From Haplodiscus bocki (Eukaryota): a DNA stretch of 64,000 nt. The notes beneath the pieces are model-generated. The model did no database searches. It saw only the letters and a list, made by a program, of their open reading frames with translations, and was not told the DNA's origin. Positions within the stretch are counted from its first letter, which is position 1. Every line of letters starts with the position of its first letter. The translations under genes were made by a program, and so were the position numbers. Location: positions 79,732,001 through 79,796,000 of the forward strand of contig OZ296648.1 of the NCBI GenBank assembly GCA_965655095.1, written 5' to 3'. Shown piece by piece: positions 1-64,000 of this stretch.

Positions 1-497
1 TGATGGAGACTTTAATTCAAAAACCAATTCCCCTACTGAACGTATTTCTAAGTCTGAAAACAAAACAAAGGAAATAGGCGGAGAAGTTAAACACCCTAGT
101 GAGTAAGAAGGTGACATCATAGTTTTCGATGATATATTAGGTTCAACAAATAGCAAACATACAGATCATTTATTCATTAGAGGAGGGCATAACAATTCAG
201 ATGTATAACATATATCACAGTCCTGTTGTGATTTACCAAAAAGAAACATAACAATTATTAGTAATGGAATGTTTTTTTAAACAAACTTTAAAAGTTATGG
301 AAAACATATACAGAGATATTGCTGTCTATGACACGATTTATCTCGAATTCAAAGATTTATGTCGTAAGGCACTGGAAGAAATTTTCAATTTCCTTTGCAT
401 TCAGAGATCTACAAATAGAGATCAAGGAAGATATTGTATTTACAATGAAACCAAATACACATACATTAAATGTACTCCTGAAACAGTGCCTTTTTAA
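1..497 (+). pseudogene. Polinton A32/FtsK-like DNA packaging ATPase, C-terminal part
   Basis: Translation from ~101: GDIIVFDDILGSTNSKHTDHLFIRGGHNNSDV*HISQSCCDLPKRNI, i.e. Walker B (IVFDD), an RGRH-type motif and an SQ..DLPK motif. Continues after a frameshift in ORF 264-497. Confidence 0.85.
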
Positions 498-639
498 TAA
501 TTTAAAGGGTGCAAAGCACCCTTTCGGACCTCTCGGGTCAAACGAGAGTGTAAAAACACTATCTGCGTTTTGCAAACTTATTGAGAGTGTAAAAACTTCT
601 TTGATTCCTTTTGAAACTCTAAAAGTGTTGTAATCAATC

Positions 640-1570
640 AAAACTAGAGATAATAAGCAAAGAAAATAAAAAATAAACGAATTAGCATTATTACAAAATC
701 AAGTAAAAGCTTTAAGACGACAAGATGCACTAGGACAACAAAAACTTGATGAGGATTTGAAAGAATTGTTTGAAACCGTCACTAAACGACTGAAAGTTCA
801 TCTGAAGGTGTAACAGAAACCATGATGGTGATCTCTGAAAAGGGCAGTGAAAAAACTACAGACTTAAACAAAAAACTCTCAGAAGTAATGAATGATAATC
901 GGTTTTTAGCATCTTAGTTGCTGTATTTTTTTTCTAGAGTCACTGGCCCCGCACATACTAATGAGTATAAACCAATACAGGAGCTTTAATCAAATTGGTT
1001 GAGGGATCTATTAAAAAATAAATTAACACCAGTCACTCTTTATGGCATTTTGTTAACATTCCGTGATAAAAACAAAAAGCTTGTATTGAAAAAAAAATCT
1101 TGTGAAAATGATAACTTATATAGACTACAATGTTGATCTGGCTATAATACAGGACAAAAAAATGGTTATTGAATTTGCAAAGGAAAAATAATTTTGATGA
1201 AAAAGCTCTAGGTAAAAAAGAGAAGAGATAAATCTTTCATTGGGTTGCTTAAATCACCTGCTGTTATGGCAGGGTCTCTCGAAGAGAACATTTTTTCAAA
1301 ATCAAAGACCTGAAACTCAAAAGAATCAAAAAGAATATGGTTCTCATCTGATTCTATTGAACTTTGTGGTGGATTAAAAAAGATGATACAAAAAAACAAG
1401 CTGGAAACAAATTAACATATTTAACGAAGAAATTAATGCTATAGCAGATAATAAATTAGAATACAAATGTATATCTACGAAACAACATTCAACCTTGGTG
1501 GAGATATGTCTTCTCAGAGTCAATTTTTGAAATATGCAAATTTTTTGCTAATTAGATGTTTAAACTAACT
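640..1570 (+). pseudogene. Polinton accessory protein remnant(s), function unknown
   Basis: Broken frames read LGQQKLDEDLKELFETVTK and FSSDSIELCGGLKKMIQKKQAGNK...NAIADNKLEYKCISTKQH. These resemble the SDPxEL.RL..L..EK.AGN type of Polinton uncharacterised ORF (recognised by eye). Confidence 0.55.
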
Positions 1571-1576
1571 GAAAGT

Positions 1577-2890
1577 ATGAAAGACATCGAAGAAACGTAA
1601 AATGTGAATTTATCAGATATTCACCATCAGAAACAAGCATAAAAAAACAGCTAAAAGTCAAAGATATTTTTTCATACCTAAAGAAGTCTCTGTCAAATAA
1701 TTGATAATTAGTTTATTTGATATAAATTTTAGCCGTCAGTTTATTTTCCCTTTTGGTTTATTTTGGTTTATAAAAGGGAATAGTTTATTGATTTAAATTT
1801 AAATTTAATCAGTCGTCAAATCTGATGATAATTCCAGATAGGCAAACGCCAATGATATACGAGTAGTCAATTTGGATCCATTTGCTTTTTTAAAATGACT
1901 ACGAACAGTGGGAAACTGTTGGATGAAAAAAATTATGCTCAAAATGTGAGTTTAATGTGTGAAATTAAAAATAGTGTTAAAGATAGCAATGATTTATCTA
2001 CCGGATTTCATCGTGATCGTGATATGAAAGAGCGTGTGTTAACTAATAACAAAAATGGGAAACGGGAAAATCATGTTAAAATTACGCTCAGAGAAATTTT
2101 CTGTTTTGCAGGGCATCAAGAAAAAGCTACATATGGTTGAGGATATATATTAACATTAAATATGAACAGTAAAAATGCCATGTTGAGCAAGACTGAAACA
2201 ATCACCCACGCTAAAAATGTTATTATTTTTGCCCAATAGTATGTATCTCATTACACGCCTTCCATTCCCCATCAAGCTTTATTATCTAAATAAAATACAA
2301 ATAGAACATCCACGGGGCTTCGATATATAAAAAGGTTTTTTTTTGAAAGATGTATATATTCAAAACTTATTGACCTTCGAAACAAGATCTCAACAAGTTA
2401 TGAATGTTTTTTTCTGGATAATTTTAGGACTTCAACAGAGAGAAAAACAAAAGTCACAAAATTTAAACAATGACAATTTTTGCAGAGGACCGGTTACTAA
2501 AGCTCAAAGCATAATTGGAACTGAAAAATAACCTGCTGCTGGCAAAGTATTGAAATATGATGATGATGATGATTTTTTCACGACTATAGACAAATTAAAG
2601 AAGCTTTTAGAGCTCGAACAAAAGATGACATTCTTCAACCATGTATATCTGTCTATAATATTAGATCAACTAATGTTAATGCTGCAGGAGAAGCAACAGA
2701 TAATGTTGGTTATAGTTCATATGTTTTTGAGATACGATATCAAATAAAAATTACAGTTGCCCAACCAAATGAATTAGGAATTGAAATTGATGGAGTTGTT
2801 TTTGATAAAAGAATATTGTAATGCTTTAGTATTAACAAATGAATTGGTGAGTGTGAGTAATGATGGCAAAACCATTTCGATTTAAAATAC
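1577..2890 (+). pseudogene. Probable Polinton major capsid protein (double jelly-roll, PY)
   Basis: About 430 codons in broken frames: KCEFIRYSPSE, DIRVVNLDPFAF, ITLREIFCFAGHQEKATYG, WIILGLQQREKQKSQNLNNDNF, AQSIIGTEK, YVFEIRYQ, ALVLTNELVSV. Size, beta-rich composition and position between ATPase and integrase fit an MCP. Confidence 0.7.
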
Positions 2891-2924
2891 GTCTGAGGCT
2901 TTCACAACGCTATGATTCTATTGG

Positions 2925-3771
2925 AATCCCAAATTTTTTCAGAACTTATTTGTTTGTTTTCCAGGTTAACTTCGACTTTTTCAATAATGATTAATTATAA
3001 CGCTCAGGTAGACTAATATTCTGATAAGCTGGTATTGTATCTTTATGGACTTTAGTAATTTCGTGTATTTTATAACTCTAGTTAATTGTCTCTCCTTGTG
3101 AGGATGTTTTTGTTATATCTGCTGTTCTAACGAGATCTCCTGATTTTTAATCTAGTTTTGTTTATTTTCTTTTGATTAAAAAGAATTGGTATACGTATAT
3201 ATTCTTAAAAAAACTTGGATTGTGTTGATTTGGTGGCAGAATGTATTCTGTTAAAAAATTGCCTTGTTTTTGTGGGTGAAACGTCAGTACAATTACCATC
3301 ATACTGTTCAAAAACAGATTTTCATGGAAGATTTGTAAAAGTACCCTTAAAGATTTGAAAAACACCATTAAAGCTCCAAAGAGGTATTCCACGTTTTTCC
3401 GGACCATCTTTCAAGGTTTTTGGTTTGTAAGAGATTAGTAAAGATTTCCTGTACAAATTCTTTCCCTGGTCTGTCTCAATCGAAGCTGGTTTTTTTGAAG
3501 TCAGCAAAACATTGTCAAAAAAATTTGTATTGGGTTGAGCATTTTTGCTTTTCAAAAGATCTGTCCATGCAAATTTTGAGAAATTGTCAATCATATTCAA
3601 AACATATCTATAACCTGTAATTTTTTCAGGGCCGTAACCAAATAAATCTGATATATCTAAACTCCAAGTGTCATCAATAAGATAATCGTCAGTGTTGTTG
3701 CTGATATTTTTCTTTTTTGGTGCCTTAGAAAAAATCTGAGCTATATATTTACAAAATGCTCTCTGAGTCAT
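2925..3771 (-). pseudogene. Polinton retroviral-like (rve) integrase
   Basis: ORF 3322-3771 has IDDTWSLDISDL...GYRYVLNMIDNFSKFAW...SIETDQGK (first two catalytic Asp motifs). A frameshifted C-terminus has GDLVRTADI near 3140. Confidence 0.9.
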
Positions 3772-3811
3772 ACAGCTAACTTAAAAGTTTGCAGGGTCAC
3801 TTCGTGAATCT

Positions 3812-3865
3812 CATTGTACCTTTACTCCCTTGGTTTAGCATTGTACCTTTACTCCCTTGGTTTAG
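3812..3865 (+). repeat. Perfect 27-bp tandem duplication
   Basis: CATTGTACCTTTACTCCCTTGGTTTAG occurs twice in tandem between the integrase and pPolB remnants. Confidence 0.9.
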
Positions 3866-3949
3866 TTTCTATAATTTTCATATATGACCTTTTATCATCA
3901 CAAACACTTACGGAATTTTCTATAATCTTTTCCGTATGCATATCTTGAT

Positions 3950-6900
3950 TGATTGATCATACGACATAAATATCACTTTCCTTTTGATGGTCTTTAAGAT
4001 AAAGGCATTTATAAAACTCTTCAACTCTTCAAATGATATATTATTTTAAACTGGTTTTGTAAAGCCTTTCGAAGTAGTTTCACTAACATCATCACAGTTA
4101 CAAGAGTGTGCTTTACTGCTCAAGCAAACAAGTTCGTCTAAACAATTGCTTCCGGTGTTTCTAGTTTATGTTGAACCTGGACCTTTTTTTTTATTTCTAA
4201 GAGAAGAATGCTTCTCGTTCAAAATACTGAAATTGAATTGATCTCTCGGACTTGTTCAATTCGTTAAAAATATCTGTAGTCCTTACACTCGAAAGAAAGT
4301 TTTCTGTATCTATGTAGAATATTTGTTTGTTATCTGGTCAAAAAAATGGTCGAAACATATCATAATATGTTTCATACAATTGGAACTTACTTAGCCCTAA
4401 CATGGTGTACTCTCATTTAAATGAAATATTCATCTCAATTTCAGTTTGCTGCATCAAATAACTATTGTATGCATCATTAGAAGTTTGAAGTTCATCAAAA
4501 ATTAATTGAAAATGGCGTGTAATCTTTTTTTTTCTCTGTTTTTTCAAGAAAATTTTAATAAAACCCCATCTCTAACAAATTCCATTATTTACCAAAAAAG
4601 CAAAGAACCATGTTTTTAGGTAAATCTTCCTCTAATTCAATTGCCGCAAAAACTCTTTTTTCATTATCAAAATCTAAAAAACGTTTCAACCAATGTTTTT
4701 ATTTCAAAGACACTATAACTTGTGTTTTTTCCACAATCATACCATGTCTCAAAAAAAATTCAAATTCCAAAAAAATGCTAAATAGTTTTTCCATACAATT
4801 CAAATTTCCGTTTTGTGTAAATGATTAAGGTTTTAATTTGTTTATATATTCAGTAAATTTATCTTGAGAACGTTTTTTTTCGTGGCAAAAGGGTAATTAT
4901 CTTGATTTCGCTCCCATTTTTTCTGCTTATTTTGAATCAACTTCAAGAAAAAAACCAACTTCACTATTGGTTGACTTCTTTAAAAATACATCTAAATTAG
5001 TAGCATTGTCAAACACAAAAACCATATAAGGTGAAGTCATTGCACAACCATAAAAAATATTTGCACGTGTATGTTCGATCTTTGTATTTTCATCTGATTT
5101 AAAATATCTACTGCCCATGACAGCTGAAAATCGAATAGAGTTACTCCTTCTTAATAGTAGCATATCTTTTTCGTAAGAATTCTGTAAATTTTGTTTTGTA
5201 TGTTTCAAGCCACATTGCACAGTATATCCAGGAAGAGGAACAAAATGAAATGGATTATTGCCATTCCCTTTCTAGGACAATTTGATAAGTTTCTCAAAAC
5301 ATTCTCCTAAGAGAATACCAACATTTTTAACATAAATGTGGATCAATTTTTCTGCCAGCGATTAATTAAAAAAGTTTAATAAATGCTTTTCTTCGCTCAA
5401 TTTCCGCAATTGCTGGTTAAGGTTGTGATAAGTTGTTATGATAATCAACTCCTGTTGAATTGCAAAGCGGTTTCTCATAATTTTTGTGTATTAAAATATT
5501 CATATGCAAAGGCTGTTTTTGTATGTATCAAACTCCAATGCTCAGGAGAACTTGTTTTTCAAATTTTGAAAGTCACTTTTTTGTAATGTATCAACCAGTT
5601 TTTGTAAACTACTATGAAGGAATCTGAAACTGTCTAAGAGTTTTATATAACTATATGTAGGGAAAAAAATATCTCTCTAGTTTTTGGTATGACCTTAACC
5701 ATTTTTTCTTCCCAAACAATTAAAATTCTGAAAAGTAGATGGCAATCATAATATCAAAATTACTAAACTATTGTATCATAACCGGTAAAAAACAGCTTTT
5801 GTATTTCTTAACTTGTAGATTACAAATCTCATGAGAAGGTCGTCTTTACTTACCACTTAGATGACAATGGTCCGTAACTTCTACACCGTTTTCTGAATCA
5901 ATTTCTCTTCCACAAAGCCAGCATGTACTGGTGTTTTTGAATGATCAGCATCATCCTCACTCATCAATTTTTTCATAATTTCCTCATCAGTATTTTTTAA
6001 AATAGCACATCACCTTACTTTTTAGCCTAATTATTTCATCCACAACCCATTTAACAATAATTTCTTCAAATGGTGCTCTATAGTTACCAAATTTAAGGTC
6101 ATCGTCTAAATCATTCACAATATAACCAGTACAATCGGGATTTTGGTTATAATTGACTATAGTTTTAACCCCAACTTCATTGGCATTTGGAGTACCAAGT
6201 TTTTTTATTCTTTTACACTCGAAACCTGCATAAATTCTAAAACATATTGGTGTTTTGTAAAAAGAACATTTCCCATTTAGATAGTTCTTTTAAGGTAGTT
6301 TATTAGATGCTACTTCAATTCTGTCACTCATTATTCTTGCTTTTATACAACTTCTTGAGATGAAAAAAACTTTTACACCTTCGACAATTAACGCCTTACC
6401 CCCTAATACCAATACATCTATAAATTTTTCCAATAAAGATTTTTTGATTTCAATATAAAATTAAATAAACAACACCATTTTCTGTCGCGGTATAAAAAAC
6501 ACTATTCTAAAGTGATGAGAATTTACAGTCCTCAATGATAGTTTGTGTGGCTCCAAAAATTGGTTTTTCGACCGGTGTGAAAATAATAAAAAGTCAACTT
6601 TATTTCTGAACTTTTTTTACCTCGCGGCATTCAAAAAGTTGCCAAAATCAAAGTTATTTGAGTTCAACTCACTTAAAAGTGTTACATCATTAGATACCTT
6701 TCTAAAAATTCTATTTAATGGAAGAAAGTGAGCTAAAGTAGACCATCAGAAGCACATGTTGTTCAAAATTCAATGATGCAGATGTAAAATAAAACATTGA
6801 TTTAACATACGTTCCTTCTCTTCTGAATTCTTCATTTTTGTAAAATTATTTTATCAATGGAACTCGCTTATTATACACCCACCCAGGTTCTCCTACTTCA

Positions 6901-8345
6901 ATGCTTTGTATACGGCTCTTAACTTCTGATACTTTATCTGTTTTGTTTATTTGATTCTCAGTTGAATTGTGTTGCCTTTTTAACTTAAAATACGTCTTTT
7001 TAATGCTCTCCATTGTCTTCAAGTAATTTTATAAACTCTGCTGGAAAAACTACATGACTTTTGAAATTTGTTCGTTTGTATAATGTAGAAAATTTATGTT
7101 CCACTTCTCTGTAAAATTCATCAAAATCATCCTCACTAAAAAATCTATACCTCTAAAGACGCGTTACAGTTAATTTGGAATTTGTGCAACGAAAATCGTT
7201 GAAATTATTCTAAATGCTATAGTCTTGCTGAAAGTTTTCATCAATAAATTAGAAGGGGTTAATCAATTTCTCAGTCATTTCTCTCTCTCTAGTTCTCTTC
7301 TGGTAAACCTAAATGTTCTTTAGCTAATTGAAACAGTAGTTTGGGTTGATCTAGCATTGCTTTTTGTCGTGTGTCTGGCTCTGCTTCTTGTCCCAAAGCT
7401 GACATGTTTCTGAATTGATTTAGAGATTTCAAATAATTACTGAAGGAGTGTTTATTTATACTAATATTACAGAAACCACATCTTTTATTTTTTTCATTTG
7501 CATTGTTTTGGGTTTCTATCTTATTCAATTTTTCGAAATGTTTTTCACTTAAATTGCATTTAGCATGCGGGAGTTTATGTAAATCTTATTACCGGTTTTA
7601 CATTTGTAAATGATGTCAATAATTCTTGTCAAATCATATAGTATATATTCAGAGGATTGATTTGAATTTTACGTCCATATTTACGTATATTTGTTTCTAT
7701 TTTTGGTATTGCTATGGCATAGGAGACGGAAAAAAGAACAAACGATTTTTGAATTGGAACTCCAGAAAAGTGCAAAGCAATCAGTTCTTTAAAATCCATT
7801 GCTTATAATTATAAAACAGTGAATTTTTCCCATCAATGATCGTTTTATTTTTGCTTGGATCTTCAGACAGTGTTTCAAAAAATTCTAAAGGCGCTTTTAT
7901 TATACGTAGTTTTAAATTATCAGAAATATTTATACATGATAGGCTTGAAACAATTTGTTTGTTAAATATATCATTTCATTCAATCTGTATCCATCTTTTT
8001 CGTAATTATCAAAATTTTCACACAATCTTTCAATTTGGGATAAGATTAATTTAAAACCGTTAAATATTTTAAAACAAAATACTTCACCGGAAGTTTTGTG
8101 TTTGAGTTTTATATCATTTTGACCTTTATACTAGAAAGCATGAATACATTTATCTTAACAATCTTTCACCACGCCTTTAAGTCAATTATCTATTTGAGTG
8201 GTTTCCATAAAAAAATGTTTTTCTTCCACAGTGAAAACGAATCATTCTCCGCGCTTGTGAAATTTAGATCCTATATACATCCGGATTTACTTTTGAAAAT
8301 CTAATTTTTATCACATAAACGACAATACCATGTTCTGTTGCTCAT
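3950..8345 (-). pseudogene. Protein-primed family B DNA polymerase (pPolB) with endonuclease-VII-like insert and upstream Cys-pair motifs
   Basis: Minus-strand motifs: FRIYAGFE (ExoI, ~6230); CWLC...VTDHCHLSGK..HEICNL (EndoVII-like, ~5820-5925); QCGLKHT...RANIFYGCAMTSPY (motif A); K..FFGK (motif B, ~4600); YIDTE (motif C, ~4310). Upstream CxxC motifs lie at ~7470 and ~8320. Confidence 0.85.
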
Positions 8346-8399
8346 TTTCACCATTACAATTTTGAAAAAATTGAAATTGTTCTCAATTTTATGTCCACT

Positions 8400-8900
8400 T
8401 ATACGTATTTTTTGAACAGAAACTTCCTAGATTTTTTTTGAAATTTTCGGATTTTTGTTATTAAAAGTTTTTAAAAATTATAGGTTTTTTTGACATTAAG
8501 TTTTTTAATTTTTTTGTTTTTTTACTGTTTCGATTTTTTGATTTTTACTTCTTAAAAATTTAAATTTTTCTAGGCTTTTTATTTTTAATTTGATTTTTTT
8601 CTTTACCTTTTAGTTTTTGGTTTTTAGTTTTTTTTAACTTTAGGTTTTTAGTTTTCTTAAAAATATATGTTTTTAAATAACTAACAAGTCTTTCGTTTTT
8701 TGATTTTCTTTGTGTTCATTTGCAAAAGTTTTTGAATTTGAAGTTTTTTATTTTTTTACTCTGTTATTTTCCTTTAATTTCTATATTTTCCGTTTCCTTA
8801 GGTTTTTTTTTATTTTTTAATTTTTAAATTTTTTGATTTTTTTATTTTTTCAAATTTGATTTTAGTTTTTTGAATTTTATTTCTTTTTATTTTTTTCTAG
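8400..8900. repeat. T-rich low-complexity tract
   Basis: About 500 bp dominated by T runs, immediately upstream of the pPolB reading region. Confidence 0.85.
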
Positions 8901-11749
8901 CAATAAAAATCGCAATTCAATGTAGATTATAACATTTTTTATTGGAGGAGCCAGCGTGACTCGTTGAGTCCACATTTGACAATATTGGAACAAGTATTCA
9001 TGGAGGTGTCCTTGAAAACTATCTGCCAGCCACCATAACTTTTCAATAAATTCAATCAAGGAAAAACAGAATTCAGTGGCTTACTTTTCAATTTCGTTTT
9101 TTCAATTTCATAACTTTCGTACTCCATTGGGCGTCAAGAAATTCTTTATGAAAAAGTAAAAAACATTGACGCTCACTTGAATATGCAGGCACACTTTTGT
9201 GTACTATCAGTGATGAATTTTGAATTGGTGAAGAGGAAAAGTGGTGATTTTTTAATTAGTGGATACACAGTTTTGTTAATATAAGGTGCATGTGTTTTTG
9301 TAACATTTTTTCTCAATTCTTTGTCCGCATAATATTTTACGTTCTATGTGGTATGCAAATAAGGTACGTTTAATATGAAACGTCCTACTTCTGATATGAA
9401 TTACATGTGTTTTTTTTTGAGATAATAATTACAGGAAACGTCTTAAATCTGATGTTAATTAGATAAAAAAAGGCGAAAGCCGTTTTTTCTCTTAATCACA
9501 AAAATAGGTTTTTCCGGTGTTAATTACAGAAAAATATTCAAATTATGGTTGTAAATCATATCATAGATTAACGTCGTCTTTTCTGATATGAAAGGCATAT
9601 TTATACACAACACTCGTTCTCAATAACCAAGAGAACTTATAATAACAACCAAAGATTTTTTTTAAATTTCGAGATTATGGAACGAACTGGGATTCTTTCT
9701 CTTTCGGTCCCTCCTTGTCAGTCGAACAATCTGACACCGATCCATTACAAAATTTCACCACTTCATTTTCACAAGCGCCAAATAATTTCCACTTCGATTC
9801 ATGACAATGACTCAAATAACCCAAAAAAATATCATGTCTCCAGCTGGTGCAATCGGCACTAATGTTTCCAATATTTCACTCCGATAATCGTCTCCTCATG
9901 TTCTACGTAAGTCTGAACCAAAACAAGCTAATTACTTTCTTGAACTGGAACCTAAAACATGCCAACCGAATTCCCATCACTTCACAAATTCTTAACATTT
10001 GACCTTTTTGAAAACTCTGCAGGAACTGAACTTTATTTCTGTCTTCAAATTTGAGAAGGAATAAAAAACACCGCTTCTCAAGAAAATCAGGGGTAAACCC
10101 AGGGGATAATTTTCACATGATTTGCCTTGTGAGTTTGGATCAAAAAATTTAACAATTTTTCAAAACTGAGCTTTTGTAAACAGTCAAAATTTTCAAAATA
10201 GGTGAGTATTTTCAACCCGCTTCCTAATTTTGCTTAATTTAGATAGTAACCAGAAAACAACTTACCCAAACTCCCGCATTCTGAGAGAGCCAATGCAATC
10301 CGACAAAAAATATCATCCTAAAAATATTTCTGTGTTTCATGATATTTTTCCAAGGGTTTTCAACAATCACATTTTGATCCCCAAACAACTGCACCAAGAA
10401 GAACGCAATTTCTGTAGTTTTCCTCCAGAGCAACAACTGAAATATTTGCAGCACCCTGTTTAGTATTCGACAAACCTCACCTTGGTCACTATATCGATCT
10501 AACTGTTGCCGATTATTCCTCCATAGTTCAATACAACCCATACTCAGTGGCACTCTTCTAAATGCCGACCGTGACTTGTCACCCTGATTCATATTGATAT
10601 TGAAGACGACTCGTCACTAAATGTTCTTCACTCTCTTCCATTGATGATATCAACAAAATTCCACCGGCAAAAAACTCAGAAATTGACAAAACGTTCACCT
10701 CAAATATTTGTCACTTGAAGTGTGACCTCTGATAATCTATGGTGTCAAATGTGTGGTGTAACCCATATGAAAAAATTAACCACTCATTTTTGCCGTGGTT
10801 TCAAACATTTTGTGCTCATTTGATGTAGAAGGTGTTTTTCAATTCAAAAAATTTAAGTAAAATCTTCTCGACTTTTATATCTTGCTTCCTGAATTATTCC
10901 TTCTTTGTGAGGGGCACTGGAGGGGCTAGTGCTTTTCTTTCAAAACTGCGAACTTCCCGCAAAATATTACAATGGTCCTGAAGTTTAAACTTTGGTTCAC
11001 GTCATTTACTCTGAAGAAAATTGCTTGGTTGAAATTGAAGCGTAGGTCAAACATGCCCGAAATTCAACAACGTCGAAATGTGAAGTCAACATAGCAATGG
11101 ATATTTCTCTCTTTCAATGGCAACAACAATGTCAATGTTCATTGTGGAGTTTCGCTAACCTAGTGAAGTTTCAAGAAAGAAAAGCTGGAAAGAGGACACC
11201 AAGAAGAAGAGTCGCGTCACTAGTGTGTACGAGCTCCTGCTCAGTTGAAAAAGTCCATTCGTTTCAGAAATCTTATTCTGACACCTGGAAAAGACATCTT
11301 AACATACCTCCACGAAAGTGTAACTCACCATGAAAAACTGTAAATCAAAACGAACACAAAAAGTGAAACCAATATGAAATTCTTAGTTAACGCTCGTTCC
11401 AATTTTCGATCCCTATTCGAGAGCCCAAGGCATTTCTTTGAAACACGGGCGGTGTGCTATATTTTGCATTCCGTTTTTGATTGTAAAAATACTGTAAATT
11501 AGAGATTTGTTTCTGCATTTCTCAGAAGACGTTTGCTTCTGCCGATATCAATATTTCTCTTTACTGTACCTGCCTTTTTGACGGTATATATCCGTTTTGA
11601 TATCTCCCCAGAAGATCGACGATTAAGGAACTATAGAGTTTCATGAGACTAAGTCCGATTTTTTAAAAAGTGCTTTAGAGCAAACTAAGCAATTCCACAA
11701 CAAAAGCTTCATTGTTTAAAAAGCTCCCAATCGAAAAAAAATTCTTTAT

Positions 11750-12070
11750 TCTAAAATAATACCCCACGCACTGGCTCTCTTCTTTTCCCGCACTTTCTCA
11801 CATTTCTCCGTGTGCAAAGTGTTTGAGACTTCGTGTCTTTGGTTTCTTCTGTCGGTTCAGCTCCCTGGTCGTGCAGATTTTTAAAAACGATTGGAACTTT
11901 CAGGATATTCAATCTCATCTTCCGCTCAAACTGGAGAATCAAAAAATGGATTTTTCCGCAACATACTTAATAAAAACATCAAATCTCGACAAAATCACAT
12001 TGTGCTTGAGACTTCATATCTCCGGTTTTCTTTCTTGATCCAGTTGTCAAAGAAACCACCGCTGCTGAGA
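11750..12070 (-). pseudogene. Highly decayed Gypsy-type gag fragment
   Basis: MILQFERKMRLNILKVP resembles IVTHLERELELNSLEYP in the intact gag at 23535, and is followed by a Cys-containing knuckle-like remnant. Confidence 0.4.
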
Positions 12071-13473
12071 AGTAAGAACAATGTGGACATTCCAGAATTT
12101 TCAACCTCATGTTCCTCTAAAACAATAAGTTGGATTTTCTCCTTCCATATGTCATAAGACGAACATCTTTCTATAGAACAGCATGTGTCGAATAGGCCAA
12201 CTTCTTGTTTTCGTTACAGCAGTTATCAGATCGACCACAGGAGTTACAAAACAAAAAGATAAAGGGTTTCACAAGAAACTGATTTTTATGTAGCTCCCAA
12301 ACTAAAGATTAGATTTTCCCCCACAACATCTCCTTCAACAAATACAATTTTGTATGATTTTCTTCGAATAAAATAAAAGCTTGTTTTTGTACCCGAATTG
12401 GTTATGTGATAGACTTCCGAAACTGCCATCAGTACTATTTCTGTTTTCTTCGATCATGAGGATTTCTATCACATTTCTCCAAAACGACTGCATGGGTTTT
12501 CCCCACGAAGTACTCAGTCAAAAGTGTAGGACACTATTTTCTCTAGGTATTTCTTCGTTAATATATTTTTTGATTCACTCGCTTCAATCAATAAGTATCA
12601 TTATGAGTCGCGAAGAACAATAAGTACAACTACTGTTGATTTTCTTCCGTACATTATCGAAAAGAATATCAATTTTCTTCCAAACTACAATTTATACTTA
12701 TTCATTGGTGATGGCCGTGACAGACTGCTTTTAATAGATGACTTTTTGAAGAATTATTTTTTTTTCTAACCTGAATAAGTAACTTGTAATGTCTAGATTG
12801 CGAAAAGATCAACTTTTATCAAGCTTCGTAATTATTTGAGTTCATGTATCTCCAAACAATAAGCTATCTTGCCTTATGGTCTCCTTCATCAGTCTTTTAT
12901 GTACACACCCTTTTTCTGGTATTGTGATTTTGAATTGGCTCAAATACTTCAATTAGTATTATGGGTTCCAAAGAAGTCAGAGATTATGCTCGCTCAATGC
13001 AAATCAAGTTTCGTTTGTATTCAAACTCATGTATTTTCCAAACTACCGGTCAGCTTTTCTTACTAATTGCCCGAATCAACAATTTTGAGTGTGCACAACT
13101 CGTTTGAGAGAGTCAGTTGTGTGATTGGCCTCATCAACCTAAAATACAAACTATATGGACCTTCTATCAATGTCTCCAGCACGAAACACGACACCCGCGC
13201 AACAATCGAGTTACTCATAGTTTGTTTTTATTGCACGAAAAGCTTATTTATGTTATTCATGTTTGGATGCAATTTAAATGTATCTACTGCTCAAAACTTC
13301 AGCAAAATAAAAGTTAAAAGTCAAAGATTCAAAAAATTGCTGGTGATCGTCCTCTAACAAGAACTTCAACAAATAGAAAGACCGGCACACCAAAATTATA
13401 AAAACTCAGACCAAGAGTACCAGTACTGAAAGGAAAAGGAACCTGAATTTGCCTTTAAATTTTAAACATGACA

Positions 13474-13689
13474 TCCCAGTGTAACGAGTCATGGTAGGCT
13501 TGCCGAGATACATGGATATGCTTCCCATGATTTTGGTAAGATAAGATCTTGCTTAAAAACTATCGAGAACATCATGACCATGCGCGATCATGGCAAGGCT
13601 GCCAAGGGTCTTGCCAAGCTTCCCAAGTTTCTTCCATGTGTCTTGCCCAACCTATCAAGATTTTTTCCATCTATCTTCTTGTCACAGGG
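13474..13689. mobile_element. Small degenerate CCC...GGG TIR element with CATG/CTTG/CCAAG motif repeats
   Basis: Starts CCCAGTGTAACGAG and ends CTTGTCACAGGG (imperfect TIR). Its interior is related to 15760-15975 (shared TTCTTCCATGTG..TTGCCCA.CC.ATCAAGATT). Confidence 0.45.
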
Positions 13690-15466
13690 TGCCTCTTGTG
13701 ACGGCCAGTCCTACACTGAAAACTATGGTAGTCCCTGTGCGAGATCAGAAACTAACACTCTCCCCCTATTTCAAAACCAAATTTTAGTGAAATATCAATA
13801 TGAAAATACAATTGTCAACAGAAAAAACTTCGTATATTTTAAAAGTTACTCCGCTTTTATGATTCTATACACATATAAACATTTAGTTATTAAATTTATA
13901 CATAAGAAATCATACTCTCAACAAAAATGGTGTCAGCACACGGAAACTGTCCAATACGACGATCACAGTGCTTTACTCAAGCGCAGTGAAACAATTTTCT
14001 ATATCTTGCTTTTCTCATTTCCTGCTCAACTCTCACGAGTGATAAGCAACGCTTTAAAACTATAGAGACCGAAGTTGGTTGCTGGAACACACTTTTGACC
14101 AGTTTGCTCAAAGCAGACGATCATCTTGCAGCAGCAAAGGTAAGGAATCTAGTATTTCTTGCTATTTGTAAATATATGAATAGATAAAATTTTACATGAC
14201 CTTGGCAAAATACAAGATACCAAAATCGAATGCCCTACGATCCAGTGTTAATAAACACCAACATTACGTTGGATGATCCAGTAACTTCCTGACATGTCAC
14301 AAACCAGTTCTTGCGATTGATTTACCATCATACTTTGAATGCTTCTTCGGCTAAATGAGGTCAACGGAAATAACCAACCAAGGCAATTAACAGTGCTTAA
14401 CCATGCATTTGTGCAATTATGGCATGTAACTGTGTGACCTTCATCTGAGCGAGGAATTAAATTGGTCATTGGGACCCAAATTCTGCTTTGGATGCCTCAT
14501 TCAGATTAGTTAGAGTAATATGTATCGTCTACAGGTCCTTATGACCAGCCACCTAGTCTAACCAAGTAAGTGTAAATAGTAAAACTCTTTGTCATAAACA
14601 ACATATTAGATCTACATTAATCGTGACTGTCATCAATTACACATTTTTTGATATTTGGTGTCAATAACTGGTACCTTTTACCGTACCAATACGTGAATGA
14701 GAAATATTCACAAAAATTTTGTTTGTGGGAATTATCAAATCTTACTAAATTGACTTCCTCGTGATAAGGTTGACATGTCATATTTTAAACTTGAACGCTA
14801 GACTCCCAAACAGGCATAGAATACAGTTCTCGATATATTTTTGATTGTGATAATCTATCTTCATTACCTACCTTTGCAGTATCATAGAGGCACTATTCTT
14901 GGAATTAGAATATAATGATGTCATGTAACTTTCGATACAACTGCTTCGATCTGTGGTTTGAGGTAGACCTATAATTGCAGTTAGAGGTATGACGTCAGTG
15001 AATCAGGATACCTGACTGACGAACGAAGTCAGAGGTCACCCGATGGAGAAGTGTCCTGACATTGGCCCGGAGTTTGACCCGTGTTTTTGGAAACGTCACC
15101 AAAAATGTTTGCTTTTGTTATTTACAAAACTGAAATTTTCTTCTTTCCCAATTATTCAAAAATGCATGTTTGACTTTTTTTCGTTAAACTTTTTGTTGAA
15201 ATTAATTGGTTTTGATAAAAAACAAAACTCACCTAAAAAAAACTTGGCTCCACATCAAAACAAAGAGCAACAGTGCAGAAGGGTTCTCAGTGAACTAGTT
15301 GAGTTTGATCGAGATGTTATGATCGATAGCTAGCAAATAGTGAGAGATACAATTTTGAAGTCACAGTTCGTTGACACGGAATTTACTTCTGATAAAAACA
15401 ACGTAATTTCTTCAACTCATGAGAACGCTCTAAACATGTCAACCCTGGAAAGAAAACTCATGGACA

Positions 15467-15615
15467 NNNNNNNNNNNNNNNNNNNNNNNNNNNNNNNNNN
15501 NNNNNNNNNNNNNNNNNNNNNNNNNNNNNNNNNNNNNNNNNNNNNNNNNNNNNNNNNNNNNNNNNNNNNNNNNNNNNNNNNNNNNNNNNNNNNNNNNNNN
15601 NNNNNNNNNNNNNNN
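15467..15615. other. Assembly gap (149 N)
   Basis: Run of N. Confidence 1.
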
Positions 15616-18600
15616 CTTCAGGATGCAGTATTGACGGCAATGGATAGTTTGTTACCCCTTGGATTGAACTAGTAAATAGGTCAAAAATGCCTCATTACAG
15701 AGAAATGTTGCTTTCGTCATGATTTTTTTTCTTGCTGTCGAAATCATCTTGATGAAACCAGCGGGTTTCTTGTCACAAGAACACTTTTTGAGTGGCAACT
15801 GAACGCTCATTACATTTGCCCAGCCTATCAGGTTTTTTTGCAAATGTCTTGAGAAACCCAACAAGATTTTCTTCCATGTGTTGCCCAGCCAATCAAGATT
15901 CTCCCATGCGTTTTCCTCAGTAAAGAAGTGCCTGCCATGCTTCTGGCTCGAGCGACTTGCATTTTTTTGCCCGGACTTTCTAACATAAAACAGGGAAATT
16001 GCCAAACAGGTAAAAATTAGAGGTAATAAACAAAATAAAACATCACAAGGGTGCATAATTTTTTTGCATACAAATTTGAAACGTCAAGGAAATTGATGTG
16101 GAATCTTTTATGTACCCAAAATTTTCAACTGACTGTTGTGTTTTTTGTTTTTTATTGGTAACTAGGGAGATTAGAAAGTAAAAATGCAGGTGCCTTAAAG
16201 TCATGGGTTTTGAATGGAAACAGAACAAAGACTTCAAACACAAAAGAAAATTGAAAAAACATTCAATGGAACCATGGGATTATGCAAATTGACAGAAAAA
16301 TTGACCGTGTCACCAGGACATACATATCTAAAGACAACAAAACAATGTGATCGGAAGGAAACTCTCGGAGTTTTTTTTGCAAAACTCAAGCTGAGAAATA
16401 GATTCCCATACGTTCAATTTTTTTGAACTCTTGATTCATCAAGACATGGCCACTGACACCTGGAGAGCTACCACATGCAGTGACCGATAGGAACCTTTAT
16501 TAACTGAAAAACAGTTCGAAAACTGTACCAACTTCAAAAACAAATGTCTTTACCTGAAATTGGAACAAATATTTCAAACTCGAAAAAACTCAGAAAAACA
16601 CATCACAGTTTCAATATTTTAATTGAAGTCTGCGAATGAGCAAATTGACTGCGGATATTGACCAAGTTTCCAAGGTACGAAAATGTAGACGACAATTAAT
16701 TAGTTTCAATAATGTTCAATATCGAGTTTTACGGTCTTTTACCGTTAAAGGTAACAACATTGACGAACCATTTGTGGTAACAATCTGTTTTTGACTGGGC
16801 TACATTGTGTTCCTTGAAAAATGATTACAAGACCAGGATTTCGCAACAACAAGCAAACAAAATTCTTGTGAAGTAAGGGACCCTCAAAGGTTTTGCGATG
16901 ACTGGAAACAAGAAGAAAAATTTTCAAATCTGTGATTACTAAGTACACGGCGCATGCCTTCGCTATATGGCTCCTTTGGATCAAAAATACCTAGATGTAA
17001 TGGGTTTTGTTAACGTTATACAGAATAACGTTATTTCTGCTAGAAGTGGCTATATCCGATCTGTTCCTCTTTAGATTGACCACTTCTAAAATGTTTTTCA
17101 AACATTTTCGTTCTCTTGTAGAAGCATTGTATCCTGCTCTAACAGCCACTTGAGTTCTGGGTACAATAAATGAGCTCACTGCGGCTCTAATTGCACATTG
17201 GACGGTACTCCTTGACTGACACCTCAACATCCAATCTCATAGGACTCTAACCATGAAGTTGTGGGGACTGCTGTTAAAAGACTATGCTATCTGAAGCCTC
17301 TTTTATGAAGTTTTCTGTTTCCCTCGTTATTCTGAGAGCTTGATATTTTTTTTCTTGATCAAACTTTTTTGCGCGGAACTTCGAATTCTTTATGAGTATG
17401 AAGTTCCTTTTTTTCGAAAATTACAAACAATGCACAGCAGCTGTATGAAAAAATATTACTGATACGGGTCAAAGGTTTGCTTTTCAGCTTGTCAGACACG
17501 AAGCTAAAAAAACATATGATTAGAATCGAACACAATCTGAAACAGGGTTGAAGATGATAAAAAAATCAAAAGTGGCACAATAAATCCCCTTTTTTGGAAG
17601 GAGTTCTTGGGCTAAATTTTTGACTTTTTCAAACAAGGGTTAGGTTTAAAAGATCTGACGTTTATCAGTTGGACATATGGAAAGCAAACAAAACAAGAAG
17701 TGATCTGACAAAATATGATTTTCGTGCAAAAGATTTGTGTGCATTCGATTGGTACTACAAGTGTCGAACTGGCGTGGCAATCAAAATTCTAGCTTTCGTT
17801 CATGGGCACCATTGGCACCAAAAATTGGTCATGCCAGTCATACGAACTTTGACTTTGTATTTACACAATCTTCAAATTAAATCTAATTTTATTATAACAA
17901 CTAGATGTCAAAGAAAACCTCTTTGATGACTTTTGGAACTGTAATTTTTTTATCCATGATCAGGTTGCACCATAGACGTACATAATTGCTTATAGTGATT
18001 GTGTGATCACATGGCAGTATGACATTTTGTCATACTAAGTGGAATGTCCATTCAACGACATTCAAAGGTCGCTTCCTCAACTTAGTGACTATAAAATGAC
18101 ACTTGAAACTGCAGACAATTACATTTTTAACCAATCGAATCACATTCGAAGTATAAGAGGCAATTACCAAAACCTCAAACGGTGAATGGTTCCTTTGGAA
18201 TATATCGACCAACCAGAGCGTTCCAGTAACACGAAAACTGAAAAATTGAATAACCCATACAATAGTATTTAATAATCCTTTCACCTTGATTATTATTTAA
18301 TGTACAACAGTTGACGACTGTCGTAGTATATCCGCGAAGCCTACGAGCATACAGAAAGAAAAGGACATCCCCAGATTGCCTGAAAATTAGAAGAAACTGT
18401 ATCAATACTTTAGACTTTTCTATTTCCATTCATATATTAATATTGCAGTAATATATCATTGTTTTTACATCTAGGCGATACGTATCAAATACGTATCACT
18501 CCCCAGTATATTTTCATACAAATTCTACGTATTTTATACGTAGCATTCCCGTGTACTGAACCAGATTGGGACGCAACTTTTACGTAACGAACACGTACCT

Positions 18601-19509
18601 ACCTAGCAGCTACTCTAAGCTAGGAATGAATATTTTGTTACGTGCGCATTACGTCGCTACCGATCTGGTGACGTCACAAAACTTTCAACCAATCCGCTGT
18701 GCTTTTACGCTTTTTCACTTTGGACGGACACGGGACGTCTACGTAGCCACCAGAATCATTCTCCTCAGTAGTACTGCGGAAGGCAGTGCTACAAGCGGCT
18801 ACGTAGTCGCCACGGAACGCTCTGGCCAAAGTGAGGCGTGAGCTAGTAAAAACGTGGAACGGGCTAGGAAAAAGCCTAGTTTCGTTCCAAAACTGGACTA
18901 AATCGATGCAATAGTATTACCAAGCATGTAATTATGATATTCTATGATTATTTTAGTGTATTTTACTTAATTTTGGTGCATTTTCCAATACTTTCCTCAT
19001 ATGGAAAATCTTTTTGATCATTTGTTTATGTTATTATTTATTGTGTCGGCGCGGGAATAAGCACTTTGATATCCATTTCCGACTGATGAGACCCGTAAAT
19101 TTTCCGTCGAAAGATGGAAAAGACGCGGTCTATAAAGGAAGAAATGGAGGGAAAGTTGTTTATTTCCCGCCAGAGTCGGCATATTTTCTTTGTAATTACT
19201 ATGATTAAAGTACTTTTCCGTACTTTGTACCTTTACTTGGCGTGTAAACAATTATGTTTCCCGCCAAGGAAAAGGTATAAATAGGAGAAACGAAAAAACT
19301 AAAGGGAGATCCTTAATATCACTTTGATTATCAGTTGACTGTACTGATTGCGACTAGTTGTTTCTTTTAAAGATTCACATTTTTGCTATACTCTCAAGTT
19401 TAATAACAAATACAAAACTAGAAAATGGCACTCGGAGAGCGCAGATCCCGCGAAAGCCCTTAATCTTTCCCTCGCCAAACAAACAAACAAACAGACAAAC
19501 AAAAAATTT

Positions 19510-19583
19510 TGGCCACACAGAGGTTCGAACTCTCGACCCTAGCGTTTTTAGCACAATTCTCTTACCGACTGAGCTATAGGGCC
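19510..19583 (-). tRNA. tRNA-like gene or pseudogene, AAA anticodon, first array copy
   Basis: 74 nt with A box TAGCTCAGTCGG, B box GTTCGAAC and downstream oligo-T. It has a few stem mismatches. Confidence 0.45.
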
Positions 19584-20086
19584 GTACTAATCTGATTACT
19601 AATATCAGATTACTATTATCAGATTAACAAGAATTTTTGGCCACACAGAGGTTCGAACTCTCGACCGTCGCATTTTTAGCACAAGGCTCTTACCGACTGA
19701 GTTATTGGGCCGTACTAGTGTGATTACTCTTATCCGATTACTAATGTCAGATTACTATTATCCTGGATATGATTGAAATCCTGATCCAATCAGGATCTCC
19801 GGATAACTGTTATCAGGATCCAACATGAAATCCTGGACCGTAACCCAGTCGTTGATATACAATACCTCCTATTTTGAGAAATCCTGCTAACAAACAAACA
19901 AACGAACAAACAAACAAACAAACAAACAGACAAACAAAAAATTTTGGACACACAGAGTTTCGAACTGTCGACCCTCGCGTTTTTAGCACAATGCTCTTAC
20001 CGACTGAGCTATAGGGCCGTACGCATGTGATTACTAATATCAGATTACTATTATAAGATTACTATTATCAGATTAACAAAATCTTT

Positions 20087-20160
20087 TGCCCACACAGAGG
20101 TTCGATCTCTCGACCGTCGCGTTATTAGCACAATGCTTTTACCGACTGAGCTATTGGGCC
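20087..20160 (-). pseudogene. tRNA-Ile(AAT) pseudogene copy in array
   Basis: The only copy with loop CT-AAT-AA (GTGCTAATAACGCG, the canonical Ile-AAT arm). Its B box is mutated to GATCGAAC. Confidence 0.65.
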
Positions 20161-21079
20161 GTACTAATGTGATTACTCTTATCAGACTACTATTGTCAGA
20201 TTACTATTATCCTCGATCTGATTGAAATCCTGATACAATCAGGATATCTGGATAACTGTTATCAGGATCCAACATGAAATCCTGGACCGTAACCCAGTCG
20301 TTGATATACAATACCTCCTATTTTGAGAAATTCTGCTAACAAACAAACAAACCAACAAACAAACAAATAAACAGACAAACAAAAAATTTTGGCCACACAG
20401 AGTTTCGAACTCTCGACCCTCGCGTTTTTCGCACAATGCTCTTACCGACTGAGGTATAGGTCCGTACTTATCTGATTACTAATATCAGATTACTATTATC
20501 AGATTACTAATATTAATTTAACAAAAAATTTTGACCACACAGAGATTCGAACTCTCGACCGTCGCGTTTTTAGCACAATGCTCTTACCGACTGAGCTAGA
20601 GGGCCGTAAGCATCTGATTAATCTTATCAGATTACTATTATCAGATTATTTTTATCAAATTAACAAAAAATTTTGGCCACAGAGAGGTTCGAACTCTCAA
20701 CCCTCGCGTTTTTAGCACAATGCTCTTACCGACTGAGCTAGAGGGCCGTACGCATCTGATTACTCTTATCAGATTACTATTGTCAGATTACTATTATCCT
20801 GGATCTGATTGAAATCCTGATCCAAAAATCCGACCAGTAGTTCATGGGAAACAGTTATCCGGATCTCAGATCCGGATTTCATTTCGGATCACGCCCAACT
20901 TTGAACTCCGTCTTCCTATGATCATTACCTCCCTACTCACCAAATTTCGTCAAAATCCGACCAGTAGTTTATGAGAAATCCTGCTAACAAACAAACAAAC
21001 AAACAGACAAACAGACACACGAAGGTGATTGCAATATCCCGCTTTTCGCGGGATAATGATCAATAAATAATAACATAAA

Positions 21080-23493
21080 AAAATGGCACTCGGAGAGTGC
21101 AGATCCCGCGAAAGCCCTTGATCTTTTCCTCGCCAAACAAACAAACAGACAAACAAAAAAATTTGGCCACACAGAGGTTCGAACTCTCGACCCTCGCATT
21201 TTTAGCACAATGCTTTTACGGACTGAGCTATAGGACCTTTGTAATCTGATTACTCTTATCGGATTACTATTGTCAGATTACTATTATCCTGGATCTGATT
21301 GAAATTCTGATCCAATCAGGATCTCCGGATAACTGTTATCAGGATCCAACAGGATGACCTGGATCGTAACCCAGTCGTTGATATCCATTACCTCCTTTTT
21401 TTGAGAAATCCTGCCAACAAACAAACAAACAAACAGACAAACAAAAAAGTTTTGCCACACAGAGGTTCGAACTCTCGACCTTCGCCTTGTTAGCACAATG
21501 CTCTTACCGACTGAGCTATAGGGCCGTAATTATCTGATCACTATTATCAGATTACTATTATCAGATTACTATTATCAGATTACAATTATCAGATTACCGA
21601 AAAATTTTGGCCACACAGAGGTTCGAAATCTCGACCTTCGCGTTTTTAGCACAATGCTCTTACCGACTGAGCTATAGGGCCGTACTTATCTGATTACTCT
21701 TATCAGATTACTATTATCAGACTACTATTTTCCTGGATCTGATTGAAATCCTGATCTAATCAGTATCTCCGGATAACTGTTATCAGGATCCAACAGGATA
21801 TCCTGGATCGTAACCAAGTCGTTGATATACATTACCTCCTATTTTGAGAAATCCTGCTAACAAACAAACAAACAAACAAACAGACAAACAAAAAATTTTT
21901 GCCACACAGGGGTCCGAACTCTCGACCTTCGCGTTTTTAGCACAATGCTCTTACCGACTGAGCTATAGTGCCGTAATTATCTAATTACTCATCAGATTAC
22001 TATTATCAGATTACTATTATCAGATTACTATTATCAGATTACTATTATCAGATTACCGAAAAATTTTGGCTACACAGAGGTTCGAAATCTCGACCTTCGC
22101 GTTTCTAGCACAATGCTCTTACCGACTGAGCTATATGGCCGTACTTATCTGATTACTCTTATCAGATTACTATTATCAGACTACTATGTTCCTGGATCTG
22201 ATTGAAATCCTGATCTAATCAGGATCTCCGGATAACTGTTAATATGGATCCAACAGGATATCCTGGATCGTAACCAAGTCATTGATGTACATTACCTCCT
22301 ATTTTGAGAAGTCCTGCTAACAAACAAACAAACAAACAAACAAACGAACAGACAAACAAAACATTTTGTCCACACAGAGGTTCCAACTCTCGACGTTCGC
22401 GTTTTTAGCACAATGTTCTTAACGACTGAGCTATAGGGCTGTACTCATCAGATTTTTCTAATCAGATTGTTTTTATCAGATTACTGTAATCAGATTACTA
22501 TTATCAGATTACTATTAGCAGATTAAAATAAAATTTTGGTCACACAGGGGTTCGCACTCTCAACCCTTGCGTTTTTAGCACAATTCTCTTAACGCCTGAG
22601 CTATTGGGCCGTACTCATCTCATTACTCTTATCAGATTACTATTTTCCTGGATCTGATTGAAATCCTGATCCAATCAGCATCTCCGGATAACTGTTATCA
22701 GGATCCAACAGGATATCCTGGATCGTAACCCAGTCATTGATATACATTACCTTCTATTTTGAGAAATCCTGCAAACAAACAAACAAACAAACAAACAAAC
22801 AAACAAACAGACAATCAAAAACATTCGTCCACACAGAGGTTCCAGCTCTCGTCCCTCGCTTTTTTAGCACAATGCTCTTACCGACTGAGCTAGAGGGCCG
22901 TACTCATCTGATTACTCTTATCAGATTCCTATTATCAGATTTTTATTATCAAATTAACAAAAAACTTTGGCCACACAGATGTTTGAACTCTCGACCCTCG
23001 CGTTTTTAGCACAATGCTCTTACCGACTGAGCTGTGGCGCCGTACGTATCTGATTACTAATATCAGATTACTATTATCAGATTACTATTATCAGATTAAC
23101 AAAAAATTTTGGCCACACAGAGGTTCGAACTCTCGACCCTCGCGTTTTTAGCACAATGCTCTTACCGACTGAGCTATACGGCCGTACTGCTCTGCTTACT
23201 CTTATCAGATTAGTATTATCAGATTACTATTATCCAGGATCTGATTGAAATCTTGATCCAAAAATCCGACCAGTAGTTCATGAGAAACAGTTATCCGGAT
23301 CTCAGATCCGGATTTCAATTCGGATCACGCCCAACTTTGAACTCCGTCTTCCTATGATCATTACCTCCCTACTCACCAAATTTCGTCAAAATCCGACCAG
23401 TAGTTTATGAGAAATCCTGCTAACAAACAAACAAACAAACAGACAAACAGACACACGAAGGTGATCGCAATATCCCGCTTTTCGCGGGATAAT
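21080..23493 (+). mobile_element. Helentron-type non-autonomous element, copy 2, carrying 10 tRNA-derived units
   Basis: Same termini as copy 1 (AAATGGCACTCGGAGAGTGCAGATCCCGCGAAAG; hairpin at 23471-23491), arranged head-to-tail with copy 1. Confidence 0.75.
23110..23183 (-). tRNA. tRNA-like gene, Ile(AAT)-type body with AAA anticodon (best-folding copy)
   Basis: Acceptor GGCCGTA/TGTGGCC, D arm GCTC/GAGC, anticodon stem TTGTG/CGCGA with loop CT-AAA-AA, T arm GAGAG-TTCGAAC-CTCTG (one mismatch), A73. A and B boxes are intact and a T6 run follows. Function is unproven. Confidence 0.55.
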
Positions 23494-23534
23494 AATTCAG
23501 TCTTCATAACTGCGTAGCATTTTCCCTTCAAAAA

Positions 23535-25094
23535 ATGGCAACGCTGAGAAACAAACGAAAGTTGGCAGCCGTTAAAAGAGAAACACAAGAGGAACATCCT
23601 AGGAACGGCCAGTCACGAAACACGTCCGTTCCTAGAATTAACGAGGAATATATCACACAACTTTCTGAAGAGATAGAAGGCAGAGTCAGTAAAAAACTGT
23701 CCCAAGAGTTCAGCAGGACAAAGTCCCGCATTTTGGGTGCTTTGTCTAAATTAGACGAGTTTCTCTTGAACCAACAGATAACGACGCATTCCGGAACCAG
23801 TCCGGGAACATTCCGAAACACAAACGTGGATAACCAGGGAACGAATGAGGACGACTGCATGAGTGACCCTTATCCTGAAGCAGGCCTCTTCCGCAGTCAG
23901 ACTACACAAAACTCTGGCCAAGAAGTTGGTCCCTACATGGTGACAGGAGTTATAGAAGAGACTCACGACGGTCCTTACATGGTGAAGGGAGTTATAGAAG
24001 AGATTCACGACGGTCCTTACATGGTGACAGGAGCTACAGAAGAAGTTCGCAATGGCCGTGACATGGTGACAGCAGTTCAAGAAGAGATTCCCTACTGCTC
24101 CTCTGGAATTTCCTCAGGAAAACAAAAGAAGGCGCGCTCCACAAGTCAGCCACAATTTCGCAGTGAGAACACCCCTGCGACAATTGAAGCCGACCAGATT
24201 TTGTTGGCCCTTCAGCAATTGGCGATGAACAGTAATTCAGCCAATTTCAACAACAATATCACAAAAATCTCGAAACTGCCTAAGTCCCTCACGACAACAA
24301 TGCCCACATTCGACGGGAAATCAGAGAAATTTGAACTGTTTGAAGATCTATTCCAAACGAGTTTAAAAATCCACAATCAGCTAACAGAAGAAGACAAAAT
24401 ATACTATTTCCACTCTCTCATGCGTGGTGATGCGCTGCAGATGTTTAAAAACATCACCAGCCCCAACAGAGAGAATTTGGGAGAAATCCTGACTGTGTTC
24501 CGTATAAAATACGTGAAACACCAGTCAATGGCTACGGCAAAACCCAAATTTCAACAACTAATATTCAATCCAGTGAACAAGAAGTTAATTGAGTTTTTGG
24601 ACGAACTCCAGAAATTGGCAAAAGATGCGTTCGGAGTTGCTGCCCAAGCAATCATTGACCAATTCATATATGCCAAGATGCCTCCACACCTGGAGAAATC
24701 AATAAACCAGGCCCACTTGGAGAACGGCACGTTTGAACAGATTGTGACACATCTCGAAAGGGAATTAGAGCTTAACAGTTTGGAATATCCTGATGAAACT
24801 CAGATGAACACTGTGACGCACAAACAACAAATTGAAGGCAACCCAGATAATGCTGGAAATATCAACAGTGATACAATCGACTCTAACCCGAACAACCAAA
24901 AAATTAACAAAAAATCTAGAACTCTCTACTCTCCCTGTGAGACATGTGGCAAAACGAACCACTCCACAGAGAGATGTTACGTTGGAGCCAATGCAGCAAA
25001 CAGGCCACTTCCCTGGAAGAACAAACCTCAAGAACAGGACGCACACGACAGTATAACTGGTTGTGTCCAGGCTACAGCTCAACATCTTAACTAG
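23535..25094 (+). CDS. gag: Retrotransposon Gag-like protein (519 aa)
   Basis: The only long intact ORF. Has a capsid-like segment (MPTFDGKSEKFELFEDLF...KIYYFHSLMRGDAL), a CX2CX4HX4C knuckle (CETCGKTNHSTERC) and internal 14-aa repeats. Confidence 0.9.
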   Translation: MATLRNKRKLAAVKRETQEEHPRNGQSRNTSVPRINEEYITQLSEEIEGRVSKKLSQEFSRTKSRILGALSKLDEFLLNQQITTHSGTSPGTFRNTNVDNQGTNEDDCMSDPYPEAGLFRSQTTQNSGQEVGPYMVTGVIEETHDGPYMVKGVIEEIHDGPYMVTGATEEVRNGRDMVTAVQEEIPYCSSGISSGKQKKARSTSQPQFRSENTPATIEADQILLALQQLAMNSNSANFNNNITKISKLPKSLTTTMPTFDGKSEKFELFEDLFQTSLKIHNQLTEEDKIYYFHSLMRGDALQMFKNITSPNRENLGEILTVFRIKYVKHQSMATAKPKFQQLIFNPVNKKLIEFLDELQKLAKDAFGVAAQAIIDQFIYAKMPPHLEKSINQAHLENGTFEQIVTHLERELELNSLEYPDETQMNTVTHKQQIEGNPDNAGNINSDTIDSNPNNQKINKKSRTLYSPCETCGKTNHSTERCYVGANAANRPLPWKNKPQEQDAHDSITGCVQATAQHLN

Positions 25095-25800
25095 AAACGT
25101 CACATTTTCACTCCGGAACAGTGACTGACAGACCGGAGACCAACAGAAGAATATTCCACCAATCCCATGTGTTGTCTGGCAGCAACCTCTGGAGATATTT
25201 GTGGATAGTTCAAGTTAGCTAATATTCAAAATGACTCTACTGCTGAAACTAAGGAAAACACGCATACGCCCCAACTGAAACAGCGAAATGATGTAGATTC
25301 ACAAACGACGTCATTAAAGGAAACCTCACTTCAAAATCCGGAACCGCTACGGAACAATTCCGAGAAAATTGAACTACTAGCAAATAAGTACTGTGCCTCA
25401 ATAACTCCCAGAACTGTCAAAACGAAACCCAAGAAACGACTAACGGCATCACAGTTGAGATGTAATGGAGATGCCCATTTTTCCCTTCTCACAAAAACAA
25501 CTTCACCGCTGTTTGGGAGACGCTTGTGAGAGATGAGACATGAACGAGCTGTATATATCAGTGTCCTCCATCATAGTTCCTGGAAAGTGTATCTGCCCCT
25601 GGATTTCGTAAATTATCTAATTACACAACCCATTTGACTAGGAGTATCCTGGGCACAATACGAGAAGTCTGCCCACAAAGTCTCCATAAAAGAAAAGATT
25701 TATGACATAATGGATAAGGACAATGATTGTAGCTACAAACGGGTCACCAATTGGAAGCATCAAAACCTTAATTCTACCCACCTCCGCAGCACAAAATATG
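25095..25800 (+). pseudogene. Decayed N-terminus of pol (pre-protease/protease region); no RT, RNase H or integrase seen
   Basis: Broken frames after the gag stop read IPPIPCVVWQQPLE, RLVRDET, NELYISVSSIIV and VYLPLDFVNYL. There is too little room for a full pol. Confidence 0.5.
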
Positions 25801-26899
25801 ATCTATGCCATCATCTGAATCTGAATTGCAAGGAAACTTACAGCCATTGAATTTTGAATCTGGCCTAATATGTTCCACGGAACGTCTACGTAAACTTTCC
25901 GGATAACCTAGGAACGTGTTATGGAACTGATACGTAGCGAATACGTACCTATTCCTGGAAGCTCCTGACAGTTCTCCTGGAACAAAAACGATGTTCTGAC
26001 TACCAGTTCTCAATGGATATTGGTGATTGCAACAGTGAATTTCTAATATCATTTTCTGAGGATAATCCTTGTCGAATGACTCATTTTCCATTCATTCTTT
26101 CTCAGACTGCAATTGAACGATATTGTGTGCAACTAAAACAATACAGGCAATGAATAGAAACAGCCCCAGGTAGCCCCAGTTTGGGCGACGTCAACAACAT
26201 TACTGCCTCTACCAGAGCAAAAACAAGGAGTGATACGGAAGATTTCAGAAACTCTACGAAACGTACCACAAAAGTGTCGCAGCTGATCCAGTACTTCATT
26301 CCCTCGCAAAAAAACTTTTCGAAAGTAAAACAACCAATTTAGTAGTCCGCGTTTTTTTTCGTTGGGCTGAAATTACCCAGGACGCGCACAATCCATCGCA
26401 GAGCCGTTAGTATCTTGAAAAAAAAACAGTTGTGTGGGGAACTAAAGTCGGCGGAATCAATTACCCATGTTTGCCATTTATAATTTTCTATTTTCAGATA
26501 CTCGTAAGCTCATTCATATTTTTAATGCCAAAAACATTGTTTTTTGACAAAAGATAGAGTTTTTAAATAAACGGGATCTAATTTTGACGAAATATATACG
26601 TTTGCTGACCTAATCCTAGCAAATCGGCATTTTTCAAAAATATTCTAAAAATTGGCATAAATTAAAAGTTTATATATTCGTTGAAAAACCTAACTAAATT
26701 TGTTATAAATTAAACTTTTCTGCAGTTTTTGGGCTAAAATGTTTTTACCCTAGTTTCTTCTGGGTCAGAAAGAGCAAACTTATTCCAAAAAATTTCCTAC
26801 TGGAACATGTTGTTCTCTGATCCCCAGATTCAAAAAAATTGCAAATAGTTTTGAATTTCCTTTTTGTTGCACCTAACGTTTCCCAAAAAAACCAACCTC

Positions 26900-29800
26900 A
26901 TTTTTCTCATTTAGGTCTCAATTAGAACCGTTCTACTTGCAGAAGAGTACTTTTTCGAAAAATCGCTGTTTTTTGTTTCTTGCGTCGAATCTACCTCAGT
27001 CCGAAAAACCTGGTATAAGCCATGAATTATGGAGTGTTTCACTATTCACACTGACTTTTTCTGGCAATTACAGGTTTGACTTCAACAATCAAAGTCTCAG
27101 TTCAAGGCGTCACTCTTGTAGCTGAGAAGTCGTCTGAAAAACCATTGATATTGACCTTGCTTCAATCTCCTGATGTGCCAAACATTCCACAAAATTGTTA
27201 TTGAAAATGATTCATCTCGATTATAGAAATGATCTTCCTCCGTAACCACAGGTCTGATTTCCTTCATGAGGGTCACAATAAGTAAATACGCACCAAGAAA
27301 AAACTTTTTGGTTGGTTTTCCAGTCAGCTGGTTCTTCGCATCATCAAAGTCCTGCTTGCCCCGATAATCGAAGGATGTTCTGTTATTATAATGTTTGTGG
27401 GATTGCACACTCAGACTTCTCTAAATCTAAGCAAAAAATCTTCCCCGAATGGTATCAACCAAAAGGTTGAAAAATCAGCAGTGATATTTAGAGATAGAAA
27501 ATCGTTTTGATCTTCGCTTTAGACTCCTGATTGCTCAAAGACACCAAGAATTCTATAAAAGTTGATTAATCTCGTATCTCGTTAATCTATCTCATTTTTT
27601 CCGTAACTGGAGGCTTGATATCTTCCATCAAGGTCTCAACCAAAAGCTTCAAACTTTTTCTGTTGTTTTCTTAGATAATCATTCATATTTTCACTTGCCT
27701 CAGATTTCTGATAGTCCGAATACTCCAATCAACTGTGCTACTGATTTCTCTGTATCTAAAGGCTAAAAAAAAATCCGCTAAGAGCTCCATCGAACAAATA
27801 TTACTCGTGGAGGAGTATTAGATGTAGATGTTATTTTTTGTGTTCATTGAATTAAATTAGTGGTGGCCTGAAATTTCGAAGATCGCAAACAATGTGGATT
27901 CTTCACGGGTTACGGTTACAAGCTCTTTTTTTCCTAAGTACCCTTCTAATTTCCTTCAAGAAAAAGTAAACCGGCGGACTTTTAGTTGCAAAAATTAATA
28001 GAGTTTTAAGAACAATGATTTTGTTCTTTGTTGTTGAGTATTGTTAGTTTAGGAATGCCAAACACCTGCTAAACGTTTTTACAAAGTTTTTTCAATTCCA
28101 AATAATAATTTTCCAAAAACACTGGCTTGACCTTTAGCTGCAAGATCTCAATATGGTTTTTTTGGTGACTACTGGTTTGATAAATACTGAATTATTTCCT
28201 TGTGTCGCAATCCTGATAGTCCGAGAGTGCCGAAAATGCTCCCCCTTTTGAAAAATCTTTTCATTCAAACTGATATATCGAGATATTTACAGTCTTGATT
28301 TTCTTCACCAAAACTCGCAATTGAAAAATCTCTACTCTTGGAGTAGTTTTAGGATAGGACACTATCAACACCGGTCCTGCAATAAAATTGTGGATTGAAA
28401 TCGCCAGAAACTCTCACAATCTGATAATCTTATTTAATGTCCAATTTGTTTTAGTTTTTTCTCCCAACATACTGGCTTGAATTCTGTCAACAAGGTCTCA
28501 ATCCTTAGTTTCCCATTTTGGTCGGATTTTTAAATCGAAAACTGTGAATTTTCCATCCTTCAAGGAATTCTGAGCGATCAGAAGTGACAAAAGGTGCTGT
28601 TGGTCAGGGCATTCCTCGATCATCAATCTAATGTTTCTTCAGCTCTACATCCTTCAATTTTCCTTCATCGCGTCAAGGGATAGCTTTCTAATTGAAACAG
28701 GCTGCTCCTTCCCAAAGACTATAACAAATTTGTTTTACATCGGACTTGGAGTCTTGATTGACCGAAAGTGACAAATGTTCTATTACTTTTGGATTATATC
28801 GATACTCCGAATCAACCTTCTTGAAAACAACTTTTTTGAAATTGACTATCAAGGTTTGATCTAATGGTGACATACTTCTGATTGTTTCTCACAAGGAACA
28901 GTTTCTGACAGTGTTCCTTGGATTGGAATGTTGATGGGTGGAACATGCAACGAAAGTACGATATTATTTTCAGTTTATCGATTTCCAAACTGAAAAATTT
29001 TATAGCAATCGTCTTGAACTCCCTCGACAAGGTCTCCATCGAAATGGTTTTGGTCATATTCGGTTTTTTTCTAAAAACGAATTGTTGTTCCTTCGACCAG
29101 TTTGTTTCCGCGACTGCGCCTCTTGTTTCTTATCAAACTTTTAAAATGCTTCACCTGTCTCTTTTGTTAGACTGAGCATCATAAAATTCGTTATCGATAA
29201 AAGCATTAAGAAAACAGTTGAAGTCTGAGTTTAGGTTGTTCAGCTAAAATAGAATAATTTGAAGGAGTTAATTTGACTAATTGGATGATATCGCTCTCAA
29301 AATGTTTTTTTCTTTTATGGTTTGTACTTCTAGGGCCATATGTTAAAATTTGGCGATGATGATGTTTTTGTTAATTTGCACTCTTTCTTAGTAGAAACTA
29401 AAAAAGTTTTTTTTTTGTTTTTGGACACATCTTCCGTTTTCGAGAAACTTACTTTGAAATGGTTAATTTGTATTTCTTCAAGGTGTGTTTTTTTCCTACG
29501 CTGTCATTTTGATGCTTCATGGGTTGTGTTTTTATTCCTCAGATAAACATTACAATTATCACATCAAAAATACTCTGACGGTGTTCGACTTTTGGTTGTG
29601 TTGTACCATGATTTTTTGTTCCGTTGTGTCTTTTTTCTTTCTTAAACTTGTTTTGCAAATAATCGGATTAAGGTTCAACTCGCCAACGAAATTGTCAGAT
29701 CTTATATGCCCGGTACGAATGACTGGGCAGTAAAAAGATTTACACACAAGCAGATTTAGCACTTTTTTTAATTGCAGTTTTCAAAGGTGTTTATTTTTTT

Positions 29801-30300
29801 GCTTCCTTCGAAAGTTTTTCATTTCGCGTCCAATGCGCACTCCGCATGTAGTTGTCTTTGTATCCCTCTATCGTGAGGATATTTATATTGAAAAAGTTTC
29901 TAACTTTTGTTGTTTGTAGATTTTGATTGCATACGTTTTTTCCTTTCAGTATTTTATTGAGCAAACTGCACTAGTTGCCTTTACCTTTGCAAAAATTTTT
30001 GTTCTTCTCAATGTTTACATTTTTCCATATTTTCAAAATTTTTTGTTCCGGAAAAACGTAGTTGTTGATATTTTTGATTTTCTGGACTTTAATATCCAGT
30101 TCTCGTGAATCTATTTTCGAAATTTTTAAGAAAAGCTATGTTGGTTTTGTATTATCAATCAATTTAAAAGAACCTTCACAAAAATTTTTATGGATTTACC
30201 TTTCGCCAATGTTTTTCAAAAAATAACTTCTTAAAACGAAATTTCTTGTGCCTGACGGCCCAGTTTTTCAACCAAGCTCTAGGAAATAAAGGCCCAACGG
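26900..30300 (-). pseudogene. TRIM-like pseudogene A with C-terminal ~180-bp repeat array
   Basis: Cys/His remnants at ~29700-29860 (TCGV; CN*KKC*ICLC; RTGH). Repeat marker ..GCTTGA....CAAGGTCTCAAT recurs about every 180 bp over 27070-29030 and reads IVTLMKEIRPVVTEE on the minus strand. Confidence 0.5.
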
Positions 30301-31429
30301 GAGTCCCTTCCACTTCAAAGCTTGGATCATCCATTATAAGAACTGTGAGTTTGGTGGATATCCTCCTATAGCAAATGATAAGGCCAAAGACAGGAGTACA
30401 TTGGGATACAAAGAACTCCAAACACTCCGATAGCAGCCTCAGTTCTTGCCAATGACACTGCCTTTACGCTATGAGTAGTTGGATAAATTTTGGATAAATC
30501 TTCAGTTTATGAAATGCATTCATATGTGATTTCATTAAAAATAGTTTCAGTAGTGGCCAAGTTTAGAAATCAAATCAGCATAGTTTTTGCGAGTTTTGTC
30601 CTTTGAAAATTTTACCTCACGTACCTGAAACCCGGGAAAAATGTGAGAAAGCATTGGATATTTGAAAAAACAAATAAAATCACTTTTTTAAACCTACATT
30701 TGTATATGTGTAAAATTTGTGAGGAAATACGAATTAATATTCTGATAGATTTTTATCTCTTGGAAGGCAATTGCACTCTTTTTGAAAATTTAACGCTTTT
30801 TCACAATTTTCTTTTTTATTGGATAGGCAAATTAAAGTAATTAGAAGACCTGGCTCACGAACAATGAAATTGTTTTGTTTTCCTGATAAAGCTACCAATG
30901 GAAACAAAAGCATTCAACTGCACCATTTGTTGTAACTTGGAGGCGTTGACAAAGTTGATCCGACCTGAGAGAAGTCCTGTTTTCTGCAAGATACTTACCA
31001 ACATCACCACTCACTCTCTTTCCTTTACTCTAATCTACTCTTAATCTATGCTTTTCCGACTTTACGCTTGGACACTGCAGGATTCAAACTTTAGGTTGCC
31101 AGAAAAATTTCCATGAATGTTTTGGTTTCCAAATAAACTTACCGAGATTTTTCACGATTCGCGCAAAGACATTTAGGCATACGTTTTATCTGTTGGAGTT
31201 AATGCTTGCGACTCCAAATTGGACAAATTGACAACATCGGTAACAATTCTAGTTCACAAGATTTCATATGCATCACACGAAACTTTCTATACACATTTTT
31301 GGTTGTAATCAGGCGAGAGTTTATTCGTTTCAGAATTTTTTGCGACTATTGAAAGGTATTTCGTGGATGGCGTTTGTCGTTTTTAAAATTACAAAACTTG
31401 ATCAACTTTTAAATTTTTTGTAGAAGAAA

Positions 31430-32780
31430 GCCTAAGGTTCTGAGAAAATGCTGTCGTCTGGGCAGGAAACTTGTGTACATTGGCTCTGAGGAACTCTTGC
31501 TTCAGGATGAGGGTCACTCTGAGAACTTTCCTCATTCATTCCTCGGATTTCTTCATGTCTGTTCCGTGACGTCTCCGGAACGGATGCGGAGTGGCCTTGA
31601 ATTAATGGGTTGAGTAGAAACTCGTCAAGTTGGGATAGAGCGTCTAAGAAGCGACTCTCCGTCCTAATGAACTTGCACAACTTCTGTTTTACTCTACCCT
31701 CATTTTCCTCTGAGACTTGGATAAAGAACGTGTGATAATGTCCTTTTGAGATCTGCGAACATTTTTGTTCTGTGCGAAGTTGCTACTGGGATGTTCCCCA
31801 TAATTCTCATTGGTGAGGCTTATTGTTCTCGATGTTTTCTCACAGAATCTTTTTTCTATAAGAAATTGTTTGTTAGCGTTGAAGACTGAATAACCTTTCT
31901 AAAGAAATCATTTTAATAACAGTTACATTGATTATTGTAGGAAAACGAAATTTGACAGGTAGATATCATCAGTACTAACAAATGTTGTACTGATACTTTC
32001 ATATATCCTGTAATACCTTTTCTTTGGCGGGAAACATAATTGTTTACACGCCAAGTCAAATTACAATTAGAAAAAAGTACTTCATTCATATTAACTACAA
32101 AGACAAAAGATGCCGACTCTGGGTGGAAATTACAGACTTTTCCATCCACTTTTTGCCTCATGGGACGCGTCCCTTCCATCTTTCGAGAAAAAATGATCAT
32201 CACAATTCATGCCTTTTTCATCACATATGAGTTCATTTGTCTCGATCTCTAGAAAAGAAGATAAATTAGTCGCACTAATAGTTTACTCCCCTTTCAGACG
32301 AGTAGTTACAATTAGTTTCTGGAATAATTCCATAGCCTCTAGTATAAGAGCAGTTGATTGAAGCAGGCTGGGCTCGAATGAGGAGTGAATACGGAGTCTC
32401 TCTGTAGTCAACACAGCACTGCAGTACGGTATAGTTATGTTATTAGGATGGAAATGACGTCACCAGACTGGTAGCGACGGAACACTTACGGAACAAATAT
32501 TCAGTCTGAGAGTCGATTACACTGCAATTCAGTCAATCCACTTTCAACTCAATTTTGATTTAAAGCACTGCTGTAAACTGCACTGATTGCAAACAATCAA
32601 ATTAAGTACACTGAAGAGGTGGATTTATTTATAATAATTTGGTAAATAGATTATTATAGAAATAGCACCTTTCAGGTTAAAATACTCTGTGAATGCTGGT
32701 ATGTTCCGTAACGGTTCCGTCCTGCTCTGGGTCGATCTAGTCGGATGATCTGCATATATTACGTATCAGTATGTATGTAC
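31430..32780 (-). mobile_element. Decayed 5' part of a second copy of the gag-bearing retroelement
   Basis: ORF 31432-31680 (RTESRFLDALSQLDEFLLNPLIQGHS...QSDPHPEA) aligns with gag RTKSRILGALSKLDEFLLNQ...MSDPYPEA. 32000-32200 matches 19060-19290 (ACTTGGCGTGTAAACAATTATGTTTCCCGCCAA is identical). Confidence 0.85.
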
Positions 32781-33089
32781 AGTAGATGAAGTTATATATG
32801 TAAGTTTAATAATTCAACATGCAAGTTTAAGTTTCTTTCTGAGTCTAGGGTAGTCTTTTTGCTCGGCAGGGGTTGACCGCAGGCTTCGCAGATGTGCTGC
32901 GACAAGTACACAAAAGAACTTCTCTCAAGGTTTTCTGTTTTTTTAAAAAAACAAATGAGATTATTTTTTAATGCAGCGCAATTGTGTATGCGTGTTTTCC
33001 CGTTTGCAACAGTCACTAAACGCATTTCCTAGTAGCCCCCGTGAACGCGAACTGCATCACGATGTTCCTCTTTTACTTTGTGAGTAAAA

Positions 33090-36000
33090 GAAAAGCGTTC
33101 AACTTACGTGGATACGGCAAGTATTGTTCATTGCAGCTTTTAACAAATCGTCTGAAATACCCGGGTTGAAGTCCCAGAGCAAATCAGCGCTGAACAGCGC
33201 TGTTTCAGAGCTGTTCAGCGCTGGTTTTTTCTGAATCAGCGCTGTTAGCGCTGGATCAAAACGAATTGAGGAACCGACGAAAATGCTTCGTGTAAGTTCG
33301 AAGAGGTATTGGGATCACGAAAAACATGTTCTTTTGGAGTGTACCAGCTATGAAAAAAATCATTCCGGCGAAAATTCAGTCAAAAATTCGAATTGGCGCA
33401 CCCGCCTTTTTTTCATGCTTCTTGGTCGCACGTGACCTGTAGAATACTAAAAAAAGGCTGAAATGTAGGGTTTTGAGTGAAAAGTGGACTGAAAAAAATG
33501 CAAAAGTTGTGTTAATTAGTGTTTTTTTTTACTATTTCGGACCAAAATGTGACGAATTTTGACCAGCGCTGAACAGCGCTGAAACAGCTCTGTTTCAGAG
33601 AAAAACAGCTCTGAAACAGCACTGAACAGGGCTGATTATCTCAAAGCGTCAGATCTAAGGTTTCCTGGAGAAAACTCCTGAGAAAAGTTCAAGCTTTGTC
33701 AAAACGGAAAAAGATCTAAATTTCCAGAGAGCTTAAGATCTGGGGTTTCCTGGGAAAAATCTGCGTAAAGAGAACAAGATATAGTTTTGCCATGACGGAA
33801 TAATTTCTAAATTTCCAGGAAAAATATGATCCAAGCTCTCCGGCAGAAATTTGCGAAAAGACTCAAATCTAAATTTCCAGAGAGCTTCAGATCAGAGGTT
33901 TGCTGGAGAAAATTAGCGGAAAAAGAAAGATCTAATTTTGGCATAACGGAATATTATCTAAATTTCCAGAAAGCGTTAGATCTAAACTTTCCCGCAGAAA
34001 TTTGCGGAAAAAGACTAAAATCTAAATTTCCAGAGATCTCAAGATCTGGGGTTTCCTGGAGAAAATCTGCGAAAAGAGGATAAGATCTACTTTTTGCGGA
34101 AAAATAATGAGATTGCAATTCCCAGAAACCGTAAGACTTGAGCTTTCCTGCAGAAGTTTTGCGAAAAATGAAAGATCTAGTATTTGCCGAGAAGCAATAA
34201 GATATAATTATCCAGAAAGCGTAATATCTAAGTTTCCCTGAAGAAAAATTGCAAAAGTCCGGTGAGGACAAGAAATGGAAGACAGATTTCAGGGATGTTC
34301 AGCGTTGTCTCAGGGGAAAATCAGGAATGATAAGAGCTGTTTCAGAAGGCTTCAGTGGTTATCAGCTCTGTTTCAAGGAAAATCAGAGCTGAAACAGCAC
34401 TGATTCAGAGCTGATTTTTTTGCTCCGAAATTTTGGTTTTTCAGCGCTGTTTCAGAGAAAATCAGCGCTGTTCAGCTCTGTTTCAGAGAAAATCAGCGCT
34501 GAAACAGCTCTGATTCAGCGCTGATTTTTTGCTCTGAAAATTTGGTGTTTCAGCGCTGTTTCAGAGAAAATCAGCTGTTTCAAAGAAAATCAGCACTGAA
34601 ACAGCTGATTCAACGCTGATTTTTTGCTCTGAAAATTTCCAGTTTCAGAGCTGTTTCCGAGAAAATCAGCGCTGTTCAGCTCTGAATCAGCTGTTTCAGA
34701 GAAAATCAGCGCTGTTTCAGCGCTGATTTTTAGCTCTGAAAATTTGCGTTTTCAGCGCTGTTCAGAGCTGAATCAGCGCTGTTCAGAGATTTTCAGGTAA
34801 TGAACAGCGCTGAAACAGACCTGAAAGTATTCTGAATCAGAGCTGAGTCAACCCGGGTAGCTTTGAAATTTAACTTTATTGTTGCCACTAAACTGCAAAA
34901 TTTGTACTTAAGCGTTGCAATCTTCCTTAAATAACTTTTTCCCGACCAACTATCGGAACTATCGGACCACTTACCTTCGGCACCTTCCGACATTTATCTT
35001 CCCTAAAATCCAGAAGCCGTATTCTTTCTTGTTGGAATCCCGCTGAAGTGAAGAACTGCAAAAGTGCACAAATTGTTGTTGAAGTAAAAAACACTACGTG
35101 AAAACACACGCTTAACCCTAGTTTGCACTAATTGTATTAACCTGCTGTCTGAAACTTTCATGCAAAATCCCTGACTTTTCCGTCTTTTCCAAAAAAGTTT
35201 TTTCCATGCCTATTTGTTACATGCATGTCACGACAATCACAATGCAAGTTCTCTCTGCAATGTCAAATGGACCAACCAATTAAATTTAGACAGCTTAAAC
35301 GGACGAATTTTTCTATCAAGTTAATATTAAGTAGTTTGGAATGGCTGAAGTTTGTACTAAACATGAATACAGGAAGAAACACAGGAAGCGAATACTGAAA
35401 ATCTTTTTAAATAGAAATATGAATCATCATATTTTGTTAAAAGTTATACTGACGGGTCTTAACAAATCACAATATTATTTAATGCTTAGTCATCTCTTTA
35501 TATTTTCGGAACTCAGCAAACAACTTTGGAGAACTGTGTCCATCAAAGAAACAAAAGTTCCTTTCGATACAATCAGTGACGGAAATTTCACAGCAACATT
35601 GAATAAGAAGCGCAGTCGAACTGTGATATTCTCCGTCAGTGTAGCGCGTAAAAGATTGATCGAAGTTAAAACAAAACACTTTTACAAAAAAAATCCAATT
35701 CTGACAAAAAACATCTAGATGGATACTTTGTCGGAAGAATTCAAGCCGGTAGCTTCAGAGAGTTATGAGTTTGAAAATGGACAAAACGTAGTAATTAATT
35801 GGACGTTTTGGCATGTTCAGCCTATCAGCACAGCAATTTAATTAACAAAACTATAGAATTTTCCATCTAAAAGTAATCCAAAACTATATCACCGTCAATT
35901 CAAACCTTGGTAGAAAAATTCATTTCTCTAATTTTTTTCAGGGAAGAGTTGGAGAACTGAGGCATCTCAATACTAATGGCACGGTTTTCACTCTTGGGTT

Positions 36001-38330
36001 ATTAGGACTTCACTTTCAATGTAGAAGAAAATTTCAAGTTTTTTAGGAACGATTAATTTGCCTCACAGAAAGAGTCGATTGACATCTTGATGAAAAAAAC
36101 AACCGGGTAAAGTCGCAAAAATATGAGTTGGATTAACGAAGCATGACAAATCAAACATCAAATTCTGGCATTTCTGTTCCATCAAGACTCCACAGCACGG
36201 TTAAAGTAGTTTGATTTACATTTGACAATTTCAACAGTGGTAAAAAAAATTACATTGGGGCCATTGAGGAAGAGATCAAGTAAGTAGTTTTAGTGAAAAA
36301 CTAGTTTTAAAAGCTAGATGAGGTCGATTTCAAAAAATTCTGGCTTCTTCACCCTCAAGATTTCAATAGGGGAACGGAATTGATTGTTTTCTTAAACCCA
36401 ATACTCCACAAAAAAGAGAAAAAAGATAATATTTTCAGTTGACTCCTTGTTGGCATAAATCAAGCCTGTAATTCTGGAGAACCATGAATTGGATTAAAAT
36501 TGTCCAGATAAAAAATTACAATATTTTTAAAAAATGTCGAAAGTAAAAACAGTTTTTTGGCACTCTCGGACAATCAAAATTTCAACGCAAGAAGAAACAG
36601 CAAAGCCTTTTGAAGCGAAAACTCTTCTACTACTAAAAGTTTGTCCATTAAAACCTCGATGACAGAAATTAAGCTCGTACTTATAGAGAACAGAAAATGA
36701 AAACGTTTCTCCTGATGAATCAAATTTAATAGCACATTTTGAAATGTCCGGACTGTGCGAATTTTGATCTAAGGAACAAAATGCATGACTTGCAAATCGA
36801 AATTTTCACCTCAAAAAAAGTTTTTTGATTGAGATGTGATCAAACCTGTGAACACGCAGAAAATTGAGTTTGAATACGGAGATCAATCAAAAAAATTAGC
36901 AAGTTTAGCTTATTAGGACTATCAGAATTGAGAAGTCAGAAAAAACTGAATGGTTTTTCACTGGCATAATCCTGCACAAGGTTAAATTTTTCGATTGAGA
37001 CCTTAATGGAATAAAAGAAGCCTGTAGTTACAAATGACATTGATTTTGAATATCGAGCAAAATCTTCACCAATGGCACTTCTGATAGTTGAAACTATCAA
37101 TTTTATGATTCAAGGATCAACAGGAACATTTTGCACTTAAATTGATTTTCTTCAATGCAAACCTTTAGATTCAGGCAGTGTTCAAAGGAACTGAGGATGT
37201 ATTCACGAAAGAATATGAGTTTGATAATTGAGATGAATCAATTTTATAAGCAGTTTATTGGAGATTTTGGACCATCAAAACACTTTGGTGACTTTCAGAG
37301 CTTTCAAGTGCGACCCCAGTGGAAAAAATCAATCTGTAGTTAAAGAAAATGAGCTTCGAAATTCTTGACAAAATAACAACATCAGAACTTTTTGGATCAT
37401 TCCGACCATCAAGATTTCGATATAAAGATCAGCACATCAATATGCATAGTCTGTCAAAAGAATCCTCTCCAAAAGTCATTTTTGATTCCGACATTGATGG
37501 AAGTAATCAAACTTGCAAATACCGAGAAATATGAGTGTGAACATCTGGAGGAATCAATGATAATAGCACTTCAGAAAAATACGGTTTAGCAGCAATCTGA
37601 TGCAGGATTCAGAATAAACGGTTACTCAATCGAATCATTCTTTGAAACTGCAATTTGACTGAAATTTTGATGGAAAACGCCAAACCTGTTCATACTGACG
37701 AACCTTAGGTCAAAAAACGAGATCAAACACAAATCATAGCAGTTTTTGGAATTTTCGGACTATCGGAAACCTAAGACAAGAATCAAAAGGAATGGATTTT
37801 TTGAAAAAAAATTCACAAGTGTAAATTGTTCACGTGACACCTTGATTGAAAAAATCAAACCTGCAGTTACAAACAAACATAACTTCCTATATCCGGACGA
37901 TTCATTATCAGAATCGTTTATTTTTGGTAACCTTCAGAATAGCAGGATTCTGATGCAAGATTCCAACTAGATACTCGTTTAAATGGAAAATCCTCTAAAC
38001 TTGTAAAAGATTAGATTTTGACCTTGGTTTTTGAACTCAAACCTGTAGTTTTTGAGAAACATGATTTTCAAAAACGAGATGACGAGAAAAATAGCTCTTT
38101 CTGTAACTTTTAGACTGACAGGTTTCTGATGCAGGGAGCAAAACCGCAAACGTTTCTTTGAAAAATTTTTGTATAGTTAGTATGTTTCCGATAGGAACCT
38201 GCATGAAACAATTGAACGTTGTAATTTTAAAGACAAGTGAGTTGCAACTACTGGGAAGTTCAATGCTAGTAGAGTTTTTTGGCAATCCCTGATATTAGAT
38301 ATCGCAGAACGAGATGTTCCAGCAATAAAA
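33090..38330 (+). pseudogene. TRIM-like pseudogene B with C-terminal ~180-bp repeat array, RING split by a TIR element
   Basis: CCH..NCKIC at ~34880-34905 (RING core across a frameshift), CTNC at ~35065, and CLK/HAKSLTF/PICY/CHDNH at 35145-35240 (B-box-like). Repeats over 35700-38300 read DTLIEKIKPAVTNK and LALSDNQNFNA. Confidence 0.5.
33160..34857. mobile_element. Non-autonomous TIR DNA transposon (CCC ends, TA flanks; possibly CMC/EnSpm-like)
   Basis: TA-CCCGGGTTGA ... TCAACCCGGG-TA. Subterminal arrays of palindromic CAGCGCTG and a central AGATCT-based degenerate tandem repeat (33650-34260). No ORF. Confidence 0.85.
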
Positions 38331-38959
38331 TTTCCGAATTAGGTTTGTGTTTATTGAATCCGGAGAATTTAAATTAGTGGAGAAAAACCAATACCGAAAC
38401 TCAGAAAATATCAATCGCTTACAATGATAATTAATTTCTCAACAGATTTATAAACTTTCAATTTTTTCTGGGTTTTTTGAGAAAATTTGAGAGAATCGAA
38501 AACTTTTTCTCAATTGAAAAATGTTCAGAAACGGCTTTCTTCCAGTTACATCGGAAAACGGATATTTTTTTGAGAGAAACGGCCCTCATTTGTCAAGAAA
38601 TCCTAAATTTTCTCAGAAAAGCCCTGTTTTTTGGTATCAAAATTATGGCCGACAGCGAGATTCGAACCCGCAACCTTTGGCTCACCAACTGCGGTGACAT
38701 CCTACACAAATGTAATATATATGATACCAACGCTTCTGCAGCCACAAAGTCTGCGCGTCATGGGCAGAATCAGGATAAGGAACAAAAACTCCGACTACTG
38801 ATTCCAACATTCTCCTCTCGAAATATTTTTCCGACGGAAAACAATTATCTCGTTTATGAAATAAGTCCTAGCAATTGAAAGTTTGTATTTTTTGGCATTT
38901 TAATTGTGGGTTTTTCAATGGCTAGATCAAGCAAATCAACATTACAACACCACCTCGAA

Positions 38960-40090
38960 AGTTGAAGTTTAATCTCAATTAGCAGTCTTTTCCAATTTTA
39001 TGCTTCCACCATTTTTCAATCGCAATGCTATAACTGCAGCGTGGAGGAACTGAATTTTTGGTATCGAACTTTGGAAGTGTTAATGCCGATCATTGTATTT
39101 CTTTTAATCGTTTGCACCATTACCAGTCTTGCTTTCGTGGCGAGCCAAATTGGTTAACACCGAACACACTGCGGGATTAACAATTCTTTAACACTCATTG
39201 ACTGACAAACATTGCTACATTGCTATCGAATGATGGATCAAGCGTAGTTCAGAGACCTAAGCACTGTAACTCGACCTGCAAGGAATCACCTTGCTGTTGA
39301 AACCTTGGATATCAACGCTGACTTTCCGAAATGAATTTGCAGTAGTAGTCTTGTAACATTGTCCCATATTAGCAGTTTGCCTGTCCACCACAAGTGTCAG
39401 GCATTCCACGGTCTCTTCTCTGAAGCCACTGCTTGGCTCGAACGCCAGTACCAGTACAAAGACAACGAAACCACCTCACACAATAGTGTCCATGATCATC
39501 TTGAGCTTTCTTTCCTCAGGCATGGATACAGCATGACCGCATTAAACTGTCGCCTCGGCAAATGTAGCAGTTTGTAGCGGTAAAGTGAATGTCGCATCCA
39601 AGGCTGCAGAGGAGTCACATAACCTAATTGGGAGGGAAAAATCACCCAGCTGTCGTAAAATTGCATCAACAAAAGAACAGGGTTCCCAATGTGGCGCCAG
39701 GCTGGCTGATTGGCAGGAGTGATAAATAAGGTCTCGTACCGTGTTAGGTTGAACAATTTGGACGAATCCAGAGCTGGAGCTACAAAACAACACGTGATTG
39801 CCGAAGAAGTTTTTCATTTTGTTTTTGCATAAAGAACAGACTATAGTTGTTTCAAAAACAGGGAGTTTCAGCCGTCGCCTAGGAGCCAAAAGACATTTAG
39901 ATGATAGCATGGAAAGTCCCAAATTCACGAGGCTTCAAGCTTGGAAGTAATCGGTTGCGAGTGGAAGCGTTCAGGATGAAGTTTTTGCTTTGGTAGGTAT
40001 GCAATTAGAAATGAATTTTTTCGTTCTGCGGTTTTTACTGGCAATCTTTTAACTTTCTTGTCAAAATTCACATCAGTCAGGCTTGTTCAG
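38960..40090 (-). mobile_element. CRE-like (RLE-type) non-LTR retrotransposon 3' fragment(s)
   Basis: NLGLSM...RRRLKLPVF...CSLC...FGNHVLFC (CCHC), NTVRDLIY...LAPHWE...GDFSLP...AALDATFTLPLQ (restriction-like endonuclease). A second KRP..LTLV.W.GKLLIWD motif follows. Confidence 0.75.
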
Positions 40091-40999
40091 ACTCAATGAT
40101 ACAGGATCGTATGTATACAGTGATTTAAAAACCTTTCTTTAAATGAAACTGTTTTGCGACAAATTTTCAATTGACTTTGTACCAAATGAGTAATCAAAAA
40201 ACATTCTAAATTTTTTCTGTAATAGTTACATGGCTGTGAAACACAGCTTCACCCCTGTGTCGAATCTTGTGCGAGGAGGCCAGCGATGATTCAGCGATGG
40301 TCCATCGCTGATCATGGAAAAAATTTGGAGAAAAATTCGTTGAAGTTGAGAACTCACATGTTCACGTGCTGAATATCCATAAAAGAAGTCAAAGGTATCA
40401 CAGTTTTGCAGGAATCAGGAACTGCGGTAGAAAATTTCGAAAACCCTTTACGGTTGCGTTTGTCAATTTTCGTCGAAAAAAAATTGGAAGGAAATTTTTC
40501 AATTCAGCATTTGGATTTTTTCCTTTTCCTAACTTTGCTCATGAGGCGCAGATTTTCTGCAGAATTTTTTATGTCCTGTATGATACATATTTGTGGGGAG
40601 TCACTACCGTCAGGAAGCCACAGGTAGGAATCCTGCTGTCGGCCATATTTTTTTCAGATTCTAAGAAACTAGTTAACACAATCCTATTTTTAATAGCCAA
40701 AAACGTTTTTTCAGCCAAAACGTTGGGTTTTTGAAAATTGGGATTTTTTTTCCCAGAAATTATCCATGTTCTGACATAAGTGAGAAAAAAACGTTTTTTC
40801 TTCAATGTTTTTCAAAACAGTGGGAAAAAACTTTCGACCTCCATAAAAACCGAAAAACAGTTTACATATCTGTCAAAAATTTCAACTATGATAGAAAATA
40901 TATAATCTTTCTTTTCAAGTTTTTGGTAGCAGCTTTTTCCGCTGTCCTAGTTCTTCCACTCCAAAAATACAAATTCAATCCGAAATTTTGGAACAAATC

Positions 41000-43790
41000 G
41001 TTCTGAGATTCCCACCTTGAGGGAATGCCAAAAAACGTGCTCCTAGAGGTTGCAAGTCATTTCTTCCAAAAAGTCAAGGTTCATTTTTTTCATCAAGTTC
41101 TCAATCGAAAGCTGACAATTGGTGAGAATCCACTCTTTTGAAGTTTTTGGACGTTTTTCATCAAATCAGAACCCTGATTGTCCGACAACTCCTAAAAGTG
41201 CTTTCAATATTGATTCATGTTGTTATTCGAACTCATGTTTTGCGGTAAATACAGGTTTGATTTTTTTCCACCAATATCTCTAACAAAATATTTGGAGACT
41301 TGGAGGAAGATTCGATTGAAAAATCGTTTGTTTTGAGCAATGCGTCAGAACCCTGGTATTCCGAAAAATCAAAAAAGTGATCTGAATTTTGATTTTTCTC
41401 GGTACTCAATTTCATTTATGTGCGTGACTAGAAGGCTCGATTTCTGCCATCAAGGTACAATCGCAGCTTCATCAGAGTTGAGCAGGTTTCCACGTAAAAA
41501 AAACATTCGTTTGGATCCTTGTATCACGGTTGTGATAAACCGGAAATTTCAACAAATGCTTTTGATATTGGTTTATATCGACAATCGAACTCATGTTTTT
41601 CCGTAACTACAGGTCTGTTTTCTTCCCTCTAATTCTCCTTCGAACGTTTTTGGTCGTAGAGGAGAAATGGAATGAAAACTTGAGTAAGTTGACGGTTGGA
41701 TCTGACCTTGACTGACCCAAATTTGCAAGAATTCTTACTAATATTGATTGTCTCGTTAATCGAACCCACCTTCCTGCGAAATTACAGCTTAGATTTTTCC
41801 AGTGAAGTTGCAATCGAGAAATTTACGTAGCCGGATGTAAATTCGGTTAAAAATTTGTTTAATTCGATCCTTGGTTCAGAATTCTGATTGTCCGAAGATG
41901 CCAGATTAGGCAATAAAATTTGATTTTTCCCATAAAATCAAGTTACCTTTTCCAAGCAACTACCTAAAATTTTTCATCAAGGTCTCGATCGAATTTTTCT
42001 CCAACTGTAAAAAACATTTCGACCAGAAAACTTTTAAATGTTTTTTAGCGTCAGAATCGAAAACTCCAGAGATGTTTAAAGAAAATTCACTTTTCACTCA
42101 CCTCGATTTTCAAATTCGTTTTTCTCGGTAAGTAAACACTAGATCTCCTCCATCAAGTTTTCAGTCGACCTTTTGTAATAGTGGGGCACATTGGATTTTC
42201 ATTTTTTGATCTGTGCTGGAATCATGATAGTCCGAGAATCCTAAATAGCTAACATTATTGAAACATTATATTTCCAACTCAGCTTCTGCCACAACTACCG
42301 GCTTGATCTCTCCCACCAATGTCAGAGTAAAATTTTTCCCAATTTTCGAGTGACGTTGGTCTTCAAAAACTATCAACTCCGTACCTGCATTGGAATTCTG
42401 ATGGATCAGTAATGCCAGAACTATTTGTAGTATGGACCCATCTGGCTTTTCGACTCCGTGTTTCTTCATAACTGCTGACTAGTTTTTTCTTTCAAGATCT
42501 CTTTATAAAGCTTCGATAATGTTTTGTAGTTTTACAGAGGTTAACTTTCATTGTCCTCCCTATAATGGAATTCTGATGGAACAAAACTTTAAGAAACTGG
42601 TGTTAGTTTTGATATGCCTCGATTTTCAAAAGCATGTTCCTTCAGCTCTACCTGCTTCATTTTTGATCAATAAGTCACTTGAAAGCTTTTAAATTGAGGA
42701 AGACTTCTTCCTTCTCAATATCATGAAAATTGTTTTTCACATCAGAATTGAATTTTTGATTGGACGAAATTGGCAAAACTGCTAACAGCTTAGACATATC
42801 ACGATAAATTTTTTTTCCAATTTTTTTTGGAATCTATAGTTTTGATTACTTTCTTCAAGTTATGGACGGGCAGAATTTCACTTTTATATGTCAGATGACT
42901 TCTATAACTAACAATCTTTTCCTTCGTTCAATTTATTAGAAGAAATCGAGAAGACAAAAAGTTCAAGTCCCATTAGTTTTTTTAATATCTGGATTATGAA
43001 ACCCAAATTTTTCTTTAAAAAACCACTCGACTTTTTCCGACAAGATCTTCATCAAGTTTTTTTTTCGTTGATGGGTTTGTGTCTGAACGTGATTTGTTGT
43101 ATGTTCAATCAATCTTTTTGAGCCTCATTGATGCAGCATATCGCTTTGCGATTGCGCCTCTTGTTTCAGGTTCTAGATGTTAATCATGGTTCCCATGGGC
43201 GTAATTCATATGGAGAGTATCATAAAAAAATTCAGACTTATCTCGGTTCGGAGTTTGATTTTGATGACTTTCAACTAAAATTTCAGACACAAAGTATTTT
43301 AGTAACGGAAACCTGTAGATAATATTCTGCAGGAGTCTTTGAATGTTATTTCTTCGGGAGTCTGCGATATATATTTTTGTGTACTTTTTAGGCAAAAAAT
43401 TATCTTGAAATCCATACTGTTTTGGTGCAAATCAAATAATTTTGTATGCAATGGCAATCAGAAAAGCTTTTAAAATTGGACAAGAGTAGGTGTTTTTTGT
43501 CAGAGTTCGCAAAAGTTAGCTCCTTGAGGGTTTGCGACAGACAGTTTTTTTTTCTTCAGTTTACGTGTTCTTCAAGAAATTTTCCATTGGAAACGCTTAT
43601 TACTTCTGGTAAACGTACAACTTCTTCGTGCAATAGAAACTTGATTGAAGCTAACGGCAAGCAATAACATGGAAAAAACAGCAAACATTTTTGAACATAA
43701 AGTTTCATAAAAATGAAGCCTCGAGTGATTCCCATAGGCAAAAAAAACGTATTTTGCAACCCATGTAAGCTTTAAAAAACAGGCAGCACT
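41000..43790 (-). pseudogene. TRIM-like pseudogene C with C-terminal ~180-bp repeat array
   Basis: B-box-like CLSQTLKELTFA...DCHC at 43445-43545, matching copy B. One open repeat unit in ORF 42266-42469 (LALLIHQNSNAG...TLVGEIKPVVV). The downstream flank is homologous to those of copies A and B. Confidence 0.5.
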
Positions 43791-46700
43791 AAAAGGGGTG
43801 GCCGAATTGTTTGCCGAATTATAGTTCCATGTCTGACTAGCGCTGATGCAGCGACGATCGGGAAACAAAACTGTCATGGACTAGGGGTAAAATCATCGAT
43901 GGGATATCGATGCAGTGATTTCCAATACTCTCACTAACTAAATGGCAAACTTTTCAAACTGTTTTCTAAAATTCAAGGGGGTTAAGTTTTTTGAACGAGT
44001 ATTAGAACACTAAAATTTTACCTTTTCTTGCACAAACATTACTTTTACGTTTCAAAACTTATACAAATACATAAAAACGGCTGAAAAAATCATCTGGACT
44101 GGAAGTAAACATTCGGTCCGTGTTGCGTTGGCCAGAGTCAAATCTCAATGTACGAAAAACCAGCAATTAGGTTGTTGGCGCTGGCATAGCGCTCAAGTTT
44201 CATCCAAGTATGGGGGTATGGATACTACGCCTCGTGACAGTTTTAAAATAATGATGTTTATGTAAGTTATCTAATTAGGTCCATCATTGGACTAATGGGC
44301 AAGAGGTGTGCCTTGAGTCTGCAGTGGCACAGCGGAGACCTAAAATATGCTTCCAACATACGGTATTTACAAACTGTACATGTAATATTTCATCATATAA
44401 ATCCGCGCTGAGCTGGCAAGACTCGAAACGTGGATCCAAATGTTTAGCCATGAAGACTTGAATACTGTATTGAGTGGTTACGAAATACTTCCCCTCGTTC
44501 AGTAAACGTTTGGCTTTTTCCTGGCGCTGATTGGACGATTAGAATGATTGTGGAACATTTAGGTTCTGATATTTTGTTTAATAGCGTTGATTCAAATTGG
44601 GCCTATAACAAACATCTACGTCCATGTAGCGCTACGAAACAAGTCCACCAGACAATACCTGCGCGTGCGTAGCGCTGTAACATGCCTCCTTTTTTTGAAA
44701 ATTGGCTTTTGAAGGGTTTGTTGGTAATTCTTCATATCGTTTTTTCTCCAGAAAGGTCTTCTCGAGTGTCTTCCACGGTTTTTGCAAATTTTTTTTTGAT
44801 TCTGCGGCAGTCCTCTGTTTCGGAAAGTATTTCCTTGGGTTGCGGCTTGCAAAAATTGGTTTTTTGTACGGTTCGGCTCATTTGTTGTGACGAGGTCAAT
44901 AGAGTACGGTAGCGTGTCCATTGCAGCTTCTGCAATGTCGTTGTCCGCTATCTCGCGGAGGCTTCTCATTTCGTATTTGCTTATCATGACTCGAACATCC
45001 TGATTGGTGAGGAGACTGGCGGTAGCGTAATCTTGACGTCCATTGCTGAATGTTCTGTTTCAGGTAGAAAAGTGGGACTTGTAGTGCGTAACCGTGCATT
45101 GGCGTTTGTTAGTGTTCAATTACGCTTGGTCCGCCATATTACCGTTAGACAAGGATGTTGTTTCGGTTTTTGGTAGGAAGTTGCTGTTATGTGTTTTGTT
45201 TTAATGTTTAACAATTTTTTCATTAAGTATATTGGTGTATTTTAATTATCAGATCGTGATTTGAATTTTTGTTTTGCGTGTGTGTCATGGACAGTGGAGG
45301 TGCTTCTGTTGCCACCTGATTTGATCATTCGTCTGATGACATTCTCGATGCTGAAAAGATTTGTGATTTGCAAGTCAATGTCACCGTGTGGCAATCGTTT
45401 GATGGTCATCGAGATGTGTATATTTGATGAGTCAGTGGTCGTGGATGTGTCTGATTGACTAAACTTGGCATGACTTTTTGTCCCTGTCGATTTAGTCTTC
45501 AGACGCGTCTTTTTATCCATTGAGTGTTTCAGGCTGTAAAAATTCTAGTGTCCTATCAGTGGCGGACGAAGGGTCCTGTTCTGAGGCTGCTGTGAGTGTC
45601 GTCTTTGTGACAGCAGAAAAGTTACTTTTTAGTAGTGACGCCAGCATTGTGCCGGCACCACCTCGTTCGCCCCGCTTGAAAGTCATCTTCGGTGGTAATT
45701 TGGAACAAAACTACAAAAAATTTAGTCACATGGAAAGTTAGCCCCGTTGTATTAGAGTCCATTGAATTTCGAGTTTTCAGCGGTCTTCTCAACATTTTCG
45801 TTTTTCAGGGAATGTAGTGAGCGGGTCATTGTATGATATTCCTGGGACGTCAGCGCAACCATGCGCTTTGGGTCACTCAGCAGAGGTGAGTTCTTTTGAT
45901 GGGATCTCTACTGTTGAAGAAAAGGCTTACACCCGTACCGATACTGAGGTTGTTTCACTCCCAGGAGAAGCAAAACTGTGCTTAACGATGAAGTAACCAA
46001 AGCGAAACCGTGTAGCTCCTTAGGTGAAGGCATTAACGATTTCCGTTTCCTTGCTTGTAGTGTAATGCATTTCTTTTCACCGTCATCGTTTTTTTTATAT
46101 AGTTAAATGCTTTCGATTGAGATAAATCCTCTGCCACAGTCATCAGGTTGTCAGCACCTCAAGTCTGGAAGTTGATTTTTGGCGCTGCAGATCTGCTCAG
46201 TCACATACTGAGAAAGTGCTGAAGCGTTGATACACCTTACGCGTTTTGTTGCATTCTTTGGGATCAGTTAGCTTAGTTGTTGTTGTTGTTTTAGGTGTAA
46301 CTAAAAATTTGGAGCATCTAGAGTCAAGGTATCACGTCAACCCTTCTGAGACTAACACAAAGTATGACACTGAAGTGAAGGATGAAGTTTTGTTTTCGCC
46401 AAAGAAGCTTCGTAAAAAGATAGGACGAAAGAAGGGTTATTCAGAGGCTGACGCTTAGCCTAGGTTTGATAAGGTCACTGCAGACTTCTAAACTGAGCCT
46501 TGGATGGATGCTTTTGTGGCTGGTCCTGAAGGCGGCGATGAGCACGTGTTCTACTGTTTGATTAGTGAAAACGATGTTTCTGTGCGTGTTAAGGGCGTTT
46601 GTGATCTGTTGCACCGTTATGAACGCAATACTCCATGTGCTCGTGATCAGCGGTTTTGAATTCTGATCATGGTGTTGTGTACAATGAGTTGGGTTCTAGC

Positions 46701-47099
46701 ATCAAGAATATGGATCTTAAACTGCGTGCTGAAATCTTCTCCCGCCACCCTGCTATGCAATGGACAAAGCATTCTTTTTTTGGGGTCTTGTTGACGTACA
46801 TGAGAATGTTTCTAGTCGCCTGCGTTTCATGACATTCTTGGGTGCATTTGTGGAGTTGTTTCGTCATGGTGAGCGTTACGAGTTGTTGAGACTGCAGTGG
46901 GAGTCAATTTCGTGCTACTTCAAGAAAACAAAATGTGCAGTACAATGTCTCCTGGAGCAAACCAAAAACTATCGTAAACTTTTATGCGGTTATCATCAGT
47001 TGTAAAAGTAGTAGTCGTATTAGTATTGTTATCGGTGACAAAATGAAATCTTATAATATTTAGTAGTATAAAGTAGGTTTTGGTAGCATGATATATTAA

Positions 47100-47900
47100 A
47101 GCCTTAAGGACTTTAGCTTGTCAATTTAAACTGGACGCGCAGTTTTCAAAATTTTGAACCACAATGACTACCAAATTTAATTGTGGGTTGATTCACAAAT
47201 CCCAAAAACATTCATTAAGACTTTCAGAGAACTTCTAGAAACGTTTCTTTATCAAGTAGTAGATGACATTTTTTGGTGTCGTTTCGAACTTTCTGTTGGC
47301 TACAGGGCCAATATGAAGCATCATCAAACCTTTAAAATGGGTTTCACACCAAGTGGGTAGTAAGAGTGTCTGTCGGGCATAAGTGACAGCTGTGACCAAA
47401 AAAATCACAACGAAATGAACCATTGTACAAGCTGAATGTTAATTTGAAGAAGTTCTCAGTTTGGGGATCACATATTGTCACCCATAAGAAGATCCACAAC
47501 AAGAACGTAGCCTCTAGAGGGTCTCGTAGATAGTTTAAAGACGATAATTTAGGATCAATGTCTATAAATTTTGGTGGTTGATGAAAATTAGATGAGAAAG
47601 CTACTATGCAAGTGCTTCAACTTGAAATAACCATGCAGCCAATTTGTCAAGTGCTTCATCTTGGCCTCAGTGAGATTACCAAGCTCGTGGATTAACTGCA
47701 GTTCTGGCCTTAGTCGGATAAACCAAATTTAGTTAACTCGAGACTGCCGACTGCAATAAATTTAACCTGCGTTTCTAAAACTATTCTATTTCTATGTTCT
47801 TCTTCTGTAACTGGTGATTCCTTACTTTTTATAAAAATTTAAACAATAAAACTGAAGATCCACAAGTTTTCTCACTGAGAGGTAAAATTGATAACCCCTC
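47100..47900 (-). mobile_element. Penelope-like element RT remnant
   Basis: Broken minus frames in the correct order: LRP(E)L, DKLAAWL, GDNM*SP (=MGSP), KP...RFDD.CF, FLGFVNQPTIKF. Confidence 0.5.
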
Positions 47901-47943
47901 AATGCAAGACCGATCCTCAACCCCAAAAAACAAGAGTACAGTA

Positions 47944-48747
47944 CCCGGGTTGACTTCCATAAAAAAACATTGAACTCATAAACTGTCATGAATGGTGGTG
48001 TATGAAGACATGAATGTCATACACTGTGCCATAAAGAAAAGTGGATGTCATGATATTCATAAACAGTCCATAAAATGGTGCAGTTTATGACTTTCATGGC
48101 TTCATACAACAAATGTATGACTCAACTAATGGCAAAATTTCACACCAAATATTATGCTTTTGGAGCTGGTTTCCAATTTTACTTGCTCATTCGGGGCCGA
48201 TTTTGTAATGTTGAACAAGTTGAATTCCTTGGTGTGGATTTCATCAAGAACCGGGGTTTGTTCCTTGAAACGTTTTCTACTTGTTTTTGTGGTTTTGGAG
48301 CTTGTTTCTAGTTTCTCTGTTATTTTGGGGCCAATTTTGCACCTGCTCGTCGGTGGCCCTCCGAGTGTCAAGACCTTGTACTTGGCCAGCTGAGACTGAA
48401 GAGATGTTGAACAAGCTGAATTCCTTGACGTGCATTTCCCTGAGAGTCAGATTTTGTTCCTACAATCTTTTTTCATTAGTTTTTTTGCTTGTGGTGCTTC
48501 AATGGTCATTGTATGATGCCATTCGATTCAGTAACTGGTCATAAAGATTGTCATTCAAGTCATTCATTGGTCATTATATGATGTCATGCCATTCAGGAAC
48601 TGGTCATCAAGATTTATATTGAAGTCATTCAATGGTCATTATATGATGTCATGAATATCATTGCAAGATCATTAACTGTTTTTTTGTATGGAAGTTTATG
48701 GTCCATAAACTGGACAGTGTATGACTTTCATGTTAGGTCAACTCGGG
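47944..48747. mobile_element. Non-autonomous TIR element with the same tip as 33160-34857
   Basis: TA-CCCGGGTTGAC ... GTCAACTCGGG-TA. Subterminal repeats are built on TCAT/ATGA/TCATGA. Confidence 0.85.
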
Positions 48748-49484
48748 TACCCAATAAAACCATAAGATGTCTTCACAGGAATGAGAAAAGATTCTAAGAG
48801 GATTCTAAAACACATGCACAGGGGAACAATAATAAGATCATACAGAAGAGAATGCATACAGGTATGGACAAGTTAACGCATCCTTCCTAATGATTAAATG
48901 TTATTTCAAAAGGATCCGAAAGTCCATCAAGATTAATAACTAACTGAATAGCATCGAATATAAAATTATCAAAAAACAACAGTTTGAGGCTCAGATTTTA
49001 CCCCACAGGGGGATGCACTGTGTCTTCCGTGAAGATCTACAAAAAGGAGTGTAAAATAAATTATTCAATAAATTGAACACAAATTCAATAAATTGAATTG
49101 AAAAGATATTGAAATGAGTTGAAATTGATTATAAACTGTATTCATATGATTGACAGCTAGACAAATTCAATTTGATAGGAAGTGGAACAACAAGCAACAA
49201 CTACAGTAGTGTTTTAAAATAAAGGAGCTTCAGAGCGTTACAGAAGCTATTTAGCCAATAGGATCCTGTGATATATTTTGTTTGAATAATTAATTTAAAT
49301 AGATATTGCAAATTTTCAGAATACAATTTTTAAAATTTATCTTGAAATATGTAACTCTAAGGGTCATTAAATAAAAACAGAAAATTTAAGCGCAAATGGA
49401 AATATTTTTGAAAAGTAAGTATATTATTGGTTTCAAAATATTTAGGGGATCATTTACGTAGAAAAAATGTCCAAAACTTTTTCC

Positions 49485-49540
49485 GGATCTTTTCTGTTAA
49501 CTCCCCCCCCCCCCCCCACTGATTTAACTCCCCCCCCCCC

Positions 49541-49580
<40 letters not shown>

Positions 49581-49730
49581 ATAATGGATATGCGAAATAA
49601 TAAGCGGTGTAATGTTTTAACTCACGCGCGAGTGAATTTTAGCCAATCAGAGACGAGTTCGCTGCTACTTGGGGGGAAGTTGAATTTTGAGCTTCTACTG
49701 TAGGGGGGGGGGAGTTAACAGAAAAGATCT
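49485..49730. mobile_element. MITE with ~26-bp TIRs and 8-bp TSD (MULE- or Merlin-like)
   Basis: GGATCTTTTCTGTTAACTCCCCCCCC ... GGGGGGGGAGTTAACAGAAAAGATCT, flanked by CTTTTTCC on both sides. Contains poly-C and (CA)n. Confidence 0.85.
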
Positions 49731-50929
49731 CTTTTTCCTTCAGGCCTTCAAAGATCAAAAATCAGCGAAATTTATCTAAAATTCTCGAAAAGAAACCATT
49801 TATAGTTTCGCTGCATTGGTCGCAAAAATTCAAAACAAAAACGAACGTAAAATAGATGAAAATCAAAGAAATTTTTCTTCCTACCTAAAGTAACCATTTC
49901 ATATAGTTTCAGAAACATTGATGCTACAGTTGATCGTATGCATAGGAGATCCATTCTTAAAAACGCTTCTGTAGTTAATTGTGTTATCACAAGCGTAACA
50001 TTTCAGCCAATCAGAATCAAGAATTCCCGTTCCCCAATTGTATCTGCCATAATGATGGATCCAAACTATGTACTCAACTACATAGTTATGTCAAAACACA
50101 TGAAAGCACAAATCTGAAATTCGAATTTCACAAAAACGATTAAGTTTTCCGAAAAATGCCCTTTCTAAAAGTTTCTGAGAATTTCATCTTGTTGACAATT
50201 GTTTTTGTTTTAAAATTTTGCGACAATGCAGCAAAAGTTATAAATGGCTTCTTTTTATTTTATTCAAATATCCCGTATTTATTCATTACTGTCAAAATTG
50301 CGAAAATAGTTAAAAGCTATATTGTACAATTTTGTCAGAAGTTGGCGGTTTTCCCCATTTTTGATCCACTGTACATGTACACTCATTATCTTTTATAAGA
50401 ACACATTTATTGAAATCGAGCCTAAATCGCTCTCCAGGAAAACAACAATTTGAGTCGCAATTGTTCTTGAAGTGTTTTTAGTCTACATGTATGACGTAAT
50501 TATTGCTCAGTCTATGAAAACACTGAGTTCTACAGCAGCTATTGATGATTACGGTGGATTCCCAAATGACACAAGACCAGTAAACATAAAATTGAAAAGA
50601 GTCTCAGAAAACATAAATTCAAATGGAGTCGCAGTAAACATAAAATTGAAAAGAGTCTCAAAAAACATAAATTCAAATCGAGTCTCAGTAAACATAAAAT
50701 TGAAAAGAGTCGCAGAAAACATAAGAAAATATTAGGTGAAAAAAATTGTAGTTAATTTTCGAAAGTACTCAAATTTGTTTTCAAGCTATATATTCTGGCA
50801 AACATGACTGATATTTGTCCAATAGTCGTCGATATTCAATTTCTCGATTTGAATCGATTTTTTAAATTGATTAAAATCGTTCAGGTCTCGCCATTTTTTC
50901 TTTGGGGAGGACTGCGGTATCCGAGTCTC

Positions 50930-51644
50930 TACTGCAAATAATTGGCTTTTGCCAGTTTTTCTTCTTTTTGCAGAGTTTTCAAAAAAAATCTAAGAAATTG
51001 GTTCCACTTTTTTTCCCACTCTGACAATGAATCTGTTACTATATCCCTCGCATGCGTTGATTGTACGTAAAATAGGAGGGCGCGCATAGACATTCTACAC
51101 ATTCGGGGGGAAAGTGGTGAACCATGTGTGTTCGAAATACTGAAGGAAAAAAAAGAGTTGTGGATAGGCGTTTTTCAAAAATCGAGCGTTTGTGCTTTGC
51201 GTCAGTTGATAAAACTTTTGGCGAACATAAAAGACTGGCAGATAACCGAGTGCAAAAATTTGCTCAAAAATCGGTTCAGAAGTGGATCATCCCTGTAGTG
51301 AATGAATAATCCGAGATCTTTCATCTTTTTCAAAAGGGCCTTTGTAAAATGGAAATAACAGCCCCATAAGCGGACTTGCGTAACGGGTTACGATCGATTT
51401 CTTTCAAAAATTTCCGCCGCTTTTCGAGCATGTTGTTGTATTCGATGTTTTTGATTTGATTATGCTCGGGAAAGGGCCCTGATAAAATAGTATCTCTGTC
51501 AAAATTTGTTGGAATACGGCTCAAACAATTTGAATTTACGCAACGCCAATATATTTTTTCTTTATACTTGCTATTCATGGCATAATTGAATTTTTGGTAA
51601 TGTAAATTAAAGCCCCTGCCTTTCTTGTATAATTTTATGTACAT
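50930..51644 (-). pseudogene. MULE transposase remnant: FLYWCH domain joined to the C-terminal helical region
   Basis: KGRGFNLHYQKFNY...IYWRCVNSNCLSRI...EHN (FLYWCH), then ALGYLP...FLQYFEHTW...NVYARPPILRTINACEGY...LQKEEK. Further partial copies at 54090-54550 (+) and 56215-56430 (+). Confidence 0.8.
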
Positions 51645-51714
51645 TCTGAATCGAAGTTTCTATTTGGTAACGAACGGTGGCTTTCCATTAATCCGCGTCC
51701 CGGGGGACTGTGTG

Positions 51715-52010
51715 TCCCCCCCCCCCACACACACACACACACACACAATGATGGATATGCGAAATTATTATTCATCAAACAGTCATTCACCCCCCCCCCC
51801 CACACACACACCATGATGGATATGCGAAATTATTAATTATCAAACAGTCAATCACCCCCCCCCCACACACACACACACCAAGATGGATATGCGAAAGTAT
51901 TAGTTTATTAATTATCAAACAGTCAATCACCCCCCCCCCCCCACACACACACACACACCTGTGTGCGAAATTATTAATTATCAAACATTCGATCACCCCT
52001 CCCCCCACAG
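51715..52010. repeat. Minisatellite of poly-C, (CA)n and ATGGATATGCGAAATTATT, about 4-5 units
   Basis: Directly visible 60-80 bp units. The same unit lies inside the MITE at 49485-49730. Confidence 0.85.
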
Positions 52011-55000
52011 GTGTGCGTGGGGGTGGGGGGATATGTTGGAGAAATGTGGGGTTTGAGGAAATGGGGAGGGGGTATATATTTAAAGATTTTTAATTTCCCA
52101 GGGGATAATGGAATAAAATTTTAATTCCGGAGTAATGAATAGCCAATCGTTCGCACTTGTTCAAAATTGAACTGAAATTTAAAAAAATTTATTGATTAAA
52201 TGATACGGGTTACATAATTCCGCATCTATTCTACTCCAATGGCACATGTAAATTTCAGCCAATTAGAACAAGTTGTTTGTACAAGATCTAATTTCTATGT
52301 TTAGCGGAACTCATTTTAATTTTATCTTTAGCGGTTTTATGTCATTTGGTACGTAATCAATGTTTACGTTCCAAATGACATAAGACCGCTAAACGTAAAA
52401 TTAAAACGAGTTCCGCTAAACATAAAAATTAAATATCGTTCAAACAAATTGCTCTAATTAGCTGAAATTTACATTCGCCATTAGGGTAAAATAGACGCCG
52501 ATTTATGTAACTGATTGTTATTCATTACTCCGAAAGTAAAACTTTTTTTCCCATTACTCCGAAAACAAGGTTTTATTACCATTACTCCAAAAATTAAATT
52601 TTCTTCCCATTACTCCGAAAACTACAGAATAATTCAAAATGTAAAATAGTAAAAGTTGAGAATATTGAGAAAACTTGAATCAAAATATTGATCAAAATAA
52701 AATGATAATCAAAACAAAAACAGTGAATTCAATCAATATACAAATTGAATCAAAATAACTAACGAGTTTAAAATAACTATCTAAGCCCCCTTCCCCCTTC
52801 TTCGACCACCCCACCTCTTCGATCTCCCCATCTCACTTATTCAATCCCCCCACCTCACTTAATCAATCCCCCTCCGACTTATTCAATTCAGCATTTTTAA
52901 CATAAATGACACATAGTGTTCCAGTAGTTTTTCAAGTCTCTGTCACCGAGTCTCAGGGAAAGTTTTAAGGAGTCGATTCTTTCATTGAATAAACGCCTTT
53001 TCTTCTTTTGTATGGGCGAGCTACAGCCTCAATTCGGGGGGAGAGGGGGGAGTAAAGTCCGCTGGGGGAGGGGGAAACGGAAAAGACCCGAAATTTCTGT
53101 AGAAGAATCGAGCAACTTCCTGTTTGCAAACTTGTTTTTTCTTGATCCGAGCTGCTTCATCTATTTCGAAAACGAGTCGTTTTCGGTAAACTCAAAAATG
53201 TATATACCCTAATTAAGTTACATTTTTTATTGAAGAAATATTTTTTGTCTACCCCCCCTCCAACCCCCCCCCAACCTCACTTCTTTCCCAAACAACCCCC
53301 AGGTTTGCCAGAATGTATAGCTTGAAAACAACTTTGAGTACTTTCGAAAATTAACTACATTTTTTTCACTTAATGTTTTTTCATGATTTCTGAGACTTTT
53401 TTCAAGTTTATGTTTTTGAAATTTGATTTGAATTTATGTTTTCTGAGACTCTTTTCAATTTTCTGTTTACTGGTTTTATGACATTTGGGAATCCACCGCT
53501 ATTGATTAGTGCAGATTACGTTCCAAATGACATAAGACCGCTAAACCTAAAATTAAAACGAGTTCCGCTAAACATAAAAATTAAATATCATACAAACAAA
53601 TTGCTCTAATTAGCTGAAATTTACATGCGCCATTAGGGTAAAATAGACGCAGAATTATGTAACCCGTATCATTTAATCAGTAAGTAATTTTGATTTTCAG
53701 TTGAATTTTGAACAAGTGCAAATGATTGACTATTCATTACCCCGAATTAAAATTTTATTCCCATTATCCCCTGGGAAATTAAAAACTTTTAATTATATAC
53801 CCCTCCCCATTTCCTCAACCCCCCACATTTCTCCAACATATCCCCCTCCCCCACCCTTACCCTACTTGTTGAACCCCCTAATTGTTCAAACATTTGATCA
53901 CCCCTCCCGCCCCACACACACACACACAGTCCCCCCACCGACATTCACTCACACACACAGTCCCCCCACCCACATTCACACACATATGAATTTTCAAAAA
54001 GGAACTTCAGAGAAAAAATTTGCAATTAACGGAGACGGAAATTGCCTGAGATTTTGAGCTCGGTTTCAAATCAGCAAGAGAAACGGATTTTACGCAAGTC
54101 CGCTTATGGGGCTGTTATTTCCATTTTACAAAGGCCCTTTCGAAAAAGATGAAAGATCTCGGATTTTTCATTCGCTACAGGGAAGATCCACTTCTGAAAG
54201 GATTTTTGCAAAAAAAAATATGCAATCGGTTATCTGTCAGTCTTATGTCCGCCACATGTTTTATCAATTGACGCAGAGCACAAATTGTTCGATTTTTGAA
54301 AAACGCCTATCCACAACTCGTTTTTTTTCCTTCAGTATTTCGAACACATATGGTTCACCACTTTCCCCCCGAATATGTACAATGTCTATGCGCGCCCTCC
54401 TATTTTACGTACAATCAACGCATGCGAGGGATATAGTAACAGATTCATTGTCAGAGTGGGAAAAAAAGTGGAACCAATTTCGTAGATTTTTTTTGAAAAC
54501 TCTGCAAAAAGAAGAAAAACTGGCAAAAGCCAATTATTTGCAGTAGAGACTCGGATACCGCAGTCCTCCCCAAAGAAAAAATGGCGAGACCTGAACGATT
54601 TTAATCAATTTAAAAAATCGATTCAAATCGAGAAATTGAATATCGACGACTATTGGACAAATATCAGTCATGTTTGCCAGAATATATAGCTTGAAAACAA
54701 ATTTGAGTACTTACATTTGAATTTATGTTTTCTGAGACTCTTTTCAATTTTATTTTTACTGCGACTCCATTTGAAGTTATGTTTTCTGAGACTCTTTTGA
54801 TTTTTATGTTTACTGGTGTTATGTCATTTGGGAATCCACCGACTGATTAGACGCGGAAAGGAAATTCGCATTGCGTCGAAATTCCAAACAGACAAAAATG
54901 AATAAATGATCTCACGCAGCCAGATTATTTGTAGCCAATAGGATTTGCGAGAAGATTTCAAAAAGAGCACCCGATACTTAAAATCCGCCTATTAATTTGG

Positions 55001-56136
55001 TTGATAAGTTTTCAACGTCATCTCGAAATCTAGTCACGAAACAAAATTTACTATTTGATATTTTTGATTTTACCAAAAAGTACGCATGTTTCCTTCAAAA
55101 CAAGTAAGGCAGCTCGAATGATTTTTCTTTCACATCCTCTCAAAATCAGCTAGGAGGAAAATAGAATAGAGGTTCCAGGTGCAACGAATTTGTAGAGGGG
55201 GGAGGACAGGCTTAACAAACTTGAGAGCCCCCCACCGCCCCAGCCCCACAAGGGATGACGAAACTAAAATCGCATAAAAAATTTTCGAGGAAAATAAAAA
55301 AATGTTATCTAGTTATATTAGAACTTGCCATAATCTGAATTCACGGGATAATAATTCTGTCACTCCCCCTTCCCCGATTAGTTCAACCCTCCCCCCAAGA
55401 AGCGTAGTAGGTACGTGTGCGTGAAATGAACGGCGTAATGGTTCAACTCACCTATTAGTAAATTTTAGACAATCAGACAAGATCTCTTCCGCGGGCGCGG
55501 AGGATTTGTGGTTCGAACTTTAGATACTGTTGGCTGGAGGGGTTAACAGAAAATAGCCAAACGCAATCAAGTGGTAGAAATATCCCGATTTTCTCATGCT
55601 AAGTCAAAGTTTGCAGAACAACTACGTTTCTTGACTAGATTTTTTTCGTATTAGCCGCGAATTTTACATTGCCGTGGACCGTAGACCTCAAAATAATAAC
55701 TGATAACTGTTATAGTTGGAGTTACAGCTGTTAAACCAATAATTAAATTTCAAATGTGAGAGATTAGTTCCCGAATTTGGGCTGTAGAAGACCAAAATTC
55801 CAATTTCGTTTGTTTAAACCGAATATTCAATTTCGGCCGTATGAATAGTCACCAAGCGGAGTTATGTAACCCGTATCATTTAATCGATATGTACTTTTGA
55901 ACTTCAGTTGAATTTTGAACAAGTGCGAACGATTGGCTATTCATTTTTCCGGAATTAAAATTTTATTCACATTATCCCTTGGAAAATCAAAAATGTTCAA
56001 ATATAAAGCCCCTCCCCATTTCCTCAACCCCACACATTTCTCCAACATATCCCCCTCCCCCACCCCCCCAGAAAACTGTTCGACCCCCACCTCTACCGTT
56101 CCCTATTTGTTCGATCTTTGGATCACCCCACCCGCC

Positions 56137-56191
<55 letters not shown>

Positions 56192-57119
56192 AACACAACC
56201 TGTATCCACAACTCATCTTTTCCTTTGAATATTTCGAACATTCTGGTTCAGCGCTTTCCCCCGAATGTGTGTGCTGTCTATGCGCGCCCTCCTACTTTAC
56301 ATACAATCCACACATGCGAGGGATATAACAACCGATTCAATGTCAGACTGGGAAGAACAGTGAAACCAGAATTTTGGAATTTTTTTAAAATCCTGAAAAA
56401 AGAAGAAAAACTGGCAGAAGCCAATTAACTGAAATATAGACTGGGATACCGCGAGACCTGAACGACCGAATTTTGAATTCAAAATATCGATTCGAATCGA
56501 GAAACTTGAATATCGACTAGTACTGGACAAACATCAGTCTTGTTTGCCAGAATATATAGCTTGAAAACAAGTTTGAATACTCTTGAACAATAACAACAAT
56601 TATTATATTCACTGGTTTTTTTAAGTTGTCTGGAACAACTTCTATTTTATGTTTACTAACACTCAATTTCAATATATGTTTTCTGAGACTTGTTTTAATT
56701 TTATGTTTAGCAGTCTTATGTCATTTGGAAAACCACCATCACTGCAGCTCAGCAGCTGCTGCGGGTAATTCGAAAAACGAAACTGTGCTGCTGCTAATTT
56801 CCTCGGATAAGCAAAAATTGTATTTAAATAGGAAGTAGAATTGAATATCCAGATTTATTTTTTGTCTGATAGAGCTTTTCTGAACAATTTGGCCTAAAAT
56901 GTTCTTGAATATTCTCAATCAAAAAATTCTTCAGAGACTCATTTTCTAGTAAAATTGTTCATATAAAAGATAATGAGTGTGTATGATATTCTTGAAGTTT
57001 TTCGAAGTTTTAGTAATTTGTATGTCAATTTCAAATTTAAATCAAAAGCTTTTCATGATGATCAATTTTCAAAACAATTTATTTCAATTTGAAAAGAATT
57101 TGAAATTCGAATGTCAAAT

Positions 57120-60100
57120 TAAAAAATAGGTGCGAAAGTGCTGAGCGCAAGGCTCGCGAAAGTAGTCATCCTTTTGACCACAATGCTGACCAGATGCTTA
57201 CGCAATGCCAGAGAGCATGTAGCGAAATCTGTGGAGCTTGAGGAGAAAACAATCATGAGTTAACGGCGGAGGTTCAGGCTAACTATCCTAACTTGAAACA
57301 AAAAATTATGAGAAAAATTTTAGATCTGAAAAGTCAACGGAAACCAGCCGCTGTGTAGCTAAAACTGTCTCAGGGCAGCAAGGTTCCAAAAATTGACAAG
57401 TTGGTGTTAAGTCAAGAAATACGAATCTGGAAACTAAAAACCCTCCCATAAAGCCGTGTTTTCTCGATGAAATTCCTCAGAAAACCTTAATGAAAGAAAT
57501 TTCACGCAACACCAAGGTCAAATTCAAGAGAAACTGAAGGTTTTTAGGAGACACACAGTTGAGGCAAATATGCAGGTGATGAGAATCGTAGTAAACTATC
57601 GCAACGGGCAAAAACAAATGAAAAAAATCGTTGTACACCCAAAGAATACCTTGGCCGGACTACCAATCTACGGCCGAGCGTACCTTGAAATGTTCTCAAT
57701 CACTTCTCCAGGCAATGCAGTTCGAGTCACGGAGGGTAGTTTTTTTGCAACTGGATATTAAAGCTTAGGAACAGTCGACTACGGTTCAGGAAACATAAAT
57801 TTTGACATAATTCGGCTAAAAGTACATCAGTAAATTTAGCTAATACTGGAATCTCCCATTAAAACTCACTGCTGTAAACATTGTTTAAAGTCTTTCTCAG
57901 TTCAACTGATATGCGTTACTTTGAGGCAAGCCGAAAGCGCTACTTTTTGGATTCTGCAAAAAATTCATTTTTTGCACAAAGCATTTCGGTCAAAAAATTG
58001 AGAAAAAGCAGAAAATTATCGCCTAAAGACAGAATTCAACTAACGATGCAAGTTCCAATGCTCGCCCGTTACTGGAGTGCCATATATGGGATATTGCGCG
58101 GGACAATTGAGACAAAGTTGCACTTGCGCTCTTAAAAAGTCCGGGGATACAAATAATTTCGCCGAAAAGTTCGGCCTTGGTCGGTTAAGACATTGCCATT
58201 GCAAAAAAGCAAGAAGTAAACGCATTTTACGAATGCGTTTGAAGAAAAAGAGCGTCAAATTTAAAAAAAAGCGGTGGCCGATGGGGACTGTCCAATCTGT
58301 TTCGAAAAATTTCGAAGGTTTCAGCTCTTTTTCTGACAAAAACTTACCTAACAAAAAACATTTTGGCAAAAAAGATTACATCATGTCACCCAATTGAATT
58401 GTGATTCATCAATTAGTGCAAAAATACTGGCAATTCGAAGCTTACTGTTTTGACGGGACTCAAAAATACATCGTTTTTCCTCTAAAAACTCCGGAAATTG
58501 GACTTTTTTCGCCAAAAAATCGCCAAAAAAATTACTCTCCGACCGAAAGCTCACAAAATTATAGATCGTTATCCATTTGTAGTGTTTATACAGAAAAAGG
58601 ACACATTCGATCCTTCGATGAAGAAAAAAATCAATTTTAAAGAAATGAAACGCAGAGGTATGTCACGGACGTCAAAAAAAACGGAATGGTTTCGATTAGT
58701 CGTGTGGGAGTAAAATAGCATAGGCGCTAAGGCTCTTAGTGCAGGGCTCGCGAAAGTTCCCAGACTTTTGCCTACAACCATGACCATATGCTCATGCAAA
58801 GTCAGCAAGCTTGCACCGAAATCTGAGGAGATTAGATAGAAAACAATCATGAGATGACAGCGGAGGTTGAAGGTAACTATACTAACTTCAAACAAATTTC
58901 AGCTGAGAGAGAAAGATTCGTCATCTCAAAAGTCAAAAGAAGCCAGCGGTTGTTGAGCAACTGCAGTCTCAAAGCAGCGAGGTTCCAAAAGTTGACAACT
59001 CTGTTAACTAAAGAACCACAAATCCGGAAACAAAAACCTTCCCAAAGCCGTGTTTTCTCGACACTTATTCTCAGGTAAATCGACTGAAAGATTTCTGACG
59101 CAGTCACAAGGGCATTCAGAAGAGGCTGAAAGATAATGGTAGCCAAACAAACCTTTGAAGGAATTTTCCAGGTGATGAGAGTCGTAGTAAGTCATCGCTA
59201 AGGGCCAAACAAACTGAAAACAAATTGTTCTACTTCCGAAGAGTACCTTGGCCGCACCACCTTACCATGACCGAGCGTAACCTGAAAATGCATTGAACTG
59301 CTTCTTCCGGCAATCCAATGGCCATCACAAAGACCAGGTATCTTTTTTGTGCTATCGGATGAAAATTACTTGCAAGAGTCAGCAAAAGTTGAGGAAACGT
59401 TTTTTTGACAATTTTTGGCAATAAATCCATAAAACAACCCGCTCTTTGTCAAAACTTGCGTCAAAACTCACTGCTGATTTCAGTATTTACTATCTTTTTT
59501 TTCAAGCGATACGCATCAATTTGAGGCAGGCCAAAAGCGATACATTTTGGATAAAGCAAAAAAACTCGTTTGAAAATCAATTTTTGCACGAAACTATTCG
59601 ATCAAAATTTTGTGAAAAACCAGAAAGTTTTCAACTAAAAGTTGAATATAATTAGCGTTTCATAATCAATTGCCTGAAAATTACTGGAACGTCATTCAAG
59701 GGATATTGGGCCAGACAATTGCAACAAACTAACATTTGCCCTCTAAAAAAGTCTGGGTTTTCAATTAACTTCGCCGAAAAGTTCGGCCACGGTCAATTAC
59801 GACATTGCCAGTGCAAGTAAGCAAGAAGCAAAACCATCTCCTGAATAGGTTCGTAGAAAATTAGCGTCAAATATAAAAAACGCAGTGGGCGATGGGGACT
59901 GTCCAATCTGTTTCGAAAAATTTCAAAGATTTCGGCTCTTTTTTAGACAAAAACTGTCAAAATAAAGAAAAATTTGGCAAAAAAGTTTACATCACGCCGC
60001 TCAATTGATTTGTGTTCCATCAATTAGTGCTTAAATATTTACAATTCGAAGCTTACTGTAATGATGGGACTCATAAATACATCGTTTGTCTTCTAAAAAC

Positions 60101-63100
60101 TCCGGAAACTGAGTTTTTTATCGCCAATAAATCGCCGAAAAAGTTATTCGGCGGCCGAAAGTTCGCAAAATGATATATCGTTATCCAATTGTAGTGTTTA
60201 TCTAGAAAACGGACAAATTCGATCCTTCGATGAAAGACAAAATCAATTTTGAAAAATGAAATGCAGAGGGATTTCACGAACCTTAAAAAAAAACGAATTG
60301 GTTTCCATTAGTCGTGTGGGAGTAAATTAGCATAGGGGAAAATGTTCTTAGTGCAGGTCTCGCGAAAGTTCCCAAACTTTTGCCTACAACCATGACCAGA
60401 TGCTCATGCAATGTCAGCAAGCTTGTACCGAAATCTGAGGAGATTAGATGGAAAACAATCAAGTGATCACAGCGGAGGTTCAAGATATCTACATTAACTT
60501 CAAACAAGTTTTAGCTGGGAAAGAAAGTTTCGTCATCTCAAAAGTCAAAAGAAGCCAGCGGCTGTTCAGCAACTGCGGTCTCAGAGCAGCGAGGTTCCAA
60601 AAGTTGACAACTCTGTTAACTAAAGGACCAAAAATCCGGAAACAAAAATCTTCCCAAAAGGCCGTGTTTTATCGATACATACAGGTGATGAGAGTCGTAA
60701 TAAATCATCGCTGAGGGCAAAACAAATTGCAAAAAAAATTGTTCTACATCCGAAGAGTACATTAGCCGGACCACCTTTCCACGACCGAGCGTAACCTGAA
60801 AACGTCCTGAACTGCTTATTCAGGCAATGCAGTGGCCATCACAAAGCCCAGGTATGTTTTTTGTGCTATTGGATAAAAAGTAATTGCAAGAGTCAGCAAA
60901 AGATGAGGAAACGTTTTTTTGACAATTTTTGGCAATAAATCCATAAAACAACTCGCTCCCGTTCACAAATTGTGTCAAAACAAACTGCTGTACGTATTGC
61001 TTACTAACTTTAACTTTTCAAGCGATATGCATCACTTTGAGGCAAGCTGAAAACGCTACGTTCTGAATAAAGCAAAAAACTCATTTGAAAATCAAATTTT
61101 GCACAAAACTATACAATCAAAATTTTGTGAAAAACCAGAAAGTTTTCAACTAAAAAATGAATATAATTAGCGTTTCATATTCCTATGCCTGAAAACTACT
61201 GGGACGTCATTCGAGGGATTTTGGGCCAGACAATTGCAACAAACTAACATTTGCCCTCTAAAAAAGTCTGGGTTTTCAATTAACTTCGCCGAAATTTCGG
61301 CCACGGTCAATTACGACATTGCCAGTGCAAGTAAGCAAGAAACAAAACCATCTCATGAATGGGTTCTTAGAAAATCAGCGTCAAATTTGAAAAAACGCAG
61401 TGGGCGATGGGGACTGTCCAACCTGTTTCGAAAAATTTCAAAGATTTCAGCTCTTTTTTAGACAAAAACTGTCGAAAGAAAGAAAAATTTGGCAAAAAAG
61501 ATCACATCACGCCGCTCAATTGATTTGTGTTCCATCAGTTAGTGCTTTAATGTTTACAATTCGAAGCTTACTGTAATGATGGGTTTCAAAATATATCGTT
61601 TGTCCTCTAAAAACTCCGGATATTGAAAAAAAAATTTCGCTGATAAATCACCGAGAAAAAATGGCAGCCGAAAGTTCGGAATATGAATCGTGATCCAGTT
61701 ATAGTGTTCGTACAGGAAAGGGACAAATTCGTTCCATGGGTGGTGAAAAAAGCAATTTTAGAGAAATGAAACGCAGAAGGATATCACGGACGTCAGAAAA
61801 AATCGAAAACATTTTGACTAATCGTGTTGGAATAATTTAGCATAGGCGCTAAGGTTTTTAATGCAGAGCTCGCGAAAATTCACAACCTATTGACTACAAC
61901 ACTGACCAGATGCTTATACAATGTCAGCAAGCATGTAACGAAATCTGAGGAGATTAGGCAGAAAACAATCAAGTGATCACAGCGGAGGTTCAAGATAACT
62001 ACACTAACTTCAAACAAGTTTTAGCTGGGAAAGGAAGTTTCGTCATCTCAAAAGTCCAAAGAAGCCAGCGGCTGTTCAGCAACTGCGGTCTCAGAGCAGC
62101 GAGTCTCCAAAAGTTGACAACTCTGTGTTAATTAAAGAACCACGAACCGGGAAACAAAAATCTTCCCAAAAGGCCGTGTTTTATCGATACATACAGTTGA
62201 TGAGAGTCGGAATAAATCATCGCTGAGGGCAAAACAAATTGCAAAAAAAATTGCTCTACATCCGAAGAGTACATTAGCCGGACCCCCTTTCCACGACCGA
62301 GCGTAACCTGAAAACGTCCTGAACTGCTTATTCAGGCAATGCAGCGGCCATCACAAAGCCCAGGTATGTTTTTTGTGCTATTGGATAAAAAGTAATTGCA
62401 AGAGTCAGCAAAAGAAGAGGAAACGTTTTTTTGACAATTTTTGGCAATAAATCCATAAAACAACTCGCTCCCGGTCAAAACTTGTGTCAAAACACACTGC
62501 TGTACGTATTGCTTACTAACTTTAACTTTTCAAGCGATATGCATCACTTTGAGGCAAACCGAAAACGCTACGTTCTGGATAAAGCAAAAAATTCATTTGA
62601 AAATCGAATTTTGCACAAAACTATTCGATCAAAATTTGGTGAAAAACCAGAAAGTTTTCAACTAAAGTTTGAATATAATTAGCGTTTCATATTCTTATGC
62701 CTGAAAATTACTGGGACGTCATTCGAGGGATATTGGGCCAGACAATTGCAACAAACTAACATTTGCCCTCTAAAAATGTCTGGGTTTTCAATTAACTTCG
62801 CCGAAATTTCGGCCACGGTCAATTACGACATTGCCAGTGCAAGTAAGCAAGAAGCAAAACCATCTCATGAATGGGTTCGTAGAAAATCAGCGTCAAATTT
62901 AAAAAAACGCAGTGGGCGATGGGGACTGTCCAATCTGTTTCGAAAAATTTCAAAGATTTCAGCTCTTTTTTAGACAAAAACTGTCGAAACAAAGAAAAAT
63001 TTGGCAAAAAAGATTACGTCACGCCGCTCAATTGATTTGTGTTCCATCAGTTATGCTTAAATGTTTACAATTCGAAGCTTACTGTAATGATGGGTTTCAA

Positions 63101-64000
63101 AATATATCGTTTGTCCTCTAAAAACTCCGGATATTGAAAAAAAAGTTTCGCTGATAAATCACCGAGAAAAAATGGCAGCCGAAAGTTCGGAATATGAATC
63201 GTGATCCAGTTATAGTGTTCGTACAGGAAAGGGACAAATTCGTTCCATGGGTGGTGAAAAAAGCAATTTTAGAGAAATGAAACGCAGAAGGATATCACGG
63301 ACGTCAGAAAAAATCGAAAACATTTTGACTAGTCGTGTTGGAATAATTTAGCATAGGCGCTAAGGTTTTTAATGCAGAGCTCGCGAAAATTCACAACCTA
63401 TTGCCTACAACACTGACCAGATGCTCATGCAATGTCAGCAAGCTTGTACCGAAATCTGAGGAGATTAGGTAGAAAACAATCATGAGACGGCCGCGGAGGT
63501 TGGAGGTAACTATACTAACTTCAAATAAAGTTTAGCTGAAAGAGGAAAGTTTGGCATCTCAAAAGTCAACGAAAACCAGCCGCTGCTCAGCAACTGCGGT
63601 CTCAGAGCAGCGAGGTTCAGGAAAAAGAAAACTCTGAATTAACTAAAGAACCACGAATCGGGGTTTAAAAATCTTCCCGAAAGGCCGTGTTTTATCGATA
63701 CATACAGGTGATGAGAGTCGTAATAAATCATCGCTGAGGGCAAAACAAATTGCAAAAAAAATTGCTCTACATCCGAAGAGTACATTAGCCGGACTACCTT
63801 TCCACGACCGAGCGTAACCTGAAAACGTCCTGAACTGCTTATTCAGGCAATCCAGTGGCCATCACAAAGCCCAGGTATGTTTTTTGTGCTATTGGATAAA
63901 AATTAATTGCAAGAGTCAGCAAAAGAAGAGGAAACGTTTTTTTGACAATTTTTGGCAATAAATCCATAAAACAACTCGCTCCCGGTCAAAACTTGTGTCA
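57120..64000 (+). repeat. Tandem macro-repeat, 1.5-1.6 kb unit, about 4.5 copies, running off the window; unit is a TRIM-like pseudogene
   Basis: CTCGCGAAA marker at ~57152, 58746, 60358, 61868, 63379. GATGGGGACTGTCCAA at ~58280, 59891, 61406, 62918. The unit reads DGDCPICFEKF...LIC(F)HQLCLKCLQ...IVCPL (RING-HC across frameshifts), CSVY, then H.DQML.QCQ.AC.EICG..ENNH (B-box-like), then a helical region. Confidence 0.9.

Follow-up and report, generated by a model that had tools for sequence, protein, structure and literature searches.

A 4,075-bp insertion at positions 19418-23492 of the window (the 64-kb stretch of Haplodiscus bocki DNA analysed here) consists of two head-to-tail elements, E1 and E2, within a retroelement. 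They belong to a dispersed family that probably represents non-autonomous rolling-circle transposons of the Helentron / Helitron-like-2 type (HINE-like), whose central tandem repeat is a tRNA-derived Pol III cassette. The insertion and its host are laid out as follows.

19298-19417, left part of the host leader
19418-23492, minus strand, whole insertion of two head-to-tail non-autonomous elements, at one site within the retroelement 5' leader
19418-21056, minus strand, element E1 with 7 tRNA-like units, the downstream copy in standard orientation (module map, termini)
21057-21074, no strand assigned, 18-nt spacer TGATCAATAAATAATAAC between E1 and E2
21075-23492, minus strand, element E2 with 10 tRNA-like units, the upstream copy in standard orientation (module map, termini)
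23493-25094, plus strand, host repeat, a very high-copy retroelement with 5' leader and gag-like ORF (23535-25094, DUF1759) and more than 2,600 related proteins

Two uninterrupted paralogues of the retroelement, L045 and L046, carry the empty site (...ACAAAA|TAATTCAG...), which fixes the insertion ends at 19418-23492 and confirms the previously claimed absence of a target-site duplication; the preliminary description had set the limits at 19417-23493, 1 nt off at each end. Read contigs from runs X1, X2, X5 and X10 bridge the insertion (joints 19417>23494, 19416>23493 and 19415>23491), and the same runs have loose ends at 19417 and 23493 that agree with the empty sites. The insertion splits a T run, which reads GAATTATTTTG on the standard strand of the empty L045 and L046; this comparison, and with it the finding of no duplication, is available for a single insertion site. 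In the fetched copies compared, TT lies on either side of the element. The spacer between E1 and E2 agrees at 15 of 18 positions with the consensus host flank of the loose ends. E1 and E2 occupy a single insertion site.

The standard-orientation order is 5'-TT-ATCCCGCGAAA, A, GCGGGAT, 22 nt, (GTTT)n, a 190-bp core Z, the units, (GTTT)n, 21 nt, TTTCGCGGGAT, a 6-bp hairpin, CATTTT and CTAG-3', where the units form a block (14-bp minisatellite, 74-nt tRNA-like gene, T4-7) repeated n times. In the window this standard HINE layout is read from the minus strand, so the tRNA-like genes are co-directional with the element. The modules are listed below.

19418-19474, minus strand, standard 3' end of E1: subterminal repeat TTTCGCGGGAT at 19445-19455, hairpin GCGCTC-TCC-GAGTGC at 19428-19442, CATTTT, and CTAG at 19418-21
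21020-21056, minus strand, standard 5' end of E1: TTATCCCGCGAAA-A-GCGGGAT, the 5' subterminal and complementary repeats, hairpin-forming
21075-21137, minus strand, standard 3' end of E2: subterminal repeat at 21103-21113, perfect 6-bp hairpin at 21086-21100
23456-23492, minus strand, standard 5' end of E2: hairpin arms at 23471-23478 and 23484-23491, subterminal repeat at 23480-23490
20798-20987, minus strand, core module Z of E1, 190 bp, non-repeated, adjoining the 5' microsatellite in standard orientation
23234-23423, minus strand, core module Z of E2
19762-19890, 20211-20339, 21288-21417, 21732-21860, 22191-22320 and 22647-22775, minus strand, six copies of connector module C
23422-23453, no strand assigned, (AAAC)n/(GTTT)n microsatellite beside a standard 5' end
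19476-19505, 19889-19938, 20338-20383, 20986-21017, 21416-21445, 21859-21892, 22319-22360 and 22772-22819, equivalent microsatellite tracts
21991-22056, no strand assigned, example of the 14-bp minisatellite (ATCAGATTACTATT)n between tRNA-like units

There are exactly four copies of the subterminal repeat ATCCCGCGAAA, one close to either end of E1 and of E2 (plus strand 19445 and 21103, minus strand 21044 and 23480), and the 11-bp inverted pair that this repeat forms with TTTCGCGGGAT is perfect in both elements and present in all fetched copies. At the 5' end, ATCCCGCGAAA-A-GCGGGAT makes an 8-bp stem in which the complementary repeat adjoins the subterminal repeat; the hairpin, TATCCCGC-TTTTC-GCGGGATA, has a folding energy of -10 kcal/mol (z = -3.9). 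A second hairpin stands at the opposite, standard 3' end (19428-19442 and 21086-21100), and those of both ends fold significantly better than shuffles. The left-flank microsatellite, (GTTT)n / (TGTTTGTC), begins 22 nt past the 5' hairpin. Connector C is a shortened paralogue of core Z, and the unit period is 128, 142, 156 or about 170 bp because the copy number of the 14-bp minisatellite varies. The subterminal inverted repeats at both termini and the (AAAC)n microsatellites had thus been recognised correctly beforehand, as had the general architecture, although the standard orientation is that of the minus strand. The terminal stem-loop also exists, but it belongs to the 5' end, where the subterminal and complementary repeats form it; a hairpin followed by CTAG makes the true 3' end.

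Across copies the 3' end reads TTTCGCGGGAT-CT-GC(G/A)CTC-TCC-GAGTGC-CATTTT-CTAG. The E1 type of this end is identical in L035, L037, L038, L039, L042 and L044, while E2 ends in a variant without CTAG (...CCATTTTTTTAT) that also occurs in L040. All 29 of the 5' ends in the fetched loci read TTATCCCGCGAAAAGCGGGAT, and seven of nine 3' ends have the hairpin, CATTTT and CTAG followed by TT.

The same family is present at ten other loci of the same assembly, with 1, 2, 5, 9, 10 or at least 28 units between the same ends and in unrelated flanks.

Copies complete at both ends, in unrelated flanks: L043 (1 unit), L039 (2), L044 (two copies of 2), L042 (5), L037 (9), L040 (9) and L038 (10)
L036: at least 28 units, the array continuing to the edge of the fetched stretch

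These copies come from one assembly, with array lengths as assembled, and were retrieved by searching with the tRNA-like unit, which would miss copies lacking one. L037 and L038 have near-identical 9- and 10-unit arrays that agree in higher-order layout and in a heavily mutated last unit, which is identical in both; beyond the termini the similarity stops, and the arrays therefore moved as cargo. In addition, 26 pseudo-proteins translated from the repeat are spread over more than 20 different long contigs, and runs X1 and X2 have 11,711 and 8,981 contigs on the 4.3-kb stretch. The arrays were not built at the window locus: other loci have multi-unit arrays of the same higher-order layout. The central proposal of the preliminary description, a mobile element that carries tRNA-like units, is borne out by the empty sites and by the recurrence of the same ends around units at ten or more dispersed loci.

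The tRNA-like units were counted with the unit core GGTTCGAACTCTCGACC, which occurs 17 times at three or fewer mismatches, all within 19522-23138, against 0.05 expected by chance. This agrees with the 7 and 10 full-length units described before.

19510-20747, minus strand, E1 units u1-u7, 74 nt each, oligo-T after each; starts 19510, 19638, 19945, 20087, 20390, 20532 and 20674
21164-23183, minus strand, E2 units u8-u17; starts 21164, 21452, 21608, 21899, 22067, 22367, 22537, 22826, 22968 and 23110

With the Rfam tRNA model, 11 of 17 units reach the gathering score (30.5-52 bits) and 15 have E <= 1; the top-scoring unit is 23110-23183, at 52 bits. ARAGORN calls a tRNA in eight of the 17. The anticodon is AAA in 14 of the window units and in 35 of 37 ARAGORN calls at other loci, and the unit body is presumably Ile(AAU)-like with the anticodon altered to AAA. 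The family consensus has A and B boxes at canonical positions and an oligo-T terminator. Four or more consecutive T lie within 3-5 nt of the unit 3' end in 16 of 17 units, and 13 have at least five. Intact boxes, described earlier for many units, are common for the A box (11/17) and less so for the B box (6/17), and four units retain both.

It is possible that the units are functional cargo, active Pol III genes or TFIIIC sites spread by the element that would act as insulators, give rise to small RNAs or help the element itself (open chromatin, a T-rich landing pad), but this is unlikely. The canonical box positions, the oligo-T, the four units with both boxes unchanged and the junctions of the head-to-tail trains of copies, which all lie directly after the terminator plus GTTTG, are in its favour, as is the presence of a unit in every fetched copy down to the shortest (L043), a count biased by the use of the unit itself as retrieval query. 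The unit is nevertheless the least conserved module. Across loci the ends are 94.6-97.9% alike and core Z 94.6% (mean of 10 copies), while the tRNA-like unit is 90.3% alike; within the window the values are 88.9% for units and 92.0% for connectors. The consensus has two stem mismatches built in (C5/U68 and G49/G65), compensatory change is absent (0 of 21 pairs, with pairing at the shuffled value), and the AAA anticodon is non-standard. No RNA run contained the sequence, and short RNAs would escape anyway. A functional tRNA gene with a selected cloverleaf and standard anticodon is rejected on the mismatches, the lack of compensatory change, the anticodon and the low conservation, and the working role suggested earlier (insulators, small-RNA sources) likewise finds no support. 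Judged from their sequence, the units appear to be pseudogenes, decaying cargo rather than working tRNA genes, though some may bind TFIIIC or be transcribed. It is similarly doubtful that the cassette is adaptive, spreading live Pol III/TFIIIC boundary or small-RNA loci, with the oligo-T and (GTTT)n as a preferred landing site and the family building one-way trains and seeding tRNA-derived satellites.

The assignment of the family to the HINE-like rolling-circle elements is a structural one, since no Rep/helicase partner with these ends appears in the gene tables of the window or of about 110 kb of fetched loci. HINE / DINE-1 elements (Thomas et al. 2014, PMC4067079; Yang & Barbash 2008, PMC2374699) share with the family subterminal inverted repeats some 11-13 bp long, the 5' one accompanied by a complementary repeat, a left microsatellite, a variable central tandem repeat (1, 2, 5, 7, 9, 10 or at least 28 units among the present copies), a short 3' palindromic stem-loop, a TT target without duplication, a non-coding interior and high copy number. 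The layout also agrees with the published HINE definition (PMC4067079; PMC7492417), and the HINE/DINE-1-type termini of the preliminary description are thus upheld by ends, hairpins and empty sites. The family differs in its 3' CTAG, in having microsatellites on both sides and in its central repeat, a recognisable tRNA-derived Pol III cassette with terminator, whereas DINE-1 was explicitly stated to be without a Pol III promoter or tRNA similarity.

Against the assignment, the 3' CTAG and 5' TT are closer to the proto-Helentron than to typical Helentrons, and E2 and L040 lack CTAG. The proto-Helentron of Phytophthora infestans and canonical Helitrons (PMC4067079) resemble the family in having 5' TT, 3' CTAG and a hairpin a few bases short of the 3' end, but they lack such subterminal inverted repeats and insert between A and T; the T-run target and subterminal repeats found here fit Helentrons. 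A canonical Helitron (Helitron-like 1), which starts with TC, ends in CTRR about 10 nt past a hairpin and inserts between A and T, was rejected because the 5' end is TTATCC and subterminal inverted repeats are present, though CTAG and hairpin were found.

Movement by a tyrosine recombinase or another transposase, with a convergent resemblance to HINEs, would suit the lack of a Rep/helicase and the E2/L040 subfamily without CTAG. This is very improbable, because the inverted repeats are subterminal rather than terminal, as in HINE and Helitron-like-2 elements, the complementary repeat adjoins the 5' one, the 3' hairpin stands 6 nt ahead of CTAG, the T-run target is not duplicated, and one-way trains (L035, L041 and L042) have inner copies truncated at the 3' end. 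Such trains resemble the tandem Helitrons reported in PMC7492417.

That the insertion is no transposon at all, and that the termini are part of a long repeat unit in a local satellite, segmental duplication or assembly artefact, is barely conceivable. In its favour, the family is confined to the 19418-23492 site within the window, long one-way arrays occur at L035, L036 and L041, and a second, identical assembly record (L034) is the same assembly and therefore no independent check of the array. Against this, the paralogues have precise empty sites, copies lie in unrelated flanks with similarity ending exactly at their ends, and no two of the 17 units are identical, unlike collapsed or duplicated assembly errors. 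A tRNA-derived SINE copied via RNA, for which the tRNA-like Pol III promoter and simple-repeat tracts might be cited, is ruled out to near certainty, as the preliminary description had held, since the units are internal and multimeric, the ends lack a 3' tail or target-site duplication, and a Pol III transcript cannot span the rest of the element because a terminator directly follows each unit.

Under the rolling-circle reading, the conserved ends would be recognised by a Rep/helicase element that mobilises the family in trans. The tRNA-like cassette may go back to a genomic tRNA gene taken up as DNA with its terminator, which is consistent with the units lacking CCA and with the oligo-T beginning 3 nt past the discriminator base. 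Unit number would shift via slippage of the 14-bp minisatellite and unequal exchange. The higher-order repeat of about 445 bp (microsatellite, two units, connector C) may derive from head-to-tail copies fused via their two microsatellites, C being a truncated paralogue of Z. The E1/E2 pair may represent the unfused stage, either moved as one unit or made by end-to-end insertion.

Cg_HINE of the Pacific oyster (Vojvoda Zeljko et al. 2020, PMC7492417) has a left flank of the same kind (subterminal repeat, complementary repeat and 4-nt microsatellite) and a right flank with subterminal repeat and palindrome. It also spreads short satellite-like arrays in fixed orientation, inserts into other transposons, and has some elements with two arrays. 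The oyster monomers are ordinary satellites (Cg170 and others) and 'tRNA' is absent from the paper, whereas the monomer here is a tRNA-like gene and the higher-order arrays incorporate a shortened version of the element core. An Arabidopsis tRNA-Cys cluster that overlaps annotated Helitrons (PMC10701932) is likewise a case of tandem tRNA units tied to Helitron-annotated sequence, and its authors discuss tRNA gene capture by a rolling-circle element. There Helitron tools gave no reliable prediction and mobility was not demonstrated; the present family has defined ends, empty sites and dispersed copies, yet pseudogene-like units. Xenopus satellite 1 and Hydromantes Hy/Pol III (PMC9659126) are also tandem monomers from a tRNA-related Pol III unit, but they were traced to SINE-like retroelements, while the carrier here is a rolling-circle-type DNA element.

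The ends, empty sites and dispersed copies support the uptake and multiplication of a tRNA gene, where tRNA capture by such an element was still hypothetical in a 2023 paper. The literature searched contained no published description of tRNA-like gene cargo in Helitron/Helentron-type elements, in line with the preliminary description, which knew of none for this combination. The family offers a concrete DNA-level path from a single tRNA gene to tRNA-derived tandem arrays. Capture of host gene fragments is known from rolling-circle transposons, and dispersal of short satellite arrays from HINEs; the family joins these two themes. If even a minority of units bind TFIIIC, it would be a natural experiment on mobile elements scattering Pol III sites. 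The family also accounts for part of the inflated tRNA-like counts that tRNA finders give in this genome.

A composite repeat occupies positions 19418-23492 of the window and consists, as the preliminary description had it, of two head-to-tail elements, E1 and E2, with 7 and 10 tRNA-like units. The ends of E1 and E2 are 94-98% alike. The inverted subterminal repeat claimed for them is the 11-bp motif ATCCCGCGAAA, found in inverted orientation with one copy near each end of both elements.

Features of the insertion and its host retroelement (window positions)
19418-21056, minus strand: E1, 7 tRNA-like units
21057-21074: spacer between E1 and E2, 18 nt
21075-23492, minus strand: E2, 10 tRNA-like units
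23535-25094, plus strand: gag-like ORF (DUF1759) of the host retroelement

Within the elements, a 14-bp minisatellite, (ATCAGATTACTATT)n, lies between the units, and its copy number gives a unit period of 128, 142, 156 or ~170 bp. A connector module (129 bp) and an (AAAC)n tract link groups of one to three units into a higher-order repeat of ~445-459 bp.

Both flanks are parts of a retroelement present in thousands of copies (left part 19298-19417), and the insertion lies 42 bp upstream of the ATG of its gag-like ORF. Contigs of four public runs link 19417 to 23493/4, omitting the entire stretch, and loose ends at 19417 and 23493 continue into the opposite flank in such contigs. A chimeric empty-site query had no match in the first ten fetched loci. 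Two paralogous retroelement copies in the same assembly (L045, L046), found through gag paralogues, provide the empty site: ...CAAGTT(G/T)ATTAAC(G/A)A(A/G)TACAAAA runs, across the insertion point, into TAA(A/T)TCAGTCTTCATAACTGCG... The insertion is 19418-23492, 4,075 bp, with both elements within one site. Since both paralogues read through without interruption, the ends are exact and, as first claimed, there is no target-site duplication; a 2-bp TA duplication suggested by the run contigs is ruled out by the actual empty sites. The spacer between E1 and E2 matches the left flank in the host retroelement consensus at 15 of 18 positions, versus 10-11 of 18 for the local flank, and may be flank brought along from another copy.

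On the minus strand, the order of parts is that published for Helentron-associated non-autonomous elements (HINEs; PMC4067079, PMC7492417): a 5' subterminal repeat and its complementary repeat, then a microsatellite and the central repeats, and finally a 3' subterminal repeat with a short palindrome after it. Seven structural features of HINEs are present, and in this layout the tRNA-like genes run in the same direction as the element. In standard orientation the 5' end is TTATCCCGCGAAAAGCGGGATATTGC, preceded by any base, in 29 of 29 cases. The 3' end is TTTCGCGGGAT-CT-GCGCTC-TCC-GAGTGC-CATTTT-CTAG, followed by TT, in 7 of 9, and the 3'-end sequence of the family is TTTCGCGGGATCTGCGCTCTCCGAGTGCCATTTTCTAG. 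The stem-loop described as terminal is real (-10 kcal/mol, z -3.9), but it is formed by the subterminal and complementary repeats at the 5' end and is not the 3' terminus. The minus-strand empty site is GAATTATTTTG, whose T run is divided by the element; HINEs likewise have two T on each side. The CTAG 3' end and 5' TT recall the proto-Helentron (PMC4067079), whereas the 5' TC of canonical Helitrons is missing. A 3'-end variant without CTAG is common to E2 and another family locus, L040, which weakens the idea of a private mutation in E2 forcing read-through. A cut-and-paste MITE is rejected, since the element has neither terminal inverted repeats nor the TTAA site of, for example, the coral CMITEs (PMC2872659).

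The family is dispersed. The query was the 64-residue translation of one unit (window 23054-23245, stop-free frame) against the protein collection, with stop-free translated pieces alone used as queries. It found 26 'proteins' predicted by gene callers in other copies; these are spread over more than 20 different long contigs, all belonging to one ENA assembly. The copies are retrievable because gene callers translated the non-coding repeat. At the window's own locus, L034, the assembly gene caller reads through four in-frame TGA codons to report a 'protein' of 176 residues (L034:5445-5975, window 22979-23509). Such calls place non-coding repeats in protein databases. Module maps were drawn from ten fetched loci.

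Module maps of ten other family loci in the same assembly
L043: complete copy, 1 unit, 467 bp
L039: complete copy, 2 units
L044:5179-5775 and L044:8986-9587: two complete copies, 2 units each, in opposite orientations, 3.2 kb apart
L042: complete copy, 5 units, with a second copy attached that is missing one end
L037 and L040: one complete copy each, 9 units
L038: complete copy, 10 units
L036: at least 28 units, the array not yet ended where the fetched sequence stops
L035:1-10294 and L041:1-6279: extended trains, all in one direction, built of short units ordered tRNA-like unit, core, 5' end

The complete copies have mutually unrelated flanks. The arrays of L037 and L038 are laid out alike at the higher-order level, their last units are heavily mutated and identical to each other, and the likeness of the two loci ends at the termini; multi-unit arrays are therefore transported as cargo. 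The arrays in the window are inherited, not assembled in place. Three units followed by the 190-bp core module form the terminal arrangement of all multi-unit copies but L040. The preliminary description was to fall if its termini were absent from dispersed loci with tRNA units; they do recur at such loci, and it stands. L034 is the locus of the window itself, taken from the same assembly, and gives no independent confirmation of array length. The two L044 copies are 99.7% alike over the terminal 300 nt compared, suggesting very recent activity or an inverted duplication. Every junction in the trains of L035 and L041 consists of tRNA, T6-7 and GTTTG followed directly by TTATCCCGCG, and the standard 3' end is missing from the inner copies. 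These trains could be a nascent satellite, or elements inserting into their own T-rich tail. Absence of the 3' end from inner copies, seen in the trains of L035, L041 and L042, is also reported for tandem Helitrons (PMC7492417). Metagenome contigs scanned for the hairpin ATCCCGCTTTTCGCGGGAT yielded 33 loci, which are chance matches because none holds any other element part, and a 26-nt core motif has no match in viral and prokaryotic genome contigs.

Array growth may involve three layers: 14-bp steps in the minisatellite, duplication of blocks made of microsatellite, units and connector, and head-to-tail copies. The most similar blocks are neighbours within one element. The connector is a shortened paralogue of the core, the two having in common the first 25 nt, an internal AAC(A/T)GTTATC(C/A)GGATC block and the last ~30 nt. 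Internal microsatellites start like the one after the core and finish like the one before the first unit. Recombination between both microsatellites of a head-to-tail pair would yield connector-joined arrays, and E1 and E2 may represent the unfused stage. A simple recent tandem duplication as the origin of E1 and E2 is rejected, since their connectors differ diagnostically and the spacer matches the window's own flank poorly.

The window holds 17 copies of the 74-nt tRNA-like sequence, every one of them on the minus strand; the core motif has 17 matches, where chance would give 0.05. Eleven of the 17 units reach the gathering score of the Rfam tRNA model, 15 have E <= 1, and ARAGORN makes 8 tRNA calls. 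Intact A and B boxes had been attributed to many units; both are unchanged in 4 of 17. The oligo-T reported after every unit holds for 16 at a length of at least 4 T (13 have at least 5 T). Each unit ends ...TGGCCA, followed by ~3 A and the oligo-T. Since no CCA is encoded and an oligo-T follows, the copy probably derived from a gene with its terminator and not from a mature tRNA. The family consensus is mismatched at the stem pairs C5/U68 and G49/G65, and its anticodon is AAA, which is found in 35 of 37 ARAGORN calls at the other loci. AAA is not known as a normal anticodon in eukaryotes; Phe is decoded by GAA. The anticodon arm presumably resembles that of tRNA-Ile(AAU).

The 17 units show no compensatory stem-pair change, and their paired fraction equals that of the shuffled control. 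Unit conservation is 88.9%, versus 92.0% for the non-tRNA connector. Across ten dispersed copies, conservation is lowest in the unit adjoining the core (90.3%), with the core and one end at 94.6% each and the other end at 97.9%. Because the units are less conserved than core and ends and show no compensatory change, selection appears to act on the ends, required for movement, rather than on the tRNA-like cargo. Faster decay of the CpG-rich unit may be a simple alternative cause. The family is a transposon with an unusual cargo, and a function beyond that is not supported.

As the preliminary description supposed, no rolling-circle element with tRNA-derived central repeats is described in the literature searched, which did not cover Repbase. 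Both defining HINE papers leave tRNA unmentioned (PMC4067079, PMC7492417), and DINE-1 is stated to be without Pol III or tRNA features (PMC2374699), in contrast to the tRNA-like central repeats here. Known tRNA-derived satellites come from SINE-like sources (PMC9659126). The family is well documented by the present data, and its unusual feature is the tRNA-like cargo.

Family members often lie within or beside other transposons, and integrase and reverse-transcriptase genes adjoin copies at L036:6526-6912, L037:9667-10171 and L040:7270-8861. The window also contains a run of 149 N, a gap or masked, at 15467-15615. The host gag-like ORF has more than 2,600 related proteins at E <= 1e-30 in the protein collection, and no pol ORF follows it within the window. 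It contains a 42-bp tandem repeat of 3.8 copies at 23928-24087, and the length variants among its relatives (491-567 aa) may reflect this repeat.

What the first reader, a model, noticed from the sequence alone, without database searches (positions are those of the whole stretch)
19510..23183. Ile-type tRNA body with anticodon AAA, plus AAT, AAC and AGA variants
Seen: 14 of 17 copies have anticodon AAA. Single copies have AAT (20087), AAC (21452) and AGA (22067). The body matches eukaryotic tRNA-Ile(AAT) and has T20, not the G20 determinant used by PheRS. Known: tRNA-Phe(AAA) is essentially absent from eukaryotes, and I34 would read UUU, UUC and UUA. Inference: the switch preceded amplification. 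The RNAs are either uncharged (making amplification tolerable) or a source of mistranslation or tRNA fragments. Arms are better kept than a random pseudogene would need, but most copies have a T-stem G-G and an acceptor mismatch.
Basis: partly seen in the sequence, partly recalled or inferred. Interest (0 to 1): 0.7.

Follow-up and report, generated by a model that had tools for sequence, protein, structure and literature searches.

The report
Decaying tRNA-Ile copies inside a transposon
The 17 odd "tRNA-Phe(AAA)" genes are dead, freely mutating copies of an isoleucine tRNA gene that a high-copy rolling-circle-type transposon carries as its internal repeat, so they reflect transposon spread and not a new decoding system.

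Summary
There are 17 tRNA-like 74-nt units on the minus strand: 14 with anticodon AAA and one each with AAT, AAC and AGA. All have T20, and most share a T-stem G·G and an acceptor C·U mismatch.

The units are the internal tandem repeat of two adjacent copies (7 and 10 units) of a non-coding mobile element with fixed ends. I recovered the same element at 11 other places with unrelated flanks, including a second sample, and read data show an "empty site".

Across 126 units the consensus is unchanged and AAA is ancestral. The body is 80% identical to a eukaryotic tRNA-Ile(AAT).

Since then the units have drifted neutrally:
- Stems, loops, anticodon and promoter boxes mutate at the same rate.
- That rate is no slower than in the element's non-tRNA modules.
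- Stem changes break pairs at the random expectation, and there is no covariation.
- The AAT, AAC and AGA copies are background mutations.

Expression could not be tested because no RNA runs were available. First-stage notes report the same element type elsewhere in this genome. Interest is moderate, mainly as a Helitron/Helentron-like element carrying a tRNA-derived Pol III unit.

The parts
19418..21056 (+). Element B: complete non-coding mobile element holding 7 tRNA-like units in antisense orientation.
   Evidence: It has the same ends (CTAGAAAATGGCAC... to ...CGCGGGATAA) as 10 other copies that sit in unrelated flanks. Its left boundary matches the empty-site joints at 19417.
21076..23492 (+). 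Element A: second copy, head-to-tail with B, holding 10 tRNA-like units. Its first 9 nt have diverged (TAAAAAAAT instead of CTAGAAAAT).
   Evidence: Its right boundary matches the empty-site joints at 23493/23494.
19418..19509 (+). Left module of B. It holds the hairpin GCACTCGGAGAGCGC (19428-19442), an inverted-repeat arm ATCCCGCGAAAG (19445-19456) and a (CAAA)n microsatellite.
21085..21163 (+). Left module of A. It holds a perfect 6-bp hairpin GCACTC/GAGTGC (21086-21100), an inverted-repeat arm (21103-21114) and a (CAAA)n microsatellite.
20748..21056 (+). Right module of B (309 nt). It holds 14-nt minisatellite repeats, the long spacer, a (CAAA)n run and the terminal 8-bp palindrome at 21035-21055.
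   Evidence: This is the best conserved part of the element, with 4.1% mean pairwise divergence among 10 elements.
23184..23492 (+). Right module of A (309 nt), with the terminal palindrome at 23471-23491.
23110..23183 (-). tRNA-like unit A1, anticodon AAA. It is the best copy, with 20 of 21 pairs.
   Evidence: (52 bits).
22968..23041 (-). tRNA-like unit A2, anticodon AAA, 17 of 21 pairs.
22826..22899 (-). tRNA-like unit A3, anticodon AAA, 16 of 21 pairs.
22537..22610 (-). tRNA-like unit A4, anticodon AAA, 15 of 21 pairs. It is the most decayed copy.
22367..22440 (-). tRNA-like unit A5, anticodon AAA, 16 of 21 pairs.
22067..22140 (-). tRNA-like unit A6, anticodon AGA.
21899..21972 (-). tRNA-like unit A7, anticodon AAA.
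21608..21681 (-). tRNA-like unit A8, anticodon AAA.
21452..21525 (-). tRNA-like unit A9, anticodon AAC.
21164..21237 (-). tRNA-like unit A10, anticodon AAA.
20674..20747 (-). tRNA-like unit B1, anticodon AAA.
20532..20605 (-). tRNA-like unit B2, anticodon AAA.
20390..20463 (-). tRNA-like unit B3, anticodon AAA.
20087..20160 (-). tRNA-like unit B4, anticodon AAT. The corresponding unit type in locus L013 has ATA, so this is a private change and not an Ile relic.
19945..20018 (-). tRNA-like unit B5, anticodon AAA.
19638..19711 (-). tRNA-like unit B6, anticodon AAA.
19510..19583 (-). tRNA-like unit B7, anticodon AAA.
19300..19417 (.). Left flank of the insertion. It is itself a high-copy repeat.
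   Evidence: In other genomic copies it is joined directly to 23493/23494, which is the empty-site form (tables 5 and 7).
23494..23600 (.). Right flank of the insertion. It is contiguous with 19417 in the empty-site form.
   Evidence: joints 19417>23494, 19416>23493, 19415>23491 and 19384>23493.

Best explanation
The 17 units are the central tandem repeat of two head-to-tail copies of a high-copy, non-coding, rolling-circle-type (Helitron/Helentron-HINE-like) transposon. The founder element picked up a complete nuclear tRNA-Ile(AAT)-type Pol III unit with A box, B box and T-run. That unit already carried T36-to-A (AAT to AAA), an acceptor C5·U mismatch and a T-stem G·G mismatch. It was then multiplied in two ways: by transposition to many loci, and by tandem duplication inside elements (1-12 units per element, with whole elements also arrayed). 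Since amplification the units evolve as neutral DNA and are tRNA pseudogenes, not a working tRNA-Phe(AAA) family. Shown: the copy structure, the mobile-element context, the ancestral AAA state, the similarity to Ile(AAT) and the neutral substitution pattern. Inferred: capture from a host tRNA-Ile gene, the rolling-circle mechanism, and the absence of a translational role.
For: Structure: every array is bounded by the same left and right modules at 12 places with unrelated flanks. The tRNA units always lie antisense to the left-to-right direction. One copy comes from a second ENA sample. Read contigs join 19417 directly to 23493/23494, which is an empty site, with no target duplication. 11,422 and 8,683 contigs from two runs of the same organism lie on the stretch.

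Ancestry: the consensus of 126 units equals the window consensus. AAA occurs in 83 of 126. Most other anticodons are one step from AAA, and ACG and CAG are two steps. C5·U is present in 113 of 126 and G·G in 109 of 126. The consensus is 59/74 identical to a eukaryotic tRNA-Ile(AAT), against 38-40/76 for tRNA-Glu-like units of the same genome.

Neutrality in the window: stems 6.0%, loops 6.1%, anticodon 5.9%. There are 34 pair-breaking, 6 pair-keeping and 0 compensatory changes.

Neutrality in 126 units: stems 8.8% and loops 6.6%, with 340 breaking against 83 keeping changes.

Neutrality by rare variants: of 79 rare-variant events, 42 are in stems against 44.8 expected (p=0.57). The keep share is 0.21 against 0.19 for random change. 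A box has 14 events against 12.8 expected, B box 11 against 11.7, and the anticodon 4 against 3.2.

Between elements: the tRNA units diverge by 6.7-7.7% and the 309-nt right module by 4.1%.

Other: no unit has all 21 pairs. Only 41 of 125 reach the Rfam tRNA threshold, with a maximum of 52 bits.
Against: No RNA data could be examined, so transcription, CCA addition and charging are untested. The family is young (4-8% divergence), so weak selection would be hard to see. The consensus keeps good A and B boxes, and 117 of 126 units keep a T-run, so Pol III transcription of some copies remains possible. The Ile assignment rests on one reference tRNA-Ile(AAT) from an unidentified eukaryote and a few non-Ile comparators, not on isotype models. 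No autonomous partner with the same ends was found, so the rolling-circle classification rests on end structure only. The source tRNA gene in this genome was not seen.
Confidence: 0.8

Rival explanations
1. A working or semi-working tRNA family. Under this reading the units are transcribed, A34 is edited to inosine, and the RNAs are charged (with Ile through the body, or Phe through the anticodon) and read UUU/UUC/UUA, or else serve as a selected source of tRNA fragments.
For: The consensus has A and B boxes and a terminator, and 117 of 126 units keep a T-run. Unit A1 forms 20 of 21 pairs and scores 52 bits. Discriminator A73 and A35/A36 fit part of the Phe identity set known from the literature.
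Against: There is no constraint on stems, anticodon or boxes. Two stem mismatches are fixed in the family. T20 replaces the G20 used by PheRS. A36 removes a known IleRS anticodon determinant. No unit has a full cloverleaf, and the minimum-energy folds of five copies are not cloverleaves. Anticodons drift to ACA, GAA, CAG and AAG and are amplified regardless.
Confidence: 0.04
2. The tRNA module is kept because it helps the transposon at the DNA level, not because of any tRNA function. Possible benefits are TFIIIC/Pol III binding that keeps chromatin open or insulated, or a structured single strand that affects rolling-circle termination.
For: Every element found keeps at least one unit. The unit next to the right module, A1, has the highest summed contig depth. 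First-stage notes report other tRNA types (Glu, Gln) inside similar elements in this genome (unverified). PMC10701932 speculates on such a role for a tRNA near a Helitron end.
Against: A-box and B-box sites mutate at the background rate. Only about half of the units keep intact boxes. Unit number varies from 1 to 12 with no pattern.
Confidence: 0.1
3. A tRNA-derived SINE (retroposon) or SINE-derived satellite, not a DNA transposon.
For: It has a tRNA-related Pol III head, high copy number and simple-repeat stretches. SINE-derived satellites are known (PMC10702118, PMC9659126).
Against: A Pol III terminator follows each tRNA unit directly, so the body would not be transcribed. The units lie inside the element, not at its 5' end, and occur in 1-12 copies. 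The ends are hairpin modules shared by all copies. The empty site shows no target duplication. There is no A-rich or LINE-like tail.
Confidence: 0.03
4. An ordinary host tRNA gene cluster, like the tRNA tandem arrays of Hydractinia or Nematostella, that happens to have drifted.
For: tRNA tandem arrays are reported in cnidarians (PMC11067881). Runs sharing parts of this stretch are labelled as coral metagenomes. Locus L012 is an array of at least 20 kb.
Against: The arrays sit between the same left and right modules at many unrelated loci and have an empty-site allele. That is the behaviour of a mobile element. Even in L012, the repeating unit is the whole element.
Confidence: 0.03

Closest known systems
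HINE / DINE-1-like non-autonomous Helentrons with central satellite-like repeats (Cg_HINE of Crassostrea gigas, PMC7492417; DINE-1 and mite HINEs, PMC4067079)
   Same: Non-coding element with a left module carrying an inverted-repeat arm, a hairpin and a tetranucleotide microsatellite. A short array of tandem repeats sits in the middle. The right module ends in a palindrome. Insertion is into A/T-rich sites without target duplication, copy number is high, and whole elements occur in tandem.
   Different: The central repeat is a tRNA gene-derived Pol III unit. Neither of those two papers mentions tRNA in its main text. The left inverted-repeat arm lies about 27 nt from the end instead of 2-4 nt. 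The palindrome ends 1 nt from the 3' end instead of 8-35 nt. No autonomous partner was linked.
Arabidopsis thaliana chromosome 5 tRNA-Cys cluster overlapping annotated Helitrons (PMC10701932)
   Same: tRNA genes repeated in tandem within sequence annotated as Helitron. The authors discuss capture of a tRNA and tandem duplication through failed termination.
   Different: That case is a single locus with mostly expressed tRNA-Cys genes, and Helitron prediction tools did not confirm an element. Here there are many dispersed copies with defined ends and an empty site, and the tRNA units are defective.
tRNA-related Pol III satellites (Xenopus satellite 1 and Hydromantes Hy/Pol III, listed in PMC9659126) and SINE-derived satellites (PMC10702118)
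   Same: Tandem repeats whose monomer derives from a tRNA-related Pol III promoter region.
   Different: Those derive from SINE retroposons. Here the monomer is a full-length tRNA unit with its own terminator, carried by a DNA-type element.
tRNA tandem arrays of cnidarians (Hydractinia, Nematostella; PMC11067881)
   Same: Evenly spaced head-to-tail tRNA copies with near-identical spacers, possibly in a related host group.
   Different: Those arrays are described as the functional tRNA sets for all 20 amino acids. Here there is one defective type with a non-standard anticodon, bounded by transposon ends.

Membership tests
Functional cytoplasmic tRNA gene | A cloverleaf with all stems paired. 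| tested here: not met
   The family consensus forms 19 of 21 pairs. No unit among 126 has 21 of 21, and the median is 17. The minimum-energy folds of five copies are not cloverleaves.
Functional cytoplasmic tRNA gene | Purifying selection, seen as fewer changes in stems and as compensatory pairs. | tested here: not met
   Stems change at 6.0-8.8% and loops at 6.1-6.6%. No pair in the window has changes on both sides. The share of paired cells is 81.8% against 82.1% after shuffling. Rare-variant events match the random expectation.
Functional cytoplasmic tRNA gene | A match to the Rfam tRNA model (RF00005) at or above its gathering score. | tested here: inconclusive
   41 of 125 units reach 29 bits. 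The best scores are 52 bits in the window and 48.6 bits elsewhere.
Functional cytoplasmic tRNA gene | An internal Pol III promoter (A and B boxes) and a T-run terminator. | tested here: met
   All are present in the consensus. The A box is intact in 64 of 126 units, the B box in 68 of 126, and a run of at least four T in 117 of 126.
Functional cytoplasmic tRNA gene | Transcription, end processing, CCA addition and aminoacylation. | not testable with these tools
   No run holding the stretch is on record as RNA, and all runs are available only as contigs.
Descent from tRNA-Ile(AAT) | A body closer to Ile(AAT) than to other tRNAs. | tested here: met
   The consensus is 59/74 identical to the tRNA-Ile(AAT) at L002:53-126, 41/49 in the 5' two-thirds and 15/17 in the anticodon arm. 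It is 38-40/76 identical to tRNA-Glu-like units of the same genome. Only one Ile reference was used, and no isotype models were available.
Descent from tRNA-Ile(AAT) | Anticodon AAT. | tested here: not met
   AAT occurs in 2 of 126 units, and both are private changes. AAA is ancestral in the family.
tRNA-Phe | Anticodon GAA and the G20 identity element (yeast and human PheRS, from the literature). | tested here: not met
   The consensus anticodon is AAA. GAA occurs in 10 of 126 units as a derived state. Position 20 is T in all 17 window copies.
HINE (non-autonomous Helentron, DINE-1-like) | A non-coding element with defined ends and dispersed copies in different flanks. | tested here: met
   Twelve places have the same ends and unrelated flanks.
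HINE (non-autonomous Helentron, DINE-1-like) | Subterminal inverted repeats of 11-15 bp. | tested here: inconclusive
   The left arm at 19445-19456 matches the right arm at 21043-21054 in 11 of 12 positions, and element A shows the same. However, the left arm is about 27 nt from the end, and the right arm is part of the palindrome.
HINE (non-autonomous Helentron, DINE-1-like) | [quoted passage not shown] | tested here: met
   An 8-bp stem at 21035-21055 and 23471-23491 is conserved in all copies.
HINE (non-autonomous Helentron, DINE-1-like) | A microsatellite after the left module, followed by central tandem repeats. | tested here: met
   A (CAAA)n run is followed by 1-12 tRNA-containing repeats.
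HINE (non-autonomous Helentron, DINE-1-like) | Insertion into a T-rich or TT site without target duplication. | tested here: inconclusive
   The empty site reads AAAA|T/A|AATTCAG with no duplication. The host base before the element is A in 10 of 11 copies, and the base after it is T, A or C. Only one empty site was seen.
HINE (non-autonomous Helentron, DINE-1-like) | An autonomous Helentron partner sharing the termini. | not tested
   No Rep/helicase gene is present in the window. A first-stage note reports Helentron-like autonomous elements elsewhere in this genome, but that note is unverified.
Canonical Helitron (element read on the minus strand) | A 3' CTRR end with a hairpin about 11 nt upstream, followed by host T. 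| tested here: met
   On the minus strand the element ends with the hairpin GCGCTCTCCGAGTGC, then CATTTTCTAG. The next host base is T in 10 of 11 copies.
Canonical Helitron (element read on the minus strand) | A 5' TC end placed after host A. | tested here: not met
   The 5' end on the minus strand is TTATCCCGCG. The host base before it varies between A, T and G.
tRNA-derived SINE | A tRNA-related head at the 5' end, then a body, a LINE-type or A-rich tail, and target-site duplications. | tested here: not met
   A terminator directly follows each unit. The units are internal and multiple. No tail is present, and the empty site shows no duplication.

The most novel reading that the evidence does not exclude
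The youngest copies are still active Pol III units. The transposon would then have spread thousands of promoters making a tRNA-Ile-shaped RNA with an AAA anticodon. A fraction of that RNA would enter the tRNA pathway (A34-to-I editing, charging by IleRS or PheRS) or be processed into abundant small RNAs that the element or the host uses.
Probability: 0.07. Interest if true: 0.75.

Novelty: new variant of a known kind. Interest (0 to 1): 0.4.

Why it matters
The finding removes an apparent anomaly. A eukaryote seeming to hold many tRNA-Phe(AAA) genes is explained by transposon-driven copying of one already defective tRNA-Ile gene. tRNA annotators should therefore not count such predictions toward this genome's decoding capacity.

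The positive point is for transposon biology. This is a well-delimited rolling-circle-type element, with many insertions and an empty site, whose central repeat is a complete tRNA-derived Pol III unit. A 2023 paper (PMC10701932) stated that Helitron capture of a tRNA would be the first case of a non-coding RNA gene captured by this superfamily. The element also shows how a dispersed element seeds satellite-like tRNA arrays, as in the array of at least 20 kb at L012.

Tried and rejected
- **Zebrafish origin.** This was my first guess, from the 26 genome pieces, a chromosome longer than 77 Mb and a TRIM-like gene family. The runs that share parts of the stretch are labelled coral or coral-reef metagenomes. 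I therefore did not use the zebrafish tRNA-seq paper PMC11417395 as evidence.
- **Collection scans with a 19-nt anticodon-arm pattern.** The viral contigs gave 0 hits. The metagenome contigs gave 6 hits. Five are chance matches in unrelated sequence. The sixth, L002, gave a useful tRNA-Ile(AAT) reference.
- **Independent check of the locus.** Contig L007 is 100% identical to the window, so it is the same assembly and gives no independent support.
- **The 176-aa gene called across the array in that assembly.** It contains in-frame stops in the standard code and was not used as a query.
- **Pfam on neighbouring ORFs.** It found only gag-like and integrase fragments, and no Rep/helicase.
- **Minimum-energy folding.** This is weak evidence, because unmodified tRNAs often misfold in silico.
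- **Two scripts using fuzzy regular expressions.** Both timed out and were replaced by BLAST or coordinate-based versions.
Full report
**1.

BLAST of the unit consensus against the window finds exactly 17 full-length copies. All are on the minus strand between 19510 and 23183, and there are none elsewhere in the 64 kb. Reading them in register gives anticodon AAA in 14 copies, AAT at 20087-20160, AAC at 21452-21525 and AGA at 22067-22140.

ARAGORN accepts 8 copies. The Rfam tRNA model accepts 10, at 30-52 bits. Position 20 is T in all copies. The T-stem G·G mismatch is present in 16 of 17 and the acceptor C5·U mismatch in 15 of 17. Each unit is followed within a few bases by a T-run.

**2. The units sit inside two copies of a mobile element**

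Tandem Repeats Finder shows periods of 128-156 nt nested in a 445-459-nt higher-order repeat. The array is interrupted at about 21060-21085 by a pair of end modules that recur at its outer borders.

Read on the plus strand, each element has these parts in order:
- A left module containing a short hairpin, the arm ATCCCGCGAAAG and a (CAAA)n microsatellite.
- A variable number of repeats, each holding one or more antisense tRNA-like units. The units are separated by a 14-nt minisatellite, a 134-nt spacer and more (CAAA)n.
- A 309-nt right module that ends in an 8-bp palindrome.

Element B (19418-21056) has 7 units and element A (21076-23492) has 10.

**3. Independent copies**

A spurious 73-aa ORF runs across the left flank, the left module and unit B7. 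Using it as a protein query gave 29 ORFs from public assemblies. Fetching their contigs gave ten further loci. Nine come from the assembly that also holds the window. One comes from a different ENA sample.

All contain the same element, bounded by the same left and right modules. Each holds 1 to 12 tRNA-like units, always antisense to the left-to-right direction, and the flanks are unrelated. Aligning the junctions fixes the ends as host A | CTAGAAAATGGCAC ... CGCGGGATAA | host T/A. Locus L012 is an array of at least 20 kb made of about 20 whole elements head-to-tail. The A+B pair in the window is a small version of this.

**4. Evidence from reads**

No run holding the stretch is on record as RNA. 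The holders are four runs of one coded organism, several coral or coral-reef metagenomes, and a second coded organism.

Laying the contigs of four runs on 19300-23600 placed 11,422 and 8,683 contigs from the two runs of the main organism. The family is therefore very abundant.

Several contigs join 19415-19417 directly to 23491-23494. Loose ends at 19417 continue with the sequence that follows 23493. This is the empty-site form of the flanking repeat. It fixes the insertion borders and shows no target-site duplication (tables 5 and 7).

Contigs from a coral metagenome and from the second organism also hold parts of the element. Some hold only 23102-23185, the tRNA unit, between unlike sequence. 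This could be the source gene, but their letters were not visible.

**5. Classification of the element**

Several features fit the HINE/DINE-1 layout described in PMC4067079 and PMC7492417:
- It is non-coding.
- It has hairpin-bearing ends and an inverted-repeat arm shared between the left and right modules (11 of 12 positions).
- A microsatellite is followed by central tandem repeats.
- It inserts into an A/T-rich site without duplication.
- It tends to form head-to-tail arrays.

Read on the other strand, the element ends with a hairpin, then 10 nt ending in CTAG, then host T. That is the canonical Helitron 3' end, although the 5' end is TT and not TC.

I therefore call it a rolling-circle-type (Helitron/Helentron-like) non-autonomous element and leave the orientation open. 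No autonomous partner was linked. First-stage notes report Helentron-like Rep-helicase elements elsewhere in this genome, but I did not check them.

**6. Origin of the unit**

The consensus of 126 units from nine loci is identical to the window consensus. It is 59/74 identical to a eukaryote-type tRNA-Ile(AAT) in metagenome contig L002. Within that, 41 of 49 positions match in the 5' two-thirds and 15 of 17 in the anticodon arm, and the anticodon loop reads CTAATAA against CTAAAAA here. Identity to tRNA-Glu-like units of the same genome is only 38-40/76.

Anticodon counts in the 126 units:

| Anticodon | Units |
|---|---|
| AAA | 83 |
| ACA | 17 |
| GAA | 10 |
| AAG | 4 |
| CAG | 3 |
| AAT | 2 |
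| ATA | 2 |
| ACG | 2 |
| AGA | 1 |
| AAC | 1 |
| CAA | 1 |

AAA accounts for 53 of 61 units outside L012. Most other states are one step from AAA, and ACG and CAG are two. The five extra units in L016 and L017 are all AAA.

The window's AAT unit (B4) corresponds to a unit type that carries ATA in L013. It is therefore a private change and not an Ile relic.

The C5·U mismatch (113 of 126) and the G·G mismatch (109 of 126) are family-wide. The anticodon switch and both stem defects therefore predate amplification.

**7. Test for constraint**

The table gives the share of sites that differ from the consensus.

| Part | Window, 17 units | All loci, 126 units |
|---|---|---|
| Stems | 6.0% | 8.8% |
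| Loops | 6.1% | 6.6% |
| Anticodon | 5.9% | 12.7% |
| A box | 3.4% | 6.0% |
| B box | 7.5% | 7.6% |
| 134-nt spacer | 4.9% | not measured |

- **Effect on pairing, window.** Stem changes break a pair 34 times, keep it 6 times and repair a mismatch 3 times. No pair has changes on both sides, and the share of paired cells equals the shuffled control, 81.8% against 82.1%.
- **Effect on pairing, 126 units.** There are 340 breaking, 83 keeping and 18 repairing changes.
- **Rare variants.** To avoid counting amplified changes several times, I counted only variants carried by one or two units, which gave 79 events. Of these, 42 fall in stems against 44.8 expected from site numbers (p=0.57), and the result is the same without CpG sites. 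The pair-keeping share is 0.21 against 0.19 for random substitution. The A box has 14 events against 12.8 expected, the B box 11 against 11.7, and the anticodon 4 against 3.2.
- **Between elements.** Among ten independent elements, the tRNA units diverge by 6.7-7.7% and the right module by 4.1%.
- **Overall integrity.** No unit forms all 21 pairs. Only 41 of 125 reach the Rfam threshold.

This is the pattern of neutral decay in a young repeat family.

**8. What remains open**

The consensus keeps usable A and B boxes, and 117 of 126 units keep a T-run. Some copies may therefore still be transcribed by Pol III. Without RNA data this cannot be decided.

From the established identity rules, efficient charging is unlikely. 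Eukaryotic PheRS uses G20, G34, A35, A36 and A73, and IleRS reads the anticodon including position 36. The unit has T20 and A34, so it fits PheRS poorly. It has A36, so it fits IleRS poorly. It also has two mismatched stems. This part is inference.

**9. Comparison with known cases**

- HINEs with satellite-like central repeats are well known (PMC7492417).
- tRNA-related Pol III satellites are known from SINEs (PMC9659126, PMC10702118).
- tRNA tandem arrays are reported in cnidarians (PMC11067881).
- A tRNA-Cys cluster overlapping Helitron annotations in Arabidopsis was discussed as a possible first capture of a non-coding RNA gene by a Helitron, but was not confirmed as an element (PMC10701932).

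The present case combines these. It is a well-delimited, high-copy rolling-circle-type element whose central repeat is a full tRNA-derived unit. I rate it a new variant of a known kind.

First-stage notes of this scan describe the same element type at many other places in this genome. Those notes gave me the Helentron lead, which I then tested here.

**10. Verdict**

The inference that the switch preceded amplification is supported. The functional readings (constraint on the arms, meaningful anticodon variants) are not supported. The amplification is explained by the transposon.

My confidence in the main explanation is about 0.8. Interest is about 0.4, mostly for the transposon and not for decoding.

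Noticed in passing
L013:1-1560: A separate tandem repeat whose units are degenerate tRNA-Glu(CTC)-like sequences. ARAGORN calls three of them, at 1-72, 417-488 and 948-1019. This genome therefore holds more than one tRNA-derived repeat family.
   Followed up: partly
L012:1-20282: At least 20 kb of about 20 whole elements head-to-tail, joined by a conserved junction of about 50 nt. Subfamilies with anticodons ACA, GAA, CAG, AAG and ACG have been amplified in blocks, which is satellite-like growth of a transposon.
   Followed up: partly
window 19300-19417 and 23494-23600: The flanks of the insertion are themselves a very high-copy repeat, with summed contig depth as high as or higher than that of the element. 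They occur joined to each other in other genomic copies. The element therefore inserted into another repeat.
   Followed up: partly
window 23535-25094 (+): A 519-aa ORF with weak gag-like matches (DUF1759, E=1.7e-05; Retrotrans_gag). The DNA just before and at its start (AAAAATGGCAACGCTGAG) resembles the left end of the tRNA-carrying element (AAAATGGCACTCGGAG). Many contigs diverge at 23534.
   Followed up: partly
window 19019-19043 versus 21061-21085: A 25-nt stretch overlapping the junction between elements B and A and the diverged start of A recurs as an inverted copy (96% complementary) about 400 nt upstream of element B. I have no explanation for this.
   Followed up: no
window 3322-3771 (-): A 149-aa ORF with a weak integrase core (rve) match, probably a retroelement or DNA-transposon remnant.
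   Followed up: no
L007:2445-2975 (= window 22979-23509): The public assembly's gene caller placed a 176-aa 'gene' across the tRNA array. It has four in-frame stops in the standard code. Such spurious ORFs are in the protein database, and they proved useful for finding other copies of the repeat.
   Followed up: yes
window 33184-34726: Several tandem repeats with periods of 10-153 nt built around TCAGCGCTG-type motifs. They lie inside the region that another first-stage note calls a TRIM-like gene family.
   Followed up: no
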